From positions 49,352-113,351 of IMG/VR virus record IMGVR_UViG_3300045988_147821: a stretch of 64,000 bases of DNA. One strand, written 5' to 3'. The stretch is from a virus. This document shows, piece by piece, positions 1 through 64,000 of the stretch (positions are counted from its first letter, which is position 1; each line of letters begins with the position of its first letter). Both the position numbers and the translations under genes were made by a program. The notes under the pieces were generated by a model. The model saw nothing but the letters and a program-made list of their open reading frames with translations. It was not told the origin of the DNA and made no database searches.

Positions 1-2
1 GC

Positions 3-404
3 AAAAAGAGTGCACAGCATTACAAGCAATCGTTCTTCGCACACGAGCATTGTCATTCCCTGCAATGGCAGGAATGTATGTACACAGGCTTCCTGATTTC
101 ATTCATAATGTTTATTCTCGGACTGGGATTCGATACCATGATATACGGTTGCGTAATATCCGTAGTGTTATCCTATATTCTATACGGGTTGAACTATATA
201 GGAAACCTTGTTTATTTGCTCTGTAAGAAAGGATCAAGGGAGATACTGCATACTGCATACCGTATGCTGTCATTCGAGCGTGAAGCACGTTATTTTGAGT
301 TTACGGACGGTTCATGGGAACCCGACAGGAACAACATCGCTCCACATTTGAAAAGAAAACCTTTCGGATGGATAAAATTTATAGGGAGAAGTTTCAGAGA
401 TTGA
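3..404 (+). CDS. hypothetical protein with hydrophobic N-terminal half; possibly 5'-truncated by the window edge
   Basis: ORF track 78..404. The same frame has no stop from nt 3 to 78. Followed by the hairpin terminator at 590-621. Confidence 0.35.
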   Translation, partial: KKSAQHYKQSFFAHEHCHSLQWQECMYTGFLISFIMFILGLGFDTMIYGCVISVVLSYILYGLNYIGNLVYLLCKKGSREILHTAYRMLSFEREARYFEFTDGSWEPDRNNIAPHLKRKPFGWIKFIGRSFRD

Positions 405-589
405 AATTTAATCCCTATATTTGCTCCTGCACTTAAAAATTTGGGTTTTGTAACATAAGCATTTTAAACACTCTTCTTTTTGAAGAAGTTGAAGGTATTT
501 GATACTCGGTGTGTTGTGAAACAGAACGTCAGCCATTTTTCAGTTAGTTAAACTTATTAGTTATTAGAGGATCTGGATTGATCGAGAAT

Positions 590-632
590 GGTAAGGGGCT
601 TTCGGTAATTTCCCCCTTACCATTTCTTTTTC
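590..632 (+). terminator. hairpin terminator between convergent genes
   Basis: GGTAAGGGG (590-598) pairs with CCCCTTACC (613-621), followed by a T-rich run. Lies between the 3' ends of 3..404 (+) and 635..1309 (-). Confidence 0.6.
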
Positions 633-634
633 TC

Positions 635-1309
635 CTACATCCTGTAATCCGGCCCCTTCCCCCTTGGAAAGTATTTCATGTAAGGTTCTCCCCATACGAA
701 TATCGCCCTTTCCGTCTTGTTGAACCTTACAGGCTTTATCAGGGGTAATAGCCTGCTTCTTGCGACTTCTATCATGGCGCGTCTTTCATTGGTGTTCTCT
801 ATATTGGGGAATATGTCTATCAATACCGTATCGAAGAACCTCCCCTGTTGCGGCATGAGTTTCGTAAAGTCACCGAACAGGCTTCCCTTAATCATCCTTA
901 AGGGTACGGCAGAATCCTCAAAATAGGGTTCCATGAGTTTGATAAGGTTACGCTCTTCCTCCAGGACGGTCACGGAAGCCACTTCCGGCTCCTTTAGGAC
1001 ACTTTCAAGTGCCATCCCTAACCCTAGCCCCACAATAAGTATGTTTCCCCTTGCAGCCTTCAAAAACGGCTCATATCCGTGTTCACGGAACAGGGAATCG
1101 TCCATGATGTACCTGCTTCCTCCCATAAGCCTGCAATATGTTCCCGGCTTCTTCTTGAAATCCTTGTGTGGTATATCAAGGTTGAACATGTTTATATCGG
1201 TTGACGGGAACACCCGGAAACATTCTATCGTGAAATTCTTGAAGTTGGAATAGGAGGTTTCCAGCTTCTGTCCGTACACAAGACGGAATTTGTCAGCCAT
1301 CCTTCCCAT
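635..1309 (-). CDS. class I SAM-dependent methyltransferase fold (spermidine-synthase-like)
   Basis: 224 aa. Gly-rich loop ILIVGLGLGMALE, acidic strand end VTVLEEE, and DTVLIDIF motif. Confidence 0.55.
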   Translation of the reverse strand: MGRMADKFRLVYGQKLETSYSNFKNFTIECFRVFPSTDINMFNLDIPHKDFKKKPGTYCRLMGGSRYIMDDSLFREHGYEPFLKAARGNILIVGLGLGMALESVLKEPEVASVTVLEEERNLIKLMEPYFEDSAVPLRMIKGSLFGDFTKLMPQQGRFFDTVLIDIFPNIENTNERRAMIEVARSRLLPLIKPVRFNKTERAIFVWGEPYMKYFPRGKGPDYRM

Positions 1310-1313
1310 AATC

Positions 1314-1511
1314 CTACTTCATTATATCCACGTTCATACCATATCCCACGTCAACGGACTTGTCAATGCCGTTGTTCTCTAATTCATGCCTGTTTTTCTT
1401 TTCCTTAATGGTAAGAGTGCCTTTTTCATCCGTTACGGTAATTTCGTCAAGTTCCCCATTCCGATTGAAATTTGCGGTCACTTTGTTTCTTTCCGTTATC
1501 TGCTTATTCAT
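1314..1511 (-). CDS. hypothetical protein (65 aa)
   Basis: ORF directly upstream of 635..1309 with a 4-nt gap. Preceded by a -7 box. Confidence 0.45.
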   Translation of the reverse strand: MNKQITERNKVTANFNRNGELDEITVTDEKGTLTIKEKKNRHELENNGIDKSVDVGYGMNVDIMK

Positions 1512-1550
1512 GTGATTAAATTTTTGGTGAATACTGAATTTATATCATCG

Positions 1551-1558
1551 CAAAGGTA
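1551..1558 (-). promoter_or_regulatory. Bacteroidota-type -7 box TACCTTTG
   Basis: The minus strand reads TACCTTTG, which fits TAnnTTTG, 40 nt upstream of the ATG at 1511. Confidence 0.45.
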
Positions 1559-1661
1559 GACAATTTAAATTTTACTCCCACATTATTTAAATAAAATGTT
1601 ATCTGTATGTTAATTTAATGTTAAAACATGAAATTATTTTTGGATAATTAAAGTAACCAAT

Positions 1662-1669
1662 TAAATTTG
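1662..1669 (+). promoter_or_regulatory. Bacteroidota-type -7 box TAAATTTG
   Basis: Fits TAnnTTTG, 34 nt upstream of the ATG at 1703, in an AT-rich divergent intergenic region. Confidence 0.45.
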
Positions 1670-1702
1670 CAACATGAAAGTTGAAATAAAATTTAAATAA
1701 TA

Positions 1703-2167
1703 ATGGAAACAAGAATAACAATAGCGCAAATGGATGAAGCGTTGGAGAAATTCAAGCAGAAGATATCATCCGATTTCATAGTAGGAGGAAGTCTTGCCCT
1801 CTATCATCACGGATTCGAGTGCACTCCCGGTGACATTGACATGGAGATTGAAATCGGAGAGGGTGACGGGAACATAATTGAAACGCTGTCCGTGCTCAAT
1901 GAAACCTATTACGGCAACAATGATGCGAGCAGGTATCCTACAACGGAGCACCATTACAGATTCAGTTTCCACGGTGTCATATTTGACGTGTGGGCAGTAA
2001 ACAGGTTCAGTTATAAAGGATACATGCTATCCATTGACGGAACACGTTATGCGGACGTGATGAGCGTCCTAAGGGCGAAACGCAAGATAGGAAGAACAAA
2101 GGACGTCAATTCCATTGCCGATTACGCATCACAGATATTATCCCTGTTAAAGGAGGACAAGCAATGA
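1703..2167 (+). CDS. minimal nucleotidyltransferase-fold protein (MNT / Lnu-like)
   Basis: 154 aa. GGSLALYHHGFECTPGDIDMEIE fits the G-S-x(9-13)-D-x-D nucleotidyltransferase signature. Confidence 0.5.
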   Translation: METRITIAQMDEALEKFKQKISSDFIVGGSLALYHHGFECTPGDIDMEIEIGEGDGNIIETLSVLNETYYGNNDASRYPTTEHHYRFSFHGVIFDVWAVNRFSYKGYMLSIDGTRYADVMSVLRAKRKIGRTKDVNSIADYASQILSLLKEDKQ

Positions 2168-2337
2168 AACGTTTTCTGGCCACATTGTTCATATTGGCGG
2201 TATCGTTCATACTGATGTCTATCCTGTTCATGCCGGAAGAAATTCCTGATGTTGATAAAAACATAAAAGAGAATTTTGACTATTCAAATGATAATTGTAA
2301 CTTTGCCACCAAAACTTTAAACAATATTTTAAAATGA
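2164..2337 (+). CDS. small membrane protein (57 aa, below the ORF-track cutoff)
   Basis: My translation: MKRFLATLFILAVSFILMSILFMPEEIPDVDKNIKENFDYSNDNCNFATKTLNNILK. ATGA overlaps at both ends (2164 and 2334). Confidence 0.5.
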   Translation: MKRFLATLFILAVSFILMSILFMPEEIPDVDKNIKENFDYSNDNCNFATKTLNNILK

Positions 2338-2672
2338 ACAAGATAAAACAGCTATTGAGATGCCGGGGATTGAAGGCGAAGGATATGGCGGAAGCGTTGC
2401 AGCTTTCCGAAACAAGGATGAGCCAGATATCGAACGGTGCTTCCACAACGGAAGAAACGAAAAGACGGATATGTGAATGGATAGGGGAACCGTTATGGAT
2501 AGTGTTCCCGGAAGATTACCCCGACATGGCGGGGATGGTGGAGAAGGGAAATTGTGACAAGGTATCCATCACAAGTACGGGCAACAACCCCTATTTCTTT
2601 ACGGCTACGGCCAAGATAGACGGGAAGCCCGTATATCTGGAAGGTGTCGCCCATAAAGTTGAGAAGGCATGA
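2334..2672 (+). CDS. XRE-type helix-turn-helix DNA-binding protein
   Basis: The N-terminus KQLLRCRGLKAKDMAEALQLSETRMSQISNG fits the HTH_XRE pattern. Confidence 0.6.
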   Translation: MNKIKQLLRCRGLKAKDMAEALQLSETRMSQISNGASTTEETKRRICEWIGEPLWIVFPEDYPDMAGMVEKGNCDKVSITSTGNNPYFFTATAKIDGKPVYLEGVAHKVEKA

Positions 2673-2926
2673 TTGACATACGTGAATTGAGAATCGGTCA
2701 GACGGTAAGGTTTGACCAGGGCTTCGGAACGATAGAGGGTCTTAGAAGCACACGGTACATGGAGTGGGATACGGGTGACAAGACAGGTACGGTGACCGTC
2801 AGGGACGTATCGGGAGTGTATTACCTGTGTGATCTGGAGGAAATATCCATCCCCTCACGGGAAGAGATAGACGGATTCCTCAAAGTGGTGGACGACATAA
2901 GGAACGGTTTTTACGAAAATGAATGA
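2669..2926 (+). CDS. hypothetical protein (85 aa)
   Basis: ATGA overlap with the upstream gene. Confidence 0.5.
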   Translation: MIDIRELRIGQTVRFDQGFGTIEGLRSTRYMEWDTGDKTGTVTVRDVSGVYYLCDLEEISIPSREEIDGFLKVVDDIRNGFYENE

Positions 2927-3081
2927 CCGATATGGGAAACAGAAGAAGGATAAGACCGGGATATGTGAAAGTATGGGAGCAGAAAGCGAAAAAACGCGGA
3001 ACTGCAACCCTTACAAGCGATAACAGTAAGGACAAACTATTAAAACTATTTGGTGCCTATGGAAAAGGAATAGAGAAATGA
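2923..3081 (+). CDS. small basic protein (52 aa, below the ORF-track cutoff)
   Basis: My translation: MTDMGNRRRIRPGYVKVWEQKAKKRGTATLTSDNSKDKLLKLFGAYGKGIEK. ATGA overlap at 2923. Confidence 0.4.
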   Translation: MTDMGNRRRIRPGYVKVWEQKAKKRGTATLTSDNSKDKLLKLFGAYGKGIEK

Positions 3082-3237
3082 GAACGCGCGGTCCGATTCC
3101 GAATGAATCATTTTATAAACATAAAAACATAAAAAGTGATAATTATCAGGAACCGCAATATTTACGGAAACGGATTGTGTACGGGTGTGGACCGTATGGG
3201 TGGCACCCGTTTAAAACCTTAAAAACCGAATGATTAT

Positions 3238-3462
3238 ATGAGAACAATAAAGGAAACAACAAGGAAACTGCTTGAATTTTTCGAGATGGAAAAATTGACT
3301 GTAAAGGACATGCTAAGGGCATTGTACTTCTCCCTTTCACTCGTGAACATCGTCATAATGGGAGGAATAGGATCGTCATGGACACTCATGATCGCCCTTG
3401 CCGTATTCATACACGCCACATGGCAGTTCGTAAAGATAGGGAGGAACCTGCAAGATGAATGA
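3238..3462 (+). CDS. small membrane protein (74 aa)
   Basis: Hydrophobic stretch LSLVNIVIMGGIGSSWTLMIALAVFI. Overlaps the next ORF. Confidence 0.45.
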   Translation: MRTIKETTRKLLEFFEMEKLTVKDMLRALYFSLSLVNIVIMGGIGSSWTLMIALAVFIHATWQFVKIGRNLQDE

Positions 3463-3835
3463 GTTCGGAAAGATATGTACGGAGGTGAACACCCGTATAG
3501 TACAGGACACGGTGTGGTTCTCCTATTACAGGATAACGGACGATGATCCGTTCGGGATAGACAATTACGTCAACGAGTTTGTCGCACGCATAGGAAGGGA
3601 AAATGGAAGGAAGTTCAAGTTCCGTGTCCTCATGAACCGCAACACCCATGACAGGCTGAACGAAGCCTATTCAAGAAGGATACCCATGTTCGACCAGGGA
3701 CAAGAGGAACCCGTAAGGAAGGTGGATATCAGGATAATCATATCCATGACAGGTTCGGCAGTAACCGTAACGGAAAACATGGCACTCGAAGATGACATCA
3801 TAAGAATAGAAGCAACCAAAATACAGAAGATATGA
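3455..3835 (+). CDS. hypothetical protein (126 aa)
   Basis: Overlapping starts and stops with its neighbours. Confidence 0.5.
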   Translation: MNEFGKICTEVNTRIVQDTVWFSYYRITDDDPFGIDNYVNEFVARIGRENGRKFKFRVLMNRNTHDRLNEAYSRRIPMFDQGQEEPVRKVDIRIIISMTGSAVTVTENMALEDDIIRIEATKIQKI

Positions 3836-4242
3836 AAAAGCTGAAAACAGGAAAAGAAAGGATGTTCGCGATGGCAGACGCATTCACTGCATCCATCATG
3901 CTGGTATTGACCAAGGAATCACTCGTCTATATAGGGGATGAAAACCTGTACGTGTCGGAGGACGGAGAAGTGTCAAGACATGAGATAACGGGTGCCATGG
4001 CACTTGCAATGACAGAAGTGATGGACCAGATAGGGCTTGGCAACGGCAAGCGGCCCACAAAACTCAACGAACTCCTACACATCCTTACCGATACCGTCAT
4101 AGACATGATATCCGACAGGTGCGTGGAGATGGCAAGACAGGAAATGGGCGCGCTACCCAATGACAGGGAGAAGGAAGAATCCACGGAGAACAATATCGAA
4201 ATGCCCATGATATTCAACAACGACAACCAGAAACCCAACTGA
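3832..4242 (+). CDS. hypothetical protein (136 aa)
   Basis: ATGA overlap at 3832. Confidence 0.5.
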   Translation: MKKLKTGKERMFAMADAFTASIMLVLTKESLVYIGDENLYVSEDGEVSRHEITGAMALAMTEVMDQIGLGNGKRPTKLNELLHILTDTVIDMISDRCVEMARQEMGALPNDREKEESTENNIEMPMIFNNDNQKPN

Positions 4243-4255
4243 AAATAAACACACA

Positions 4256-4510
4256 ATGATAACGGTTATAATAAGAAACGACAGGTTCCGCATATTCATG
4301 ACGGACAATATCAACGAACAGCCGATAGAGTTCGTATCGAACAGTGAATCAAAATATGTCATGGGATTCACCAACCATAACAAACGGGTGCGGATATGGA
4401 AGATGGGAAGAAACACACCCTACGATCAGATGGTGAATCAAATGACGGATGATAATGTCGTGTTCGATGCACCCTACAACAATACCTGTATAATAGACAG
4501 GAGGGAATAA
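4256..4510 (+). CDS. hypothetical protein (84 aa)
   Basis: Last ORF of the plus-strand module. Two hairpin terminators follow. Confidence 0.5.
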   Translation: MITVIIRNDRFRIFMTDNINEQPIEFVSNSESKYVMGFTNHNKRVRIWKMGRNTPYDQMVNQMTDDNVVFDAPYNNTCIIDRRE

Positions 4511-4734
4511 ATTGCAAAAAACAGAAAGTGGTGAATGATTAGGAAAAGTGATATAGGAATAGGGAGGGGGCAACAGGATATGTTTTTTGTCCATTAATGT
4601 TTTTACCAAAAACCTATGCAAAAACAGGTAACGGTGTCCGTCACGGACGGTACGTTACCATTTCCCCAAACAGCAACAGGCAACTTGTAATAATTCTCCA
4701 TAATAAATGATTCTTTTTATAGTTTAGATTTGGA

Positions 4735-4776
4735 TGCAGGATATGTCGTGATGATATGATCCTGCATTGTTTTTGT
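4735..4776 (+). terminator. hairpin terminator
   Basis: TGCAGGAT (4735-4742) pairs with ATCCTGCA (4759-4766), followed by TTGTTTTTGT. Confidence 0.5.
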
Positions 4777-4780
4777 ATGT

Positions 4781-4815
4781 ATAACCGAAATAATGCCATT
4801 TCGGTTATTTTTATG
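4781..4815 (+). terminator. hairpin terminator (CCGAAAT hairpin family)
   Basis: Perfect 11-bp stem ATAACCGAAAT / ATTTCGGTTAT (4781-4791 / 4798-4808) with a 6-nt loop, then TTTTAT. Confidence 0.6.
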
Positions 4816-5835
4816 AAAAACACGTCCACGCTATCATGGGAACAATGATTGTGGCAAAAAGAATAGGGTGAGCATTACACCCACCCTATGATACGGAAAT
4901 CGAAAATAATAGTACCAAAATAACTACTGAAAGAAAATATGACTACCGCAAATATAGGACATCCATCCCATATATGCAACACCCGTGGGGTATATCGCCC
5001 GTTTCATTTCCCGGAAAAATTTTGGAATAGGAATGGTAAGCCAAAAGGTTTCGGCAGGAAGGAAGAGAGGACATCACCCATGGGGGTAAAATGCGGTTTT
5101 TGTTTTTCCGAAAAATTTTAAGGTCCAAAAAGGTATTTCGGGGAATATAGGGAGAGAGGGTGTTTGTTGCTAAGCACGACACCCCGACTTCCTCGTTTCA
5201 TAGTGTTTTGCTTCTCCAGGCATTACACCCGCATATACCCTATTTTAAGCCCTTACACACAAGGATCACCCGTTTTCCATACTGTTACCCATCCATTGCC
5301 ACATTGTTCCCGTAACATCATTAAAACGGCTCGTACCCTATGTGTGTCGCCCTATCGGGAATGCGGTTTTTGCGTGTCCTGTGGTAGGGTGTGCCTTTCC
5401 CGATTATCATATAGTAAATTATTATAACAGGGTCAAAAACAGGGGTGTTTTCATTAAGTTACTGATATTCAGACGATTAAGCCAAAAAATCGTTGCATCC
5501 GCCCTTATATGCAAATCGAAGCATTGATAGTAATAATATAGGACAAATCATTGTTTTGTGATGCGTGTGTACACGCGTGTGTGCTGCATATACGAATGTA
5601 TTGCAGCACGAAAGAATGTATATGTATATTAGGTACAATGTACAATGTACAAAAATCGAATATCAGTAACCAACTAGATTATATACACAATTAGGCGGTT
5701 TTACGCGTATATGCAGACCATACCAGGAACGGCAATAACATGGAATAATTGCCTGGTGATCGTGGAAAGGTGGGAATAGGATAAAAGGGGTAATTAGATG
5801 TTTTGGTTACTCCCAATGGCTTCCACGCTAGGCAA

Positions 5836-5915
5836 AAACCTATCAAAACCTATCAAAACCTATCAATTCCTATTTCAAAACCATTCAAAAAACAGCCCTC
5901 AAATCATTCAAAACC
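5836..5915. repeat. tandem 10-bp iteron-like array
   Basis: AAACCTATCA repeated three times exactly (5836-5865), followed by degenerate units (ATTCCTATTTCA, AAACCATTCA, AATCATTCA) at about 10-11 bp periodicity. Confidence 0.7.
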
Positions 5916-6215
5916 GTATATCTACTACTATTACTATTATTATAATCCCTATTAATGTTGTTGGAACGTTATTCTATCATTTCCGGTTTACCTGGTGATT
6001 TATTCTACTGATTGAATGTAATACAGTATATTATATTGTGTTTTCGCTATTATGCGGGTGAATTCCCTTGTGTTCCGTATTAGGGTGGTATATATGGGTG
6101 TATATAGATGTAGTTTCCCTGTGATAGTGATATACATGCGTCTTTTGTATGGTATGGTGGTATTATTGTATGAATGTCTTTTTATTCCTATTTTTATTTT
6201 TGGTAAGATTTTTTG

Positions 6216-6243
6216 CTAAAAACCGAAATAGTGTTATTTCGGT
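6216..6243 (-). terminator. hairpin terminator (CCGAAAT hairpin family)
   Basis: ACCGAAATA (6222-6230) pairs with TATTTCGGT (6235-6243). The minus strand continues with a T-run. Confidence 0.5.
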
Positions 6244-6291
6244 AAATTCATTCAAAATGTGTTTCACATGGTATTGTAGACGTGATTTTTG

Positions 6292-6343
6292 CACAAAAAT
6301 AACAGGTACAAGGTGTTTATGTTTGTCTATTCCTTGTACCTGT
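6292..6343 (-). terminator. hairpin terminator after the minus-strand accessory operon
   Basis: Perfect 12-bp stem ACAGGTACAAGG (6302-6313) / CCTTGTACCTGT (6332-6343). The minus strand continues TTATTTTTGTG. Confidence 0.55.
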
Positions 6344-6405
6344 TTTCAGATAGTTTTTATAAATCATTGTATCATGATTATATTATTGCTATTTTGATTG
6401 ATTGA

Positions 6406-6750
6406 TTAATAGGTGAGTTCCGCCAATACGTCCGTATTATATACGGGTAACTGTTTTGCGTATCGTGTACGCCCGTCTAGGGGTGTTTCCGTGATAGTTA
6501 GTTCTAGTAATTTGTATATTGGTGTATTCCAGATAGGTTTTTCTAGGGCTTCTATTTCTTTGTACCTGGGCGAATCTATATATATACCTTTTGGACCGTG
6601 GTAAAACTGTTTAAAAAACGGGTGATCTTTATGTCTGCATACCAAATGATAACTTATATGTTTATATGCTATATCCTTTACCGTTTTTGAGGCCGATTTA
6701 CAAATATATTGGCTACCTGTTTTGCTGTTTTTTACTGTTACTAGTATCAT
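6406..6750 (-). CDS. hypothetical protein (114 aa), accessory island
   Basis: Protein-like ORF. Last gene before the terminators at 6292-6343 and 6216-6243. Confidence 0.5.
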   Translation of the reverse strand: MILVTVKNSKTGSQYICKSASKTVKDIAYKHISYHLVCRHKDHPFFKQFYHGPKGIYIDSPRYKEIEALEKPIWNTPIYKLLELTITETPLDGRTRYAKQLPVYNTDVLAELTY

Positions 6751-6790
6751 AATGTTTTTTGTTTTAATATTAAACTATTTCGATATGTTT

Positions 6791-7018
6791 TTATTTTTGC
6801 GTCAATATATCTATTACCCTATCGATTTCCCGTTTTGCTTCTTTAATGGTCTTATGCGCATACTTTATATTTTTTGGAAATGTAGGGATATTAGGAAAAT
6901 TAATTAGATACATTTTCGTTTTATAGCCGCAAAAGCAATAATGTATTATATATCCTTTATAAATCATATCTTTTTGTTTTTTATGGATAATATATCGGTA
7001 TTGATTGATATCTTTCAA
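6791..7018 (-). CDS. hypothetical protein (75 aa), accessory island
   Basis: ORF in the same orientation as its neighbours. Confidence 0.4.
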   Translation of the reverse strand: MKDINQYRYIIHKKQKDMIYKGYIIHYCFCGYKTKMYLINFPNIPTFPKNIKYAHKTIKEAKREIDRVIDILTQK

Positions 7019-7039
7019 TAGAGGGCTTTATTTTGCCTT

Positions 7040-7342
7040 CTATTGGTGTTTTTGGATAGAGAATTGCACACCGTCAAGTATATATTTTGCGTGCTCTTTA
7101 GCCGCTTGCTGTTTTTCTTGTCTGGTGGGTGTTATTCCGTCATACTTGTACAATAGTTTGGCGGCTTCTCTGATTATACTTTTCATTGCGCTGCAATTTG
7201 CAAGGTATTCTATTGATGGCTGTATGCCCTTGTTTACCTTCTTAATTATGCAATTTTGCAGCCATGTTGTAATATCGTATATTTCCCGCGTATTGCGTAT
7301 ATACATTGCAAGTAAATTAGGTATGTCGTTTCTTGTTTCCAT
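7040..7342 (-). CDS. hypothetical protein (100 aa), accessory island
   Basis: Starts METRN. Its leader (7334-7365) resembles the leaders of cassettes B and C. The antisense ORF 7005..7412 is judged a shadow. Confidence 0.5.
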   Translation of the reverse strand: METRNDIPNLLAMYIRNTREIYDITTWLQNCIIKKVNKGIQPSIEYLANCSAMKSIIREAAKLLYKYDGITPTRQEKQQAAKEHAKYILDGVQFSIQKHQ

Positions 7343-7454
7343 AATGTTACGTTTTTTAATTGTTATTGTTTTGTTTCTGTTTTTCGATATAGTCGGTTAT
7401 CTGTATGGATAGGTACAAGCAACCTAATAATATTAATGTTTCAATCATAGCATG

Positions 7455-7609
7455 TATTTTTTAATTGTTCGTTAATCGTTTTTTTCAATCACATTGCAAA
7501 GGTAAGGATAAAAACCGAAATAACAACTATTTCGGGAAATTATTTTTGTTAATAAATGTTTAATGATAGGTAAAACGTTGAAATTGAGTGAGTTATGAAC
7601 TATCAAAAA
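7455..7609 (-). repeat. stem-loop + promoter cassette, copy A
   Basis: Near-identical to copies B and C (one T indel seen). Hairpin CCGAAATA / TATTTCGG at 7515-7522 / 7528-7535. -7 box TACCTTTG at 7497-7504 (minus strand). Confidence 0.8.
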
Positions 7610-7904
7610 CATTATTCAAAACGTATATACGCTCGTTTTTATGTAAATAATATAGGTAGTGATTATATTCCCATGTGCATTTAATTCGCCTTATGTTGAT
7701 GCTCTTATGATACTTATATCTAATATATCGCTCGTGCTGCATTATACACTGATTGACGGATGCAACGTATATTATTGGTATTCCGTGTTTTTTGCAATGG
7801 TTAAGTATAAGATTAATTTCTCGAGCGATTATTATGTACGGTGTAATGGTACGGGCATCTACTATATAGTAGGTATGCCCGTCTATATTGGTAGTCTGTA
7901 TCAT
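7593..7904 (-). CDS. hypothetical protein (103 aa), accessory island
   Basis: The ORF's 3' end runs into cassette A. Overlaps the upstream ORF by 4 nt. Confidence 0.45.
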   Translation of the reverse strand: MIQTTNIDGHTYYIVDARTITPYIIIAREINLILNHCKKHGIPIIYVASVNQCIMQHERYIRYKYHKSINIRRIKCTWEYNHYLYYLHKNERIYVLNNVFDSS

Positions 7905-8410
7905 TGCTCTAGATACCCGTTTTTTTGCAAAAATTCATTTAGATCAATTTCCGAATAATCTACAAAATTAGATTCCATTCTACTATTATTGCAGATCCAC
8001 CCGTATATAATGTTAAGCAAATCATTGTCTAGCCTATTATAGTTGACATATTGTTGTGCGGCTTCCATTATTATATCAAATTTCATTTCGGTATAATATT
8101 GTCCTAGATAACAATCAAAATCTAGTATATCACTATTTTTTATAAAGTCGCGCAAATCTTTTGCAGGCTCTCCAAAAATAAACGCGTTTTCACCGTTCCA
8201 GGATGTTTTTTCATGTACTATATTTTCCGGGTAATATTCTTTGAAATAAGATATTATAACCTTGTCTAAAAATGATCCACCGTAATCGGTGTACGCGAAA
8301 TTAAGGTATATATCACTATGTTTGTCTTTTGCTTCCTGTAATAAACTTTCAGAAGCCACGTATGTTTGTTTGCTTGAAAAATCTACTAGGTTGTTATTGT
8401 TCGTTCTCAT
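7901..8410 (-). CDS. hypothetical acidic protein (169 aa), accessory island
   Basis: Protein-like ORF with no motif I recognise. Confidence 0.5.
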   Translation of the reverse strand: MRTNNNNLVDFSSKQTYVASESLLQEAKDKHSDIYLNFAYTDYGGSFLDKVIISYFKEYYPENIVHEKTSWNGENAFIFGEPAKDLRDFIKNSDILDFDCYLGQYYTEMKFDIIMEAAQQYVNYNRLDNDLLNIIYGWICNNSRMESNFVDYSEIDLNEFLQKNGYLEQ

Positions 8411-8575
8411 ATCTTTAATTATTTTAAATTATTACTTTTGATTTTTCCACACTCTATAATCATTATCACTTTCAAAACACATATAACCGTCAAATACTTT
8501 GGCTACATGTGCGGGGGTAAACGGGCAAATTTTAATTGCCCGATACCTTGTTTCAACTTGCGCAAAAAAACGTTC

Positions 8576-9475
8576 TCATAATTTCTTTAATTTAAAGGTT
8601 ATGTTTTCGGGAAGTTTAGTTTTGTCAACTGTTTTGATAAATTCGTCAAATTGTTCTTGCGTTACTTTTTCTTCGTAATCATTCCAATTAAATACAAGTT
8701 CATTGCTATGATTGTAGTATATTACGTTTTTAATGGGAATCCCGGTGTCAAGAAGGGCTAACCTAACTAGCTTTCTATTTTCCGCTTTTTGTGTTTCTTT
8801 TTCGAAATCTGCAATTATTTCATTGCGTTTCTTCTCGTATTCTTCACGTTTTTTCTGGTCTTTTCGTGCCTGTATGGCTTCACTAGTATAATACCCTTCC
8901 TTAATTCTGTTTTCGATTAGTGTACGTTCTTCGTCCGTCAATTTTAATGCAAAACGTTCGCTTTCGGGTTTATACGGGTTTTCCCATGTGTTACCCGTCA
9001 ATGCTTCTAATTGTTTGATAGCCTTTAAACTTTCTTGTTTCCAACGGTCTACGATCCCTAGGGTATATAGTAGGTGTTTAAAGTACAACTTATCCTCTGT
9101 ATTATTACGTAATATATCGTATTCTGTTTCAGTGATACGTAGGTAGTTTATTGCCTTTTCCTTGTCGCTGTTTACTAGGTGATATACTCCATTTTCAACG
9201 GGATACATTGGCTGCCCGTAATGGTTGCACAAATGTAGGTCAATAAATGTTTTAAACTCTGGGAAATACTTCAAAATTTCGTCGTGACAACAACCACTAG
9301 CACACCAAACGAAACGCCCGTTCCTACGTTTTTCATATATATCCGCTGTGATGCCCCAATCACATACACCATTTTTGCAACAATCATTTAAACTTATACG
9401 CACATTCATTTTGTAGGTTATTCCGTTCTCTACATAAAATTTTGTTACATTGTAAGATAAATTCTTTGTTTCCAT
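8576..9475 (-). CDS. hypothetical Cys-rich protein (299 aa), accessory island
   Basis: Start re-set to ATG 9475 (METKNLSY), because the track start 9520 lies inside the repeat leader. N-terminal Cys cluster: CCKNGVCDW...WCASGCCHDE...LCNH. Confidence 0.55.
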   Translation of the reverse strand: METKNLSYNVTKFYVENGITYKMNVRISLNDCCKNGVCDWGITADIYEKRRNGRFVWCASGCCHDEILKYFPEFKTFIDLHLCNHYGQPMYPVENGVYHLVNSDKEKAINYLRITETEYDILRNNTEDKLYFKHLLYTLGIVDRWKQESLKAIKQLEALTGNTWENPYKPESERFALKLTDEERTLIENRIKEGYYTSEAIQARKDQKKREEYEKKRNEIIADFEKETQKAENRKLVRLALLDTGIPIKNVIYYNHSNELVFNWNDYEEKVTQEQFDEFIKTVDKTKLPENITFKLKKL

Positions 9476-9624
9476 AATTATAAGTATTTTTAATTGTTCG
9501 TTAATCGTTTTTTCAATCACATTGCAAAGGTAAGGATAAAAACCGAAATAACAACTATTTCGGGAAATTATTTTTGTTAATAAATGTTTAATGATAGGTA
9601 AAACGTTGAAATTGAGTGAGTTAT
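9461..9624 (-). repeat. stem-loop + promoter cassette, copy B (extends through the start codon)
   Basis: Hairpin at 9543-9550 / 9556-9563. -7 box TACCTTTG at 9525-9532. ATG at 9475. Confidence 0.8.
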
Positions 9625-9932
9625 TTACGTTTAATTTTTTGCGTCCAAATACGTTTTCTTCCTCCTAATGTGGCAGTTTTCACCCAAATATTATATAATT
9701 TACATTTAGGGTATAATTTACTGTTATTAAGTAACATTAAGTCGTTATTGCTTAATTCTTTCCACCCCCTAGATATAGGGGTATAACCTGTTAACTTAAT
9801 ACTTTCGGGGGCATTCTCTGATATGGTAAGCGTTTCAACTTCTATTGGGAAATTGTAATCTTTCATTCTGTTTAATGTATTGGAGCGTTTGGTCGCTCGT
9901 CTTAATATTACATTGATATTTTTTGCTTTCAT
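9621..9932 (-). CDS. hypothetical basic protein (103 aa), accessory island
   Basis: ORF ending at the edge of cassette B. Confidence 0.45.
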   Translation of the reverse strand: MKAKNINVILRRATKRSNTLNRMKDYNFPIEVETLTISENAPESIKLTGYTPISRGWKELSNNDLMLLNNSKLYPKCKLYNIWVKTATLGGRKRIWTQKIKRK

Positions 9933-9946
9933 TATTGTATGATTTT

Positions 9947-10378
9947 TTAAATGTTATTTAAATATGATTTTGGAAGTAATGGAAAAACATTCAAAACTTC
10001 TTTAAAACTTATTTCTCCAAACTTTTCGATATATACGGAAAAATAACGTTCTTTCCGCCTACGATCAATAGTTATGCAGCTAGGTACGTCCTTTCGTTTT
10101 AACGTATTATAGTCGTTTGCGTGCTTTCTTACAAACTTAATCAATTCGGGCGTGTCTCTGTATAGTTTTATTATGTTTTGTGTCCTGGTGCCGTTATAAT
10201 ACACTCGTTTAACCTGTTTTTCGGGTAACTTGTGCCCGTCATAGCTTTTCCAAAACTTGATATTTTCCTTTATAATATTCAATGTGTCAATGCTTCTACT
10301 AGCTTTAAACGTTCCTATCTTAATACTTTCGTTTTCAAGGATAGGATATAATTCTTTTTCTACATTCTGTTTTTTCAT
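9947..10378 (-). CDS. hypothetical protein (143 aa), accessory island
   Basis: Start re-set to ATG 10378 (MKKQNVEKE), just downstream of the stop of 10383..10655. Confidence 0.5.
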   Translation of the reverse strand: MKKQNVEKELYPILENESIKIGTFKASRSIDTLNIIKENIKFWKSYDGHKLPEKQVKRVYYNGTRTQNIIKLYRDTPELIKFVRKHANDYNTLKRKDVPSCITIDRRRKERYFSVYIEKFGEISFKEVLNVFPLLPKSYLNNI

Positions 10379-10382
10379 AATG

Positions 10383-10655
10383 CTAAATATTTTCAGTGTA
10401 AACATAATTTCCTGTATTCACTTCTACAACTGACACGGTACCGCCCTTGTAATCGCCAAAATAGGTTGTATTGTCGTTCCTGTTTGCTTCAATCCATTGC
10501 ATACAATATTCGTAAGTACCATTTATATACTTACAATTGCTTGCTGTGTCATCATTAAAAACCACGTCGTAAACTTGTTCGCAATTGGTTTCGGTTTTTT
10601 GTTTACAATCGTCTATCACTACCACGGCTTTTTGTGATATTCTCTTTGTTTCCAT
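10383..10655 (-). CDS. hypothetical protein (90 aa), accessory island
   Basis: Starts METKR immediately downstream of the cassette C leader. Confidence 0.5.
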   Translation of the reverse strand: METKRISQKAVVVIDDCKQKTETNCEQVYDVVFNDDTASNCKYINGTYEYCMQWIEANRNDNTTYFGDYKGGTVSVVEVNTGNYVYTENI

Positions 10656-10818
10656 AATTGTAAGTGTTTTTTAATTGTTCGTTAATCGTTTTTTCAATCA
10701 CATTGCAAAGGTAAGGATAAAAACCGAAATAACAACTATTTCGGGAAATTATTTTTGTTAATAAATGTTTAATGATAGGTAAAACGTTGAAATTGAGTGA
10801 GTTATGAACTATCAAAAA
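10639..10818 (-). repeat. stem-loop + promoter cassette, copy C (extends through the start codon)
   Basis: Hairpin at 10724-10731 / 10737-10744. -7 box at 10706-10713. ATG at 10655. Confidence 0.8.
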
Positions 10819-10894
10819 TTTCGGTTTTTGATACGGTATATATTGCGTACATGTATATTACACCTTATTATATATAGGGCGTTTGTGATAGAGA

Positions 10895-10930
10895 TCCTAG
10901 TCCTGGTCCTAGTCCTGGTCCTGGTCCTAG
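10895..10930. repeat. hexanucleotide microsatellite (TCCTAG/TCCTGG) x6
   Basis: TCCTAG TCCTGG TCCTAG TCCTGG TCCTGG TCCTAG, read directly from the sequence. Confidence 0.9.
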
Positions 10931-10942
10931 ACGATTGATAGT

Positions 10943-10972
10943 AAAAAAGTCGGACACATGAGGTGCCCGACT
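10943..10972 (-). terminator. hairpin terminator
   Basis: The minus strand reads AGTCGG-13 nt-CCGACT followed by TTTTTT. Downstream of 11037..11534. Confidence 0.55.
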
Positions 10973-11036
10973 GGTGCACCCCCCCAGGGGCAGGAGAGGG
11001 TGTTGCACAAATTTTCGATAGGAGAGGGGAGATCTG

Positions 11037-11534
11037 CTATTCCTGGCCTCCCGTTTGGTTCAACCCCGCCTCCGCCATAATGATTTCCTTGACTTCGGTT
11101 TTCTTGATTGCCTTACAGGTGCACTCCTTCCCTACCCCGATAATCTCCTTGGCAGATTCAATCGCCTTTTCAGAGGCAAGAGATGAATCGGAAGCGAAGC
11201 ACAGGACCTTGTGTGTCCGCGATTTCATTTTGCCCTTCACCTCTTCCATATATTCACAGGTGCACAGATACCATGCCCCATCAGCTTCTCCCCCACCCTT
11301 CTCGGACTTGGGAAGATACGTGTTTATTTTCATCTCACGTATCGGGAATACCCAGAACTCGCCTGTATCGCTTGACACTTCTTCTTCTTTTTCTATCACG
11401 GAAGTATGTTTCATCGCAAGCGTTTCAGCTTCCGTATAGTTTGCAGGGTCCATTACAAGGACGGTCTTTGATGTCTTTACCGATTCACCATCCACATTGT
11501 TCACGTAATAGTTGATTTTACATTCTAAATTCAT
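11037..11534 (-). CDS. DUF4494-like protein (family recalled from memory)
   Basis: Start re-set to ATG 11534 (MNLECKINYY...), because the track start 11543 is a TTG. The pattern LECK...YTEAE resembles the Bacteroidota DUF4494 family as I recall it. Confidence 0.45.
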   Translation of the reverse strand: MNLECKINYYVNNVDGESVKTSKTVLVMDPANYTEAETLAMKHTSVIEKEEEVSSDTGEFWVFPIREMKINTYLPKSEKGGGEADGAWYLCTCEYMEEVKGKMKSRTHKVLCFASDSSLASEKAIESAKEIIGVGKECTCKAIKKTEVKEIIMAEAGLNQTGGQE

Positions 11535-11744
11535 TTTCCTCAAATTTTTATGGTTAATAATTTATTTCACTTCCTCAAATACTTTATCAGTATATTTTGT
11601 TTCACTTCCTCATTCATCATTCACATCATCATCTTTTCCCCAACTTCCTCATCAACTTCCTCAAAAATATTTTTGTCACTTCCTCAAACACTTCCTCAAC
11701 CGTTTCCTCATTACTTCCTCAATAGGAACGGAAACACTTCCTTA
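11534..11744 (-). promoter_or_regulatory. same-orientation array of TGAGGAAGT motifs (plus strand ACTTCCTCA)
   Basis: Seven exact copies start at 11569, 11604, 11643, 11655, 11678, 11690 and 11713. Variants lie at 11534-42, 11702-10 and 11736-44. Confidence 0.75.
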
Positions 11745-11747
11745 ATG

Positions 11748-12176
11748 TCACGGGAGATAAACATCAAGGTCATTTATGCCCGTTTTCCTCATCACCCTAG
11801 TAAGACCCTGCCACGATATAAAAAGTGCCGTATCAAACAGGAAATTGGGCATTTTCATCCACAAAGATTTCGTGGTTATTTCCTCAATGTCCACCCTCAT
11901 TCCATAAAACAGACCGATAGGACGTATCAGAACGCTTTCCTTGCTTGTAAAAACCTCACTTATCTTTCCTAGTGCCACGGAAGATATGTTCTTTCCCGGT
12001 ATCAGGACAATAATGTCCTCACGTGGCATTTCAAGCATTTCCTCTATCTTTTCCGTTTCATCCTCAAAGAAGATATTGTTGTCACGACAAAGTTCAAGAG
12101 TGTACAGGACACTGTTGTTCTTCATGTGATCTATGAAAGCGTTACCCTTTTTATAGGAAAAATTCTTGTATATCAT
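11748..12176 (-). CDS. hypothetical protein (142 aa)
   Basis: Protein-like ORF. The plus-strand ORFs over this region are low-complexity shadows. Confidence 0.5.
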   Translation of the reverse strand: MIYKNFSYKKGNAFIDHMKNNSVLYTLELCRDNNIFFEDETEKIEEMLEMPREDIIVLIPGKNISSVALGKISEVFTSKESVLIRPIGLFYGMRVDIEEITTKSLWMKMPNFLFDTALFISWQGLTRVMRKTGINDLDVYLP

Positions 12177-12181
12177 GGCCG

Positions 12182-12427
12182 TTATTCACTAAATATAATT
12201 TCTGCCGGGCGAATCCACAGTTTGTATGTGGGATATTTCTTTTCCACATCATCTTCATTGTACACCTTTACGAACTTCACATCATCCTTAAGATGCTCGT
12301 ATTTGTCCATCATGGTATCGAAATTCTTCTCAAATTCTTCCGGTGTGGAAGCCATATCCCCGAATGTTATCAATGCAGGCAAAACCTCATTAAACATTTC
12401 CAGTCCGTTTGCTCCTGTTGTTCTCAT
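12182..12427 (-). CDS. hypothetical protein (81 aa)
   Basis: ORF 5 nt upstream of the next gene. Confidence 0.5.
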   Translation of the reverse strand: MRTTGANGLEMFNEVLPALITFGDMASTPEEFEKNFDTMMDKYEHLKDDVKFVKVYNEDDVEKKYPTYKLWIRPAEIIFSE

Positions 12428-12828
12428 TATGTTATCAAAATTTTAAATTAAACGATAAATCCGTGAATATGACAGGACAAATGAATCCCCGTCCAAAAAT
12501 ATAATTAAAAGTATAACGGGTTAATATTGTAAATAATAACAGGGTATCCGATTCCCATATCATATATCACGGATTCAAAGATAAATGTTTTGGTTTATGT
12601 CCGAACGATTCTATAACCTTTTTCGGACAGGAATTTTTTGATTACTAGCGTGTTCACCACCTCCTTTCCATTATGATTGAAACTTCCGGGCAACGAATTT
12701 CTTATAGACCATAACCTGAAAATTTTTGTGTGTATGAACCCTCCCATAAAAATCATCAAGTTCATACACAGACTTGAAACACTTTTCATTGCCCTGCGGA
12801 TTAATCAGTTTATACATATATCTCTAGT

Positions 12829-13359
12829 TTATAGATTTTTGAAATAAAAACCCATTCCATTTGCCGAATAAGCCTTCGTAACGCTGTCAAAAATACGCTT
12901 GTCTATATTCCCATCCATTGCATCATACCATTGGAAACAACAGTCATTATCGGTAATAGGGTATATTTTCGGTCCTTTTGCAGTGTCTATGTCATTAGGA
13001 TTGTCATATCTCATAAAATCAAATATGGTACTTTTTATTGCGAAACGGAACATGGATTTATTCGGTGATTCAATAAACGAAATTCCTTCACGTTCACATA
13101 CATATCTTATGACCGCTCTTATATTTTCAACCCATGATATAGGTTTGTCGGTGGCAATCCATATAGGATTATCCTGCTTTTTAAAGTTGTACAGGTCAAG
13201 TTCCGCAATGCCTATCAACTGGAAGGCAAACAGGGTGGAATATCCGGCTCTTCTTCCAAAATACACCGCATCATCATTTTCCCCGTCAAGACCGTTAAGG
13301 AAAATGCTGTGAAGTCTGTCTATGTCAAATTTCCCATTTGTAATATTATAACTTCTCAT
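12829..13359 (-). CDS. hypothetical protein (176 aa)
   Basis: Protein-like ORF. -7 box TATATTTG 49 nt upstream. Confidence 0.5.
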   Translation of the reverse strand: MRSYNITNGKFDIDRLHSIFLNGLDGENDDAVYFGRRAGYSTLFAFQLIGIAELDLYNFKKQDNPIWIATDKPISWVENIRAVIRYVCEREGISFIESPNKSMFRFAIKSTIFDFMRYDNPNDIDTAKGPKIYPITDNDCCFQWYDAMDGNIDKRIFDSVTKAYSANGMGFYFKNL

Positions 13360-13407
13360 AATAGGGTAATTCTACGATTGTTTAAATTTGATTTTAATTT
13401 TGTGGTG

Positions 13408-13415
13408 CAAATATA
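13408..13415 (-). promoter_or_regulatory. -7 box TATATTTG
   Basis: Fits TAnnTTTG on the minus strand, upstream of the ATG at 13359. Confidence 0.4.
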
Positions 13416-13527
13416 GATATTATTTAAATTTTCACCAAATAAAATAGCAAATAATTTAAATAAAATGGAGCACTCCATTACGAAGCACCCCATTTCAACT
13501 AAAAAACAAAAATAAGATATGGTAAAG

Positions 13528-13980
13528 TTATTTGATGGAGATATAGATATCGTCTTTTGTAGCAAGCAATCTTTTCATAAGGTTATGGAATGTTGCCGTA
13601 CTGTTCATTACCCTTCCTACAATAGAGTTTACTCCCACAAGCACGCAGCCGGAACTATCCTGTGCCGTATTTCCGACATGTATAAGAACACCCTCAAAGC
13701 CTGGTACGCCAATCAATCGTGGCAGTTTACCATCGTATGGTTTTGCCCACGATCTTTCCTTAAAACGCAAGGAAACGGTGTCCATGTCCACCTTATATCT
13801 TCCAGTAGGGATTGCAGTTTGTCCGTACACCTTTATTTCCTTGATTTTATGTTCGGGCATGTCTTGTGAAAGCCCTCTATCCTTATCCTCTATCGTATCG
13901 CAAAAGTCCTCCCCGTCAATGGAGAGTTTTCCTATTGTATAGGTTTCCTTTCTTGCTATTCGTCTAAGTTCAAGTTCCAT
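13528..13980 (-). CDS. YkuD-motif (L,D-transpeptidase-fold) protein, putative peptidoglycan-acting lysin
   Basis: 150 aa. VLIHVGNTAQDSSGCVLVG fits the H-x-G...S-x-G-C-[IV] active-site pattern of YkuD-fold enzymes. Confidence 0.45.
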   Translation of the reverse strand: MELELRRIARKETYTIGKLSIDGEDFCDTIEDKDRGLSQDMPEHKIKEIKVYGQTAIPTGRYKVDMDTVSLRFKERSWAKPYDGKLPRLIGVPGFEGVLIHVGNTAQDSSGCVLVGVNSIVGRVMNSTATFHNLMKRLLATKDDIYISIK

Positions 13981-14174
13981 ACTTCACTGTTTAAAATTTC
14001 ACTTAATTCATTACTGTCGTAAAGGTAAGAAGAAATCTCTTCATCTCCCAATACGGGTGCGACAAAATCCTCGTGTAACAGGATCATTGTTCCGTCAACA
14101 CTTCTTCTTGCGTGGATGGGCGGAACAATCCCATGTTCCATACACCATTTTATTGTTACTATAACGTATCTCAT
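13956..14174 (-). CDS. hypothetical protein (72 aa)
   Basis: ATGA overlap with the 485-aa gene at 14171-14174. Confidence 0.5.
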   Translation of the reverse strand: MRYVIVTIKWCMEHGIVPPIHARRSVDGTMILLHEDFVAPVLGDEEISSYLYDSNELSEILNSEVWNLNLDE

Positions 14175-15628
14175 TTTGTTATCAAATTTTCAAGTACATA
14201 ATTAATTAAATCCTGCTCGGTGAATCCGTCAGTTTCCTTGGTGGGAACTGAATCGAATCCTATGGAGTTGTAGAAAGCTGAACTAATCCATCCGCTATTA
14301 TGGTCAGTATTGCTAAAGAATATAGGAGTTTTAGTTTTATCACCTGTCACATCATTGTTTACTATGGTGATTATTTGCTTTTTGTTTAACAAAGCGGAAA
14401 CTATTGTAGATTCATTCAGTGTTCCATCAATATAGGTCTTGCCGTTTGAGTTCCTACTATTATAAGCAATACTACCTTTGTCATTGAATACGGCAAACAG
14501 CCAAGGTTCAGTAGTATTCAGTCTTTGGTCATAGATAAACTTTCCATCAACAAACGGATTAATAGTAGTAAACAACACCTTAACGCCCTGTTGCAAGTTC
14601 TGTATTTGCCCATAATCATCTACCCCATCAGTTACTAGGGCGTTGGGATATCTAGGTATAAACTCTATTGTTACATCCATATCTCCTGCACTTCCTGTAA
14701 CTCCTATGGCGTTATACAATGAAGTGGTTCCTTCGGGATAGGTTAATGTCACCTCATGTTCCCCGTTGTCAAAAGTATAAAATCCGCCATTTCTGTTTAC
14801 CAAACTAACTTGTCTGCCATCAGAAAGACCTGTAACCTTAAACTTATGCGTTGGGTTAGAGTTTGCCGGAACTATGTTTACCATGTTATCCGTAGTGGAT
14901 AGTTTTTTAGTAATATGAATAATTCTGTTATCTGTAACAGTAACATTTGCTCTATCGGGTAGAATATTGGTGCTAGAAATGTCATACCCTCCCACACCGC
15001 TCATTGCCGCGAACAGGAAATTGTTCAATTTAAGCGGTCTGTTGTTTCCGCTATGGTCTTGCAGGTATGGATTGGCTTTTAGTATCTCGTTTGTGGGAAC
15101 GGATTGTCCTGACGGTAGCTGGGTGATGGTGATGTTACAAGCACCGACAATATTGCCGTTTCTGAATGACAGATTACCCTTTACGGTTTTCAATGGCGGA
15201 ATATCATAGGTTCCGTCTGATGTAATATTAACTAATTTTACATTAGCACTATATCCCCAGTATAATTCCTGCCCCTCCAAAAGACCCTCAACAGTTACTT
15301 TCATTCCAGGAAAATTCTTTGTTTGGTCAGGAATGTAGCATTTTACTGTATCGTTCAGTGTAACAAATCTAGTTATGACAAATGAGGTGCTTGTTATAAT
15401 TACATCAGCATTTACAGAGGGATGCGATCTCCAGTCATTAAAATTTACCGCATAAACATCTACAGGCTTTGACATATCATACCAAAACACCATGTGTTCT
15501 TTCACCCATTTCGCATAATCAGGCGGAAGCGGTCCACCGCTTCCTGCCCTTCGTCTGAAAATAGTTCCGATTCCAATCATAGAATACGCTCCCGGAATGA
15601 TATAAAACGATTTCTTTCTTGCTGCCAT
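14171..15628 (-). CDS. LamG / concanavalin-like jelly-roll protein, putative tail fibre or receptor-binding protein
   Basis: 485 aa, beta-rich. The C-terminal segment ALVTDGVDDYGQIQNL...LFTTINPF...WLFAVF resembles the Laminin_G_3 pattern. Confidence 0.45.
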   Translation of the reverse strand: MAARKKSFYIIPGAYSMIGIGTIFRRRAGSGGPLPPDYAKWVKEHMVFWYDMSKPVDVYAVNFNDWRSHPSVNADVIITSTSFVITRFVTLNDTVKCYIPDQTKNFPGMKVTVEGLLEGQELYWGYSANVKLVNITSDGTYDIPPLKTVKGNLSFRNGNIVGACNITITQLPSGQSVPTNEILKANPYLQDHSGNNRPLKLNNFLFAAMSGVGGYDISSTNILPDRANVTVTDNRIIHITKKLSTTDNMVNIVPANSNPTHKFKVTGLSDGRQVSLVNRNGGFYTFDNGEHEVTLTYPEGTTSLYNAIGVTGSAGDMDVTIEFIPRYPNALVTDGVDDYGQIQNLQQGVKVLFTTINPFVDGKFIYDQRLNTTEPWLFAVFNDKGSIAYNSRNSNGKTYIDGTLNESTIVSALLNKKQIITIVNNDVTGDKTKTPIFFSNTDHNSGWISSAFYNSIGFDSVPTKETDGFTEQDLINYVLENLITK

Positions 15629-15639
15629 CTCATCTTATA

Positions 15640-15647
15640 CCCCCCCC
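15640..15647 (-). repeat. poly-G8 tract (plus strand C8), 11 nt upstream of the ATG at 15628
   Basis: Counted directly: C at 15640-15647. Confidence 0.9.
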
Positions 15648-15650
15648 TAT

Positions 15651-15951
15651 TTAATAACCGATATTGAATTGGGCAGTCGTTCCGTCCTTGAAAACCTTGT
15701 CAACGAGATAGGGGATCGGATATCCCATGGAAGCGTTCACTTCTGCTTCCGATATGGTGTAGGTGTCCTCCAAAGCGGATTCACCGACAAAATGAACTTT
15801 GATTGTTCCTGCTGTAAGGGGTATGATCAGGAATGTACCCCCCCCCTATTGAAAAGTCCTCCTGCAATGTTCCTATTGCCTTTGCACGGGCTATACTTAC
15901 AATACTCGTATGCCCCTTATCGTTAGATAATGTAACTCTATTTGGATACAT
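15651..15951 (-). pseudogene. small beta-rich protein gene interrupted by a poly-G9 tract (frameshifted or phase-variable)
   Basis: ATG 15951 plus 35 codons reach G9 (15838-15846). The protein-like continuation to the stop at 15651-15653 is in the +1 frame. G8 would give about 99 aa. Confidence 0.55.
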
Positions 15952-15982
15952 AATTTATTGATTTTTTAAATTCTATCTGCAT

Positions 15983-16024
15983 CAAAAATAGGAAAATCCT
16001 GTCAATTTCACAACTGGCAGGATT
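15983..16024 (-). terminator. hairpin terminator
   Basis: AATCCTG (15995-16001) pairs with CAGGATT (16018-16024). The minus strand continues TTCCTATTTTTG. Downstream of 16060..17196. Confidence 0.5.
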
Positions 16025-16059
16025 CAGAATGAATGGAAAATCAATTTATGAACACACAA

Positions 16060-17196
16060 TCAGTCCTCAATAGAGGATTGCCGTTCTTTTAGTGCCTTTA
16101 TTCTTTCGAGAAGTTTCTCCCTGTTTCTTTCAGCCGCAGACTGTTCCTCAAAATCGGTATATTCGTATTCGGGCTTACTTTTCATTTCAGACAGGAACGC
16201 CTTGTTTTTCTCCCTCAAATCATCCCAATTTGCAGACTTGATAAGTTCCCCAGGCAATACCACATCATTTGAATCAAGGATATTGCTTCCAAATCCGTTG
16301 AAGTCCTTGTAATAGGAGGAAGAAAGCTGTGACATCAGTATCACAGGGTTCATCCCCTGTTTTGCGGCCACCATACCCACGACAAGGGAATTAATAGGGA
16401 TATCACGCATGATACGGGATATATTCTCCTTACCATGAAGCGTGGCATTGATGTCGATACGTCCGTCAACGGTAAGTTTGAGTTCATTTCCTTTCACTTC
16501 CTTGCGTGCTTGTTCAAGGATGGCCCGAATCTCCCTTGACATTGCCACGGCATCCTTATCCTTGTTCAACTCAATGAAGTTATCGTACTTTATCTTGAAA
16601 TCGGTAAGCATATCATTGAGCATTTCAAGTCTGCCAGCTTCGGTAGCAACCTTGTAATTCTTGGATTCAATAGTGTATTTGGTTCTACGTTGCTCTATAA
16701 GGTGCCTGTTCTTGTTATAGAATGTTTTCAGTTCACCTTCCGACATGATATATCCATGACGTTTACGGCATACCTTCTGTACGTCCGTAATGGAATTGTA
16801 AGAGCCGAACAGGTCCAGGAGCAATGGGGCAAGAGAGGAATCCTTTGTCCCCTTCTTGCTGTTGCTTAAGTCGAAAGCGGCACAATATGTCTTATATGCT
16901 TCGTTGCATCGTATCGTAAGGGGCGTAATAATTTCCTTCTTTATCTCCAGCGCATCATCTATATCCTCCTTGGAACAACCCTTGTTGGCAAGAAGTCCTT
17001 TCACGTTGGGGGATTTCAAGTCCACACGGACATTTGCTCCCTGATCATTCGTACAGATAAAATACCTGTCAGGACAGTTGTCAAGATTCTGTCTTGCCAT
17101 TTCGTAATCTAGGTATTTCATTTGCAGATAGGGTTCTGCAAGCTGCACAAAATCGGGTGCATCCCTTAGCAAATCCTTACGCTCCTTATCAGTCAT
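16060..17196 (-). CDS. hypothetical protein (378 aa)
   Basis: Long protein-like ORF with a coiled-coil-like C-terminus. No motif recognised. Confidence 0.6.
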   Translation of the reverse strand: MTDKERKDLLRDAPDFVQLAEPYLQMKYLDYEMARQNLDNCPDRYFICTNDQGANVRVDLKSPNVKGLLANKGCSKEDIDDALEIKKEIITPLTIRCNEAYKTYCAAFDLSNSKKGTKDSSLAPLLLDLFGSYNSITDVQKVCRKRHGYIMSEGELKTFYNKNRHLIEQRRTKYTIESKNYKVATEAGRLEMLNDMLTDFKIKYDNFIELNKDKDAVAMSREIRAILEQARKEVKGNELKLTVDGRIDINATLHGKENISRIMRDIPINSLVVGMVAAKQGMNPVILMSQLSSSYYKDFNGFGSNILDSNDVVLPGELIKSANWDDLREKNKAFLSEMKSKPEYEYTDFEEQSAAERNREKLLERIKALKERQSSIED

Positions 17197-17198
17197 AA

Positions 17199-17630
17199 TT
17201 ACATTCCTTTCTTGGCTTCTTCCACAAGTTCACGTACTTCCGTATTGAACACGTCACCATATACCTTTGCAAGATGTGTGGCGGTTTTCATACATTTTTC
17301 AGCAATACTTGTCGTTGTATCCCCTGACTTGTCGTTCTTCTCCGCTTCCTCTATTTCGTCAAGATGCTTGGATACTAGCATTGAATAGAGAGGGAAAAGT
17401 TTTTGATCGTGCATCAACACCTGCTGGTTTACTGCCGCCAGCTTGATGCCGCTTCCCAGTCCGTCACGGAATCCGGCTTCCGCATCGAATGATACAGTGC
17501 CACCTTTGGACTGTTTCCATTTCTGAATGATTTCGTTGAAGAACTTTTCTTCGGGATTCTGTTGCTGTTGCTGACCGCCATTCTGTTGCATGGCTGCCTG
17601 TGGATTAAATTCCTGTTGCATGTTGTTCAA
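17199..17630 (-). CDS. hypothetical protein with Q-rich N-terminus (143 aa)
   Basis: ORF 2 nt upstream of the next gene. -7 box 39 nt upstream. Confidence 0.55.
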   Translation of the reverse strand: MNNMQQEFNPQAAMQQNGGQQQQQNPEEKFFNEIIQKWKQSKGGTVSFDAEAGFRDGLGSGIKLAAVNQQVLMHDQKLFPLYSMLVSKHLDEIEEAEKNDKSGDTTTSIAEKCMKTATHLAKVYGDVFNTEVRELVEEAKKGM

Positions 17631-17668
17631 ATTTTTATTGGTTAATAATTCGTTGCGTTATATTGTCA

Positions 17669-17676
17669 CAAAGGTA
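17669..17676 (-). promoter_or_regulatory. -7 box TACCTTTG
   Basis: Fits TAnnTTTG on the minus strand, upstream of the ATG at 17630. Confidence 0.45.
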
Positions 17677-18033
17677 GCTTTTCCATTTCATATATACAAC
17701 AATGGGAGATTGAAAACCAATCCCCCATCATCGTCTATAAAACAGAGGACTTTCACCTCACGTCACCCTTCAATGACGGCATTGTGATTAAACTAGAATT
17801 TATGTTGATGTTAAGATAAAGATTATCAAAGTAAAAGAAGTACATGTTTCACAACATCCCTTCTATTGAACGTAACACATTACTAAAACATTCGATTTGC
17901 AAATGTTTGCATTCGTTTCTATATGTCACATACCGTAAACGAACGTACTAAACGAACAATTATTATTAAACTCATTTATGAAATAACAATAAACAAATTT
18001 TGAAATGTATATTATTCCTCTCTTGGAACGCTG

Positions 18034-18101
18034 CAAAGATAGGAAGTTATTTTAAATTCACAAAGAAAAACTACGAAAATTTTTATAAAAAGTTTTTTAG
18101 T
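18034..18101 (-). promoter_or_regulatory. palindrome-class promoter: 39-nt conserved element plus -7 box TATCTTTG
   Basis: The 39-mer at 18063-18101 is identical to 37092-37130. Palindrome TTTTTATAAAAA at 18080-18091. -7 box at 18034-18041. Confidence 0.5.
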
Positions 18102-18104
18102 ATT

Positions 18105-18144
18105 ATACAAATAAATGGACCACAAGCATTTACCTGTGGTCCAT
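18105..18144 (-). terminator. hairpin terminator
   Basis: Perfect 10-bp stem ATGGACCACA (18115-18124) / TGTGGTCCAT (18135-18144). The minus strand continues TTATTTGTAT. Downstream of 18262..18723. Confidence 0.55.
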
Positions 18145-18261
18145 CATCCGACTTTTATTATAATCAGCTACTGTTCCTACATTAAGGACAACCGTTAACT
18201 AACTCTTTGCCCAAATACTTCTACCTATTCGGACAGTGCAAATATATGGATTGTGTTTGGA

Positions 18262-18723
18262 TTATACAAATATTGAGATACAAATTCCATCCTCATTTCC
18301 TACAAGAATAGAATGATCATCAAGTTCCTTGGCTGCAAAGTCATACATTTGCATATCTGAATGATGGGTTATTGATTTCACTCTCAAATGATTGCTTTCC
18401 CCATCGCCTGGAATACCCCATGTTTCAATACATTCCCCCTCACAAACAAAGGCAGGGCAGTAGGTGTCCATGTGTTCCAGCCGTAACGGCTGATCTTCCG
18501 TACAGATAAAATGGAATCCATTGTCAAATTCCATATCAATGATTTCAGAACCCGCATAAGTAGGGAAAGCCGAACCCTCTATTGTGACAAGTTCACCGTT
18601 TCTGTCAAGTGCATATACCTGTACATAATCCTTTGTGTCAAGTTCCTCTACGGGAACCATTTTCATATTACCGTCTATTAATGTAGCGATAAGTGTACCT
18701 TTGGCAAAACATTGTTTATTCAT
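18262..18723 (-). CDS. free-standing Hint (intein-like) domain protein, degenerate splicing motifs
   Basis: MNKQ then CFAKGTLI (block A). Block B reads TEDQ instead of TxxH. The C-terminus HSILVGNEDGICISIFV lacks the HN + nucleophile. Confidence 0.6.
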   Translation of the reverse strand: MNKQCFAKGTLIATLIDGNMKMVPVEELDTKDYVQVYALDRNGELVTIEGSAFPTYAGSEIIDMEFDNGFHFICTEDQPLRLEHMDTYCPAFVCEGECIETWGIPGDGESNHLRVKSITHHSDMQMYDFAAKELDDHSILVGNEDGICISIFV

Positions 18724-18732
18724 AACCTCTTT

Positions 18733-19065
18733 TTATTTACTTGGAAAAATCAGACAAATAGGAAGGGAATCCATGCTACCCTGCACTTTCAATGCAAGAT
18801 GCGTAAGGGGATTATGTGGTGCCTTTCTCCTTACTTCTTTCATGATGGATGCAAACTTATCCTTGTCCATCATCAGTTTCATGGGCTGTGGAACGTATTC
18901 ACTGTTTTCTTCCATTTTCATTCTTTCCGCTTGAAGATGGAGCGACAGTATTTCCCCGTCCGGCATTATCTCTTCAAGTTCCTTGATATCATTGGCACAT
19001 ACCACGCTTGTACCGATTTTCCCCTCTTTCGTGAATATGGGGATGTAAAGTTTCGTCTTTTTCAT
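18733..19065 (-). CDS. hypothetical protein (110 aa)
   Basis: ORF in the operon. Confidence 0.5.
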   Translation of the reverse strand: MKKTKLYIPIFTKEGKIGTSVVCANDIKELEEIMPDGEILSLHLQAERMKMEENSEYVPQPMKLMMDKDKFASIMKEVRRKAPHNPLTHLALKVQGSMDSLPICLIFPSK

Positions 19066-19331
19066 GCTGGTTTTCTTATGAATTTACTACTGAATACTTT
19101 TGCTTTCTCAATATTCCATTCTTTCCTATGGCAATAATCCATAATCTTATTCTCTATCACTTTCTCTTGTCCTGGCTGTTCCATAAATGCACTTACCTTT
19201 ATGGAAGTCCTTCCGAATCTGACAGCTATTATGTTATCCGACAGAAGTTCTTCCATTATCCTTTTCATGGACGGTTTGGCAGGAAATCCGAAATACAGGA
19301 TGAACTGGTATTCAAACAGATTATGCGCCAT
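19062..19331 (-). CDS. hypothetical protein (89 aa)
   Basis: 4-nt overlap with the downstream gene. Confidence 0.45.
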   Translation of the reverse strand: MAHNLFEYQFILYFGFPAKPSMKRIMEELLSDNIIAVRFGRTSIKVSAFMEQPGQEKVIENKIMDYCHRKEWNIEKAKVFSSKFIRKPA

Positions 19332-19605
19332 AAGGGTTGACTATTTTATCAAACAATTCTATTGCTTCGTTCTTAATGAACTCTACATCATTGTCTGCAT
19401 CACATTCGATAGATTCATTGCCTTGCAGGAAAACATTCCATTCCTTAATGGTAATAAACCACTTGAACCAAAGGAACTTTCTCTGAACCTGTACCTTTGT
19501 AATGCACGCATATTCATGTCCTGCAATGTAGTCAAAATAAATATGTTCCTCAAATGTGGCACGGAACCGTTTGCCGCCACATTCGCCTTCTTTTAATACA
19601 ATCAT
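19321..19605 (-). CDS. hypothetical protein (94 aa)
   Basis: 4-nt overlap with the RNase H gene. Confidence 0.45.
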   Translation of the reverse strand: MIVLKEGECGGKRFRATFEEHIYFDYIAGHEYACITKVQVQRKFLWFKWFITIKEWNVFLQGNESIECDADNDVEFIKNEAIELFDKIVNPYGA

Positions 19606-20102
19606 AAATCCCTAATTCTTTCGTTATCATTAAATTTCTTATAATTGGCAAGTCCGTCCGCTATATTGTTCCCCACTGCATCATCACTTACCTCATCCTT
19701 TTGGTGTGAACCTCCCTTAAGCCACATTATCCCTACTTTTGCAAGCGGATGGTTTCGTAACTGCAACAGGATTTCATTCCACAAATCGGAATTGCTGTAA
19801 TCCGTTGTAATATTCTTTCCATCATTAAGACATCGTGATATATGATGATTCATGAACTTTACTACAAATTCAGAATCGCATACTATCCTGGCCTTGATAG
19901 GATTACCCTTTGGAAGCAACTCCAAAGCGTTTACAATTGCCCTCATTTCCATTCTTGGAGTTGTGGTGTTACAATACCCTTCCCGAAAAAAAATCTCTTC
20001 TCCTGTGGTCTTATTTACCATGTAGACACCACATCCGCCAAGACGGCTCTTTGAATTGCATGAACCGTCCGTGTAAATATCCCATACATACCTTTCAATC
20101 AT
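19602..20102 (-). CDS. rnhA: ribonuclease HI
   Basis: DEDD residues in context: IYTDGSC, EMRAIVNAL, CDSEFV, NNIADGLA. Confidence 0.8.
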   Translation of the reverse strand: MIERYVWDIYTDGSCNSKSRLGGCGVYMVNKTTGEEIFFREGYCNTTTPRMEMRAIVNALELLPKGNPIKARIVCDSEFVVKFMNHHISRCLNDGKNITTDYSNSDLWNEILLQLRNHPLAKVGIMWLKGGSHQKDEVSDDAVGNNIADGLANYKKFNDNERIRDL

Positions 20103-21786
20103 CCGATCTCCTCCTTATCCTGTCAATTATACACTGATTGAAGTCCTTGAACTCCGTACCCTCAAAACTTCCTTTGTTGATAGAATCGGCCACCATAGCT
20201 TTCTTCTGCAACATATCCCATTGCATCTTGTCAATGGTTTCGGAACACATTAGATGCAATACGGTGATATTGTTTTTCTGCCCGGATCGTTCAAGACGTG
20301 ATTTTGCCTGTTCCATCATATCGGGGGTATCGGGATATTCAATGAAAGCCATTGTATCACATACTTTCTGCAATCCGTCAACACCTGTTCCGATTGTCTG
20401 TATATTGGCAAACAGGAACTGTTTGTCACCGAACTCTTCTATTTTCTTCTGTTTGGTTTGCAGATTATCATCACCTGTTATGATTACAGAGGATTTCATA
20501 AATTCCACCCACAACCTTTTCAAAGGTTCTTTTCGTATTCCAAACACAAGCATCTTGGAATCTGCATTCGCTTCCGCCCATTCCTGCAAGAACTTTACAA
20601 TAAAATCCATTTTCCCGTTTAGGGAGATTTCTTTCAGCACGGACAGAAGAACAAGACTTTGTGCTCCCATGGCACTTTCGGCCCTTTCACTGTCTATTCC
20701 CGACAGATAGGATATAAGGTCATTTTCAGCCTTCCTATATTCCCTCATGTTCTTGAAGTCACATTCAACGTATGTGTCCGTAATAGGAGGAAGGTCTTTC
20801 AATATATCCCGTTTTTCCTTGGATATGTAACAGTAATGGGAAAGGACCTTGTTAAGTTCCTCCGTATTACTGTGACCGTCTATGTTCTGTCCGAAAAAGG
20901 TCATTTTACGGTTACAGTACCTGTCATAATAGAACTGCAAATCGGGAAACAAATCGGTGAACCGTCCTAATATCTTAAGGATTGATATAAGTTCCTTTGG
21001 ACGTGATTGCACCATTGTTCCCGACAACCCCTGTGCGACGGGAATCTTTGAAACAATCTTTTTCACGGCCTTGGAGCGCATCGCATCACCCGACTTACAG
21101 AAGTGTATCTCGTCAATGATTGCCAGTTGGAATTTCTTTTTCTTGAACTCCTTGTCAAACCGTAACTGAATACCTTTCTTCTTGGCTTTCTCGCCCCTTG
21201 CATAGAGATATTCATAGTTTATCACTATCACATCGGCAGAAAAATCATGTTCCTTATCTGTGGCATCAATGATTGATACGGTACGATTGGGATTTATCTC
21301 GTTCCATTCACGTTTCCATCCCGCCTTGACGGTGGACGGACATATCACAAGTACAGGAAACTCCCCGCATATCTCGGCATAATAGATTTCGGTAAGTGTC
21401 TTGCCGCATCCGCATCCAAGGCCGCAGATACTGTTTCCGTGGTTTATCTGATAGGTGATGGCTTCCACCTGATACGGACGCGGATTCTTGTTCAATCCCA
21501 TTGTCCGTGACATCATTCCTACTTCTTCCTCCGTATATTCATCCCTGTGCGGACGAAGTTCTATGTCGGATGGAGGTGTGAATCTGCCCTCTACAAGACC
21601 TTCTTTCTGAATGAACTGTTTTATTCTCTGTATGTTGGTTATCGTAGCTTCCACATACCATTCCTTGTTGGCGTTGTTCAGCTTACATTTAAGCACGTCA
21701 CTAAGATAGAAGGTCATTTGTGTGGTATAGGGAAGTCCGAAATGATACCAATTGCCCTCCCTATAAAAATACTTGTCAGGTTTCAT
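20095..21786 (-). CDS. SNF2/DEAD-like superfamily 2 helicase
   Basis: 563 aa. Motif I GLGCGCGKT, motif II IIDEIH, and a C-terminal helicase domain. Confidence 0.75.
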   Translation of the reverse strand: MKPDKYFYREGNWYHFGLPYTTQMTFYLSDVLKCKLNNANKEWYVEATITNIQRIKQFIQKEGLVEGRFTPPSDIELRPHRDEYTEEEVGMMSRTMGLNKNPRPYQVEAITYQINHGNSICGLGCGCGKTLTEIYYAEICGEFPVLVICPSTVKAGWKREWNEINPNRTVSIIDATDKEHDFSADVIVINYEYLYARGEKAKKKGIQLRFDKEFKKKKFQLAIIDEIHFCKSGDAMRSKAVKKIVSKIPVAQGLSGTMVQSRPKELISILKILGRFTDLFPDLQFYYDRYCNRKMTFFGQNIDGHSNTEELNKVLSHYCYISKEKRDILKDLPPITDTYVECDFKNMREYRKAENDLISYLSGIDSERAESAMGAQSLVLLSVLKEISLNGKMDFIVKFLQEWAEANADSKMLVFGIRKEPLKRLWVEFMKSSVIITGDDNLQTKQKKIEEFGDKQFLFANIQTIGTGVDGLQKVCDTMAFIEYPDTPDMMEQAKSRLERSGQKNNITVLHLMCSETIDKMQWDMLQKKAMVADSINKGSFEGTEFKDFNQCIIDRIRRRSDD

Positions 21787-21794
21787 TTTTCAAT

Positions 21795-22193
21795 TCAAAC
21801 TTTATCGAACCAAGCCGTATCTTTCTCCCAGTAGAGAAGCCAGTCTTTCCATCTGTGACCGTCTTTCCCTACCTTTCCGTTACAGAAGTTTCCGCACGAA
21901 CGCTTTACCATACCAAGACATTTCTCACAATCGACACAGGCATCGAATCTTAGGAATTTCTTGGTATGGATATTAATGGCTATTACTGATTTTATCCTGT
22001 TTCTCATACCAATATATTTTCCTTCTCTGATACATTTCCTTCTTGTCTTTGCAAGACTTTTCCTGTTTATGGCCCTCTGGGCATCCGTCACCCTTCTGCC
22101 TTTTGCGGCCTGGTTCCCTTTAATAAACTTCTTTGTTATAGCATCTCTGTCAAAGCGTGGGATATCTACCCACAATTCATCCCTTATCGGCAT
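21795..22193 (-). CDS. NUMOD-like DNA-binding protein (homing-endonuclease-related, no catalytic domain seen)
   Basis: 132 aa. A basic repeat KGNQAAKGRRVTDAQRAINRKSLAKTRRK (NUMOD3-like), then IKSVIAINIHTKKFLRFDACVDCEKCLGM (NUMOD1/IENR1-like). Confidence 0.35.
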   Translation of the reverse strand: MPIRDELWVDIPRFDRDAITKKFIKGNQAAKGRRVTDAQRAINRKSLAKTRRKCIREGKYIGMRNRIKSVIAINIHTKKFLRFDACVDCEKCLGMVKRSCGNFCNGKVGKDGHRWKDWLLYWEKDTAWFDKV

Positions 22194-24126
22194 AAATCAT
22201 TTCCATAAATTCTTCTTTCGACATAATACGTGTTCCGTATTTTCTCGCCCGTTGCGCTTTGGACGAATTTGAATCCCTTTCTAACGTGACAAGCAAGTCT
22301 GTTGTTTTTGTGAGCGAAGAAACTTCTTCCCATCCTCTTTTGTACGCTTCTTCCGAAAGTTCCTTGTCACGGAAGCCGGACATCACAAAAGTAGGCATAT
22401 TTGACTTTTCCTTCATGTATATCCCCACGTTCCACAACAGAAAATCATCACGGTGATAGAACTCCACAACCCCTTTTCTGAATGCCACCGCAATTTCATT
22501 GCCGACACCCTTTATCTGTACCAATGAACTTTCCACCATATCAGGTTCTCTTAGGCACTTTTCATAGAGATTATCCATATCATCCGTAGTCTTTATTCCC
22601 ATCGCATCAATGATATTCTGGCACGTTTTCTCTCCTATCTGTCCATGATAACAGTTGAGGGCCGTTGTAAGTTGCGACCATGATTGCGAATTATCCAGGA
22701 TGTTGTTGAACTGTTTTCTAAGGGATGATATTGTTTCGTTTCCTATTCCGTTAATCTTCATCATCCTGTCCGCAGACGCTTCCACGATATCGGAAACGGA
22801 TTTCAATCCATAATCAAAGAACTTCTTTATGGTAGGTCTGCCAAAATCCTCTACTTTCATTATAGAGAAGAAATAGACGATTTCAGAGAGTGCCTTTCCG
22901 TCACATTCGGGATTGGAACAACGAAGTGTTATGCCTTTTGAATCCCATACGGTCTTTTCGCTGCATATAGGGCATACACTGGGGATAGGGTCTGTTCCCG
23001 AATTGAAATGTAATGTTTGCAAGTGTTTGGGAATAACATCTCCCGAACGGCATATCACAACTTCCGCACCTTGACAGCAATGGTTTTCCTTCACATACCT
23101 TGCATTGTAGAGGGTACATCTTTCAACGGTTGCACCGCATAAGTCAACAGGCTCTATCAGTCCGACAGGACACAAAACACCGTCTTTTGACACTTCCCAT
23201 TCTATATCATGGAGAATCGTTTCTTCGCGTTCTGACCATTGAGGATCTTTGTATGCAATCGCATATCGTGGATTCCCATTAGGAAGCCTGCCAAGATTCT
23301 GTCTTGTTGTGGAACGGTTGACTTCTATGACAATACCGTCACATTTGAATTGCGGTGCAAGTGTCCTGTATAGATGATCGAAGTATTTGGAAAGTTCCTC
23401 TGCATCGGATTTAAGGATATCCACTGCATTTACTGTGACATAGGAAGTCTTTATTCCACCGAATATACTTTCATTTATATAGTCAAGCTGACTTTCCTTG
23501 CTCCACTCTTCCCTGTCTGTTCCATAACGGATATACTTCACATCTCCTAGGAACACCGAAAGTTCTTCCGCATTCAAGATACCTCCTACTGCATTCCGGG
23601 CAGCTTTGTAGTTTGTTCCAGGCTTTATTTCACGTAAGAAGTTTTCCTGCTCGAATATGGCTTCACCGAATGTATAGGTAACTTCATCACATTCATCATC
23701 ACCCTCATATATATCCCACGCACTGTTTCCCATCATCTCAAAATGACCTGTACAGTTCTGCCCATAGGTTCCGTCACCACGTGTCCATGCGTTGCCTTCC
23801 TTTTCATTTACACAAAGAGATATACCGTCATATTTCGCTGTAATGACAAGTACATCATCATCTTTAAGGCCGCATGACATTATCCATTTTACAACTTCCT
23901 GTGGCGTTTTCACTTTTTCCAATGAAAACATGGGGATAGGAAGTTTCTCCTTTCTTGTTGCCGGAACTTTATCCTGTATTCCCTTTGAAAACCATGGATT
24001 GCCAGGATTCATCTGCCTTAATTGCCCCACAAGATTGTCAAATGTATCATCGCTTACCTGTGGATCTCCCTCCCTATAACTATCGTTAAGGGAGCGGATT
24101 TTCATTTCAAGTTCCTTTTCTGTCAT
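22177..24126 (-). CDS. ligA: NAD-dependent DNA ligase
   Basis: KxDG adenylation motif (ITAKYDGISL), Zn finger CPICSEKTVWDSKGITLRCSNPEC, HhH region and a BRCT-like C-terminus. Start re-set to ATG 24126 on the basis of an ATGA overlap. Confidence 0.85.
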   Translation of the reverse strand: MTEKELEMKIRSLNDSYREGDPQVSDDTFDNLVGQLRQMNPGNPWFSKGIQDKVPATRKEKLPIPMFSLEKVKTPQEVVKWIMSCGLKDDDVLVITAKYDGISLCVNEKEGNAWTRGDGTYGQNCTGHFEMMGNSAWDIYEGDDECDEVTYTFGEAIFEQENFLREIKPGTNYKAARNAVGGILNAEELSVFLGDVKYIRYGTDREEWSKESQLDYINESIFGGIKTSYVTVNAVDILKSDAEELSKYFDHLYRTLAPQFKCDGIVIEVNRSTTRQNLGRLPNGNPRYAIAYKDPQWSEREETILHDIEWEVSKDGVLCPVGLIEPVDLCGATVERCTLYNARYVKENHCCQGAEVVICRSGDVIPKHLQTLHFNSGTDPIPSVCPICSEKTVWDSKGITLRCSNPECDGKALSEIVYFFSIMKVEDFGRPTIKKFFDYGLKSVSDIVEASADRMMKINGIGNETISSLRKQFNNILDNSQSWSQLTTALNCYHGQIGEKTCQNIIDAMGIKTTDDMDNLYEKCLREPDMVESSLVQIKGVGNEIAVAFRKGVVEFYHRDDFLLWNVGIYMKEKSNMPTFVMSGFRDKELSEEAYKRGWEEVSSLTKTTDLLVTLERDSNSSKAQRARKYGTRIMSKEEFMEMIYADKG

Positions 24127-24449
24127 GGCTGTGACGGATATCTGTAATCGTAACTTGTCTTTTCCACCTTTATCCACTTGATAAGATTGTTGAACTGAAT
24201 CGTTTCCACATCCAACGTCAGTTCAATGCGCAGGAACTCCATGGAATTTATCCATGTTCCGCTCTGAATAAGTGAAGTCACGTTCTTCACGTCCTGCAAT
24301 TCATTGATAGGGAAATCCCGTCTTTCATAATTGAACACTCCTTTCTCGATACTGAACACACAAGGTTGATCGGGAAAGAAAACAAGAAGCAGTGGTTTGC
24401 CTATATGCTTCACCGCTTCTTTCACATTGTGATAGTTGATTTCGTACAT
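24123..24449 (-). CDS. hypothetical protein (108 aa)
   Basis: Start re-set to ATG 24449 (MYEINYH), because the track start 24482 falls inside the -7 box. Confidence 0.5.
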   Translation of the reverse strand: MYEINYHNVKEAVKHIGKPLLLVFFPDQPCVFSIEKGVFNYERRDFPINELQDVKNVTSLIQSGTWINSMEFLRIELTLDVETIQFNNLIKWIKVEKTSYDYRYPSQP

Positions 24450-24479
24450 TTTTAATTCAAAATTATAGGTTATCGGATG

Positions 24480-24535
24480 CAAAGATAACCGTTTTCTGTT
24501 TATTCATGCCCTAATCACCTCACTTTTTATAAAAA
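24480..24535 (-). promoter_or_regulatory. palindrome-class promoter: TTTTTATAAAAA plus -7 box TATCTTTG
   Basis: Palindrome at 24524-24535. -7 box at 24480-24487, 36 nt apart. ATG 30 nt downstream. Confidence 0.5.
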
Positions 24536-24552
24536 TGTTTTTATGTTTTATA

Positions 24553-24585
24553 ACATAAAAATAGGGAGTTAGTTGCCCAACTCCC
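24553..24585 (-). terminator. hairpin terminator
   Basis: GGGAGTT (24564-24570) pairs with AACTCCC (24579-24585). The minus strand continues TATTTTTATG. Confidence 0.5.
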
Positions 24586-24598
24586 TTAAAACCAGTCA

Positions 24599-24973
24599 TT
24601 AACGGTATCTGTAATTCATCGTATCTTTTATGATTGCTTTTTTTACCGCTTCTTTCCTTGCTGCACCCTCTTCTCTCTTGTAGGCTTCCTTGTACCTTTT
24701 ATGAAGAACCTGCTTTTTCCCTGCATCATCAAGTGAAGAGAATGGAGATCCACTGAATCCCTCACCCGGAGCAAGCGATATGTCGGGTACTTCTTCCAAT
24801 CTATCTTCATAGGAAACAGGTTTACGACAATGAGAGCAATCCGGCTGGTCCAACCATTTCTTTTCACCTGTGGAACTGTATCCCCATCGTGTTGAACCTG
24901 CATAATGTTCTTTCTTGTATTCAGGACAATCAGGATTGTCACACCAATACACCGTTTTCTCAACCTTAGCCAT
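24599..24973 (-). CDS. zinc-ribbon protein (124 aa)
   Basis: CDNPDCPEY...CSHCRK. GGAGG lies 5 nt upstream of the ATG. The overlapping ORF 24643..24963 is judged a shadow. Confidence 0.5.
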   Translation of the reverse strand: MAKVEKTVYWCDNPDCPEYKKEHYAGSTRWGYSSTGEKKWLDQPDCSHCRKPVSYEDRLEEVPDISLAPGEGFSGSPFSSLDDAGKKQVLHKRYKEAYKREEGAARKEAVKKAIIKDTMNYRYR

Positions 24974-25286
24974 GACTACCTCCTATATCTTCCAAAAAGT
25001 CAACCTTATGCACTCTCTCAACTGTATAATAGTCTACAATCGTTTCCTTTTTGTCTTTCCATTTGATACCCACAACTTTCATCACGTTCACCACAACAGC
25101 GTTTCTTCCAAGGACAGCGATATAATCATCTATTTCATAGTCACTTCCGTCTTGAACTATCAGATCATATCCGGCTTCTTTCATTACCTCCTTGAATGAT
25201 TCGGGTGTCAGCCCTCTCTCGTAATTGTAAACCATGCTTCCACGAAGATTGTCGAAGTTGGTATAGATTTTTTGCAGTTTCTTCAT
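24966..25286 (-). CDS. hypothetical protein (106 aa)
   Basis: ORF in the operon. Confidence 0.5.
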   Translation of the reverse strand: MKKLQKIYTNFDNLRGSMVYNYERGLTPESFKEVMKEAGYDLIVQDGSDYEIDDYIAVLGRNAVVVNVMKVVGIKWKDKKETIVDYYTVERVHKVDFLEDIGGSHG

Positions 25287-25299
25287 ATTATGTAAAAGT

Positions 25300-25836
25300 T
25301 TATCCTATCTTACGCTTGGCGTACAGGGCCATACACAATGAATCAGCCTTGTTATCATCATCATTCTTACATTTTCCCGTGCGTCTTAGGTCAATTCCGG
25401 GAAACACACGTTTGCACGCCATGATAGAGCATCTTTTGGTGTCAAGGAGTTTTGTTTTTCCTGTACTGGAGGTTTTATAGACGTGTATTCCTTGGAATAT
25501 GTCTTTCTGCCATTTCTTGGCCTGTACCTTTGTATAGGGTAGTCCAAGAGCGGCAACAACGGCTTCCGTAGCCATTGCAAGTCCTCCCAATTTGAATGTA
25601 GAAGATGCGGACGCTCCAAAGAGTGCATGCAAATCCTCCATTACCACATGACAATTCCCTTCATATTTGGCAAGACGCATAAGTTTGTTTACCAATTCGG
25701 TACATTCGCAATTACTCGGATTGTCGAACAACCAAAATTGTTCAAGTATATCCTCATCCTCATCTATTACCGACACAAACCCTTTTGAACCGATGTCTAT
25801 GCCTATGAATTTCTTTACTTCCTTTGCCATTATCAT
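25300..25836 (-). CDS. ruvC: RuvC-like Holliday junction resolvase
   Basis: FIGIDIGSKG, VMEDLH and DDNKADSLCMALYA match the RuvC-fold acidic motifs. Confidence 0.65.
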   Translation of the reverse strand: MIMAKEVKKFIGIDIGSKGFVSVIDEDEDILEQFWLFDNPSNCECTELVNKLMRLAKYEGNCHVVMEDLHALFGASASSTFKLGGLAMATEAVVAALGLPYTKVQAKKWQKDIFQGIHVYKTSSTGKTKLLDTKRCSIMACKRVFPGIDLRRTGKCKNDDDNKADSLCMALYAKRKIG

Positions 25837-27875
25837 TCAAATTTTACATTAGCAATTCCATTATCCTTCGTAACCACGATACTCCGTATATTGTCACGAA
25901 CACGACTTATCTGTGTGGTAATCAGACAGGGCTGTTTCAGGAACTCCAACGAACGGATAATATTCTCTATTCCCATCGGATCGGAAGCATCCAGCACTTC
26001 ATCCACATATAGAAAGTGAAGTCCTCCCCACGGATTGGTAGTATTAATCATGGATTGTACCGCAAGAATCATGGCTATTTCCGCTCTTGCACGCTCTCCA
26101 CCCGAATAATACCAATATGTTTCCATCTCATCACGGAAAATATAGGGTGTCAGTTCCTCTTTCATCTTCCCTTTGGAATCAAGTTTGAACGCTTCTATTA
26201 TGATTCTCAAATCAGAATCCATGGCATCCAATGTATCGTTCGCTTCCGCCTGAATATTCTTTATCTGCTCCACAGCAAGATACATCTTGAACTCCTTGAA
26301 ACGCGCATACCATCTTTCGGTATTTTCACGTTCAACATTCAATGCAAATATATCATTTTTAATTTTTTCAATCAGTCTTTCCTCTTGGTTTATATTCTCA
26401 ATTATGGGTTTTTGAAGGTCAGCCAGATTATCAAGCGGCTTCTCTCTCAAATCATCCAATTCCTGTACGTGACGTTTGATTGAATCATTGTACACATCAA
26501 TATCCTTGTTGTGGTTTTCAATCTGCATGATCATTCTTTCTATCACACTGTCGGCTGAATCATGTTCACGTTTCCAATAGGAAAGATTCTGTTCTTTCTG
26601 TGAGATTTTATCCTCTATTGTCTTGAATCTTGTCTTTGCATTGTTCAAATCAGTTCTTATCTCTGAAATTGCAGTAGAATATTCGGAAAGAATGGAATCG
26701 TATTCGGAAATTGACGAAATGATCTTGTCCATCTTTTCCGAATATTCGTTTATGGATTTCAATACCTCTTTCTTTCTCTTTTCCGTTTCCTTCAATGTGG
26801 TTCCTTCTTCCAATAGGAACCTATGGCCGCATTCAGGACAGATTATTGCACCTTCAAGAGTTGTATTAAGACGTGTAAGCATTGACTTGTATTTGGCAAT
26901 TTGGGATTCTATCTTGTACTTATCATCAGTCTTTCCCGACTTCTCCGATTTAACTCCGTCAACTTCCTTTTGAATCTCATCGGCTATCTCCTTCTGTGTT
27001 TCAACAAATGCGGACGCTTCTTCAAGTTTATTTCTTTCATTAATAAGTTCTGATTCAGCGTTTTTTATGTTTTCGTTTAAGGATAGCTTCAACGTTTTCT
27101 TATCTTCTATCGCCTGCTTTAGTTCCTCTATTTTTATTTGGGATAATTCTATCTTCTTTTTATCCGACAGAATCCTGTTTTCTATTAGGAATAATTCCTG
27201 TTCACGCTGTTCTTTTAGATGATCTACGGACATATTGTCAAGTTGTTCGCTGTAAACTTCCATCTTACTTTCGGATGCAACAATCTTGTTTTCGAGAGAA
27301 CGGATTTCCATTTCCAATTTCCTTACCTTGCCGTCAATAATCTCTTTTGTCTTGTCTATGTCATTGAAATTGATAAAACGGCTTATCAACGCCAATTTAT
27401 CCGTATTGGATGAAGTAAAGAATGACTTATAATTTTCCTTGGATATGATGTAATAGGTCTTTGCATCTTCGGCCGTTATACCCAACCATGCGGATATTAT
27501 CTTGTTCCCCTCATTGATTGTACCATAAGGTTTCTCCACTCCATTGAATGTAATGGATAGAGTTGCCGAACCCTTGATAGGAATGGTTCTTCTTACAATC
27601 ATTTCCACATTTCTTGCAGGACATACTATTGACACCTCAACTTCCGCCTTGTCCGTTCCACGTCTTACCAGCTTCCTGTCCAGATTCTTTCTTAGGTTGT
27701 CACCGTAAATCGCATAGAACAGGGCATGAAGTATGGCTGATTTTCCGGCACCATTGGATTGCTGCCCTTCATCCGTATTGTTTATCCCTATGATTGCCAT
27801 AGGGATATTTTTAAAGTCAATGGTAGCTTCTTCTATTGAACAGAAGTTCTTTATATACAAACTAGTTATTCTCAT
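25833..27875 (-). CDS. sbcC: SbcC/Rad50-like ATPase (T4 gp46-like)
   Basis: Walker A NGAGKSAIL, long coiled coil with the zinc hook CPECG, signature YSGGERARAE, Walker B LYVDEVLD. Confidence 0.85.
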   Translation of the reverse strand: MRITSLYIKNFCSIEEATIDFKNIPMAIIGINNTDEGQQSNGAGKSAILHALFYAIYGDNLRKNLDRKLVRRGTDKAEVEVSIVCPARNVEMIVRRTIPIKGSATLSITFNGVEKPYGTINEGNKIISAWLGITAEDAKTYYIISKENYKSFFTSSNTDKLALISRFINFNDIDKTKEIIDGKVRKLEMEIRSLENKIVASESKMEVYSEQLDNMSVDHLKEQREQELFLIENRILSDKKKIELSQIKIEELKQAIEDKKTLKLSLNENIKNAESELINERNKLEEASAFVETQKEIADEIQKEVDGVKSEKSGKTDDKYKIESQIAKYKSMLTRLNTTLEGAIICPECGHRFLLEEGTTLKETEKRKKEVLKSINEYSEKMDKIISSISEYDSILSEYSTAISEIRTDLNNAKTRFKTIEDKISQKEQNLSYWKREHDSADSVIERMIMQIENHNKDIDVYNDSIKRHVQELDDLREKPLDNLADLQKPIIENINQEERLIEKIKNDIFALNVERENTERWYARFKEFKMYLAVEQIKNIQAEANDTLDAMDSDLRIIIEAFKLDSKGKMKEELTPYIFRDEMETYWYYSGGERARAEIAMILAVQSMINTTNPWGGLHFLYVDEVLDASDPMGIENIIRSLEFLKQPCLITTQISRVRDNIRSIVVTKDNGIANVKFE

Positions 27876-29358
27876 TTTCTTCGGTATTTTTATCGGGTTC
27901 CTTATTCAGTTCTTCTTTCGCTTTTTTGATTACTGCTTCCCCTATTTCGATTCTCAATGATTCATCTTCCTCCAGGAATTTACGGGTATTCTTCTCTCCC
28001 TGTCCTATACGCTGATCACCGTAATAGAAGAAAGCACCTTTCTTTTTCAGAATGCCATAATCAAGACCCAGGTCTATTATCTCCTGCACCTTGTCAATGC
28101 CTTTTCCGAATCGGATAACAAACTCACATTTCTTGAACGGTGGTGCAATCTTGTTTTTCTTCACCTTTACCCTTGTAAGGTTTCCCGTTATCTCATCTCC
28201 ATCCTTTTCCGAACCGATACGACTGAACTCCAACCGTTGTGACGCATAGAATTTCAATGCCTGTCCTCCGGGTGTCTTGGTGGAGTTTCCTCCGAATCCG
28301 AATCCTCCTATGGTGTCACGTGTCTGATTGATACACAATAGGATGTTGTTGTTACGCTTGATTATGTTTTTCAGAATATTCAACTGTGAGGACATAAGCC
28401 TTGCGACAAGGGCCACTTTCTGATCTCCCGCTTCACCCTGTGCCTGTGCAGTAGGTGTAAGTCCTGCAACCGAATCAAGAACGACAAGACCTATTTCCTG
28501 TTCCTCACACATGGTACGGATGATTTCAAGTGCTTCTTCCGCACTGTCAGGCTGTGACAGGATGAATTTTTCGGCAGACATATCCACACCCAATTTCTCT
28601 GCATAGAACGGGTCAAGTGCCTGTTCCACATCCACATATCCCACTGCCTTTCCTGTTTTCTGAACTTCTGCAACCAAATGAAGTGCAGCCGTTGTTTTTC
28701 CACAATTGTGTACGACAAAATCATCAGCTATGAAATTATGCCATTTCCCACCGCATTTCACGTCATACACTTTCCCATCTCCTACGGGTTCTATGGATTC
28801 AACACGGTCTACCTCTATATATTTCAGACGAAGTTTTGTGTCATGCTTGTAAACGAATAGAGGGTTTCCCTTGGTAAATTCCTTCAATTCCTTATACTGT
28901 CCGTCACCCACATAGAATTTATGATCATCCGTGGCCGTTATCACATGGCCTTTCTTTGTCACAAGTTCATAGACAGGGCGTTTACCCACATATATCACAT
29001 CTTCCACAGGGTGCCACTTTATTTCACCGAAAACTTCCTCTATCCCCATGATGTAAATGTCAAAATTACGTCTTTGGTCACAGAAGCATCCGTGGAGCAC
29101 CTTCAATGACTTGTTATAATATCCCATTACAGCATTGTCACCATGATGCACGTATTTCACTTTTACACGTGTACGGCCGTCAAGACATGATTCCCCACCG
29201 AACACCTCCACGATTCTTCCTTTGGGATAACCGCCACCAAGAACTGCATCAAGGGAATATGAACCACTGTGTATGCAATCTACCGCTACATGGTTGCCGG
29301 AAATAGCTTCCTTTCCAAATCTCTTTTCTATTGTTGCAATCAAATCCTTTATAGCCAT
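27862..29358 (-). CDS. recA: RecA recombinase interrupted by a mini-intein in the P-loop
   Basis: Start at ATG 29358 (MAIKDLIATIEKRFGKEAI). VFGGES|intein|CGKTTAAL restores the Walker A motif. Downstream RecA core: LVVLDSVAGL, CINQTR. Confidence 0.85.
   Translation of the reverse strand: MAIKDLIATIEKRFGKEAISGNHVAVDCIHSGSYSLDAVLGGGYPKGRIVEVFGGESCLDGRTRVKVKYVHHGDNAVMGYYNKSLKVLHGCFCDQRRNFDIYIMGIEEVFGEIKWHPVEDVIYVGKRPVYELVTKKGHVITATDDHKFYVGDGQYKELKEFTKGNPLFVYKHDTKLRLKYIEVDRVESIEPVGDGKVYDVKCGGKWHNFIADDFVVHNCGKTTAALHLVAEVQKTGKAVGYVDVEQALDPFYAEKLGVDMSAEKFILSQPDSAEEALEIIRTMCEEQEIGLVVLDSVAGLTPTAQAQGEAGDQKVALVARLMSSQLNILKNIIKRNNNILLCINQTRDTIGGFGFGGNSTKTPGGQALKFYASQRLEFSRIGSEKDGDEITGNLTRVKVKKNKIAPPFKKCEFVIRFGKGIDKVQEIIDLGLDYGILKKKGAFFYYGDQRIGQGEKNTRKFLEEDESLRIEIGEAVIKKAKEELNKEPDKNTEENENN
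28705..29187 (-). mobile_element. mini-intein (161 aa) in the RecA Walker A loop
   Basis: Begins CLDGRTRV (Cys codon 29185-29187). Block B TATDDH. Ends FVVHN (Asn codon 28705-28707) with +1 Cys. No endonuclease domain. Confidence 0.8.
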
Positions 29359-29362
29359 AATA

Positions 29363-30406
29363 TCAATCTCCCAATGCTTTTTGTAATATATCACTTGCTT
29401 CGTCTGCATTATATTTCTTTTCCTTGCAGAATGAAGCAAATCTGTCCATAATATCCGTTTTTGTCAAAACCTTTATTTCGTTAACCTTATCTTCCGCATC
29501 TATAACTTCCTCAACTTCCTTTATCTTGGGCTTTACATCAATCCCCATTGCGGAATACTTTGTCCTATCAAATGCGGAAACTTTGTCCTGTGTTCCTGTG
29601 ACCTCTATTCTGATACGATCATTGTCGTTTCTTTTGGAAGCATGAAATAGGGTTATCTGTTCCTCCACTTCATCTGGTGACATGGTATCCAAGTCCACGG
29701 TTATTTTCTTGAATGATGAACGCTCGGATTTTATAAGTTCTGTTGTACCATCACTATACAGGATATAAAACCCTTTTTTATCATCTTCACCAAAGTTGTT
29801 CTGACACAATGATCCAAGATGGATTATTGATTGTGTGACATATTGCATATTGTGATAGTGGCCACTTAGGACAAATTTATACTTTTTCAATACAGTAGGG
29901 GTCAACTTGCTGTCCACCTTGCTTCCATCATTGTTGCAGCTTCCGTCAAAAGCCATGTGGGTAAACAAGATATCAGCTTTCTTATCCTTTATATTCTCAA
30001 ATTCATCCAGCCATTCCTTATCAGAAAGAAACGGCATGAAAGCCATTTTCAGTCCTCCTATTTCCTTGATTACCCCATCACGTAACAGAACAAATGACGG
30101 ATGGTATTTGTACGGGTCAAGAAACGAATTTTTTGACGTGTAATCGGTTTTATCATGGTTTCCAGGAATGACAAACATCTTCTGCTTGTTGTTATGATAG
30201 GAATCGAGTATGTTTCCAAACGTATTCAACACACATTCCTTTTGACTTATACGGGAATCAAATATATCCCCCAACCATATATGCGTATCTACTTCCATAT
30301 CCTTTGCAAGTTCAAGTTCGTCTTGCAGAAGGTTGTTTATAAGTTCACAGTTATCTGGCTTCAAGTGCCAATCGGTACTTATGATTGCTATCGGTTTTAC
30401 TTCCAT
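29363..30406 (-). CDS. sbcD: SbcD/Mre11-like nuclease (T4 gp47-like)
   Basis: Calcineurin-like phosphoesterase motifs: STDWH, LGDIFD, PGNHD, SGHYH. Confidence 0.8.
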   Translation of the reverse strand: MEVKPIAIISTDWHLKPDNCELINNLLQDELELAKDMEVDTHIWLGDIFDSRISQKECVLNTFGNILDSYHNNKQKMFVIPGNHDKTDYTSKNSFLDPYKYHPSFVLLRDGVIKEIGGLKMAFMPFLSDKEWLDEFENIKDKKADILFTHMAFDGSCNNDGSKVDSKLTPTVLKKYKFVLSGHYHNMQYVTQSIIHLGSLCQNNFGEDDKKGFYILYSDGTTELIKSERSSFKKITVDLDTMSPDEVEEQITLFHASKRNDNDRIRIEVTGTQDKVSAFDRTKYSAMGIDVKPKIKEVEEVIDAEDKVNEIKVLTKTDIMDRFASFCKEKKYNADEASDILQKALGD

Positions 30407-31020
30407 ATCTTATAGGTTATTGTTGCTCCGACAAAAATATCGGGTTTGTTGTTTATTAATCCATATCCTGCTCCCACACCTATTCCGAATGAGATGGGTA
30501 ACTCCTTTTTCCTTTTGCTCCATGCAGTAACATCCGTAATGTTTCCGTTCATGCCGGAAGTGATGTCAAGTTGATTGTTTCCCTTTCCATCTTCTCTTTT
30601 TACAATGGTAAACTGATTGTTCAGTTTAAAATCCAGATTGTAATTCGCCACAGAAGGAGCGGTTATATCAAGTTTATAGGATATTGTATCGGATTCTTTC
30701 TTGAAGCGAAATAAGGAATCATCCGGCATTATCTCTCTTACCTTTCCCGAATCCACATACTGAATCCGTGTTTTCCATCGTACCACTTCCGTAATATTGC
30801 CCTTGGCGTCTTTTAATTCGTCATAGAGTAGCTTATTCTCCCTTTTAAGCAATTCAAAATCGGAAGATGGGTAATTAATCCGATAAGTATTCAAAGAATC
30901 AATATAAAGGCTTAAATGCTCTGAATAATTCGCTTCCCTTTCTCTCAAATGCTTTACTTCCCACACTGAAAGAAATAGGAGCACACAAAGTGCTCCTATT
31001 ATCATTGTTGTTGTTTTCAT
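30397..31020 (-). CDS. membrane-anchored protein with Gly/aromatic C-terminal tail
   Basis: Start re-set to ATG 31020 (MKTTTMIIGALCVLLFLSVW, signal or anchor). The C-terminus is ISFGIGVGAGYGL...FVGATITYKIWK. Confidence 0.5.
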   Translation of the reverse strand: MKTTTMIIGALCVLLFLSVWEVKHLREREANYSEHLSLYIDSLNTYRINYPSSDFELLKRENKLLYDELKDAKGNITEVVRWKTRIQYVDSGKVREIMPDDSLFRFKKESDTISYKLDITAPSVANYNLDFKLNNQFTIVKREDGKGNNQLDITSGMNGNITDVTAWSKRKKELPISFGIGVGAGYGLINNKPDIFVGATITYKIWK

Positions 31021-31039
31021 AAAATAAAAGAGCGGTTTA

Positions 31040-32218
31040 TTATTCGTCAAACGGAAGCATTTCTTCTGCCTTGGCAAGATCGTACCAATGTTTCAGTTCA
31101 TCCAACTTCAAATTGTCAGGCAATTCATAACCATCTCCGTATTCATTTTCGATATATTCATTCAGGAACTTGCGCATCTTCATGGGAGTAGGATATGAGC
31201 TTCCTGCATCAGAAGCATCCTTATCTCTTCCTGCACTGCGTGACGGTACTTTCTCTTCCTTTTCTTCATCATCAGAACTTTCCTGCTTTCCCTTGTATTC
31301 CGGGCATATTGCTTCCAGTTCCTCCACTTCTGCCAAGAAATCGTCATTCTCAAAGATATTGTATTCGTTCTGACGGTCAAACTCTTTCAGTGCATCGAGC
31401 GTCCAATCAAATTCACGTTTGGTATATACGTTTTCATACAAATCTTCAAGAGTAGGAAGTTTCAACAGTTTTTCAAGAACAGTGTCAGGAACACGATTCT
31501 TTTCAAAAAAATCTTCAAGGCTCTTGTCCTGTCGTGTCATTTGCTGTGCGCTGACCTTCATGACAGTCTTGTTGTTCTCGTCTTTCTGTTTGTTGATACA
31601 CAACGGATAACCTTCTTCTGGATCAGAGAATACATCGGTTGACAATCCGTCACCTTCCGTAAGGTCAATGGAAATATCGGTCATTTCCTTAATCTGTTTG
31701 GATGTAAGCTGCAATTTGTAGATGTCGCTACCTTGCAATACATAACAGATATAGTTCAAGACAGGTTTGATACCCCATACCCACGGGCCACCTTTTCCTT
31801 TTCTATATCCCGTAATAGGATTGAGGAAACGTGATTTCTCATCCTTATCCTCTATTTCATTGGCAAGTTCATACACATAATTTATGTAAGTGGACAAAAG
31901 GTCCTTGTCACCAAATGCCGCATTTCCATGAATGTCGGACGTGAAAACATTCTTGTCCTTCCATTCATATTTACCTGTTCCCGCTCCGTCCTTACCTTTG
32001 ATTTCCTGATATACTTTCAGTTTGGTAGTCTTACAGGGTATGTATGCACGGCCTGTCTTGGACGGAAGCACACGGAACACGTTCTTTCCATCTTCCACTT
32101 TAGCAAAATTCACATACTCATTGTCGCTGTTACGATACATTGTCTTTTCCGCTTTGCGCGCTTCATCTTTCACTTTTGAAACTTCTGTTCTCTTAAACTG
32201 ATTTCTGTTAATTGCCAT
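31040..32218 (-). CDS. putative ssDNA-binding protein
   Basis: 392 aa. Sits between the recombination and polymerase genes. Acidic Ser/Asp/Glu-rich linker and an acidic-hydrophobic C-terminal tip (...AEEMLPFDE). Confidence 0.35.
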   Translation of the reverse strand: MAINRNQFKRTEVSKVKDEARKAEKTMYRNSDNEYVNFAKVEDGKNVFRVLPSKTGRAYIPCKTTKLKVYQEIKGKDGAGTGKYEWKDKNVFTSDIHGNAAFGDKDLLSTYINYVYELANEIEDKDEKSRFLNPITGYRKGKGGPWVWGIKPVLNYICYVLQGSDIYKLQLTSKQIKEMTDISIDLTEGDGLSTDVFSDPEEGYPLCINKQKDENNKTVMKVSAQQMTRQDKSLEDFFEKNRVPDTVLEKLLKLPTLEDLYENVYTKREFDWTLDALKEFDRQNEYNIFENDDFLAEVEELEAICPEYKGKQESSDDEEKEEKVPSRSAGRDKDASDAGSSYPTPMKMRKFLNEYIENEYGDGYELPDNLKLDELKHWYDLAKAEEMLPFDE

Positions 32219-32263
32219 AATACTAAAATTTTAAACATTAAAAACTAAATTAAAACTTCAAAT

Positions 32264-32797
32264 CTACTTATCTAATCTTTTGATTTCAAATGTATTAATC
32301 TTTCCTTCTATGATTTCATCCAGGAACTCCTTGGGAGTAACCTTGCTTAAAAAGTTACTTAATTTCTTATCCTTAGACTGAATAGAGAAATAGAGGGAGT
32401 TGAGATATTCAAACTCCTTTTTTGCCTGTATGTATTCCTTTAGGAAGAACTGTGTATCGGATGATAAGGTAAGAATGTCCTCCAACCCCTTTTCAGTCAG
32501 CTTTATTTTCTCACCGTCAATCAATACGAATCCCTTTCCCTTGGAAGCCATCTTACGGTATCTGCGTCTTTCCTCTGCCATCACTATATCGTATTTCATT
32601 TTCATAGTGGACGCATTGGCTTCCGCATCAGCACGCAATTGCCCTATCTTGTTAAGCAATGCAGAGCATGTTACTGCATCTCCAAACAGATTCTGATAAT
32701 TGATAGTTGTCAGATCATCCATGTCCAACCATTCCTCAAAATCGCTGGACTGCAATACCAAAACACTATCATCATCTAGGTGTATAACTTTCTTCAT
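32264..32797 (-). CDS. hypothetical protein; possible recombination mediator (UvsY-like) by position only
   Basis: 177 aa, helical. Located between the putative SSB and polymerase genes. Confidence 0.25.
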   Translation of the reverse strand: MKKVIHLDDDSVLVLQSSDFEEWLDMDDLTTINYQNLFGDAVTCSALLNKIGQLRADAEANASTMKMKYDIVMAEERRRYRKMASKGKGFVLIDGEKIKLTEKGLEDILTLSSDTQFFLKEYIQAKKEFEYLNSLYFSIQSKDKKLSNFLSKVTPKEFLDEIIEGKINTFEIKRLDK

Positions 32798-32801
32798 ATC
32801 T

Positions 32802-35800
32802 CTAATCCAATTTTAATCGAACAAACTGGGAACGTCTTGTTATCTGAATAATGTTACAATCATCAAATTTACTGTAAGTAGGATACCCTGTTAAATACAA
32901 CAGGCAATCTTTAGAATTTTTGAAGTATTCAGACATTTCCTCATACAACTCACATCCTACCACTACATGGACAAAATCATAATTGCAATCAAGTTTGATA
33001 AAACCCATAAAACCGTTCTTGGTTTTCTTTTCCTCTACCTCCATCACATAGCCGCCTACTTTTACATCACTATATCCGTAGCCGTTATATTCCTGCAATT
33101 TTGAAGGTGAGAAATAGGGTGTACATTTATCAAGGTGCAATGAAAGCGTTTCATGATCAAACTCTCCGAATCCACAAAGATTGCGTTGCATGAGCATCCA
33201 CCACCAATCTTCTTCATGTTTCCCCTTATCGTATCCCAAAGATAGTTTATCCTTGCTCTTGTCAACCTTTACCTTACATTTGGTACGGTATATGTCAAGT
33301 AGGAAGTATCTTTCACTAGGATGCTCAACGTGTTCAAGTTCATCAAATGCACCACAATAGATGAGGTTCTCTATGGCTGACTTGGTAACTTTGCTGTTCT
33401 TGAAATTATGACGGTCAAGAAATTCCTCCAGAGAAAAATATTCCCCGTTCTTATCCCTTTCCTCATTCAACTGATTCAATGCCTGTTCTCCTATCTGTTT
33501 AACAGAATTGAGTGACCAGTACATTGAATTTGTTTCCTTGTCGGATACGATATGACTTCTTGAATGATTGATATTTACCGTCTTGATACCGATATTACCC
33601 GTCTTTTCAATCTCATTGATATATAAAGGGTATTCGTCCATCTTGGCCCATGTAAAGGTTACTGACCAAAATTCCATAGGATAATGAACTTTCAGCCATT
33701 GGCAAATGTAAGAAATTATTGAATAGGAAACTGCGTGGGCTTTATTAAACGAATACTTTGCAAACTCTTCCATCATAGAAAAATAGTCCTCTGCATATTC
33801 TTTTGTTACACCCCATTTGCTTATATACCCATCAACAAATTTTGCCTTCAATTCTGCCATTACATCTGCCTTCTTCTTACCCATAGCTTTACGAAGATCA
33901 TCCGCTTCCATAGATGTAAATCCTGCAAGTGTTATAGATGCTTGCATCACGTTTTCCTGATACAGCAACAGTCCGTAGGTGTCTTTCAGGAAGGATTCGG
34001 TTCCCGTAAGGTATTCCACTTCTTCATTACCGTTTTTACGTTTTACATAGGAATAATGAATACCGTTTTCAAGCGGTCCAGGGCGATACAGTGCCGTACA
34101 TGCAGATAATTCCTCTACTGAATTGGGCTTCATTATCTGTGCATAACCGTTCATTCCTTTGGCTGTGAATTGGAATACATCACCATTCCATCCGTTTCCA
34201 AAGTATTTCATCACTTCTGGCTCATTCAATGGAATATCCTTGTACGGGTCAATAGCTGTTCCTGTGTTCTGTTTGATAAGTTCAAGAATATCATGTATCT
34301 TGTCCAACTGATTAAGACCAAGAATATCCTCTTTCAGGAATCCTGCATGATCAAGTTCTCCGCCTTCCCATTCACATACCATTTGATTTGTGTCCGATTC
34401 AAGTCGTAATGGGGACCATTCAAACATTGTTCTGTCTTGTGGGAATATCATTTCCGCACAGGCATGAATAGAGCGTGCCTTTGGTGCTCCAAGTATTACA
34501 AACAGGTCATTGAACATTTCCGTATTCTTTCGCATGAAAGCACGGAACTCGGCTTTTTTCAATGCTGTTCTGAACAAGTCCTCTACGGTCTTTTCCTTTT
34601 CCTCTCCCAACATCTTGGAAATACGTTTTCTTTCAGGAATAGCGACACCGTATTTATCTCCCATATCATTTATTGCAGCTTTCAACTGCAATGTTGTATA
34701 TGTTCCTACGGCACATACCTGTTTTGTTCCAAAACGTTCTTCCATATACCGTTTAACTTCCTGCCGTCTGTTAGTAGGAAAGTCGGTATCAATATCAGGT
34801 AAGGATTTCTGAATACGTCCTTTGTTTAGGAAACGTGAAAAGAACAATTCGTATTTCAATGGATTTACCTTTGTCAATCCAAGTAGGTACACCACAGCAC
34901 TTCCTGCACACGAACCACGACCTGGCCCTACAAGAATGTTTTGTGACCGTGCCCAATTCACAATGTCACGAAGTATAAGGAAGTAATCCACTACACCACC
35001 GAAACGGATAACATCTATTTCTTCATCTATACGTGCAAAAACAGCTTCCTCTCCGTATTCCTCTATCAGTTCGGGATGATTCTCCAATCCCTCATAGATA
35101 AGGTCTACAAACATCTCGTCATTGGTCCTCCACCGTTTCTTTTCTTCTTCGGTCATTATATACCATGGAAGATGCCTTGATTTTGAATCAATGACAAAGT
35201 TACAGTTCTCTGATACATAGCGAAGATTTCCTATCGCATCATCCCATAAATCAAACATAGAATCATCGTTCCCAAACAATGCCTGCATTTCAAGGAAATA
35301 TTCCTGGAAGTTCTTGAAATATTGATTGGATGATTTATAGTTCGTTATTTTGAGAATTGAATTTATCTTTTCACGTATATAGGCATATTCGGGTTCAAGA
35401 TAATAGGCGTCACAAATGGCTATAAACCTGCATTTCTTGGAATAGAACATTTTCAGATTTTCAAGATACCATTTATCCCTATCATCCTGTTCATATTCCA
35501 CTGTATCAAACTGAACGTACATTTCATCTTTGCCCAATACATAATCCAACAGATATTGACATTCAACAGTTTTAGGATCTGCCACTGTAAATGTATGCTC
35601 CTTATAGGATTCAGATTTCGCCAATGAAACAAACTCATTCAATGTACAATATTCCTTATGGATTACATTACATAAGCGATTCAGTTCAAGGAGCATTCTC
35701 CATCCATCTTCATCCCTTGCATATACCTTGATTGTAAAGCGAATATCTCTTTCTTCATCGAGAACAGGAACTTCCATTCCGAATACAGGCTTTATTCCAT

Positions 35801-36251
35801 ACTTCTGACATGCTTCTTGAAACTTGAATGCACCCGAAAGATGTCCTTTCTCACAAATACCTAAAACGGTTATGCTAAGCCATTTTGCCTTAATGCACCA
35901 TTCATCATAGGAGTGCATACCATCAAGAAGCTGCATGTTTCCATGAACACCAAGAAAAGCTGATTCTCTAAAATCTTCTTCTATTTCGGGTTCCGAAAGA
36001 TACAGTACCTTGTTAAGTTTCACATCATTCTCACTCCCCTTTTTTAACCAATACCATACACCGCCAAAGGAATAGATATAATTATCACATTCGGTGTATG
36101 CAGTATCCCAGTGAAAGTCACGGTCAAAAAACGAGTTGCTTTCATTAGGAAGGGATAATTCATACGTTTCACATCCTATTTCCACAACCCTATCACTGAT
36201 ATGTGAGAAAGGAATAAAATGATCTTTCAGATATTGAATTAATTCGTTCAC
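32802..36251 (-). CDS. dnaE: DNA polymerase III alpha subunit (DnaE-type, family C)
   Basis: 1149 aa. GPGRGSCAGSAVVYLLGLTKVNPL and the catalytic motif LPDIDTDF. The N-terminal PHP-like region has a degenerate His motif (FLGVHGNMQLLDG). Confidence 0.85.
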   Translation of the reverse strand: MNELIQYLKDHFIPFSHISDRVVEIGCETYELSLPNESNSFFDRDFHWDTAYTECDNYIYSFGGVWYWLKKGSENDVKLNKVLYLSEPEIEEDFRESAFLGVHGNMQLLDGMHSYDEWCIKAKWLSITVLGICEKGHLSGAFKFQEACQKYGIKPVFGMEVPVLDEERDIRFTIKVYARDEDGWRMLLELNRLCNVIHKEYCTLNEFVSLAKSESYKEHTFTVADPKTVECQYLLDYVLGKDEMYVQFDTVEYEQDDRDKWYLENLKMFYSKKCRFIAICDAYYLEPEYAYIREKINSILKITNYKSSNQYFKNFQEYFLEMQALFGNDDSMFDLWDDAIGNLRYVSENCNFVIDSKSRHLPWYIMTEEEKKRWRTNDEMFVDLIYEGLENHPELIEEYGEEAVFARIDEEIDVIRFGGVVDYFLILRDIVNWARSQNILVGPGRGSCAGSAVVYLLGLTKVNPLKYELFFSRFLNKGRIQKSLPDIDTDFPTNRRQEVKRYMEERFGTKQVCAVGTYTTLQLKAAINDMGDKYGVAIPERKRISKMLGEEKEKTVEDLFRTALKKAEFRAFMRKNTEMFNDLFVILGAPKARSIHACAEMIFPQDRTMFEWSPLRLESDTNQMVCEWEGGELDHAGFLKEDILGLNQLDKIHDILELIKQNTGTAIDPYKDIPLNEPEVMKYFGNGWNGDVFQFTAKGMNGYAQIMKPNSVEELSACTALYRPGPLENGIHYSYVKRKNGNEEVEYLTGTESFLKDTYGLLLYQENVMQASITLAGFTSMEADDLRKAMGKKKADVMAELKAKFVDGYISKWGVTKEYAEDYFSMMEEFAKYSFNKAHAVSYSIISYICQWLKVHYPMEFWSVTFTWAKMDEYPLYINEIEKTGNIGIKTVNINHSRSHIVSDKETNSMYWSLNSVKQIGEQALNQLNEERDKNGEYFSLEEFLDRHNFKNSKVTKSAIENLIYCGAFDELEHVEHPSERYFLLDIYRTKCKVKVDKSKDKLSLGYDKGKHEEDWWWMLMQRNLCGFGEFDHETLSLHLDKCTPYFSPSKLQEYNGYGYSDVKVGGYVMEVEEKKTKNGFMGFIKLDCNYDFVHVVVGCELYEEMSEYFKNSKDCLLYLTGYPTYSKFDDCNIIQITRRSQFVRLKLD

Positions 36252-36373
36252 GAAAATAGGTTTTATTGAAAAAGAAATACAGGCACGGGTTTTGGTTTTT
36301 GGTAAACTTTTGTGCTGACTATTATGGTTAATTATCTCTCCCGTACCTGTATTACCTTATATGTTTTACATTT

Positions 36374-36976
36374 TTATTTTGAAAGGTTTCCGATGGAAAG
36401 GTCATGGTTGAGTTCCATCAACGATTTTGAAAGGCTGTCAAGGAACTTGGCTACACCCATGATTGCCATTGCACCAGGTTTCAGCGAACCGTTTTCGGAT
36501 ACTGTCAGTGATTCATGCTGGTCACAGCAACGTTTCGGTTCATCGGGATTTTCCTCCAGTTTATGTTCGGGTTCGGGTGTCGGTTTTTCCTCTTCCTTTC
36601 TAATGATGTTCACAGTCTGTTTTTCTTCATTTACCTTTCTTGTACGTGACGATACCTTTGTTCTTGCAGGTTTCGGGGCAGTTTCCTCTTCTTCCTTTGC
36701 TGGTAATTCGTCCTCTTCTGCGGGTTCTTCCGGGGTAGGAATCTCATCCTGTGGTCCATCATCTTCCACGGGTTCGGGTTCGTTGCCGCCCTGTGCACCG
36801 TTTTCGATGTAGTTTTCGACAGCTTTTTTCAACTGATCGGAATCCATAACCGATACATCTTCTCCCAATACATCGCTTACGGCAGCAATCAGTTTGTCTT
36901 TCGGACTTAATGTTTCGTAATTTTCAATCTCTAGTTTTGCAGCCGCTCTTCGTGCGTCTAAAAATGATACAGCCAT
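36374..36976 (-). CDS. acidic low-complexity protein (200 aa)
   Basis: E/P/K-rich centre (EEPAEEDELPAKEEEETAPKP). First gene after the promoter at 37062. Confidence 0.5.
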   Translation of the reverse strand: MAVSFLDARRAAAKLEIENYETLSPKDKLIAAVSDVLGEDVSVMDSDQLKKAVENYIENGAQGGNEPEPVEDDGPQDEIPTPEEPAEEDELPAKEEEETAPKPARTKVSSRTRKVNEEKQTVNIIRKEEEKPTPEPEHKLEENPDEPKRCCDQHESLTVSENGSLKPGAMAIMGVAKFLDSLSKSLMELNHDLSIGNLSK

Positions 36977-37061
36977 TTTGTTTTTAATTTTAATGATTAA
37001 TAATTAATTTGTAATATAATCCAATGAGTTACGTTATATCATAAATCTCATTTCGACAATG

Positions 37062-37130
37062 CAAATATAGGGATAAAAATTCTAAGTATGCAAGAAAAAC
37101 TACGAAAATTTTTATAAAAAGTTTTTTAGT
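37062..37130 (-). promoter_or_regulatory. palindrome-class promoter: 39-nt conserved element plus -7 box TATATTTG
   Basis: The 39-mer at 37092-37130 is identical to 18063-18101. Palindrome at 37109-37120. -7 box at 37062-37069. Confidence 0.5.
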
Positions 37131-37158
37131 TTTTGTTTTATCCCTATGTATCAACACA

Positions 37159-37746
37159 TTAAATGAACAACAATCCCTTTACAAGTTGTACACGTTCTTC
37201 AACCGATCCTCTTACAGTACGATATGGAATAAAGTTGTTTGTCAATATCCACTTTATCTTTGTATCAATGTGTTTTCTGTGTTCCTCATCAATGCAGCGT
37301 ACCCCATCATTTACAACCTCTATCCCATCATCAATAGGAAGATAGATGTTAAGACATGGATTAAGGTATTTCACCTGTTTGAGCAATTCCCTGCGTTCAT
37401 ACTGTTCTTCCATGGAGAATTTCATCTTTCTTGTACCTTCTTCTTCCATGTCGCACATTTCGGATGTATATGCGATCACGTCAACAACACATCTGTCGGA
37501 AATGAAATTGTTCCCCTGTTCAAGAAGTTCGGAGTAATAGGAAAACATAATTCTTTGTGAATCGGGATCACCGTCAACAGAGATGTTTATTTTCCCTTCG
37601 GAAGCCATTCTACGTAACATACCTGTCATGATATTAAGTCCACTGGCTTTTATATCCTTATCCTCTGCCAATGCGTTTATGAGAGTTGTTTTTCCTGTAT
37701 TCTGTGCTCCGATAATGTTTACCTTGGTGTATCTCAATCTTTTCAT
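37159..37746 (-). CDS. P-loop NTPase or kinase (NadR / dNMP-kinase-like)
   Basis: Walker A NIIGAQNTGKTTLINAL at the N-terminus. 195 aa. Confidence 0.5.
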   Translation of the reverse strand: MKRLRYTKVNIIGAQNTGKTTLINALAEDKDIKASGLNIMTGMLRRMASEGKINISVDGDPDSQRIMFSYYSELLEQGNNFISDRCVVDVIAYTSEMCDMEEEGTRKMKFSMEEQYERRELLKQVKYLNPCLNIYLPIDDGIEVVNDGVRCIDEEHRKHIDTKIKWILTNNFIPYRTVRGSVEERVQLVKGLLFI

Positions 37747-38291
37747 CTATTGTCACCCTCCCCGTGAATCTTGTTGCGTTCCATACGGTCATACAGCTTG
37801 TTTATATTCATTGCTGCAACCTCCTTGATAGATGTTCCTGTCGTTTTTGCCACAATATAGGTAACGGCTTTCAACACTTTCTTCCATTCCTCAAAAACAA
37901 CTTCCTTACGACTGTCCGATAATACAATAGGCAGATTTCCATCCCAATTGTCACGGATATGCTTTTTTACCTGTTCGGCTATCTTACCCATAGATACGAT
38001 AGGGTCAAACAACGCATCTGTTGTAAGGTCTGTGATTTCCAGCCATTCGTTTACTTCCGGCAATTCCATTTTCTTATGAATCATTGCAAGATACCACAAA
38101 ATATCTCCTGCTTCCTTCTTCAATTCTTCATCATTTTCCTGTTCTACCTGAATCTTTTCAAACATTTCTCCTGTTTCGCCACACAAACCCAATGTTACAC
38201 ATACCACTATCAGTGAATCGGGATAGGTGCATGTTACTTCTGCAAGTTTTTCATACTTCGAAAAAGTTTCAATCTTTTCAAATCTTTCCAT
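37743..38291 (-). CDS. mazG: MazG-like nucleoside triphosphate pyrophosphohydrolase
   Basis: Start re-set to ATG 38291 (MERFEKIE). Motifs CGETGEMFEKI and EAGDILWYLAMI. Confidence 0.65.
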   Translation of the reverse strand: MERFEKIETFSKYEKLAEVTCTYPDSLIVVCVTLGLCGETGEMFEKIQVEQENDEELKKEAGDILWYLAMIHKKMELPEVNEWLEITDLTTDALFDPIVSMGKIAEQVKKHIRDNWDGNLPIVLSDSRKEVVFEEWKKVLKAVTYIVAKTTGTSIKEVAAMNINKLYDRMERNKIHGEGDNR

Positions 38292-38313
38292 TTTGTTCAA
38301 AATTATAAAGTTT

Positions 38314-38997
38314 TTATTTATCAAGGTTCCAGCCCATTTCAAGACAGGCTGTTTCCAACATTTCATTTATCTTCTCCATCGCTTCCATATCAATATCCTT
38401 ACGGGATGATAGCCACACCTTTTCATTAGGTATTTCATAGGTCTTGATATGCTTCTTGACAGCTTCCACATCCATTTCACATCCTACTTCATAATGGAAC
38501 TCATACGATTTTGAATAGTGCATAAAGTAATCAAAATAGTTCCATGAATTATTTTCTTTTTCATGAATCTTGGTGTCCTCATACATGGAAGGCCTATTGT
38601 ATGACATCTTAGGACGGATTACAACTTTGGATAATCCATGTGCTGCCTTATAGAAGCCTTGTGGCCACATTGAACCATTTGTTTCCATTATAACCTCATA
38701 ACCTTTTTCAGTTATGGTTTCAATGAAATGTTTCATGTTTCTTCGCATACATGGCTCACCCCCTGTTATGAATACTCTCTTGATATTAGGATGCTTTTGC
38801 ATCATTTCAAGAACATATTCTTCATCAAGAGTATTCTCACCTGTTCTGCTGACAGAATAGCGCGAACAATACTTACATCTCAAATTACATCCTGCAACAG
38901 TTACTATTATGGCTGAAAAACCACGGGAACTGCCACTAGGAATGAACCCTAGCACAATTGAATGTGCTAGAAATCTTTCATCTTTCTTTTCTTCCAC
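38314..38997 (-). CDS. radical SAM enzyme, QueE-like (7-carboxy-7-deazaguanine synthase-like)
   Basis: VAGCNLRCKYCS cluster, FITGGEPC, METNGS and VVIRPK, in the same order as the QueE landmarks. Confidence 0.55.
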   Translation of the reverse strand: MEEKKDERFLAHSIVLGFIPSGSSRGFSAIIVTVAGCNLRCKYCSRYSVSRTGENTLDEEYVLEMMQKHPNIKRVFITGGEPCMRRNMKHFIETITEKGYEVIMETNGSMWPQGFYKAAHGLSKVVIRPKMSYNRPSMYEDTKIHEKENNSWNYFDYFMHYSKSYEFHYEVGCEMDVEAVKKHIKTYEIPNEKVWLSSRKDIDMEAMEKINEMLETACLEMGWNLDK

Positions 38998-39003
38998 CGT
39001 ATG

Positions 39004-39534
39004 TTATTTTAAAAGTTCGTCACAATCAAATTCCTCCAATGTAAGCAAGGTTACGAAATTATATGGAACATAAATCTTTCGTTTGTCATGTATAATGCAA
39101 ACCTCTTCCATTTCCGCATCATTATCGACAACCTTATATGGTTTTCCTCTGAACGTTACCCAATGACCACGTTTTACGAATGATTTCTTGTCATACCATC
39201 TTACTAAATCACCCTTGTTCCCATAGGTCAGATTAGGAAGCCCATAAGGATTGAGGAATTTCTTGTAGTACATTTCTTCAAGAAGCGTTTCACGGTCAAA
39301 GATTGTAAGACAGCCCATTTTCTTGGACATATCCACTATCTTTTCTCTCTTTTTCTTCGCTATCTCTGCATTGATAGACTTGACTTTCGGATCATCATAG
39401 AAAATGCTTCTCATTTTTCTTGATATAAATTCCATTTGTAGAAGTTCAATGAACTCACCCACTGAAAGACGGTTCATTTTTTCAATATCTTCGCTCATTT
39501 TTATTGCAATAATTAAAGTTAGACATCTCCCCAA
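39004..39534 (-). CDS. hypothetical protein (176 aa; the start may be the internal MSEDIEK)
   Basis: ORF in the operon. Confidence 0.5.
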   Translation of the reverse strand: MGRCLTLIIAIKMSEDIEKMNRLSVGEFIELLQMEFISRKMRSIFYDDPKVKSINAEIAKKKREKIVDMSKKMGCLTIFDRETLLEEMYYKKFLNPYGLPNLTYGNKGDLVRWYDKKSFVKRGHWVTFRGKPYKVVDNDAEMEEVCIIHDKRKIYVPYNFVTLLTLEEFDCDELLK

Positions 39535-39536
39535 AG

Positions 39537-40547
39537 TTAAATCAATCTACTGAAAAAATCAAACGGAGTAGCAAGATTATCAAGTGCATCCCAAAGTTCA
39601 TTTTCAGTTGCATCTCCTGGATCTATTTTCTTATTTTTCAATAACGCTATCCATGTTTCAAAACTACGTGATACAGTGATTGCAGCCGAAGCAATATTTT
39701 CCGTCACATCAGGGTCATACATGATAACTATCTCCTTCACTCCCGCCTTCTTTTTCAATAAGGCAACCTGTTCCCTTGATATGGAATTTCCGAACGTAAA
39801 ACAACATCTTACGGCTTCCGAATCCTGTAAATGCAGCTTATTATCTACATTGATATAGTCAAACAGTCCTTCCACCACAATAACACATTGTGTATTGTCG
39901 GTTATATTGTCGTATGCACCTATTATCTTTCGGAAATTAGTCTTGCTGTTCTCGTATCTTAACTGCAACCTTGCTTTTCCCTGCTTTGCATCCTTTAGAT
40001 TCTGTATATGAAATTCCTTTGATTTTCTTGAACGTGCCAACCATGCAACTACCCTGTTATTCATCTTTATCTTGAATATGATATAATCCCTTAATTTTCT
40101 TTCAAGAATAAAATTGGTTACAGACGGTTCAAACAACCTGTAATGGTGTTCCGTGAATCCACGTCTTTTCAGATAAGGGTCACTATCAACAGGAAGCAGT
40201 TCAAGTCTTTTAGGAAGTTCCATTTCGGGAAGTTCACCATCTTCATCCTCATCATCATTTTCATCATTAAACATAGGAAGGCTGTCTTTTTTCAAGGTAT
40301 TCTGAAAATCCTTGTGCCAAAGATCTGTCCGGTTTATCTTTTTCAGATAGCTGAATAGAGAGGTTTTTGTGTTGCAGTACCAACAGTGATACACCATCAC
40401 ATTATCCTCCTTGTTTATCAGCAACCCCCATTTGCCACCCCTGCCACAAAATGCGCATGGCTCATTCTTGTTCTGCATCCACCCCTGTGCTCCAAAAGGG
40501 GTAAGATTCAGTTCGGCTTTAAGTTCATCGACATCAATCTTAGCCAT
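39537..40547 (-). CDS. dnaG: DnaG-like primase (zinc finger + TOPRIM)
   Basis: CAFCGRGG...HCWYCNTK zinc finger. TOPRIM motifs VVEGLFDYI and IMYDPD. Confidence 0.7.
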   Translation of the reverse strand: MAKIDVDELKAELNLTPFGAQGWMQNKNEPCAFCGRGGKWGLLINKEDNVMVYHCWYCNTKTSLFSYLKKINRTDLWHKDFQNTLKKDSLPMFNDENDDEDEDGELPEMELPKRLELLPVDSDPYLKRRGFTEHHYRLFEPSVTNFILERKLRDYIIFKIKMNNRVVAWLARSRKSKEFHIQNLKDAKQGKARLQLRYENSKTNFRKIIGAYDNITDNTQCVIVVEGLFDYINVDNKLHLQDSEAVRCCFTFGNSISREQVALLKKKAGVKEIVIMYDPDVTENIASAAITVSRSFETWIALLKNKKIDPGDATENELWDALDNLATPFDFFSRLI

Positions 40548-40550
40548 ATC

Positions 40551-41987
40551 CTATACATCATTCTTTACACGGTTTTCCTTTTTCAATTTCTCTTTCTTCT
40601 GTACCTTCTGAATCTCAATGGGATTCAGATAGCCGGACATGGCAATGGTTTCCTTGGCATTATAGAACGCCCCCTTGTCATAATTGGTGGCTATCAGATA
40701 TGTTTTCCCTACCTGTTTAAAGTCACGTAACTTATCCGTATAGATACGCAATCTGTTATTGTCACGTTCCGCCTGCGTCCTGTTTCCTGTAAACACATAG
40801 GAGAATGTTTTTACAAGCGTCTTGTCACCTTCCGTATATGAACGATCAATTACCCTGTCTGGACTGTTCCATATTTCAACAGGAACATTGGAAGCCTGTG
40901 TGGCTGTTATTCCGGCTATATGGAACTCATTGCATATATCCTTGAATCGCTGTGCGTTTTTTTGTAACCTGTATTTCAGAAAATTAGGATTGGTATCTAC
41001 CTGTGCATTCTCTCCTGTTATGGCAAGATCAAGTGAATCGAGTATGAGTTCATCGGGGAAATACCCATGTGCCTTGTAATATTCAAGTACAATATTGCGT
41101 ACTTCCATCATGGACGCTTCCCCATATTTCTCGAACCCGTACACCTCTATATCCGAACCTAGAAGAGTTTCCACATCCCTTGCGGTCTTTCTGAACAAAT
41201 CCATCTCCTTTTCGGAAAGTTCACCTTTTCTTACTTTCATGTACGGATGCCCTGTAACGATTTGATCATATTTGGAAAGACATGCACTTACACCTCCTTC
41301 AAGCTGTATGTGCAAGACTTTCTTCCCATCCATACAGGCCCTGTATCCATGCCATTTCAGAACGGTTGACTTTCCTTCTCCCGAACGCAGAATCCACAGT
41401 ACGGTATCACCCTTGTCTATTCCTCCATAGGAAATTTCATCAAGTACATCTATCCCGAACGTCACTTTGTTTCCCGTAGAATCCTTTTCCCTGAACTCCC
41501 TGTTCTGTTTCATGCGTTCCTCAAATCCACGGAATACCTTCTTGAAATTTCCTACGGCATTTCTAAGGGATATTTCGTGTATCTCCTTTGATTCTTCCGT
41601 TGCCGTGAATATTGCTTCTTCGACCTTGTTTTCTTCGTACAGGTCATGGATTTTGTTTACCATTTCCTTGAAGCGTATCTTTTTTACATACGCTTCAAGC
41701 TGGCTTATTATCAATTCCTTATCAGGCTTATCTGTTTCCTTTATCTCGTCCACAGCTTCCTGGACAGCATCATTGTCACTGAACTTCTGCGATATGAACC
41801 CTAATGAGGGAATAATGTTCTTATCGTCATATATTGCAACCGCTTCCCTTAGAAGAACCTTATATCCCGGCATCTCTTTAGGGATGAACTGATATTTCAG
41901 GTATCTTTTGCACAGGAACAACACATCCTTGTCCATAAATACCATCTTAAACAGTTCGGGTATGAAATTGGCACTTAGTTTTTCCAT
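40551..41987 (-). CDS. dnaB: DnaB-family replicative helicase
   Basis: 478 aa. FGIDVLDEISYGGIDKGDTVLWILRSGEGKST (Walker A) in a RecA-like C-terminal domain. Confidence 0.6.
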   Translation of the reverse strand: MEKLSANFIPELFKMVFMDKDVLFLCKRYLKYQFIPKEMPGYKVLLREAVAIYDDKNIIPSLGFISQKFSDNDAVQEAVDEIKETDKPDKELIISQLEAYVKKIRFKEMVNKIHDLYEENKVEEAIFTATEESKEIHEISLRNAVGNFKKVFRGFEERMKQNREFREKDSTGNKVTFGIDVLDEISYGGIDKGDTVLWILRSGEGKSTVLKWHGYRACMDGKKVLHIQLEGGVSACLSKYDQIVTGHPYMKVRKGELSEKEMDLFRKTARDVETLLGSDIEVYGFEKYGEASMMEVRNIVLEYYKAHGYFPDELILDSLDLAITGENAQVDTNPNFLKYRLQKNAQRFKDICNEFHIAGITATQASNVPVEIWNSPDRVIDRSYTEGDKTLVKTFSYVFTGNRTQAERDNNRLRIYTDKLRDFKQVGKTYLIATNYDKGAFYNAKETIAMSGYLNPIEIQKVQKKEKLKKENRVKNDV

Positions 41988-41998
41988 AAAAATTAAAA

Positions 41999-44824
41999 TT
42001 AAAGCATTGTTACCACAGGTTCACTTCCCTTACCTTCTTTCAATGACTGATAGGCAATGAATATAGAGGACACGCAATCATCATGACCGGACCCTGCTTC
42101 AAGTTTCCCTTTGTCAGAGCGGAATGTAATGGAAGAAAACTCGGAAAACAGATAATCCGTTTTCTCTTTTGTTGTCCCTGCCTTGTATGGTATCTTGAAC
42201 TGACCTCTTTCAAAGAGTGCTGCAAGACTGGCCCATCCGTTATGTAAATCCTTCTTGTTTCCTTCTGTCGTAGTAAATGTATCTATATTCATTAATCCAC
42301 GTTCCCTTGCCAATCCTGCAAGAATGGATTGGAATCCGTTGGATTCACATACCACCTTGTTAGGTCTGAACATCTGATCCAATACCACTATCTTATCCAC
42401 CTGTTCATTGTGACTTGCACCTTTAAGGCGTTCGTAATAGATTAGGTAGTAGTTTTTCATTGCATCCATGCCAACAACAGAGTAAACGGTAAAGTCTGCT
42501 CCGATATTACCTGATATGGCAAAATCCACACCTATAACAACCCGTGTCATTTTAATAGGGAAATTATCGACAGTCGTTGCATAATCCACATTTTCCATCC
42601 CTATCGTAGTACGTTTAAGGATATCGTATGGAAATATAGACGAACTATCGTCAATAGGAATAACAAGGTACTCACGTGCAAATACGGTTGTTCCAAGTTC
42701 TTCCTTCTTTCTTATAAGGTCCTCAAATGTATATCTGTCGGGGGCAAGCGGTCTGCCATCGGGGAAAATTATAGGATATTCAAAACACTTGAAACGCTTG
42801 TCGGCTTTTATCACCTTATACAAGTCCGATTCAGCATTGGAAAACGGTGTTCCCGATATAATGAAATATCCGAACGGTTCCACTGTCGGTTCAATCGTAC
42901 CTTTGATAAGTTCCTTTATCTTCTGCCGTGCTTCTTCACTGTAAAGACTTGATTCATCCGGCATATCGTCCACTACACATGCCCCGGTATGCAAACCACG
43001 GATTGCAGAACTGGCACCTCTGATATGGATTATCGCACCTGTTTCAGTCTGAACGCCCATTTCACCAATCTTGGCCCGATTATTAGGATTCAACTTCTCC
43101 TTTATGATTTCGTTGTTATCTATCTCATTGATAATCTTTGTCATGTGTGCCTTACATAACTGGATAGAAGATGATATGAGAGAGGTTTCCTTGTAATTAT
43201 TGTTGAACACCATATACCTTGGATCATCCCATGAATGTGGCACATCATAGCCGTATAACCGCCATAAAGGAAAGGCATAACAATACTGATAACTGTTATG
43301 TGCAACAGTTCCATCAGCAAGTAAAAACTTGTGATCACCGTCACAGGCAAATCCATAATATTCACCTTCCCCCACAGGATGTACAGTCAAGGAAGATACT
43401 TGTGGATCTTGAACCTGTTCCACATACTGAACCTGTTTCCTTTTGATTCTGGTGGGAAGATTATGTAATTTACCCGATATATTCATACGATAAAAAACAT
43501 AATCTTTCAGTATGTATTCACCTCTTTTCTTCGACTTTACTTTTATATTCTTACACTCTCTTTTTACAGTCTTACATCTGAATCCAAGTGACCATGCAAG
43601 TTGTTGTACTTGATAAGCAAGTTTTTCATCTTTGGATGAATACTCAAAAGACCTGCCTGTTTTTGGTAAACCCAATCTCTTTGCCCTGTCTGCATCACAA
43701 CAACCATCTGTATCTAGTAATCCTGCCAGCAATTCCAGTCGTTGTTGTCGGGATGCCCTCATGTATATATCAGGAATATGCTTGTTATTTAAAAGCCCCA
43801 TATCCTTCAATATCTTTGTTAAAGGCAACACGGTATCTGATTTTTTACTCCTTCCCCTATACCTAGGAATTTTTGGATCATATATCTGTGACCTTAACGA
43901 CCCTCTTTTGTAACAACCATTTCTATAACTGGCAACACTCAATCCAAGTCTTTCAGCATATTCACATAGATATTCATATATTTCAATATCGGGTTTTGAT
44001 ATACAAGAATTATGTGAATACCCATCCCCCAACCATATCCCTAAAAAATATGGTTCCAACGGAAGTTCCTTTTCAGGCAAATCCCATCCTTCAACTCTGT
44101 ACCCGGAAATTTTCTTTTGGCTATATCCAGGGTGTTTCGGGATATCTTGCACAGGAATTTCCTTATATATTATTTCAGAATAGGATTTATGCGGTTTTTT
44201 ACTTACCTCAACCCTTCTAAGATATCTTGCACAAATAAGATGCCCTTCATTCACTGCATAATCCATTGCATAGGATTGTTTCACCTTATACATAGGAGCG
44301 ATGCCATGATGTAATTCAAGTACCGTTCTTGGTGTTGAATCAATTCCCATCACCTTATCACCTACCTTAATGTCCTGTATCATTTTTGTACTTCCATCAG
44401 CCATAACAACGTAAGTACCTGGTTCCAAGCACTTTCCACTTCCGCGTGATGCAAGATAACTACTCCAAGGATATAGCTGCATCAGAGATCCCTGTTCCAG
44501 ATTACGCCAGTTCATGCGGAAGTTGGAGAGCACGGTTGTACAGAAATAGTTGAACGACATCTTTTTCAACTGTAAATCCATGGACGCTTTTAGATTATCC
44601 AAGTAATCCAAACTTTCCGAATCAATGGTTTTTCCTATGAACATGGCTTTCTCTGCCGACATCATCATCGAATGAATCAGAGCATCAATGTCACCCATAT
44701 ACCCTGTCGTGAGTTCATCTATTGCCTTTGTGGGAAGTTTGGATATGATGGTTTCCACCGTATCAAACAACCTTCTTTCCTGCAAGGATGTAAGGGTTAC
44801 GTTTTTATCAATAGAATCAATCAT
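41999..44824 (-). CDS. terL: terminase large subunit interrupted by a LAGLIDADG intein in the P-loop
   Basis: ASRGSGK|intein|SYQY restores the Walker A motif. Walker B ACVVDD. RNase-H-like nuclease motifs IGVDFA, ESNGFQ, HDD. About 562 aa after splicing. Confidence 0.8.
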   Translation of the reverse strand: MIDSIDKNVTLTSLQERRLFDTVETIISKLPTKAIDELTTGYMGDIDALIHSMMMSAEKAMFIGKTIDSESLDYLDNLKASMDLQLKKMSFNYFCTTVLSNFRMNWRNLEQGSLMQLYPWSSYLASRGSGKCLEPGTYVVMADGSTKMIQDIKVGDKVMGIDSTPRTVLELHHGIAPMYKVKQSYAMDYAVNEGHLICARYLRRVEVSKKPHKSYSEIIYKEIPVQDIPKHPGYSQKKISGYRVEGWDLPEKELPLEPYFLGIWLGDGYSHNSCISKPDIEIYEYLCEYAERLGLSVASYRNGCYKRGSLRSQIYDPKIPRYRGRSKKSDTVLPLTKILKDMGLLNNKHIPDIYMRASRQQRLELLAGLLDTDGCCDADRAKRLGLPKTGRSFEYSSKDEKLAYQVQQLAWSLGFRCKTVKRECKNIKVKSKKRGEYILKDYVFYRMNISGKLHNLPTRIKRKQVQYVEQVQDPQVSSLTVHPVGEGEYYGFACDGDHKFLLADGTVAHNSYQYCYAFPLWRLYGYDVPHSWDDPRYMVFNNNYKETSLISSSIQLCKAHMTKIINEIDNNEIIKEKLNPNNRAKIGEMGVQTETGAIIHIRGASSAIRGLHTGACVVDDMPDESSLYSEEARQKIKELIKGTIEPTVEPFGYFIISGTPFSNAESDLYKVIKADKRFKCFEYPIIFPDGRPLAPDRYTFEDLIRKKEELGTTVFAREYLVIPIDDSSSIFPYDILKRTTIGMENVDYATTVDNFPIKMTRVVIGVDFAISGNIGADFTVYSVVGMDAMKNYYLIYYERLKGASHNEQVDKIVVLDQMFRPNKVVCESNGFQSILAGLARERGLMNIDTFTTTEGNKKDLHNGWASLAALFERGQFKIPYKAGTTKEKTDYLFSEFSSITFRSDKGKLEAGSGHDDCVSSIFIAYQSLKEGKGSEPVVTML
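43295..44431 (-). mobile_element. full-size intein (379 aa) with LAGLIDADG homing endonuclease
   Basis: Begins CLEPGTYV (Cys codon 44429-44431). LAGLIDADG motifs FLGIWLGDGY and LLAGLLDTDG. Ends TVAHN (Asn codon 43295-43297) with +1 Ser. Confidence 0.8.
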
Positions 44825-45648
44825 ATTTTCAATCCTTTAAATATGTGGCATATCACATCCACGGTCCATCCATCTCCAAGCAATCCCATTCCTATATGTG
44901 GTTCCACTGATTTGGTATAACCTTCTGGAACGGTCTGCAATCTTTCCGCTTCCGTAATATTAGGTGTTCTAAAGCCATTTTTCGGATTACAGTCAGGTGA
45001 ATTGAATATCAATGGTGTAAGAGATTTCCTATACCTTCTCAACAGTGATTCGGGGTTCTTGGCAAACCTGTTCCATGATTCAAGCATACACCACGACTTG
45101 TCTTTCTCCACATACCCGTCCGTGATGATGTCCTTGAACAATATCCCCTTGTCCTTCCATGCAGGTATTTTCCAGTTGCACCAGTAGTATCTTCCTCTCA
45201 TTTGTGCAGAAAAATCCGAACTGTTGATATACACATAATCAACATCCAAATATTGTGATATGATGTTAGCCCATTCGGATTTCATCTTCACGTTTTCCAA
45301 TAGGAATTTTACATTAGGATTGAATTGTCTGATATGATTAAGTATATCAACATATTTGAAAAACAATCCTGAACGCTCTCCGTCAAAATTGAGTTTTTCT
45401 TTCCCTAACTGTGAAAAATCCTGGCATGGTGTTCCTCCAATCAATAAATCAATATCTTTCCACTGTATATCCCATTCTTTCCAATTTTTTAGATCACCCA
45501 ATTCAACAATATCAGGATAATTGTTTAATGCCACTTTAATGGAAGGAGCATTTATTTCGCTTGCATAATATCTTTCCACTGTATATCCCATTCTTTCCAG
45601 TGCAATACGTCCGCAAGCTATCCCGTCACATAAACTCAATACATTCAT
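44821..45648 (-). CDS. DNA (cytosine-5) methyltransferase
   Basis: Motif I LSLCDGIACG, motif IV GGTPCQDFS, motif VI ENV, C-terminal QTVPEGY and LGDGWTV. Confidence 0.8.
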   Translation of the reverse strand: MNVLSLCDGIACGRIALERMGYTVERYYASEINAPSIKVALNNYPDIVELGDLKNWKEWDIQWKDIDLLIGGTPCQDFSQLGKEKLNFDGERSGLFFKYVDILNHIRQFNPNVKFLLENVKMKSEWANIISQYLDVDYVYINSSDFSAQMRGRYYWCNWKIPAWKDKGILFKDIITDGYVEKDKSWCMLESWNRFAKNPESLLRRYRKSLTPLIFNSPDCNPKNGFRTPNITEAERLQTVPEGYTKSVEPHIGMGLLGDGWTVDVICHIFKGLKI

Positions 45649-46784
45649 CGTCTTAAATATTTAAATATATGTTTAATTGTTTCTATGTTCCATCCGTTTC
45701 CAAGCATCTTGTAACGCTGTGTGTCAGATATTCCATCCCATATATATCGTTCAGGAACGGTTTGAAGCCGTGCACACTCGGTTGGGGTAAGACGTCTAAT
45801 TTTTGCACCAATTTGAACACATGGTTGTGCGTTTCCGTCATTTCTAGCCCTTGCCATCAGTGTACATGATTTACCCGATTTAATTTCACGGAAGTGTTTT
45901 CCTCCGAATGTACGTATCGTTCCCGAAACAATTATCAGGTTATCCTTTTGTACTGTTGTAAGGCAATTGGTTTTTCCATCTTCCCTAGGTTCAAGCCGTT
46001 GGATGTTCTTTATCTGTTCCTTTACAATCCCGGCTTCATATTCCTTTCTTATCTTTTTTTCATATTCGGTTCTTTTTGGAGTAAGGCAGGCTGTCATCGC
46101 AACACATGTCGGATCATTTCCCGTCTTTACCCTGCCCTTCAAGCATTCAATCATCTTGTCAGACAAGAAATATTTTTCATCAACCTCTTCTTCAAGGATA
46201 TCCTTTAAAAGTATTCCCCTATCTTCCGGCTGTGGAATATTGTCATGGATATCCGTCCAGTATATGCGCCTTCTGTTTTGTGCCGATACAAGTGCAGAAT
46301 TGATATGAATACCCTTTCTTCCCAATATATCATTGAACACGCTCTCCCACTTCTTTCCCATCTCTACATTTTCAAGAAAGAATTTAGGATTGTCGCCACG
46401 TTCAAGAAGATCGTTATAAATACGAATGTATTCCCAAAACAAATAGGATTGTCCTTCAAATTCAAAACCGTTTTCCTTCAGTTCAAGGTACATTTCCAAA
46501 TCAAAAATATCTACCCCCTCCTTTGTTGAAAGACCTTTTCTTTTCCCGGCCATAGACAATGACTGACACGGGCTTCCTCCGATTAGCAAATCTATCTTAT
46601 CGAGTTTGTTTATATCAAGTTCCCTTATGTCACCTACCTGTATCGTATTAGGAAAGTTCTGTATGGTAAACTGCATGGCATATTTGTCAATCTCCGAAGC
46701 ATAGTATTTATCTATTGGAATATCAAGTTCGGTAAGTGCAATTTGACCTCCCGACATTCCATCAAACAAACTTAGTACATTCAT
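45645..46784 (-). CDS. DNA (cytosine-5) methyltransferase
   Basis: LSLFDGMSGG, GGSPCQSLS, FLENV, RRLTPTECARLQTVP, LGNGWN. Confidence 0.85.
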   Translation of the reverse strand: MNVLSLFDGMSGGQIALTELDIPIDKYYASEIDKYAMQFTIQNFPNTIQVGDIRELDINKLDKIDLLIGGSPCQSLSMAGKRKGLSTKEGVDIFDLEMYLELKENGFEFEGQSYLFWEYIRIYNDLLERGDNPKFFLENVEMGKKWESVFNDILGRKGIHINSALVSAQNRRRIYWTDIHDNIPQPEDRGILLKDILEEEVDEKYFLSDKMIECLKGRVKTGNDPTCVAMTACLTPKRTEYEKKIRKEYEAGIVKEQIKNIQRLEPREDGKTNCLTTVQKDNLIIVSGTIRTFGGKHFREIKSGKSCTLMARARNDGNAQPCVQIGAKIRRLTPTECARLQTVPERYIWDGISDTQRYKMLGNGWNIETIKHIFKYLRR

Positions 46785-47440
46785 TATTTTTCGATTTGAA
46801 ACGATTCACGATAACGGATTTTCTTTCCTCCTTCCGAAACGGAAGCACCTTCTCCGCGTAACTTCTTGATAAACTCAATTCCCAATTTCGCTGTTGCTTC
46901 TGTATCAGTAGAAGCGCGGTGAGCGTCCACAAGTTCTATTCCATACAAATTGGTACACGTCCCCAATTTATAGTTCTCCTGTTCCAAAGCCGCCCATTGT
47001 GCCAACATCATTGTATCTACGTTGAACAATACATAATTGTCCAAATTGTCATTCATGTGTTCAAAGAAATTTTTTAGGAACGGAGTATCAAATCCTACCG
47101 AATTGTGTCCGCATAACGTACATTTCAATCTAGGATTCTTGTATTCGGCAAACAGGTCTTTTATCTGTTTATGCGCTTCCTTCAATGTAACAGCCTTTGA
47201 TTTTTGCATTTCAGGAGTGATACCATGGACTTCCTGTGCCTGCATGGAATATTCCAGGTTGTCAAAATACATGTACGGGAATGTGATTTCCACCTTATCC
47301 ACTATTTCCAGTTTCAGCATATCAACTACCACGAATGATATTTCTATAAGGGGAATATCATAGAAAGCAAGTTTATCTTTTGACGGAATACCCCCTGACT
47401 CAATATCAAAAAAAATTACATATTTCTGTGCTGTTTGCAT
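46784..47440 (-). CDS. DEDDh 3'-5' exonuclease (DnaQ/epsilon-like)
   Basis: Exo I FFDIESGG, Exo II GHNSVGFDTPFL, Exo III HRASTDTEA. Confidence 0.75.
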   Translation of the reverse strand: MQTAQKYVIFFDIESGGIPSKDKLAFYDIPLIEISFVVVDMLKLEIVDKVEITFPYMYFDNLEYSMQAQEVHGITPEMQKSKAVTLKEAHKQIKDLFAEYKNPRLKCTLCGHNSVGFDTPFLKNFFEHMNDNLDNYVLFNVDTMMLAQWAALEQENYKLGTCTNLYGIELVDAHRASTDTEATAKLGIEFIKKLRGEGASVSEGGKKIRYRESFQIEK

Positions 47441-47442
47441 AA

Positions 47443-47676
47443 TTAATCCTCTTCAATTATCTGCCAAATGTCATATACATTCAGTGTGCAGTATTTGTTT
47501 TCATTGTTCTTTACTATCTCGAAATTACCAAGGTATCGTGGCAAACGTCCGTCCTTGATAAACCATGTAAGGTCATTACGATTAAATTCCTGCCCGTTCT
47601 TCTTTGTAAAGTTCTCGTTCAAATACTGAACGATTCCCGATGTGGTTGCTTTTTCTAATACTAATACTCTTTTCAT
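47443..47676 (-). CDS. hypothetical protein (77 aa)
   Basis: ORF in the operon. Confidence 0.45.
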   Translation of the reverse strand: MKRVLVLEKATTSGIVQYLNENFTKKNGQEFNRNDLTWFIKDGRLPRYLGNFEIVKNNENKYCTLNVYDIWQIIEED

Positions 47677-47678
47677 GT

Positions 47679-48074
47679 TTATAACATCATTATCTTTAAT
47701 TTCTCATACTCACAATCCCTTGATTCTTCATTGCTGTATATCATCACCAGATTCTTGATAGGATTGTTTTTGAACTGTGCCGCGGAATCCTCTATCGGAT
47801 TTATTTCAATGATAGGATTGCCGCTTTCGTCAAGTCGTTTTATGAATGCTTCAATAAGACGTTTCTTGATTGTGTACTCTCCATCACGTGTTTGGAATGA
47901 ATAGAAAAACTTGTGTATGGAAGTCGTTTCTATCAAATCATCTATCTTCTCTTCCAATCCATCCGTGTTCCCTGTTTCAAAGTAATCGTCCAGGGCCTTT
48001 ACGACCGTTTCGCAATTGAATGAATCAAGTACATCCCTAAGTTTTTCAAGAATCTCAAACGGTTCCATATTCAT
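47679..48074 (-). CDS. hypothetical acidic protein
   Basis: Start re-set to ATG 48074 (MNMEPFEILEKL) to limit the overlap with 48055..48267. Confidence 0.45.
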   Translation of the reverse strand: MNMEPFEILEKLRDVLDSFNCETVVKALDDYFETGNTDGLEEKIDDLIETTSIHKFFYSFQTRDGEYTIKKRLIEAFIKRLDESGNPIIEINPIEDSAAQFKNNPIKNLVMIYSNEESRDCEYEKLKIMML

Positions 48075-48267
48075 CCCCTTCCTCCAATATAATATCTCCT
48101 TCCGATACCATGTCTTTAGGATAATGGTACGTTTCATTATCCCATCCGTCTATCACTAGGAAGGCATCTTCGGTTGTTCCGATTACTTTCATCACTATTG
48201 TCTGTCTTTTCTTCGGGTCCTCCCAATTACTCAAATCGGGTGACACCATTGGTATTCTGATTCTCAT
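48055..48267 (-). CDS. hypothetical protein (70 aa)
   Basis: ATGA overlap at 48264-48267. Confidence 0.45.
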   Translation of the reverse strand: MRIRIPMVSPDLSNWEDPKKRQTIVMKVIGTTEDAFLVIDGWDNETYHYPKDMVSEGDIILEEGDEYGTV

Positions 48268-48443
48268 TCCTCTATTACGTTTTCGAGTTTGACAATTGAT
48301 TTTGAATATAGGGAAGGTTCTGGTTCTCCATCGTCCACCACATAAAACTCTTCCGTTTCCCGTATCACCCTAAGTTTCCTTACCTCTTTAGGTTTCCATT
48401 TAGGCTGATTGTTATTCTCCAATCTTACTAATATGTATTTCAT
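48264..48443 (-). CDS. hypothetical protein (59 aa, below the ORF-track cutoff)
   Basis: My translation: MKYILVRLENNNQPKWKPKEVRKLRVIRETEEFYVVDDGEPEPSLYSKSIVKLENVIEE. ATGA overlaps at both ends. Confidence 0.5.
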   Translation of the reverse strand: MKYILVRLENNNQPKWKPKEVRKLRVIRETEEFYVVDDGEPEPSLYSKSIVKLENVIEE

Positions 48444-48766
48444 GACTTTCTTGATTTAATAAACCGCTTTTCATATTCAATCTCTTCTATACTATACAGC
48501 GGCACCGCATTTGTCACATGAACGTTTGTGAAATGCCGTGGACCAAATTCACTAGGGTTCTGTTTGGGAATTGCTTCTATCATCAAATCAAATCTGAATC
48601 TTATAGGATGATGTGTATCTTCGGGATAAGAACCTTTCTGTGACACAAACATCTTTGACAGTTTCCCATAACTGTTTTCATATTCAATAACGTACTGCTA
48701 TATATCCCTATCGGGTAATTTGTTTACAGGATATCCTGCATATATTCTTCCTATTACACTGTTCAT
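48440..48766 (-). pseudogene. ORF with an in-frame TAG (amber) at 48698-48700: nonsense allele, readthrough candidate, or two separate ORFs
   Basis: ATG 48766 overlaps the upstream stop (ATGA). 22 codons, then TAG, then 15 codons in frame into the track ORF 48440..48652. Confidence 0.4.
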
Positions 48767-49143
48767 TCCTTATTTCCTTTCATTTCCGTCCTATCTCCAA
48801 AATCCCACCTATGGTGACATTCGGAACAATATAACAATATATTTGATTTTTCGTATGCAAGTTCGGGATGTGCGCCACGTGACTTTATATGACTGAAAAA
48901 TACGGCTTTCGGCTCGTTTCCCAGCCATTTCCCACAGTTTTGACAGTAGTGTGGACGTTCATTCCATATCTCTCTAAAAACATCTCTAAGGTCATTAAAA
49001 TCGCTTCTTCCCGAAAGTTCCTTTACTCTGTCCTGTTTCCTCTTTCTTGCACAATCCCGGCACAGCCATTTATTATGATCGTATATCAGATAGGAATCGC
49101 CACAAGACTTACACGGACGGACTTCTTTTGTTATTCTTCCCAT
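48763..49143 (-). CDS. zinc-ribbon / HNH-like (NinG-type) nuclease candidate
   Basis: CKSCG...CRDC, then CQNCG...HIKSRGAHPEL...N...CSECHHRWD (His-Me-finger-like). Confidence 0.4.
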   Translation of the reverse strand: MGRITKEVRPCKSCGDSYLIYDHNKWLCRDCARKRKQDRVKELSGRSDFNDLRDVFREIWNERPHYCQNCGKWLGNEPKAVFFSHIKSRGAHPELAYEKSNILLYCSECHHRWDFGDRTEMKGNKE

Positions 49144-49754
49144 TCCACACGTTCACTGTTCCTGAAAACGATTTCATTCATTTTCAGAATAATGTTCTCT
49201 AAATTAAAAGAAGAAACATAGAACCCTCTCTCGTATGAAAGTTGAAGATCCCTTATCTGCAACCCGTTAAGGGTCACATACTCGCACGGGAACGGTTTTT
49301 TCATTATCTCTCCTACTCCAATTGAAAACCCAACAAGACGGTAAAGGAAATAAAGCGTTTCAGGGTCAGCCTGCACACGGAACGTGTATCGCTTTATATC
49401 CTTATCGGAAGGAACGGTACACGTATTCATTCTGCAAAATTCTCGTAATGTCATATTGTTCTTTACCATGGCATGTATGCTAGGAATGGCTGCCACAACA
49501 AAGTGATCTTCATTATGTGAAAATACCACATGGGGTAAAGACTGGACTATATCATACGTAATAGACCTATCATCAAGTCTTACATAATTTGTCAAATGAA
49601 AAAGAAGAGATTCACATTCGTGGTTCACGCAAAATACCTCTATGTTTCCTACATTAACTTCTCCCATGAAATTAAGTCCGTACAATTCCTCCGCCATTGC
49701 AGGAAAATCATCCACGGGATTCACAAGTTTTACCGATTGATTAAATGTTTCCAT
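49131..49754 (-). CDS. hypothetical protein (207 aa)
   Basis: First gene after the promoter at 49779. Confidence 0.55.
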   Translation of the reverse strand: METFNQSVKLVNPVDDFPAMAEELYGLNFMGEVNVGNIEVFCVNHECESLLFHLTNYVRLDDRSITYDIVQSLPHVVFSHNEDHFVVAAIPSIHAMVKNNMTLREFCRMNTCTVPSDKDIKRYTFRVQADPETLYFLYRLVGFSIGVGEIMKKPFPCEYVTLNGLQIRDLQLSYERGFYVSSFNLENIILKMNEIVFRNSERVEWEE

Positions 49755-49778
49755 AACTATAAGTTTTTAATTCGGAAA

Positions 49779-49835
49779 CAAAAATAGGGATTCATTTTGA
49801 GAATCCCATAAAAACTAAGCACTTTTTTATAAAAA
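49779..49835 (-). promoter_or_regulatory. palindrome-class promoter: TTTTTATAAAAA, hairpin, and -7 box TATTTTTG
   Basis: Palindrome at 49824-49835. Hairpin GGGATTC / GAATCCC at 49787-49807. -7 box at 49779-49786. ATG 24 nt downstream. Confidence 0.5.
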
Positions 49836-49847
49836 GACTTTTATGTT

Positions 49848-50348
49848 TTACAACATCTTTTGGCAGATACTTGCAAGTTCACATCCCCTACAATCCTTTG
49901 AATCAAATATATACGGTAAATATTCGGCACATAGAGCGAGCCTTCCCGTTGAACGGAATCTATCTCTAAGTTTCTTGAAATACTCCTTGTTGAACACATT
50001 TTCAGATATTTCCCTTATAGGATTGGTCCATCCTCTCTTATATATATCCTTTTGATTGAAGTACCTTATTTTCCTTGCTTCTTCCGTATCGGCAAAATAT
50101 CTTTGTGCAGCTCTTACTCCTGTAAGGTGTGTAATAGAGGGTAAACTTCCTTTCCTTATCCTATTCCTCTCCAGGAATACCCATGACATGAACTCGAATA
50201 AAAGAATCGTGCTGTCAATATTGCACGTTCCCAGAAACTTCTCTATTCTTTCATCTTCCTTGCGTGACCATTCCTTGCTGAATCCCGTGGGGGAACACCA
50301 TTCAAACAGGTATTCGGTTATCTTCTTGAAATCCTCTATTGAAATCAT
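49848..50348 (-). CDS. hypothetical protein with a C-terminal four-Cys cluster (166 aa)
   Basis: C-terminus: CAEYLPYIFDSKDCRGCELASIC. Confidence 0.5.
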   Translation of the reverse strand: MISIEDFKKITEYLFEWCSPTGFSKEWSRKEDERIEKFLGTCNIDSTILLFEFMSWVFLERNRIRKGSLPSITHLTGVRAAQRYFADTEEARKIRYFNQKDIYKRGWTNPIREISENVFNKEYFKKLRDRFRSTGRLALCAEYLPYIFDSKDCRGCELASICQKML

Positions 50349-51730
50349 GCCACAAACTCCTTCTCAAAATTATATGTTGCCCTATTCTTTTTCTTTCCAT
50401 AAAGTGTATAGTGAACGAATTTAAAGTCATTCAGAACGGAACGGGATATGTATTCCTCCCTATCTATGATATAGCCACCCGATACGTCACATTTAAATAC
50501 CTTTCGTACTAGGACACGTCTACCGTCTATGATTTTATAGTGTCTGCGCCCGATACATCTTGCATCGGGGAACGTTTCTTTCAGAATACCGTCATCATCC
50601 TTGAACACGGTATAAGTTTCTTCTTTTCCTGTATAGTAGTTGCGATACTTTAGCTTGAACTTGAACTTGCTTAAACCGAAGAACTTGTCTGCATAGGAAT
50701 GATTTTCAAGCATTTCAGCAAGTCTTTCCTCCTGTTTACGTTCGTAACGGGATTCAAGTATATCAAGGCTCCTTTCCAAAAAAACCTTTTTCTTTTTCAT
50801 ACGATAGGAAGGAGCACTCAACACTTTCCAATAGTAATCAGCGGAATCCTTTATATCAGACAAGTTTTTGGTTTTCAGTAATTTACATAATTTTGTATGA
50901 CGATTTACAAGTTTGTTTTCCTTACAACTGACACCCTTGCTTTTCTGTAATGCAATGTCGCCCTTACGGGAATCACCTTGCCGTGTCTTTTTATAAATCA
51001 ATGATAGCATGAATTTTTTAGAAGGAATATTGGTTATCATCTTATTTCCATGAATCTCTCTAAATTTATGTGCGGGATATTTCTCGATTGTCTTATACCA
51101 TTGGCGAGAATATTGCCTTCCAATTGATTCACGGTAAAATTCACCATCTGCAAACTTCTCCATTTTTTCAAAGAAATACTTTATAATTGAATCAGTTACC
51201 CACACAAGACCTTCATTTCTCATTTGTCTTGCTATGGTTTTCGGTGACATGTAGAATCCGGCATACCCCTTGACATTCTTTTCGCTTTTTAGGAAATTAT
51301 CTTTTCTAAGGATCCACAGATAGAAAAACCAATCTATCACACTAAACTCACTTGCCCCACAGACAGCCATATATTTTACAAAAACCCTATCAATAGGAGT
51401 GTGAACCAATATATATGCACTATTTTCAAATAATTTATCGCACAAATTATGTATTTTACTGATGTTTATACGGAAATATTTACCTGTTCTTTCACTTTCC
51501 ATGCGTTCAATAAGACCACGATCCAAAAACCATTTGACGGTATCTTTTATGGCACGGTTCCCAAGTTGAGTATATGCTTTGATTGAATCTTCCAGGCAGG
51601 AACGATTACCATAGAAGTAATCGCGTGTTAGGTAGTTATTTGAATTTCCTTTATTACCCTTCCTTGTTGGGTAAGTTAGGAAGAAGTTTGTTACTAAAAA
51701 AAAATGATATGTTATATTAATCTTTTTCAT
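50345..51730 (-). CDS. hypothetical basic protein (461 aa), possibly DNA-binding
   Basis: Long Lys/Arg-rich ORF. No catalytic motif recognised. Confidence 0.55.
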   Translation of the reverse strand: MKKINITYHFFLVTNFFLTYPTRKGNKGNSNNYLTRDYFYGNRSCLEDSIKAYTQLGNRAIKDTVKWFLDRGLIERMESERTGKYFRINISKIHNLCDKLFENSAYILVHTPIDRVFVKYMAVCGASEFSVIDWFFYLWILRKDNFLKSEKNVKGYAGFYMSPKTIARQMRNEGLVWVTDSIIKYFFEKMEKFADGEFYRESIGRQYSRQWYKTIEKYPAHKFREIHGNKMITNIPSKKFMLSLIYKKTRQGDSRKGDIALQKSKGVSCKENKLVNRHTKLCKLLKTKNLSDIKDSADYYWKVLSAPSYRMKKKKVFLERSLDILESRYERKQEERLAEMLENHSYADKFFGLSKFKFKLKYRNYYTGKEETYTVFKDDDGILKETFPDARCIGRRHYKIIDGRRVLVRKVFKCDVSGGYIIDREEYISRSVLNDFKFVHYTLYGKKKNRATYNFEKEFVA

Positions 51731-51842
51731 ATTAGTTATTTTTGAATTTCTGAATGCAAAAATAAAAAAAGAGAACGACTTTCACAAGCAATTCTCTTTT
51801 CTTTGTATATTCAAAAAAACTAATATGCGTTATCTTTCACTG

Positions 51843-51850
51843 CAAAGATA
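51843..51850 (-). promoter_or_regulatory. -7 box TATCTTTG
   Basis: Fits TAnnTTTG on the minus strand, 113 nt upstream of the ATG at 51730. Confidence 0.35.
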
Positions 51851-52154
51851 CACTATTCAACCCATGTTTCCAAATGCAGTCCACCTTCAAACGAAAACTC
51901 TACGATTTTTTAACATACGTATTTCGCTGGGTTATATTTGGAGTTATAAGAAAACTGGACATGTCGGGCGACACGGAGAAAATTCTTTTTATTCTTCTTT
52001 TTATCGTTATTCAGTAGGAGGATCTCCATCATCCATCCCATACCTATATTATATTGTATGCAATAGGAGTAAGCCCTACCACCAAAAACCGAAGTTCCTA
52101 TTCCGTCCATACGGAAACAGGTTTAAGGTTCTACCTTCCGTTTTCCTGCAAAAC

Positions 52155-52242
52155 GGTAATGAACTTACACCGTATGAATGTCGCAAGTTTCAGGGCTTGG
52201 CACTGAAAATGTCCAGTGCGGACATTGGTGTAAGTTCATACC
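52155..52242. ncRNA. extended rod-like hairpin in an ORF-free region (candidate structured RNA; strand unknown)
   Basis: ATGAACTTACAC (52159-52170) pairs with GTGTAAGTTCAT (52228-52239). Nested helices: AATGTCGC / GCGGACATT and TTTCAG / CTGAAA. Confidence 0.3.
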
Positions 52243-52330
52243 ATTATATAGAGAAAATTGACATTTTGGGTGTTTAAAAATCACCTCCTATTTCACGTAC
52301 AATTCATTGGTTTTAAATAGGTTATTGTCG

Positions 52331-52375
52331 AAATAAAAAGCCCGGCACAATCCAATATATGAATCAATGCCGGGC
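52331..52375 (-). terminator. hairpin terminator
   Basis: GCCCGGCA (52340-52347) pairs with TGCCGGGC (52368-52375). The minus strand continues TTTTTATTT. Downstream of 52403..52981. Confidence 0.6.
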
Positions 52376-52402
52376 CATGGAAAATGAAAGAAAAGGTGTT
52401 AT

Positions 52403-52981
52403 TTAATCATCCCAGACGATGTTTAGTTCAATCTTCTCTTCGGTTTCCTTTTCAACCTCTCTCCATCTGTGGGGATTTTCAGGAATCTGTTCCGCAACCG
52501 TATCGTAATCGGTCTTGCATGCTTCCTTATCAATCTTTCTTTCTATCCACAGGCAGATATGGGCATCTGACGGCAGATCGCCTATCGTAACGGGATATTC
52601 CTCTGTCGCTTCCGAGAAGCTGATGCTGTAAGGACGGGATGATTCATTGGGGATGGATGATGTTATCCATTCGTCCTTTTCATTCTTGTACATCTCGACA
52701 GCACCTATGAAGAACAATCCCTGTACTGGTGCTTCCTTGTTCTCGCTGCCATTGGAAAACCATAATGTGGCATTCTTCAATTCGGCATCCGAATCATTCA
52801 TAAGGACAATGGCCCGGAACGTGGATTTGCCGTCTTTCATCATATTGAGCGATATATCGGAAAACAGGTTTCCCATCACGTCATTCAATACTTCGGAGGA
52901 CGATTGATATCCTCCGAGTGATTTTGACGGATTCTGTTGCTCCGCCATGCTTTTTTCAGTTGTGGTATAATAGAGTTTCAT
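52403..52981 (-). CDS. hypothetical protein (192 aa), virion-associated by position
   Basis: Follows the fibre operon. GAGG lies 6 nt upstream of the ATG. Confidence 0.5.
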   Translation of the reverse strand: MKLYYTTTEKSMAEQQNPSKSLGGYQSSSEVLNDVMGNLFSDISLNMMKDGKSTFRAIVLMNDSDAELKNATLWFSNGSENKEAPVQGLFFIGAVEMYKNEKDEWITSSIPNESSRPYSISFSEATEEYPVTIGDLPSDAHICLWIERKIDKEACKTDYDTVAEQIPENPHRWREVEKETEEKIELNIVWDD

Positions 52982-52990
52982 GTCAACCTC

Positions 52991-53827
52991 CTATCCCTTG
53001 TTCTGTGAAACGAAATTGGCCAATGTCCAGTATTCACGTTGGATTGAATTGTCTATCGTAACAATTCCCGAAGCGTTCTTGACACGTGAAATGAAGAACT
53101 GATTATCATCCTTTGCAGGGGCAACCGATGTTTCTTCCTCCCGTATCATGTCGAACTGATAGTGCGAATAGGTGTACAGACCGTTCAACTGATCATCTGT
53201 GAACACCTTTCCAAGCGGCAATGTACCCAACACTATCACACGCAGGTTGGTTTCCGCTTCAAACGTGATGTTGGATGTGAGGATAAGGTTGTTTGAATCC
53301 ACAATCTGCACAATCTCGTATGTACCCTTGTTCAACGGTTCTGAACCATCATCCTTGACAAACCGTATGGATACGGGTGTCTTGCTCGATTGTCCTCTTA
53401 CCTTGCCGCTAAAATCGACTGTTCCTGTAACGGCACCCTTCTGATTTATAGACACATATCCGTCCTCAAAGTTACGCTCCACGTATTTTACGGCCAACCA
53501 ATAATAGTTACCGTCACTTGGAATGGATATATTGTCAACGAAGGATTCGAGGTTAATGATGTTTCCTGACGGGTCAACCGCCATTCCCGAATTTACCTTC
53601 AACGTACCTGTTTGCGAACCTTTCTCCACCAGGAACGGGTCATTTACCTTAATGCCAGCGGAAGAGAGTTCTGCATCAAATTTTGACGGATCATTTGTTA
53701 CAAGTCCGAATGATGCCGTTGCGGTGAGCAACGCCTTGAACATGGGTGTTCCCATGAGGAATTTTTGGAAGTTTACAAGTTCCTCTTTTTCAAGGAAAAT
53801 GTTTCTGTTGAAATTGATTCTGTTCAT
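52991..53827 (-). CDS. hypothetical beta-rich protein (278 aa), virion-associated by position
   Basis: Immediately downstream of the fibre gene. Confidence 0.5.
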   Translation of the reverse strand: MNRINFNRNIFLEKEELVNFQKFLMGTPMFKALLTATASFGLVTNDPSKFDAELSSAGIKVNDPFLVEKGSQTGTLKVNSGMAVDPSGNIINLESFVDNISIPSDGNYYWLAVKYVERNFEDGYVSINQKGAVTGTVDFSGKVRGQSSKTPVSIRFVKDDGSEPLNKGTYEIVQIVDSNNLILTSNITFEAETNLRVIVLGTLPLGKVFTDDQLNGLYTYSHYQFDMIREEETSVAPAKDDNQFFISRVKNASGIVTIDNSIQREYWTLANFVSQNKG

Positions 53828-53848
53828 ATTCTAATATGTTTTAATTGT

Positions 53849-56800
53849 TTATTTCCATGTTGACGGTATCACAGAGAAGTCTGTAAGTGCAGCACAGTTA
53901 CGGAAGCATCCCACCGCTTCTGCGGGCGCATGACTGCCCTGTATATTATGTACGTTCCACATCTTGTATTCCGCTCCTTCTATTCTAAGCGTAGGAGAGG
54001 AATTTATATTGTCACCGAACATCGTGCATCCTTCGAAAGCATAATCCCATTTGGTACAAGTCCATATAGGCATGTTAAGATAGGAGTGGTCCGTCACACT
54101 GTCGGAAGCATTGAACATCATGGGATTCTGTTTGAGAATCTTACAGTTACGGAAACAGTAACTCATATCCGTAATATTCGTATCATAGAACGGTGAGCGT
54201 GTCCAGTCGTTGTTATCAATGTCACTTCCTCCTATATAGGTAAGGACACTGCATCCCTCAAACCCATGTGCAAACGTTACGGGAAGCGTATCCTTACCTA
54301 GTATTCCCGTGAATATGTTGTACGGTATGGTAACGATGCCTGTAAGAGAGAATGCGTAATCGGCTGTTCCTGTAATCCCCTGTGACGGTATGATGTTTTC
54401 AAGACTGTTCAGTTTGGTACATCCATAGAACGCATGGGAGAAATTGGTTGTGGAACAATCGAATATATCTGCATTCACGGTTGATGCAAGTGACGGGCAA
54501 CTGTCGAATATATGTGCAAGATTCACGTTTCCCGTAGATGAAATGGTTCGTGTCACCATACGGGAAAGTGAAGTGCATCCGTAATAACAATAGGAAGCGT
54601 CACCCGATGTCGCTATATTCATGCTTACCGTACTTTCAACACGCGAAAGGGCAAAGGCCCTTGTAACGATTGAAGGCTTGCATCCTGTAAATATGTCCAC
54701 TGCAACGTTGACAAGTGAAAGACAGCTTTCAAAGATGCTTATGCAGAGGGATATGGTCTGTGGGAATGAACCTGTCAACCCTATTATGTTACATCCGTAG
54801 AACGCTTCTGAAAAATCAGGAGCCGTTACATCTTGAAACACGTCACTAAGGTTTACAGTAGAAGCCATCCCCGATTCACGGAATATACGCTTGCATGAGG
54901 TTGCAAATCCCAGGTTTCCTGCCGGATATCCTGTAAGGGACGTACATCCCATATACATTTCTTCCGCAGTACCACGGATATTGAAACGGTTCCACTTCTG
55001 TTGGCTCATAAATGCGGTACAATCCTTGAACCCGCCTTTCTCCATGACAGTGGACTTGGACAGGAACCATGACACGACACGAAGAAGTGAGGATTTGAAT
55101 AATGCGTTCGCATAAAAATCAGAGGACCAATAAAGAACGTTATCCGTATTGTTGTAGTTGAAAACAATACGGTACACACCGTTCTCTGCATAGTCATGGT
55201 ATGATATGGCTGATGTTGTCGAACCATCACCCCATTTTACCCTTAATGCTCCCGGTGTTCCCGAAAAATTGTCACGAATAGGAAGTGTGATACGTCCGGG
55301 CTGCAACAACTGTATATCAATGGAACAACAGTCCTGGAATGTCACCGTCTGTTCCACTGCATCGCCAGAGCCCACGGTTATGTTGAATGTTTCGTTAAGG
55401 AAGCTGTCTTGCGATACATTGAACGTATATGTACCTTCATCAACGCTCAATGTAGTACGTCCTGTACTATCCGTTACACCATGAATATCTCCCGATGTAA
55501 CGGAAGCACCTGATACAGGCTGTCCGAGAGTATCATTGACGGTAACAAGGATATTCGCCTTTAATTTGTACATGATAAGGTTGAGATAAGCGTTCTGATT
55601 GAATATGACAACCTCTCCCGAAAGTGATTCATAACCGTTGGTAAAGCATTTGTATTCGTAATTGCCATTCTTTAATCCATCAATCACCGCAGTACCGTCC
55701 TCACCTGTTATGGCACTGAAACTTCCTATCTGACACGAAACGTTCTTCATTGCATTTCCAGACGGGTCCTTGATATTGAAGAATGTGGAATAGGTGATTT
55801 CACCCATGTAAACCTCTTTGGTCATTTCCATCTCATTTATAAGGATAGTGCCCTGTGCGTTCTTGTACGGAGGAAGTTTTGTAATTACATAGCTTAAAGA
55901 TTGTCCTTGCACGACATTCAGGAACGTAGCTTCTCCCGATGAATCAGTGTTCTGAACCTCATTGTTGAACAATACAACGGCATTGGTGATGAAGTCTGAC
56001 GTATCGATATCCTTTACAACGAATTTTACGGTGGATGTAAGACGGATAAGGTTCACGTTGACCTGTTGTGAGGTCACAACGGTTATCGTTCCCGAATAAG
56101 GCTCGAAATAGTTGGCAACCACACGATAGGTATATTGTCCTGCTTCACGCTTTATCATGGCATTACCCGATGAATTGGTGATGGCGACAAGTTCCTCTCC
56201 TATGTATATCTGTGCATTGGATATGGATGCCCCTGACGAATATACGTTGAATGTAATGTCATAGGTAGGGGCAACGGAGAGTTTCATTTGTACGGTAAGA
56301 TCCGTTCCATCCTTTGATACAGTCACAACTCCCGATTTATCGTTATAGTTGGGTGCTGCAACAACATAGTTGTATTGCTTGGGTGGAAGTGTCCATATCC
56401 CTGCAACACCTTCTACATTGGTTGATTTGGTTTCATTGTTGACTGTAACAGTTGCATTGGGAATGGCAACATTATTTTCATTTACCACCTTGACGGTGAG
56501 ATTACCTGTTATCATGGTAAGTTCGATATTCTGCTGTACGTTGGCATTTGTAACAGTTATCTTTCCGTCCTGTCCTGTAAACCCTTCCGCAGATACCGAA
56601 TATTCATATTCTCCTGCACGTTTGTTGAATACAACCTGTCCGTTGGTATTCGTTACAAGTTCCTGTGAATCAAGTATTACCGAAGCACCTCTTAACGGCT
56701 GTCCTGCTGAACGTACCACGAATGTGATATCATAGGTAACGAACATCATATCAACCGTTTCAAGTGTATCTTTCTTGTTTATGGTAGTGAACCCCTGTTT

Positions 56801-59242
56801 CTTGTACATTCCCGGAGCGGTAACGGTCCAGTTGTACGTTGCGGACGGACGGATGAATACGGCATCCCCCTTATCATCCGTTACATTTGTTTCCGTTCCT
56901 ACCATGATGGATGCACCCACAACGGGATTCACGCCATTCACGACATGGAATGAAAGGTTGTACATTTTAGGCTGTATGGCAACCGTCTTGGAAGTATCGG
57001 CACCATTGACGGTAACCTGCCCTGTTTCGTCAAGGAAATCATCCTTGGAAACGGTATAGTTGTATGTACCGTTTATTTCGGAGAACGTAACCTGCCCTTG
57101 CTTGTTCGTACTAAGCGTTACGCTATTGAATGTGACAAAGGCATTTTCAAGCGGAAGGTCATTGTAGGTTACATTGAATGTAACGTTGTATTTGGGAATC
57201 TTCTGTATGTTAACATCAATGACCGCATTGTCCTGTATGGTAAATTCGGCCCTTTGGGTTATGTACCCCGATTTGGATATGACATAGGAATATGCGCCGG
57301 GCTTCATTACAAATCCTGTTGCAACACCCGTTACATTGGTTGTTCCCGTCTGATCCACATCATCCACATTCACAACAACGGTGGCACCCACAACGGGTTC
57401 AACGCCATCACGCACACGGAATGAAACGTTCTTGTATGGAACTTCCTCCATTTGCACATTCTCCAACGTGTCAGCCTGTACATTGATATTCTTTTCCAGA
57501 TCATAGTAACCGTCTGCCGATACCTTGTAGGAATAATCGCCCTTGAACACATTGAAAAATGCGATACCTCTTGTGCTTGTTATCTGTGTCTGATTGTTCA
57601 TGGTGATGGTGGCACCCTGTAACGGGGCATCATCAACACCCGTTACCTGGAATGTCACTGTCCATTGGAACGAATCACCCAATATCTGAACGTACTGTAC
57701 CGTGTCCTGATTGACATTAAGAACGGAGTTATAGGGCTGGAACTGTTCTTCCTTGGCCGTTACCGTATATACGAACTCACCTTTGGGAAGCTGTATGACA
57801 CATTCACCGTTTACATCCGTCTTGAATGACTGACCGAATATGTCTATCGTGGCATCCTGCAAGTAGATGTACTTGGTTGAGAATACCTTGAAACAGATAT
57901 TGTAGACCTTCTCTCCTTCATAGAACGGGATTATCTCACTTCCTAATACGTTCTTGTACGATACAAGGAAGTTCTTGGTATATTCGTCAAGAGAATCCTT
58001 TGACTGATAGGAGTTATTCTTGAAATAAGTCGCTATGATGTTCTTTTCACCAAAATATCCCTGTGAGAAAGGAAGATACAATGGCTTTACCTTGAAATCA
58101 TACAGATATACATAGGTATCGTCAACGGATGAACGTTCCTGGATAATCTGTACGGCTATGTATCTTACATCAGATGGAAGCGACAGTGCCCTTCCCGAAG
58201 GGAATGTAAGTGCAGGAGCGTTGTAATATCTTTCGTTTGTAGAGAAAAGGATGCCACGTATATAATAATACATGTTATCATTGGGAAGTTCAAGGTATTC
58301 ATCCGTATGGAACATATTGCTTCCCTGTGCGGCCCATCCACCGTTTTCCATGACCTGCATCTCGAACGTCTGTGTCTTGTCCTCATTATATCCAACAACA
58401 CCGAATTTGACAAGTGACGGTGCATCGGAAGCCTTTTTCAGAAAGAAACTTATTTCGTAGGAAAGGTTCGGGTCAACCACAATCAGTTTGGACAGGTCCT
58501 GCGTTCCGTCTATGCCGACAGGCTGCTGCCCTGTAAATGTGATACCGTTTACAATATCATCGTTCCCGTTACGGTCCTGTACAGGATATACGAAGCTGCT
58601 TCCAAGAAGCGGATATTTGGATATATCTACAATATCCTTTGTGAACTCGTATGCCTTGGTGACGTTTGCGACAAGCTGCGTTTTCTCCCATGTAGGAGAG
58701 GACCATCCAAGACACCATCCCGTGTTTTCGGACTGCAATAAAGCGAATATGAACTCGTCCTTGTCGGAATATCGTATAAGACGCAGGAACTCACCGAGAA
58801 TATCGCCCGACATGCCGACAATATCGAGTTTGCCACGCTTGGCATATTCTTCCAGGTAGTTGTTGAACAGGTATTCCATCTGTTCCTGTGAATCGACAAG
58901 ATTGGTAACAAGACCCTTGTTATTGATAAACGCTTCAAACAGAATCTTGTTCGTGCCAATCTCATTGAATTGTCGTGCATATATGGTTATGAAGGCAAAC
59001 ATTTTCGCCACGGTAAACCATAATGCACGAAAATCCTCATTATCCTTTTTACGTATGAAAGCTGGAAGAATGTTGGCATTCTCCAGCTTGTCATATACGT
59101 TCTCCGCCCATCCAAGCACACGTGAATCATCCGATTCAAAAAACTGCTTGAATATGGTGGTGTCATAAATGTTACCGCCACCTTTCAGGAAATAGGGGCC
59201 ACAGTCATTAATTCTGATTAATTTTTTATTCTTATCTTCCAT
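53849..59242 (-). CDS. giant tail fibre / adhesin: N-terminal domain, 11 tandem CarboxypepD_reg-like beta-sandwich repeats, C-terminal BspA-type leucine-rich repeats
   Basis: 1797 aa. Repeats of 76-81 aa span aa 447-1305 (nt 55328-57904), each with a G.Y.Y.V.A.GY-type core. The C-terminal 490 aa carry about 10 F.GC..L units (FYGCTKLNS, FEGCSVLTY, FRNCAALTD). Confidence 0.75.
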   Translation of the reverse strand: MEDKNKKLIRINDCGPYFLKGGGNIYDTTIFKQFFESDDSRVLGWAENVYDKLENANILPAFIRKKDNEDFRALWFTVAKMFAFITIYARQFNEIGTNKILFEAFINNKGLVTNLVDSQEQMEYLFNNYLEEYAKRGKLDIVGMSGDILGEFLRLIRYSDKDEFIFALLQSENTGWCLGWSSPTWEKTQLVANVTKAYEFTKDIVDISKYPLLGSSFVYPVQDRNGNDDIVNGITFTGQQPVGIDGTQDLSKLIVVDPNLSYEISFFLKKASDAPSLVKFGVVGYNEDKTQTFEMQVMENGGWAAQGSNMFHTDEYLELPNDNMYYYIRGILFSTNERYYNAPALTFPSGRALSLPSDVRYIAVQIIQERSSVDDTYVYLYDFKVKPLYLPFSQGYFGEKNIIATYFKNNSYQSKDSLDEYTKNFLVSYKNVLGSEIIPFYEGEKVYNICFKVFSTKYIYLQDATIDIFGQSFKTDVNGECVIQLPKGEFVYTVTAKEEQFQPYNSVLNVNQDTVQYVQILGDSFQWTVTFQVTGVDDAPLQGATITMNNQTQITSTRGIAFFNVFKGDYSYKVSADGYYDLEKNINVQADTLENVQMEEVPYKNVSFRVRDGVEPVVGATVVVNVDDVDQTGTTNVTGVATGFVMKPGAYSYVISKSGYITQRAEFTIQDNAVIDVNIQKIPKYNVTFNVTYNDLPLENAFVTFNSVTLSTNKQGQVTFSEINGTYNYTVSKDDFLDETGQVTVNGADTSKTVAIQPKMYNLSFHVVNGVNPVVGASIMVGTETNVTDDKGDAVFIRPSATYNWTVTAPGMYKKQGFTTINKKDTLETVDMMFVTYDITFVVRSAGQPLRGASVILDSQELVTNTNGQVVFNKRAGEYEYSVSAEGFTGQDGKITVTNANVQQNIELTMITGNLTVKVVNENNVAIPNATVTVNNETKSTNVEGVAGIWTLPPKQYNYVVAAPNYNDKSGVVTVSKDGTDLTVQMKLSVAPTYDITFNVYSSGASISNAQIYIGEELVAITNSSGNAMIKREAGQYTYRVVANYFEPYSGTITVVTSQQVNVNLIRLTSTVKFVVKDIDTSDFITNAVVLFNNEVQNTDSSGEATFLNVVQGQSLSYVITKLPPYKNAQGTILINEMEMTKEVYMGEITYSTFFNIKDPSGNAMKNVSCQIGSFSAITGEDGTAVIDGLKNGNYEYKCFTNGYESLSGEVVIFNQNAYLNLIMYKLKANILVTVNDTLGQPVSGASVTSGDIHGVTDSTGRTTLSVDEGTYTFNVSQDSFLNETFNITVGSGDAVEQTVTFQDCCSIDIQLLQPGRITLPIRDNFSGTPGALRVKWGDGSTTSAISYHDYAENGVYRIVFNYNNTDNVLYWSSDFYANALFKSSLLRVVSWFLSKSTVMEKGGFKDCTAFMSQQKWNRFNIRGTAEEMYMGCTSLTGYPAGNLGFATSCKRIFRESGMASTVNLSDVFQDVTAPDFSEAFYGCNIIGLTGSFPQTISLCISIFESCLSLVNVAVDIFTGCKPSIVTRAFALSRVESTVSMNIATSGDASYCYYGCTSLSRMVTRTISSTGNVNLAHIFDSCPSLASTVNADIFDCSTTNFSHAFYGCTKLNSLENIIPSQGITGTADYAFSLTGIVTIPYNIFTGILGKDTLPVTFAHGFEGCSVLTYIGGSDIDNNDWTRSPFYDTNITDMSYCFRNCKILKQNPMMFNASDSVTDHSYLNMPIWTCTKWDYAFEGCTMFGDNINSSPTLRIEGAEYKMWNVHNIQGSHAPAEAVGCFRNCAALTDFSVIPSTWK

Positions 59243-59276
59243 TGCGCAATTAGAGATAAAATATCTTTCTATTGCT

Positions 59277-59284
59277 CAAAGATA
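59277..59284 (-). promoter_or_regulatory. -7 box TATCTTTG upstream of the fibre gene
   Basis: Fits TAnnTTTG on the minus strand, 35 nt upstream of the ATG at 59242. Confidence 0.45.
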
Positions 59285-59301
59285 AGAAAATACCCTCATT
59301 T

Positions 59302-59511
59302 TTACAGGGATGCAATCAGTTCTTCTTTGGTAGCGTAGGACTTATCCTCTGTTATTGATATCTTGTCCTTGTTCCAACCTACGGAATATTCAATTTCTTT
59401 TGATTGACTTCCAATCCATACAGATATCGAACAGACAGGTGAATTACATACTTTGTTGTCATACATAAAGTAGATGGTATCACCGATATTGAATTTTGCC
59501 TTTATTTCCAT
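59302..59511 (-). CDS. hypothetical protein (69 aa)
   Basis: ORF in minus-strand order. Confidence 0.45.
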   Translation of the reverse strand: MEIKAKFNIGDTIYFMYDNKVCNSPVCSISVWIGSQSKEIEYSVGWNKDKISITEDKSYATKEELIASL

Positions 59512-59539
59512 AATGCGTTTTTATTTTAAAGATAATCAA

Positions 59540-60061
59540 TTATTCTATGGTAAATCCTTCCGAACGAAGGATATTGAAAAACTCGTCCATTGTTATCATT
59601 ATCGCATCTTGTTGTGTGAGTTTATGTTTATCATCTACTGACACAAGGATAGTATCACCTGCTATTTCAAGGGTAGGGATGACATAGCGTCCGCAATAGT
59701 CCTTTATATCAAGTATATCCATGATCTTCATGAAGCTGAAACATTTGAGATTGGAAATAGCCTTTTGCATTTCCTTTCCCGCTTTCGTTCTCTTGTTGGG
59801 AATGAATATTTCGGGATGGTTTGGATCACGTTTCCACACTTTCATATCCACTTCTTCGGGATTCTCAAACTTGAATCCGAAGTATCGTGGAATTCTACTG
59901 AAAGAATTGTCACGATGGCCCGAATAGATATCCCATTTGTAGGGTATGAGTTTTGCAAGTGTCACTTGATTCTGTTTATGTGCTTCAAGTTCCATTGTTC
60001 TTTGTTCATACAGTTTCTTGTACAAATCACTTTCCTTGTAGGTTATCTTGTAGTAAATCAT
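59540..60061 (-). CDS. hypothetical protein (173 aa)
   Basis: Protein-like ORF. Confidence 0.5.
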   Translation of the reverse strand: MIYYKITYKESDLYKKLYEQRTMELEAHKQNQVTLAKLIPYKWDIYSGHRDNSFSRIPRYFGFKFENPEEVDMKVWKRDPNHPEIFIPNKRTKAGKEMQKAISNLKCFSFMKIMDILDIKDYCGRYVIPTLEIAGDTILVSVDDKHKLTQQDAIMITMDEFFNILRSEGFTIE

Positions 60062-60064
60062 AAA

Positions 60065-60304
60065 TTAAAAACTTTGGTATAATTCAAGATTGTTGAAAAC
60101 ATAACACTCCTTATTCTTGACTTGCGGATACATGTAAGAGGGAATATTCGCTATCTTTCGGGAATTACCCCAATATGATATTCGTTTGTCTATATCAAAC
60201 AGAAGTTCTGGGGTATCATAGAACAGGTTCAGTTCTCCTGCCTTTTGTACATCTTCATCCCATTTGCCTTCGTCACGGGCGATATATAATTTAAAATTGT
60301 TCAT
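60065..60304 (-). CDS. hypothetical protein (79 aa)
   Basis: Start re-set to ATG 60304 (MNNFKLYIARDEG) on the basis of an ATGA overlap with the HAD gene stop. Confidence 0.5.
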   Translation of the reverse strand: MNNFKLYIARDEGKWDEDVQKAGELNLFYDTPELLFDIDKRISYWGNSRKIANIPSYMYPQVKNKECYVFNNLELYQSF

Positions 60305-60726
60305 ATAAGTTTTCTTTTTATAAGAGTGTTTTCTACTTCCATCCAATCAACAAACGGTCTGTTTGACAGGTTTACATTATATTTCAACGGACATCCCAAT
60401 GCCGCATCATCAATGTATATGTGACAATAAGGTTTGGGCGATAGTGTCCATGTATGCTGTTCAGGATTCTCGTTTATACCGAATAAGGGAATGTTGTTGT
60501 CCATAAACCATTGTACGGCTTCCGACAGGTATTTCCCTCCCTGTTTATGTATGTTGTAATCATCGGAAGTCACCTCATCAATATCACTTCTCATGGTAAA
60601 CAGGATAAGTTTGTGTCCGTTATCAACCAATTTTCTCAATACAGGCACGGCACCTATATCCTTGCCGATTTTAGGAAAGTCGTGTGTCACGACTGTTCCG
60701 TCAAAGTCAATTCCTATAATAGCCAT
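60301..60726 (-). CDS. HAD-superfamily phosphatase-like protein
   Basis: N-terminal DxDxT motif IGIDFDGTVV. 141 aa. Confidence 0.6.
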   Translation of the reverse strand: MAIIGIDFDGTVVTHDFPKIGKDIGAVPVLRKLVDNGHKLILFTMRSDIDEVTSDDYNIHKQGGKYLSEAVQWFMDNNIPLFGINENPEQHTWTLSPKPYCHIYIDDAALGCPLKYNVNLSNRPFVDWMEVENTLIKRKLI

Positions 60727-60728
60727 AA

Positions 60729-61634
60729 TTATTTGTTATGTAATTTATCATATATTTCTCTTACCTGTTTATACCTTTCTTCCTGCTTCTTTGTGAACGG
60801 CATGAAGGAATGATTTAACCACCGACATATATAATAACATTTATCATTGGAATAATCAGTTTTATCAATATCAATAAACCAATCAATGTCATTCTTCATT
60901 TCTCTTGCAGAAATAAAGGCATCAATAAGTTTTGGATATTTCATAAGTCCTATGTAATTGCTATTGAAATTTGCTTTCGGGCAAACAATACATCCAACTC
61001 TTTTGCAATAATCATATTCGGGATTTATAGGTAATGAATATTTATGGATATAATCCCATACATCCTTATCCGTCCAATCTATAATAGGCTTTAATTGTAT
61101 GATGGAAGCGGCACCAATAGACTGACAATGTTCTTCAAAATAGGAATCAAACAATTCTTTATTTTTCTTTAAAGTCGTTTTGTTTTTCGCTTCAAATGCC
61201 GTCCTATTACTCCTACTCCTACTTTCAGCTTTCCTTACTCCCGTAATACTGCACGCATCCACATATTTAGGATTGTGCTTATAATCCTTGCAACAATAAG
61301 CTATTTGTACAGTAGGAAGGATGGATTTGTGGTTTTTCCATATATTTTGTATAAACCCGAATTTATAATCACGCCTCCATATTACATCGGGATAGTTTTC
61401 TTTTATGAACCTTAATGTAATATTATTTTCAAAGGCATGGTTGAAAAAGGCTTTGAACGGTATCCCGGCACGTTTGCAAAGGTCATAACATACCTGACTA
61501 TCTTTTCCTCCCGAAAAACCCAAATGTACTTCCAACCCCATTGTTTTAGCTATCTTACTGAATTTTTGTATTCTAGTAATGGCTAATTGTTCTTTTTCAT
61601 CCATAACCATTTGTTCATCTATTATTTCTTTCAT
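60729..61634 (-). CDS. PAPS-reductase-family PP-loop protein
   Basis: PP-loop LGFSGGKDS, GVRKAESRSR, IIDWTDKDVWDYI..LPINPEY, GCIVCP. Confidence 0.7.
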   Translation of the reverse strand: MKEIIDEQMVMDEKEQLAITRIQKFSKIAKTMGLEVHLGFSGGKDSQVCYDLCKRAGIPFKAFFNHAFENNITLRFIKENYPDVIWRRDYKFGFIQNIWKNHKSILPTVQIAYCCKDYKHNPKYVDACSITGVRKAESRSRSNRTAFEAKNKTTLKKNKELFDSYFEEHCQSIGAASIIQLKPIIDWTDKDVWDYIHKYSLPINPEYDYCKRVGCIVCPKANFNSNYIGLMKYPKLIDAFISAREMKNDIDWFIDIDKTDYSNDKCYYICRWLNHSFMPFTKKQEERYKQVREIYDKLHNK

Positions 61635-62110
61635 ACCAATTTAATCATAGCCTTCTTTAAATTAACAAATAAAGGTATTGCTGACATGCCCCCATTGTAA
61701 TCCAACTGTCTTAAAGAGGGTACAACCTCTCCGTTATCATCAATCTCATAATCTGCAATATAGGCTAACTTCTTCGCTTCGGGAACCAATATACTTTCAT
61801 TGTTCCTTTCATGAGCTGGGACCGTTATACAGACCTTGCTTCCAACAGGGAATACTTGGTTGGATTCAATGTATTCCTTTTCCAACTGAATTTTCTGATT
61901 TTTCAATTCCCTTATTTTTGAATCAATATCATTTTTCTTTGTCTGAAATTCTTCTTTGTTCATTTTTACTTTTTTGAGGGTTATTTTATCACATCTGTTA
62001 ATCGGTGTTTTTACTTCTTTCCCAAACCACGAACACCAATAATATGGCTGAAATAAATTGGGTGAATGCGTGCAATATTTACATCTTTCACACAGGTGGA
62101 TTCCATTCAT
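61631..62110 (-). CDS. hypothetical protein with an N-terminal Cys cluster (159 aa)
   Basis: CERCKYC...WCSW, followed by a coiled-coil segment. Confidence 0.5.
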   Translation of the reverse strand: MNGIHLCERCKYCTHSPNLFQPYYWCSWFGKEVKTPINRCDKITLKKVKMNKEEFQTKKNDIDSKIRELKNQKIQLEKEYIESNQVFPVGSKVCITVPAHERNNESILVPEAKKLAYIADYEIDDNGEVVPSLRQLDYNGGMSAIPLFVNLKKAMIKLV

Positions 62111-62137
62111 TTTTAATTTGTTATGAAGGTTTATTAA

Positions 62138-62338
62138 TTACCAAGTCGCACTCAGGTGCCCCCATCCTAAAGATTTCGCACCATCCCATACATTGTATAA
62201 CCATTCATCCATATATCCCTTTTGTAGATTAAAATAAGAATGATGGAGGTTAATTATCTCAACCTCTTTGCCAATCTTAGATTTATATGGATGATTGACT
62301 ATTTTTACTTTTTCTCCAATCCTAAATTTAGCTTCCAT
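62138..62338 (-). CDS. hypothetical protein (66 aa)
   Basis: ORF in minus-strand order. Confidence 0.45.
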   Translation of the reverse strand: MEAKFRIGEKVKIVNHPYKSKIGKEVEIINLHHSYFNLQKGYMDEWLYNVWDGAKSLGWGHLSATW

Positions 62339-62411
62339 TACTTCCGTTTTTTAGTTGGTATATAAATTGGGGATGCTTTCCCTTTATTGTTTTTGTTTAT
62401 GCCATTCATTT

Positions 62412-62444
62412 GTTCAACCATCTTTTGAGTGAAGATGGTTGAAC
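62412..62444 (-). other. perfect 13-bp stem hairpin downstream of the Dam-like gene
   Basis: GTTCAACCATCTT (62412-62424) pairs with AAGATGGTTGAAC (62432-62444), with a 7-nt loop. Confidence 0.6.
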
Positions 62445-62499
62445 CAGCAAGACCTTTGATATTCTTTCCCATATTAGTTCCTTTCTAATTTGTTTTGCT

Positions 62500-62981
62500 C
62501 TAATTTATTCTAACGTACTTACCTGCAATATCACAAGTTTTTATTACCTCCGCATTATCCTCACCAAAAGCGATGAGAATACTACCACAGCCGGGAGAAT
62601 CTCCACGAGTTCCGTCTGGACGGAAGAATCTGATTCGGTTACGCAAGAATTTCATTGCCGTTGCCTTCTCGAATATCACATCCTGAAACATCTTTGAATC
62701 GCAACGATTGAAAAGTAAAGCAATGCCGTTTCCATGTTCTGCCATCCGTTTAACGAAACATTCTATAAGAGGACGGGAATAAGATGGGTTCAACCAAACG
62801 CGACCTTTCCATTCCTGTTTTAATCCATCGTCATTTTTGTTGTACATGACATTTGCCGTTTTATAGGGGGGGCTACTGGGGCACATGGGTCTAAATCAAA
62901 TTCACCCAATGCGTCTATAATTTCTTTCGGTGTGTACCATTCATCGGTACTATTAGCCGATTTTTCAAAAGTTGTATTCAT
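62500..62981 (-). pseudogene. phage Dam-type N6-adenine DNA methyltransferase split by a frameshift at a C7 tract
   Basis: The N-terminal piece MNTTFEKSANSTDEWYTPKEIIDALGEFDLDPCAP (ATG 62981) and the C-terminal piece ...WLNPSYS...RIRFFRPDG... (track ORF 62500..62886) are in different frames. They join if C7 (62866-62872) were C8. Confidence 0.6.
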
Positions 62982-63015
62982 TTCTTTTATGTTTTGAGTG
63001 TTATTTATTTCTCTT

Positions 63016-63258
63016 TTAACGAAACATTTCTATTACCACTTTATTTTCCGAGTTTCCATCATCAGGATGTACATCAGTAAAATCAATGACGGAAAAATCA
63101 TATAAATCTGGAATGTATTCAGTTTGATAATCTCCTGTATTCATTACAATATTTATTTCAGCATCCTTATTAACAACTAACATTAATTCGTTAATCATAT
63201 CTTGGACAGTAATTATTCTTTTCATCATTGTTTCTATGGGTTTTACAAAGCCGCCCAA
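63016..63258 (-). CDS. hypothetical protein (80 aa or shorter)
   Basis: ORF in minus-strand order. Start uncertain. Confidence 0.4.
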   Translation of the reverse strand: MGGFVKPIETMMKRIITVQDMINELMLVVNKDAEINIVMNTGDYQTEYIPDLYDFSVIDFTDVHPDDGNSENKVVIEMFR

Positions 63259-63275
63259 GGCTCATTTCTATATCG

Positions 63276-63569
63276 TTATGTATAAATTGTTTTTCCATAA
63301 ATTTTAGCGGCAGCGTATTCAAGATTACACCCCTTTGAGTCAACCCAACCAGGCGCAAAATAAACAGCATCACATTCCAATAGCCCTTCTATATCCTTAC
63401 CCATGTGATAGGAGTATGGTTTTTCGCTATCTGTGGATAAATCGAAAGGTGTCACAACCTCAAAACCTTCCTCTTCCCACATTAGCTTGTAACTTTTTGC
63501 TTCCAAAGCAACGGCGTTAAGTGAGAAGCCACTAATTGGCAGACTGATATATAGCTTCTTTTTCTTCAT
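63276..63569 (-). CDS. nucleoside 2-deoxyribosyltransferase-like protein (DUF4406-type)
   Basis: 97 aa. KLYISLPISG...VVTPF...LLECDAVYFAPGWVDSKGCNLEYAAAK matches the DUF4406 pattern as I recall it. Confidence 0.45.
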   Translation of the reverse strand: MKKKKLYISLPISGFSLNAVALEAKSYKLMWEEEGFEVVTPFDLSTDSEKPYSYHMGKDIEGLLECDAVYFAPGWVDSKGCNLEYAAAKIYGKTIYT

Positions 63570-63622
63570 TTCTCATCTGTTTTGAGCCATACGGCAGACA
63601 TTAAACCACCGTATGGCAATAT

Positions 63623-63970
63623 TTATTTCTTCATTAAGTCGATACGTTTTTTCAGGGTAATAAGGTAGTCGTGCATCTGTATTTTTTGCAACTCCATTAA
63701 ATCAACCTGATTTTCACCAGCTATTTCAACAGCATCTTTTCGGCCAAGAAACAGGACTAACTTATTATGTTTGTCCATCAATTCATTATATTCGATATAC
63801 ATACGGTCAAGAGGTGTATCAGCTACATTGTATGCCTTTTCAAATACATCTTTAGGATTCCAGCTTTCATATCCATCTTCATAACGGACATGATATCCCT
63901 CATCATCAAAATTTTCCGTTGACGGTTTTTCTCTAAGAAGATGTTTTCCCCACGCATCACCTCTTGTCAT
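63623..63970 (-). CDS. hypothetical protein (115 aa)
   Basis: ORF in minus-strand order near the right edge. Confidence 0.45.
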   Translation of the reverse strand: MTRGDAWGKHLLREKPSTENFDDEGYHVRYEDGYESWNPKDVFEKAYNVADTPLDRMYIEYNELMDKHNKLVLFLGRKDAVEIAGENQVDLMELQKIQMHDYLITLKKRIDLMKK

Positions 63971-64000
63971 AGGTTCTGCTTCAATCTGTTTTGTTCCAAT

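Follow-up and report, generated by a model that had tools for sequence, protein, structure and literature searches.

The stretch of viral DNA analyzed here, 64,000 nucleotides in length (hereafter, the window), carries on its minus strand two runs of G, tract 1 and tract 2, within a gene cluster that spans on to position 13461 and whose gene order is identical in all relatives (Table 1). A small gene appears to head this cluster and is followed by the genes for a 485-aa, putatively lectin-like protein, a 72-aa protein, and a DUF5675 protein. Upstream of the small gene, a hairpin with a T-rich tail overlaps TATTTTTG (15983-15990), which we take to fit the Bacteroides -7 promoter motif TAnnTTTG; a sigma-70 scan does not list this site. 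This segment may form both the boundary and the promoter of the cluster. The window gave no hits in Rfam or tRNA scans, and a sigma-70 promoter and terminator scan around the tracts gave no signal above that of shuffled sequences.

Table 1. Positions of the features discussed, in window coordinates
Feature	Position	Strand	Description
Hairpin and T-rich tail	15983..16024	(-)	After a 378-aa gene; read directly from the sequence
Truncated small ORF, window state	15781..15951	(-)	56 aa: 35 codons of the conserved part, GGG, then 18 codons out of frame
Tract 1, G9 on the coding strand	15838..15846	(-)	In the small gene, at the position of codons 36-38 (Gly); out of frame (OFF) in the window
ON-frame continuation of the small gene	15651..15839	(-)	62 codons (GTFLIIPLTAGTIKVHF...PYLVDKVFKDGTTAQFNIGY) and stop
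Tract 2, intergenic G8	15640..15647	(-)	4 nt past the small-gene stop; 11 nt before ATG 15628
N-terminal extension of the 485-aa protein	15581..15628	(-)	Clade specific; 16 codons (MAARKKSFYIIPGAYS)
485-aa protein	14171..15628	(-)	Predicted disordered 32-aa leader and three beta-sandwich (jelly-roll, lectin-like) domains
72-aa gene	13956-14174	(-)	Overlaps the stop of the 485-aa gene
150-aa DUF5675 gene	13528-13980	(-)	Occupies the slot of the annotated endolysin in cr6_1
Terminator-like hairpin	13461-13497	(-)	Part of the cluster
Tract 3, coding-strand C7 (plus-strand G7)	62866..62872	(-)	In a Dam-like DNA adenine methyltransferase gene, 62500-62981

In the window sequence, the small open reading frame (ORF) begins at ATG 15951 and reads through 35 codons (MYPNRVTLSNDKGHTSIVSIARAKAIGTLQEDFSI) into tract 1, which appears on the plus strand as a run of C. 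The continuation, GTFLIIPLTAGTIKVHF...FNIGY with a stop at 15651-15653, lies in a different frame from the ORF upstream of the run. An earlier note on this DNA had described G9 as breaking a small ORF, and the sequence agrees: the ORF ends after 56 aa at 15781. The continuation is joined to the start only when tract 1 is G5, G8, or G11 (ON), giving a protein of 98 to 100 aa (99 aa at G8 and 100 aa at G11). At the remaining lengths (OFF), the conserved C-terminal part has no usable canonical start codon before codon 23 in its frame. The earlier note had also placed G9 at the head of the 485-aa gene. Tract 1 lies instead inside a separate gene upstream of it, one that is conserved among relatives. 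Replacing the G run with GGAGGTGGC provides a design for a locked-ON allele of tract 1.

Searches with the small protein were uninformative. It matches nothing in Pfam or PHROGs, PDB sequences gave nothing useful, an exact-sequence look-up with a 40-aa C-terminal fragment found nothing, and the AlphaFold2 model is unusable (pLDDT 38.7).

Tract 2 lies between the stop of the small gene and ATG 15628, exactly 11 nt from the latter as the earlier note had it, and the full distance from stop to start is 22 nt. It sits in an insertion of about 68 nt that is absent from the sister clade (L003 to L007), whose homologue of the 485-aa protein begins at the Met of MIGIGTIF, corresponding to window position 15580. 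The polymorphisms in the N-terminal extension that the window has in addition are approximately 7 synonymous and 2 conservative nonsynonymous (counted by eye from the haplotypes), indicating that ATG 15628 is a real start. Predicted folding of the leader RNA with tract 2 set from G4 to G11 leaves the accessibility of the start codon unchanged, so an RNA-structure switch at tract 2 is not supported and was rejected.

Both tracts vary in length among near-identical phages

We compared about 45 loci of near-identical phages drawn from independent public assemblies (IMG/VR, ENA, JGI, and Logan), with tract lengths taken as the consensus lengths of the assemblies. Alignment of orthologous loci, a check proposed in the earlier note, shows both tracts to be present and variable in length among the relatives. 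Tract 1 is G5, G6, G7, G8, G9, or G11, and tract 2 ranges from G5 to G10; the G run is uninterrupted in all of the approximately 45 loci at tract 1 and wherever it can be scored at tract 2. Lengths differ between haplotypes in which all 385 nontract flanking positions are identical. On a shared flanking haplotype, tract 1 is G7 in one locus and G11 in another (L010 and L020) or G7 and G9 (L009 and L026), while tract 2 measures 5, 6, or 8 nt within one haplotype and 6, 8, or 10 nt within another. Different tract lengths between identical 385-nt flanks indicate that the tracts mutate far faster than point substitution. Control homopolymers in the same 2.6 kb (A5, A6, T5, G5, and C5) are constant, except for one lineage-wide A6/A5 split. 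The hypermutability suggested in the earlier note by its comparison with Campylobacter phages is thus borne out by length variation among near-identical genomes; the gene that contains G9 is the small putative partner gene and not the 485-aa gene itself.

Intact in-frame alleles occur at three lengths, G5 (P0003), G8 (P0002), and G11 (P0001). By sequencing run, the lengths include G5 in SRR23278748 and DRR807735, G6 in SRR30190370, G8 in SRR29907859, G9 in ERR12816060 and SRR20648026, and G11 in SRR31707921. The earlier prediction that G8 or G11 would restore an ORF of about 99 aa therefore holds at both lengths and extends to G5. The OFF alleles, of length G6, G7, or G9, keep an intact continuation, and truncated products of 55 to 56 aa are called in many assemblies (P0023, P0026, P0029, P0031, and P0032). 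Contig counts from look-ups and a protein-search table give roughly 7 intact ON alleles against at least 44 of the G6/G9 class, an excess of OFF that fits selection for the OFF state but fits ongoing gene loss as well. In-frame alleles tend toward a shorter tract 2 (Fisher P = 0.015), a trend on which we do not rely because the loci are not independent. A clean 198-bp deletion between the two tracts is present in relatives L018 and L019.

The 485-aa protein is probably tail associated or host binding

The AlphaFold2 model of the 485-aa protein has three beta-sandwich domains (pLDDT 85.5, pTM 0.82). A whole-chain fold search of the PDB with this model returns only weak multidomain jelly-roll matches. 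Matches in BFVD include proteins of crAss002, cr56_1, and cr106_1 together with LamG/ConA-like and tail proteins, and those named LamG-like or ConA-like have E values of 1e-7 to 1e-4 with whole-chain TM-scores of only about 0.2. A 224-aa relative has the same FDGVDDYG motif. At the sequence level, neither the 485-aa protein nor its distant homologues match Pfam at E <= 0.01, with no significant LamG-type profile (e.g., Pfam Laminin_G_3) among them; the protein has no PHROG match either. The term "LamG-type" used in the earlier note thus stands for a fold-level resemblance suggested by the model and its matches, and not for a Pfam or PHROG assignment.

More than 7,780 homologues of the 485-aa protein were found. 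They contain cassette-like variable segments; four different leaders alternate, and a C-terminal CarboxypepD_reg domain is optional. It is hypervariable and mosaic between strains, and the protein is highly mosaic across gut phages. Several homologues lie near tail genes: one (P0037) adjoins a 2039-aa Peptidase_S74 tail-fiber gene, gp22 of crAss002 has homologous domains and falls within the presumed tail and receptor-binding region of that phage, and in cr6_1 and MT835473 the homologue is located between the tail-fiber gene and the endolysin gene. In the window, the 485-aa gene comes after replication genes and before the DUF5675 gene, for which no homology to an endolysin has been shown. The 485-aa protein is probably a tail-associated or host-binding protein. 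The receptor-binding role named in the earlier note is putative, suggested by mosaicism and gene position.

This phage has a DnaE-type polymerase, whose nearest counterparts are the polymerases of Cellulophaga, Tenacibaculum, Chryseobacterium, and Bacteroides DAC phages. The sole nucleotide similarity between the window and the crAss-like phage cr6_1 is a module of about 180 nt at the 3' end of the 485-aa gene. With so short a match and a DnaE-type polymerase, identification as a crAss-like phage was dropped (the window excludes the structural module). A "terminase" PHROG match of a 941-aa protein was also set aside, as the protein is really helicase-like. A scan of GTDB genomes returned no match and hence no clue to the host from genome bins.

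A methyltransferase tract and a parallel locus in another lineage

The Dam-like gene that contains tract 3 is OFF at C7, as in the window, and encodes an intact 160-aa protein at C8; the C8 reconstruction matches Pfam PF05869 (E = 5.8e-13). Across 58 IMG/VR contigs, tract 3 is 6 (n = 1), 7 (n = 15), 8 (n = 35), 9 (n = 5, plus 1 interrupted), or 10 (n = 1) nt long. In another lineage (L117), an unrelated small ORF carries a poly-G tract of G6 to G10 in 23 loci, with the ON frame intact in 23/23. The gene downstream of this ORF, which we read as RBP-like, is one of a tandem paralogue pair near a Peptidase_S74 tail-fiber gene.

Only four G/C runs of 6 nt or more occur in the window. Compared with a first-order Markov model, runs of 4, 5, and 6 G/C are strongly depleted (126 observed versus 196 expected, 25 versus 47, and 0 versus 11.3, respectively). 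About 0.9 runs of 8 nt or more are expected per window; two are seen, 190 nt apart. Runs of A8 or A9 are located at 19986, 47408, and 51696. The flanks of the fourth run (C7, at 10979) had no match when scanned in IMG/VR.

A probable slipped-strand contingency locus and its alternatives

Considered as a whole, the data are best explained if both G runs are real hypermutable homopolymers forming a slipped-strand contingency locus, a reading that we regard as probable. A pure repeat lies within an ORF (G9) or just before a start codon (G8), its length varies far above the background of indels at stable control homopolymers, it toggles the reading frame with both ON and OFF alleles in existence, and the switched gene is under purifying selection, as detailed below. 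Slipped-strand mispairing during phage DNA replication would add or remove G residues. Tract 1 at lengths of 3n+2 (5, 8, or 11) would encode a linker of two to four Gly residues between a 35-aa N-terminal part and a conserved C-terminal part of 61 aa in a protein of about 99 aa, whereas other lengths would lead to a stop after a few out-of-frame codons. The window is in this OFF state. Tract 2 would be an intergenic tract of the same type just before the real start of the 485-aa gene, and the two tracts may serve together as short direct repeats between which the 198 bp are occasionally lost.

In poly-G-free relatives, the small gene abuts or overlaps the next start, which leads us to regard it as a functional partner of the 485-aa protein, possibly an adaptor, a chaperone, or a translationally coupled partner. 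This role is a guess, as the small protein has no recognizable family or confident structure. Switching of the small gene within a population would produce progeny that differ in a tail-associated host-interaction function, a form of bet-hedging that could affect host range.

The small ORF might instead be mainly a phase-variable leader, with termination-reinitiation gating the 485-aa gene through tract 1 and through the spacing set by tract 2. The arrangement of stops and starts suits such coupling: they are 3 nt apart in poly-G-free relatives L003 to L007 (TGATCTATG) and overlap in L114, which also lacks poly-G, the ON-frame small ORF of the L117 lineage overlaps the ATG of the next gene, and the length of tract 2 alters only the stop-to-start distance. 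Coupling of this kind would matter in a host phylum in which Shine-Dalgarno-led initiation is largely absent. However, the small protein's own sequence is strongly conserved, which argues that it is more than a leader, and the predicted accessibility of the start codon is the same from G4 to G11. We consider the leader reading unlikely, while granting it a real chance.

We give a low probability to the possibility that the tract is a mutational hotspot in a gene undergoing loss in this clade, such that the small gene is a decaying pseudogene and the length variation is neutral noise. Out-of-frame alleles dominate at tract 1, and intact ON alleles number 0/12 among loci collected regardless of tract state. 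The three G8 loci in this set each have a second lesion: an ATA start codon (L001), a 1-nt deletion (L002), and a rearranged low-coverage contig (L015). The 198-bp deletions between the tracts are irreversible, and an IS605/TnpB element is inserted just upstream of the small gene in some relatives. Against decay, the ON-frame continuation in the poly-G clade has 14 synonymous and 5 nonsynonymous polymorphisms (pN/pS 0.11, binomial P = 6e-6), which segregate among poly-G-bearing haplotypes, and the corresponding pN/pS values in the two other frames are 2.2 and 1.6. The post-tract segment is therefore under purifying selection only in the ON frame, although recombination with lineages in which the gene is intact could have brought in part of the synonymous polymorphism. 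Apart from relatives with some other rearrangement or deletion, every OFF relative has the continuation intact; its 62 codons contain no stop codon or second frameshift in the more than 30 OFF loci that retain it, and intact alleles exist at all three in-frame lengths. In the sister clade (65% amino-acid identity), the small gene is intact at 106 aa, and a variable linker occupies the tract site; in that clade, deletion-induced frameshifts have been independently corrected, keeping the C terminus in frame.

Recoding, in place of switching at the DNA level, appears still less probable. RNA-polymerase slippage or ribosomal frameshifting on the G run would then yield some full-length protein at every length, so that genomic OFF states would leak and tract length would do no more than adjust how much protein is made. 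Purifying selection persists though most genomes are out of frame, and both out-of-frame classes (G7 and G6/G9) are common, as recoding would allow; long homopolymers are slippage sites for RNA polymerases and ribosomes. But programmed sites are normally fixed in length and frame, and no slippery run of fixed length and frame is conserved among relatives at tract 1, where every frame occurs and lengths range from 5 to 11. In addition, the sister clade has no G run at this site, we found no conserved stimulatory structure or Rfam family match, and transcriptional slippage is known mostly at A/T runs. Recoding and switching at the DNA level are not mutually exclusive. A sequencing or assembly artifact, with miscalled homopolymer lengths and a gene that is really intact, is hardly credible: homopolymers, especially poly-G, are error-prone on several platforms and the window by itself is compatible with a 1-nt error, but consensus lengths of 5 to 11 come from dozens of independent assemblies made with different pipelines, the OFF lengths recur in at least 40 contigs, neighboring homopolymers are stable, and three further tracts behave likewise.

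Beyond the slipped-strand reading of this locus, we tentatively raise the possibility that gut Bacteroidota-type phages have a multilocus contingency system, in which poly-G gates small partner or leader genes before exchangeable host-binding cassettes and poly-C gates a Dam-like methyltransferase. If so, each burst would consist of virions mixed in both adsorption apparatus and DNA methylation, a phage counterpart of the phase variation that Bacteroides hosts show in their capsules and restriction systems; recurrence of this layout in the other lineage, where the small ORF is unrelated, would represent convergent evolution of the strategy.

Relation to known contingency loci

The earlier note knew of no equivalent in Bacteroidota-type phages, and our literature searches likewise found no report of a poly-G switch in Bacteroides or crAss-type phages. 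The locus would thus add to a kind of switch known from Campylobacter and T-even phages one that, as far as these searches reach, is seen for the first time in gut Bacteroidota-type phages. To date, poly-G phase variation in phages has been viewed as an exceptional trait of Campylobacter phages (PMC11959909); its extension to T-even phages came only in 2025 (PMC12633550).

In Fletchervirus phages of Campylobacter, genes for receptor-binding proteins contain poly-G tracts (Sorensen et al. 2021, Cell Rep 35:109214; PMC11959909, PMC12823448, PMC10877375). As these reports outline that system, it resembles the present one in its lytic-type phage, in G runs of about 7 to 11 nt in or near host-recognition genes, and in frame shifts that diversify the progeny there and would do so here. 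By the same outline, the coding tract here differs in residing in a small gene upstream of the lectin-like protein and not in the binding protein itself, the second tract is intergenic, and the tract pair also causes deletion. The host phylum and phage type are likewise unrelated to those outlined for Fletchervirus (here, DnaE-type polymerase, Bacteroidota-phage-like).

T2, T4, and other phages have simple-sequence-repeat contingency loci, whose reversible homopolymer frameshifts have been interpreted as bet-hedging against host defenses (Gomez, Barrick and Waters 2025, bioRxiv, PMC12633550). A DNA-modification gene is among the targets in both cases, T2 agt paralleling the Dam-like gene with tract 3 (PMC12633550). 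The tracts in those phages are mostly A runs of 6 to 9 nt, measured as low-frequency variants within lysates (PMC12633550), whereas the tracts described here consist of G or C and differ in consensus length from one natural population to another, in a genome that otherwise avoids G/C runs. Bacterial contingency loci and phasevarions include poly-G tracts in Campylobacter, Neisseria, and Haemophilus (PMC8355987, PMC5084427). They share with the present locus the placement of G/C runs in the 5' part of an ORF or before a start codon, a length spectrum of several units, the preservation of ON and OFF frames, and methyltransferase genes among the targets. In contrast to these cellular loci, the present one belongs to a virus and is replicated by the phage's own polymerase.

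Other phage host-range diversifiers include diversity-generating retroelements, such as that in the Bacteroides Hankyphage, and the invertible tail-fiber segments of Mu (Gin). They serve the same aim, a population heterogeneous in host-interaction proteins, by an entirely different mechanism; no reverse transcriptase, template repeat, or invertase was found at the present locus. Bacteroides hosts escape phages via phase-variable capsules and surface proteins, which raises the question of how their phages keep up. Gene callers split or drop such genes and consensus sequences hide heterogeneity, so switches of this type are systematically missed in virome annotation. The locus is a concrete and testable example from abundant, uncultured phages of the human gut, with a natural G5 to G11 series in public data, a second switchable target in the same window (the DNA methyltransferase), and a parallel locus in another lineage.

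A two-tract locus ahead of a putative receptor-binding gene

The two poly-G tracts on the minus strand of the window probably form a slipped-strand contingency locus, the reading best supported by our comparisons. Slipped-strand mispairing would alter the length of tract 1, toggling a functional partner of about 99 aa for the tail-associated, lectin-like 485-aa protein; the window is in the OFF (out-of-frame) state at this tract, and tract 2 is a second hypermutable run. With the G9 of the window, the frame of the small gene closes after 56 aa at 15781. A G8 run gives an ORF of 99 aa and a G11 run one of 100 aa, in agreement with the single ORF of about 99 aa that an earlier note had predicted for these lengths. 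The window sequence likewise bears out the two runs, the broken small ORF and the G8 run before the next ATG. That note placed both tracts at the head of a LamG-type gene, which holds for the G8 run, 11 nt upstream of ATG 15628, but not for the G9 run, which lies in a separate small gene.

Features of the locus and of other variable sites (window positions unless a contig is named)
Feature	Position	Strand	Description
Gene cluster			Order: 378-aa gene, hairpin with T-rich tail, small gene, 485-aa gene, 72-aa gene, DUF5675 gene, hairpin
Small gene	ATG 15951	-	35 codons MYPNRVTLSNDKGHTSIVSIARAKAIGTLQEDFSI, then tract 1; read from the window sequence
Tract 1	15838-15846	-	G9
ON-frame continuation	stop 15651-15653	-	GTFLIIPLTAGTIKVHF...FNIGY; frame other than the G9 frame of the window
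Tract 2	15640-15647	-	G8; begins 4 nt past the small-gene stop, ends 11 nt ahead of ATG 15628
485-aa gene	14171-15628	-	
72-aa gene			Overlaps the stop of the 485-aa gene
DUF5675 gene			150 aa, after the 72-aa gene
Terminator-like hairpin	13461-13497		End of cluster
Dam-like DNA adenine methyltransferase gene	62500-62981		Contains tract 3
Tract 3	62866-62872		Plus-strand G7, coding-strand C7
PAPS-reductase-domain gene	60729-61634		PF01507
C7-A-G4 run	10979-10990		Non-coding
GC-rich stretch	10900-10990		Non-coding, downstream of a DUF4494 gene
(GTCCTR)n array	10900-10929		5 perfect tandem units
P0037-lineage small ORF	L117 5824-6045		Tract 5874-5881; also in L116 and L119-L139
Sister-clade 24-nt repeats	L003-L007 ~3097-3187		Direct repeats, 67 nt apart
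TnpB gene	L018, L026, L044, ~1138-2370 in each		IS605 family (OrfB_IS605 / Cas12f-like), 410 aa

The genes of the window lie mostly on the minus strand and include a DnaE-type polymerase, DnaB-like and SNF2 helicases, a UvsX-like recombinase, SbcCD, a NAD-dependent ligase and methyltransferases. The DnaE-type (Pol III alpha) polymerase is nearest to those of Tenacibaculum, Cellulophaga phiST, Chryseobacterium and Bacteroides DAC16 phages (33-38% identity); this replicative polymerase, with phages of marine and gut Bacteroidota as nearest kin, is encoded at 32802-36251. At the nucleotide level, the window resembles a crAss-like phage (cr6_1) only in a module of about 180 nt, with which the 485-aa gene ends on its 3' side. 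Given this polymerase kinship and the limited similarity to cr6_1, we describe the window as that of an uncultured human-gut, Bacteroidota-type phage; a crAss-like label was dropped on the same two grounds. A PHROGs label of terminase for a 941-aa protein (41999-44824) was rejected, the protein being helicase-like by tblastn. Relatives are contigs of 100-114 kb, and the gene order of the cluster is identical in all of them. In cr6_1, the slot of the DUF5675 gene is held by an annotated endolysin, and no sequence homology was found between the two proteins. Three relatives carry a TnpB gene between the 378-aa gene and the small gene, on the opposite strand.

The 485-aa protein has no sequence match in Pfam, PHROG or PDB, and its LamG-type designation survives as a fold-level resemblance. 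A confident AlphaFold2 model built from 30 sequences (pLDDT 85.5, pTM 0.82) predicts three beta-sandwich domains after a disordered leader of 32 residues. The model matches uncharacterised proteins of crAss002, cr56_1, cr106_1 and cr109_1 in BFVD (E = 1e-14 to 1e-11), followed by entries with LamG-like, ConA-like lectin and minor tail or tail fibre names (E = 1e-7 to 1e-4; their whole-chain TM-scores are low); PDB matches are weak. Homologues of the protein number more than 7,780 at E < 1e-3, almost all of them singleton 90% clusters, and form a mosaic family: the N-terminal leader comes in four alternative forms, two regions vary like cassettes, and a CarboxypepD_reg domain at the C terminus is optional. 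Residues 178-465 are repeated 2-7 times in proteins of 600-2,700 aa. P0037, a 90%-identical homologue, is encoded directly after a 2039-aa Peptidase_S74 tail-fibre gene, the homologues in cr6_1 and MT835473 lie between a tail-fibre gene and an endolysin, and crAss002 gp22 lies in the presumed tail region of that phage. These positions argue for a tail-associated role, and we may reasonably infer a putative receptor-binding function. A 93-aa remnant, cr6_1 gp05, consists of a leader and the last 50 aa at 78% identity.

Tract lengths vary among close relatives

Compared with a first-order Markov model of the whole window, G/C runs of 4 (126 observed, 196 expected) and 5 (25 observed, 47 expected) are depleted, and runs of 6 are absent (11.3 expected). 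Four runs reach at least 6: C7 at 10979, tracts 1 and 2, and G7 at 62866. About 0.9 runs of at least 8 are expected per window under this model; two are observed, 190 nt apart, and such a pair in a genome that avoids G/C runs indicates that tracts 1 and 2 did not arise by chance. At least three of the four longer runs vary among relatives, and the fourth (10979) differs in the single relative compared.

Related loci came from a peptide-based IMG/VR scan, an exact-flank scan of metagenome contigs and exact-protein look-ups, yielding about 45 loci 94-99% identical to the window. Aligning these orthologous loci, as the earlier note had proposed, revealed that both tracts are present and length-variable, with G5, G6, G7, G8, G9 or G11 at tract 1 and G5-G10 at tract 2. 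Tract 1 is G6 in one, G7 in five, G8 in three and G9 in three of the 12 loci gathered regardless of tract state. Length differs even between haplotypes that match at every one of the 385 non-tract positions in the small-gene region: tract 1 is G7 in L010 and G11 in L020, and G7 in L009 and G9 in L026, while tract 2 is 5, 6 or 8 within one haplotype and 6, 8 or 10 within another. Control homopolymers in the same 2.6 kb (A5, A6, T5, G5 and C5) are length-stable except for one lineage-wide A6/A5 split. Across about 39 close-clade loci, tract 2 tends to be shorter where tract 1 is in frame (G6-7 in 7 of 8) than where it is OFF (at least G8 in 20 of 31; Fisher P = 0.015), an association that may reflect lineage structure because the loci are phylogenetically non-independent.

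Tract 2 is intergenic and bounds a deletion with tract 1

In the sister clade, which lacks poly-G, the small-gene stop is directly followed by the start codon at MIGIGTIF (TGATCTATG), and in L114, a related locus, the small gene and the next gene overlap. The poly-G clade carries an insertion of about 68 nt that holds tract 2 as well as 16 extra N-terminal codons (MAARKKSFYIIPGAYS). Substitutions in this extension, counted by eye across haplotypes, are mostly synonymous in the MAARKK frame (about 7, with 2 conservative non-synonymous), which identifies ATG 15628 as a real start and tract 2 as truly intergenic. Tract 2 cannot extend the 485-aa ORF because an in-frame TAA lies 6 nt upstream of this ATG. 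Since the 3' edge of the tract is fixed relative to the ATG, its length alters only the distance from the upstream stop, and predicted start-codon accessibility is unchanged when the leader is folded with G4-G11. We hypothesize that the small gene is translationally coupled to the 485-aa gene; that it serves mainly as a leader through such coupling seems rather unlikely.

Tracts 1 and 2 have common flanks (AATA-Gn-TA) and behave as direct repeats. L018 (merged G9) and L019 (merged G6) have lost precisely the intervening 198 bp, which fuses codons 1-37 of the small gene to the 485-aa gene leader; the fusion runs on in the MAARKK frame in L018 and in the short upstream frame in L019. This deletion is the sole demonstrated consequence of tract 2. 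L018, one of the three TnpB-bearing relatives, also has a nonsense codon in the 485-aa gene leader.

The small gene is conserved in its ON frame

The fused small protein belongs to a family of 98-139 aa without Pfam annotation and with an invariant C terminus (PYLVDKVFKDGTTAQFNIGY). Relatives that are 45-70% identical lack the G run; at the tract 1 site they carry a variable linker of 8-15 residues, which the poly-G clade has swapped for Gly2-4. Intact in-frame alleles have three lengths, represented by proteins P0003 (G5, 98 aa), P0002 (G8, 99 aa) and P0001 (G11, 100 aa). Every OFF locus not otherwise rearranged or deleted retains an open, conserved 62-codon continuation in the ON frame. Within the poly-G clade, ON-frame polymorphisms comprise 14 synonymous and 5 non-synonymous changes (pN/pS 0.11, binomial P = 6e-6); the continuation gives 2.2 and 1.6 in the two wrong frames, and the N-terminal part of the gene gives 0.29. 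No canonical start codon was found from which the conserved part could be translated on its own in OFF states. Together, the open ON frame, these ratios and the lack of an independent start indicate that the small gene is kept by selection, though most sampled genomes are out of frame.

Neutral decay, with the small gene being lost and its tract varying without function, would agree with the rarity of intact ON alleles. Look-ups and the protein-search table give about 7 ON contigs against at least 44 of the G6/G9 class, a count outside which the G7/G10 class falls because its short products are not called by gene finders, and the three in-frame loci of the unbiased set each carry a second lesion: one starts with ATA, one has lost 1 nt and one lies on a rearranged contig of low coverage. 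The ON-frame pN/pS and the intact continuation in OFF loci speak against decay, which we consider unlikely; the rarity and second lesions are also compatible with selection for OFF across most of the populations sampled. Leaky expression by recoding on the G run is improbable. Consensus tract lengths that differ by up to six bases across many pipelines are not base-calling noise, making an assembly artefact very unlikely and essentially excluding miscalled lengths.

The sister-clade small gene shifts frame by a 67-nt deletion between its 24-nt repeats (proteins P0021, P0022 and P0025 examined). Simulating this deletion yields residues 1-55 of both P0022 and P0025, each of which regains the normal frame at its own point and so keeps the conserved C terminus. 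The repeats are read in two frames, as VALSKFTS and GVIKVHF.

Further variable tracts and known systems

At tract 3, C7 stops the Dam-like protein after 51 aa, and C8 yields an intact 160-aa protein matching PF05869 (E = 5.8e-13). Its length across 58 IMG/VR contigs is 6 in 1, 7 in 15, 8 (in frame) in 35, 9 in 5 plus 1 interrupted, and 10 in 1, and no ON-frame stop occurs within the ~345 nt examined in 25 loci with the start motif located. The gene appears switchable and is a candidate phase-variable phage methyltransferase. The PAPS-reductase-domain protein, encoded two genes downstream, may be part of a DNA-modification module. The P0037 lineage has an unrelated small ORF, flanked by two paralogous RBP-like genes (363 and 336 aa, with an identical N terminus), that is interrupted by a G run; the run is G6-G10 in 23 loci, with G9 in frame and the continuation intact in 23/23. 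This ORF, the sister-clade frame shifts and the further tracts suggest that frame switching at small genes before putative host-binding genes is recurrent.

As the earlier note stated, receptor-binding genes of Campylobacter phages are known to be switched by poly-G tracts: this is described for Fletchervirus (Sorensen 2021), cited in PMC11959909 as "an exceptional case". In 2025, T2 and T4 were reported to contain homopolymer contingency loci (PMC12633550). A full-text literature search for Bacteroides and crAss-type phages found nothing comparable, in line with the note's knowing of no equivalent in Bacteroidota-type phages. Compared with the Campylobacter and T2/T4 systems, the switch here would lie in an upstream partner gene, paired tracts cause deletion, and a methyltransferase of the same genome also appears switchable. 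A slipped-strand contingency locus would thus be of a kind already known in phages, to which this gut Bacteroidota-type locus, known from assembly consensus sequences, adds.

The fourth run, C7-A-G4, reads C5-A-G6 in L013, a related contig. The GC-rich stretch that contains it also holds a hairpin and the (GTCCTR)n hexamer array, whose perfect units are flanked by partial ones and which is shorter in L013 (about 2-3 units).
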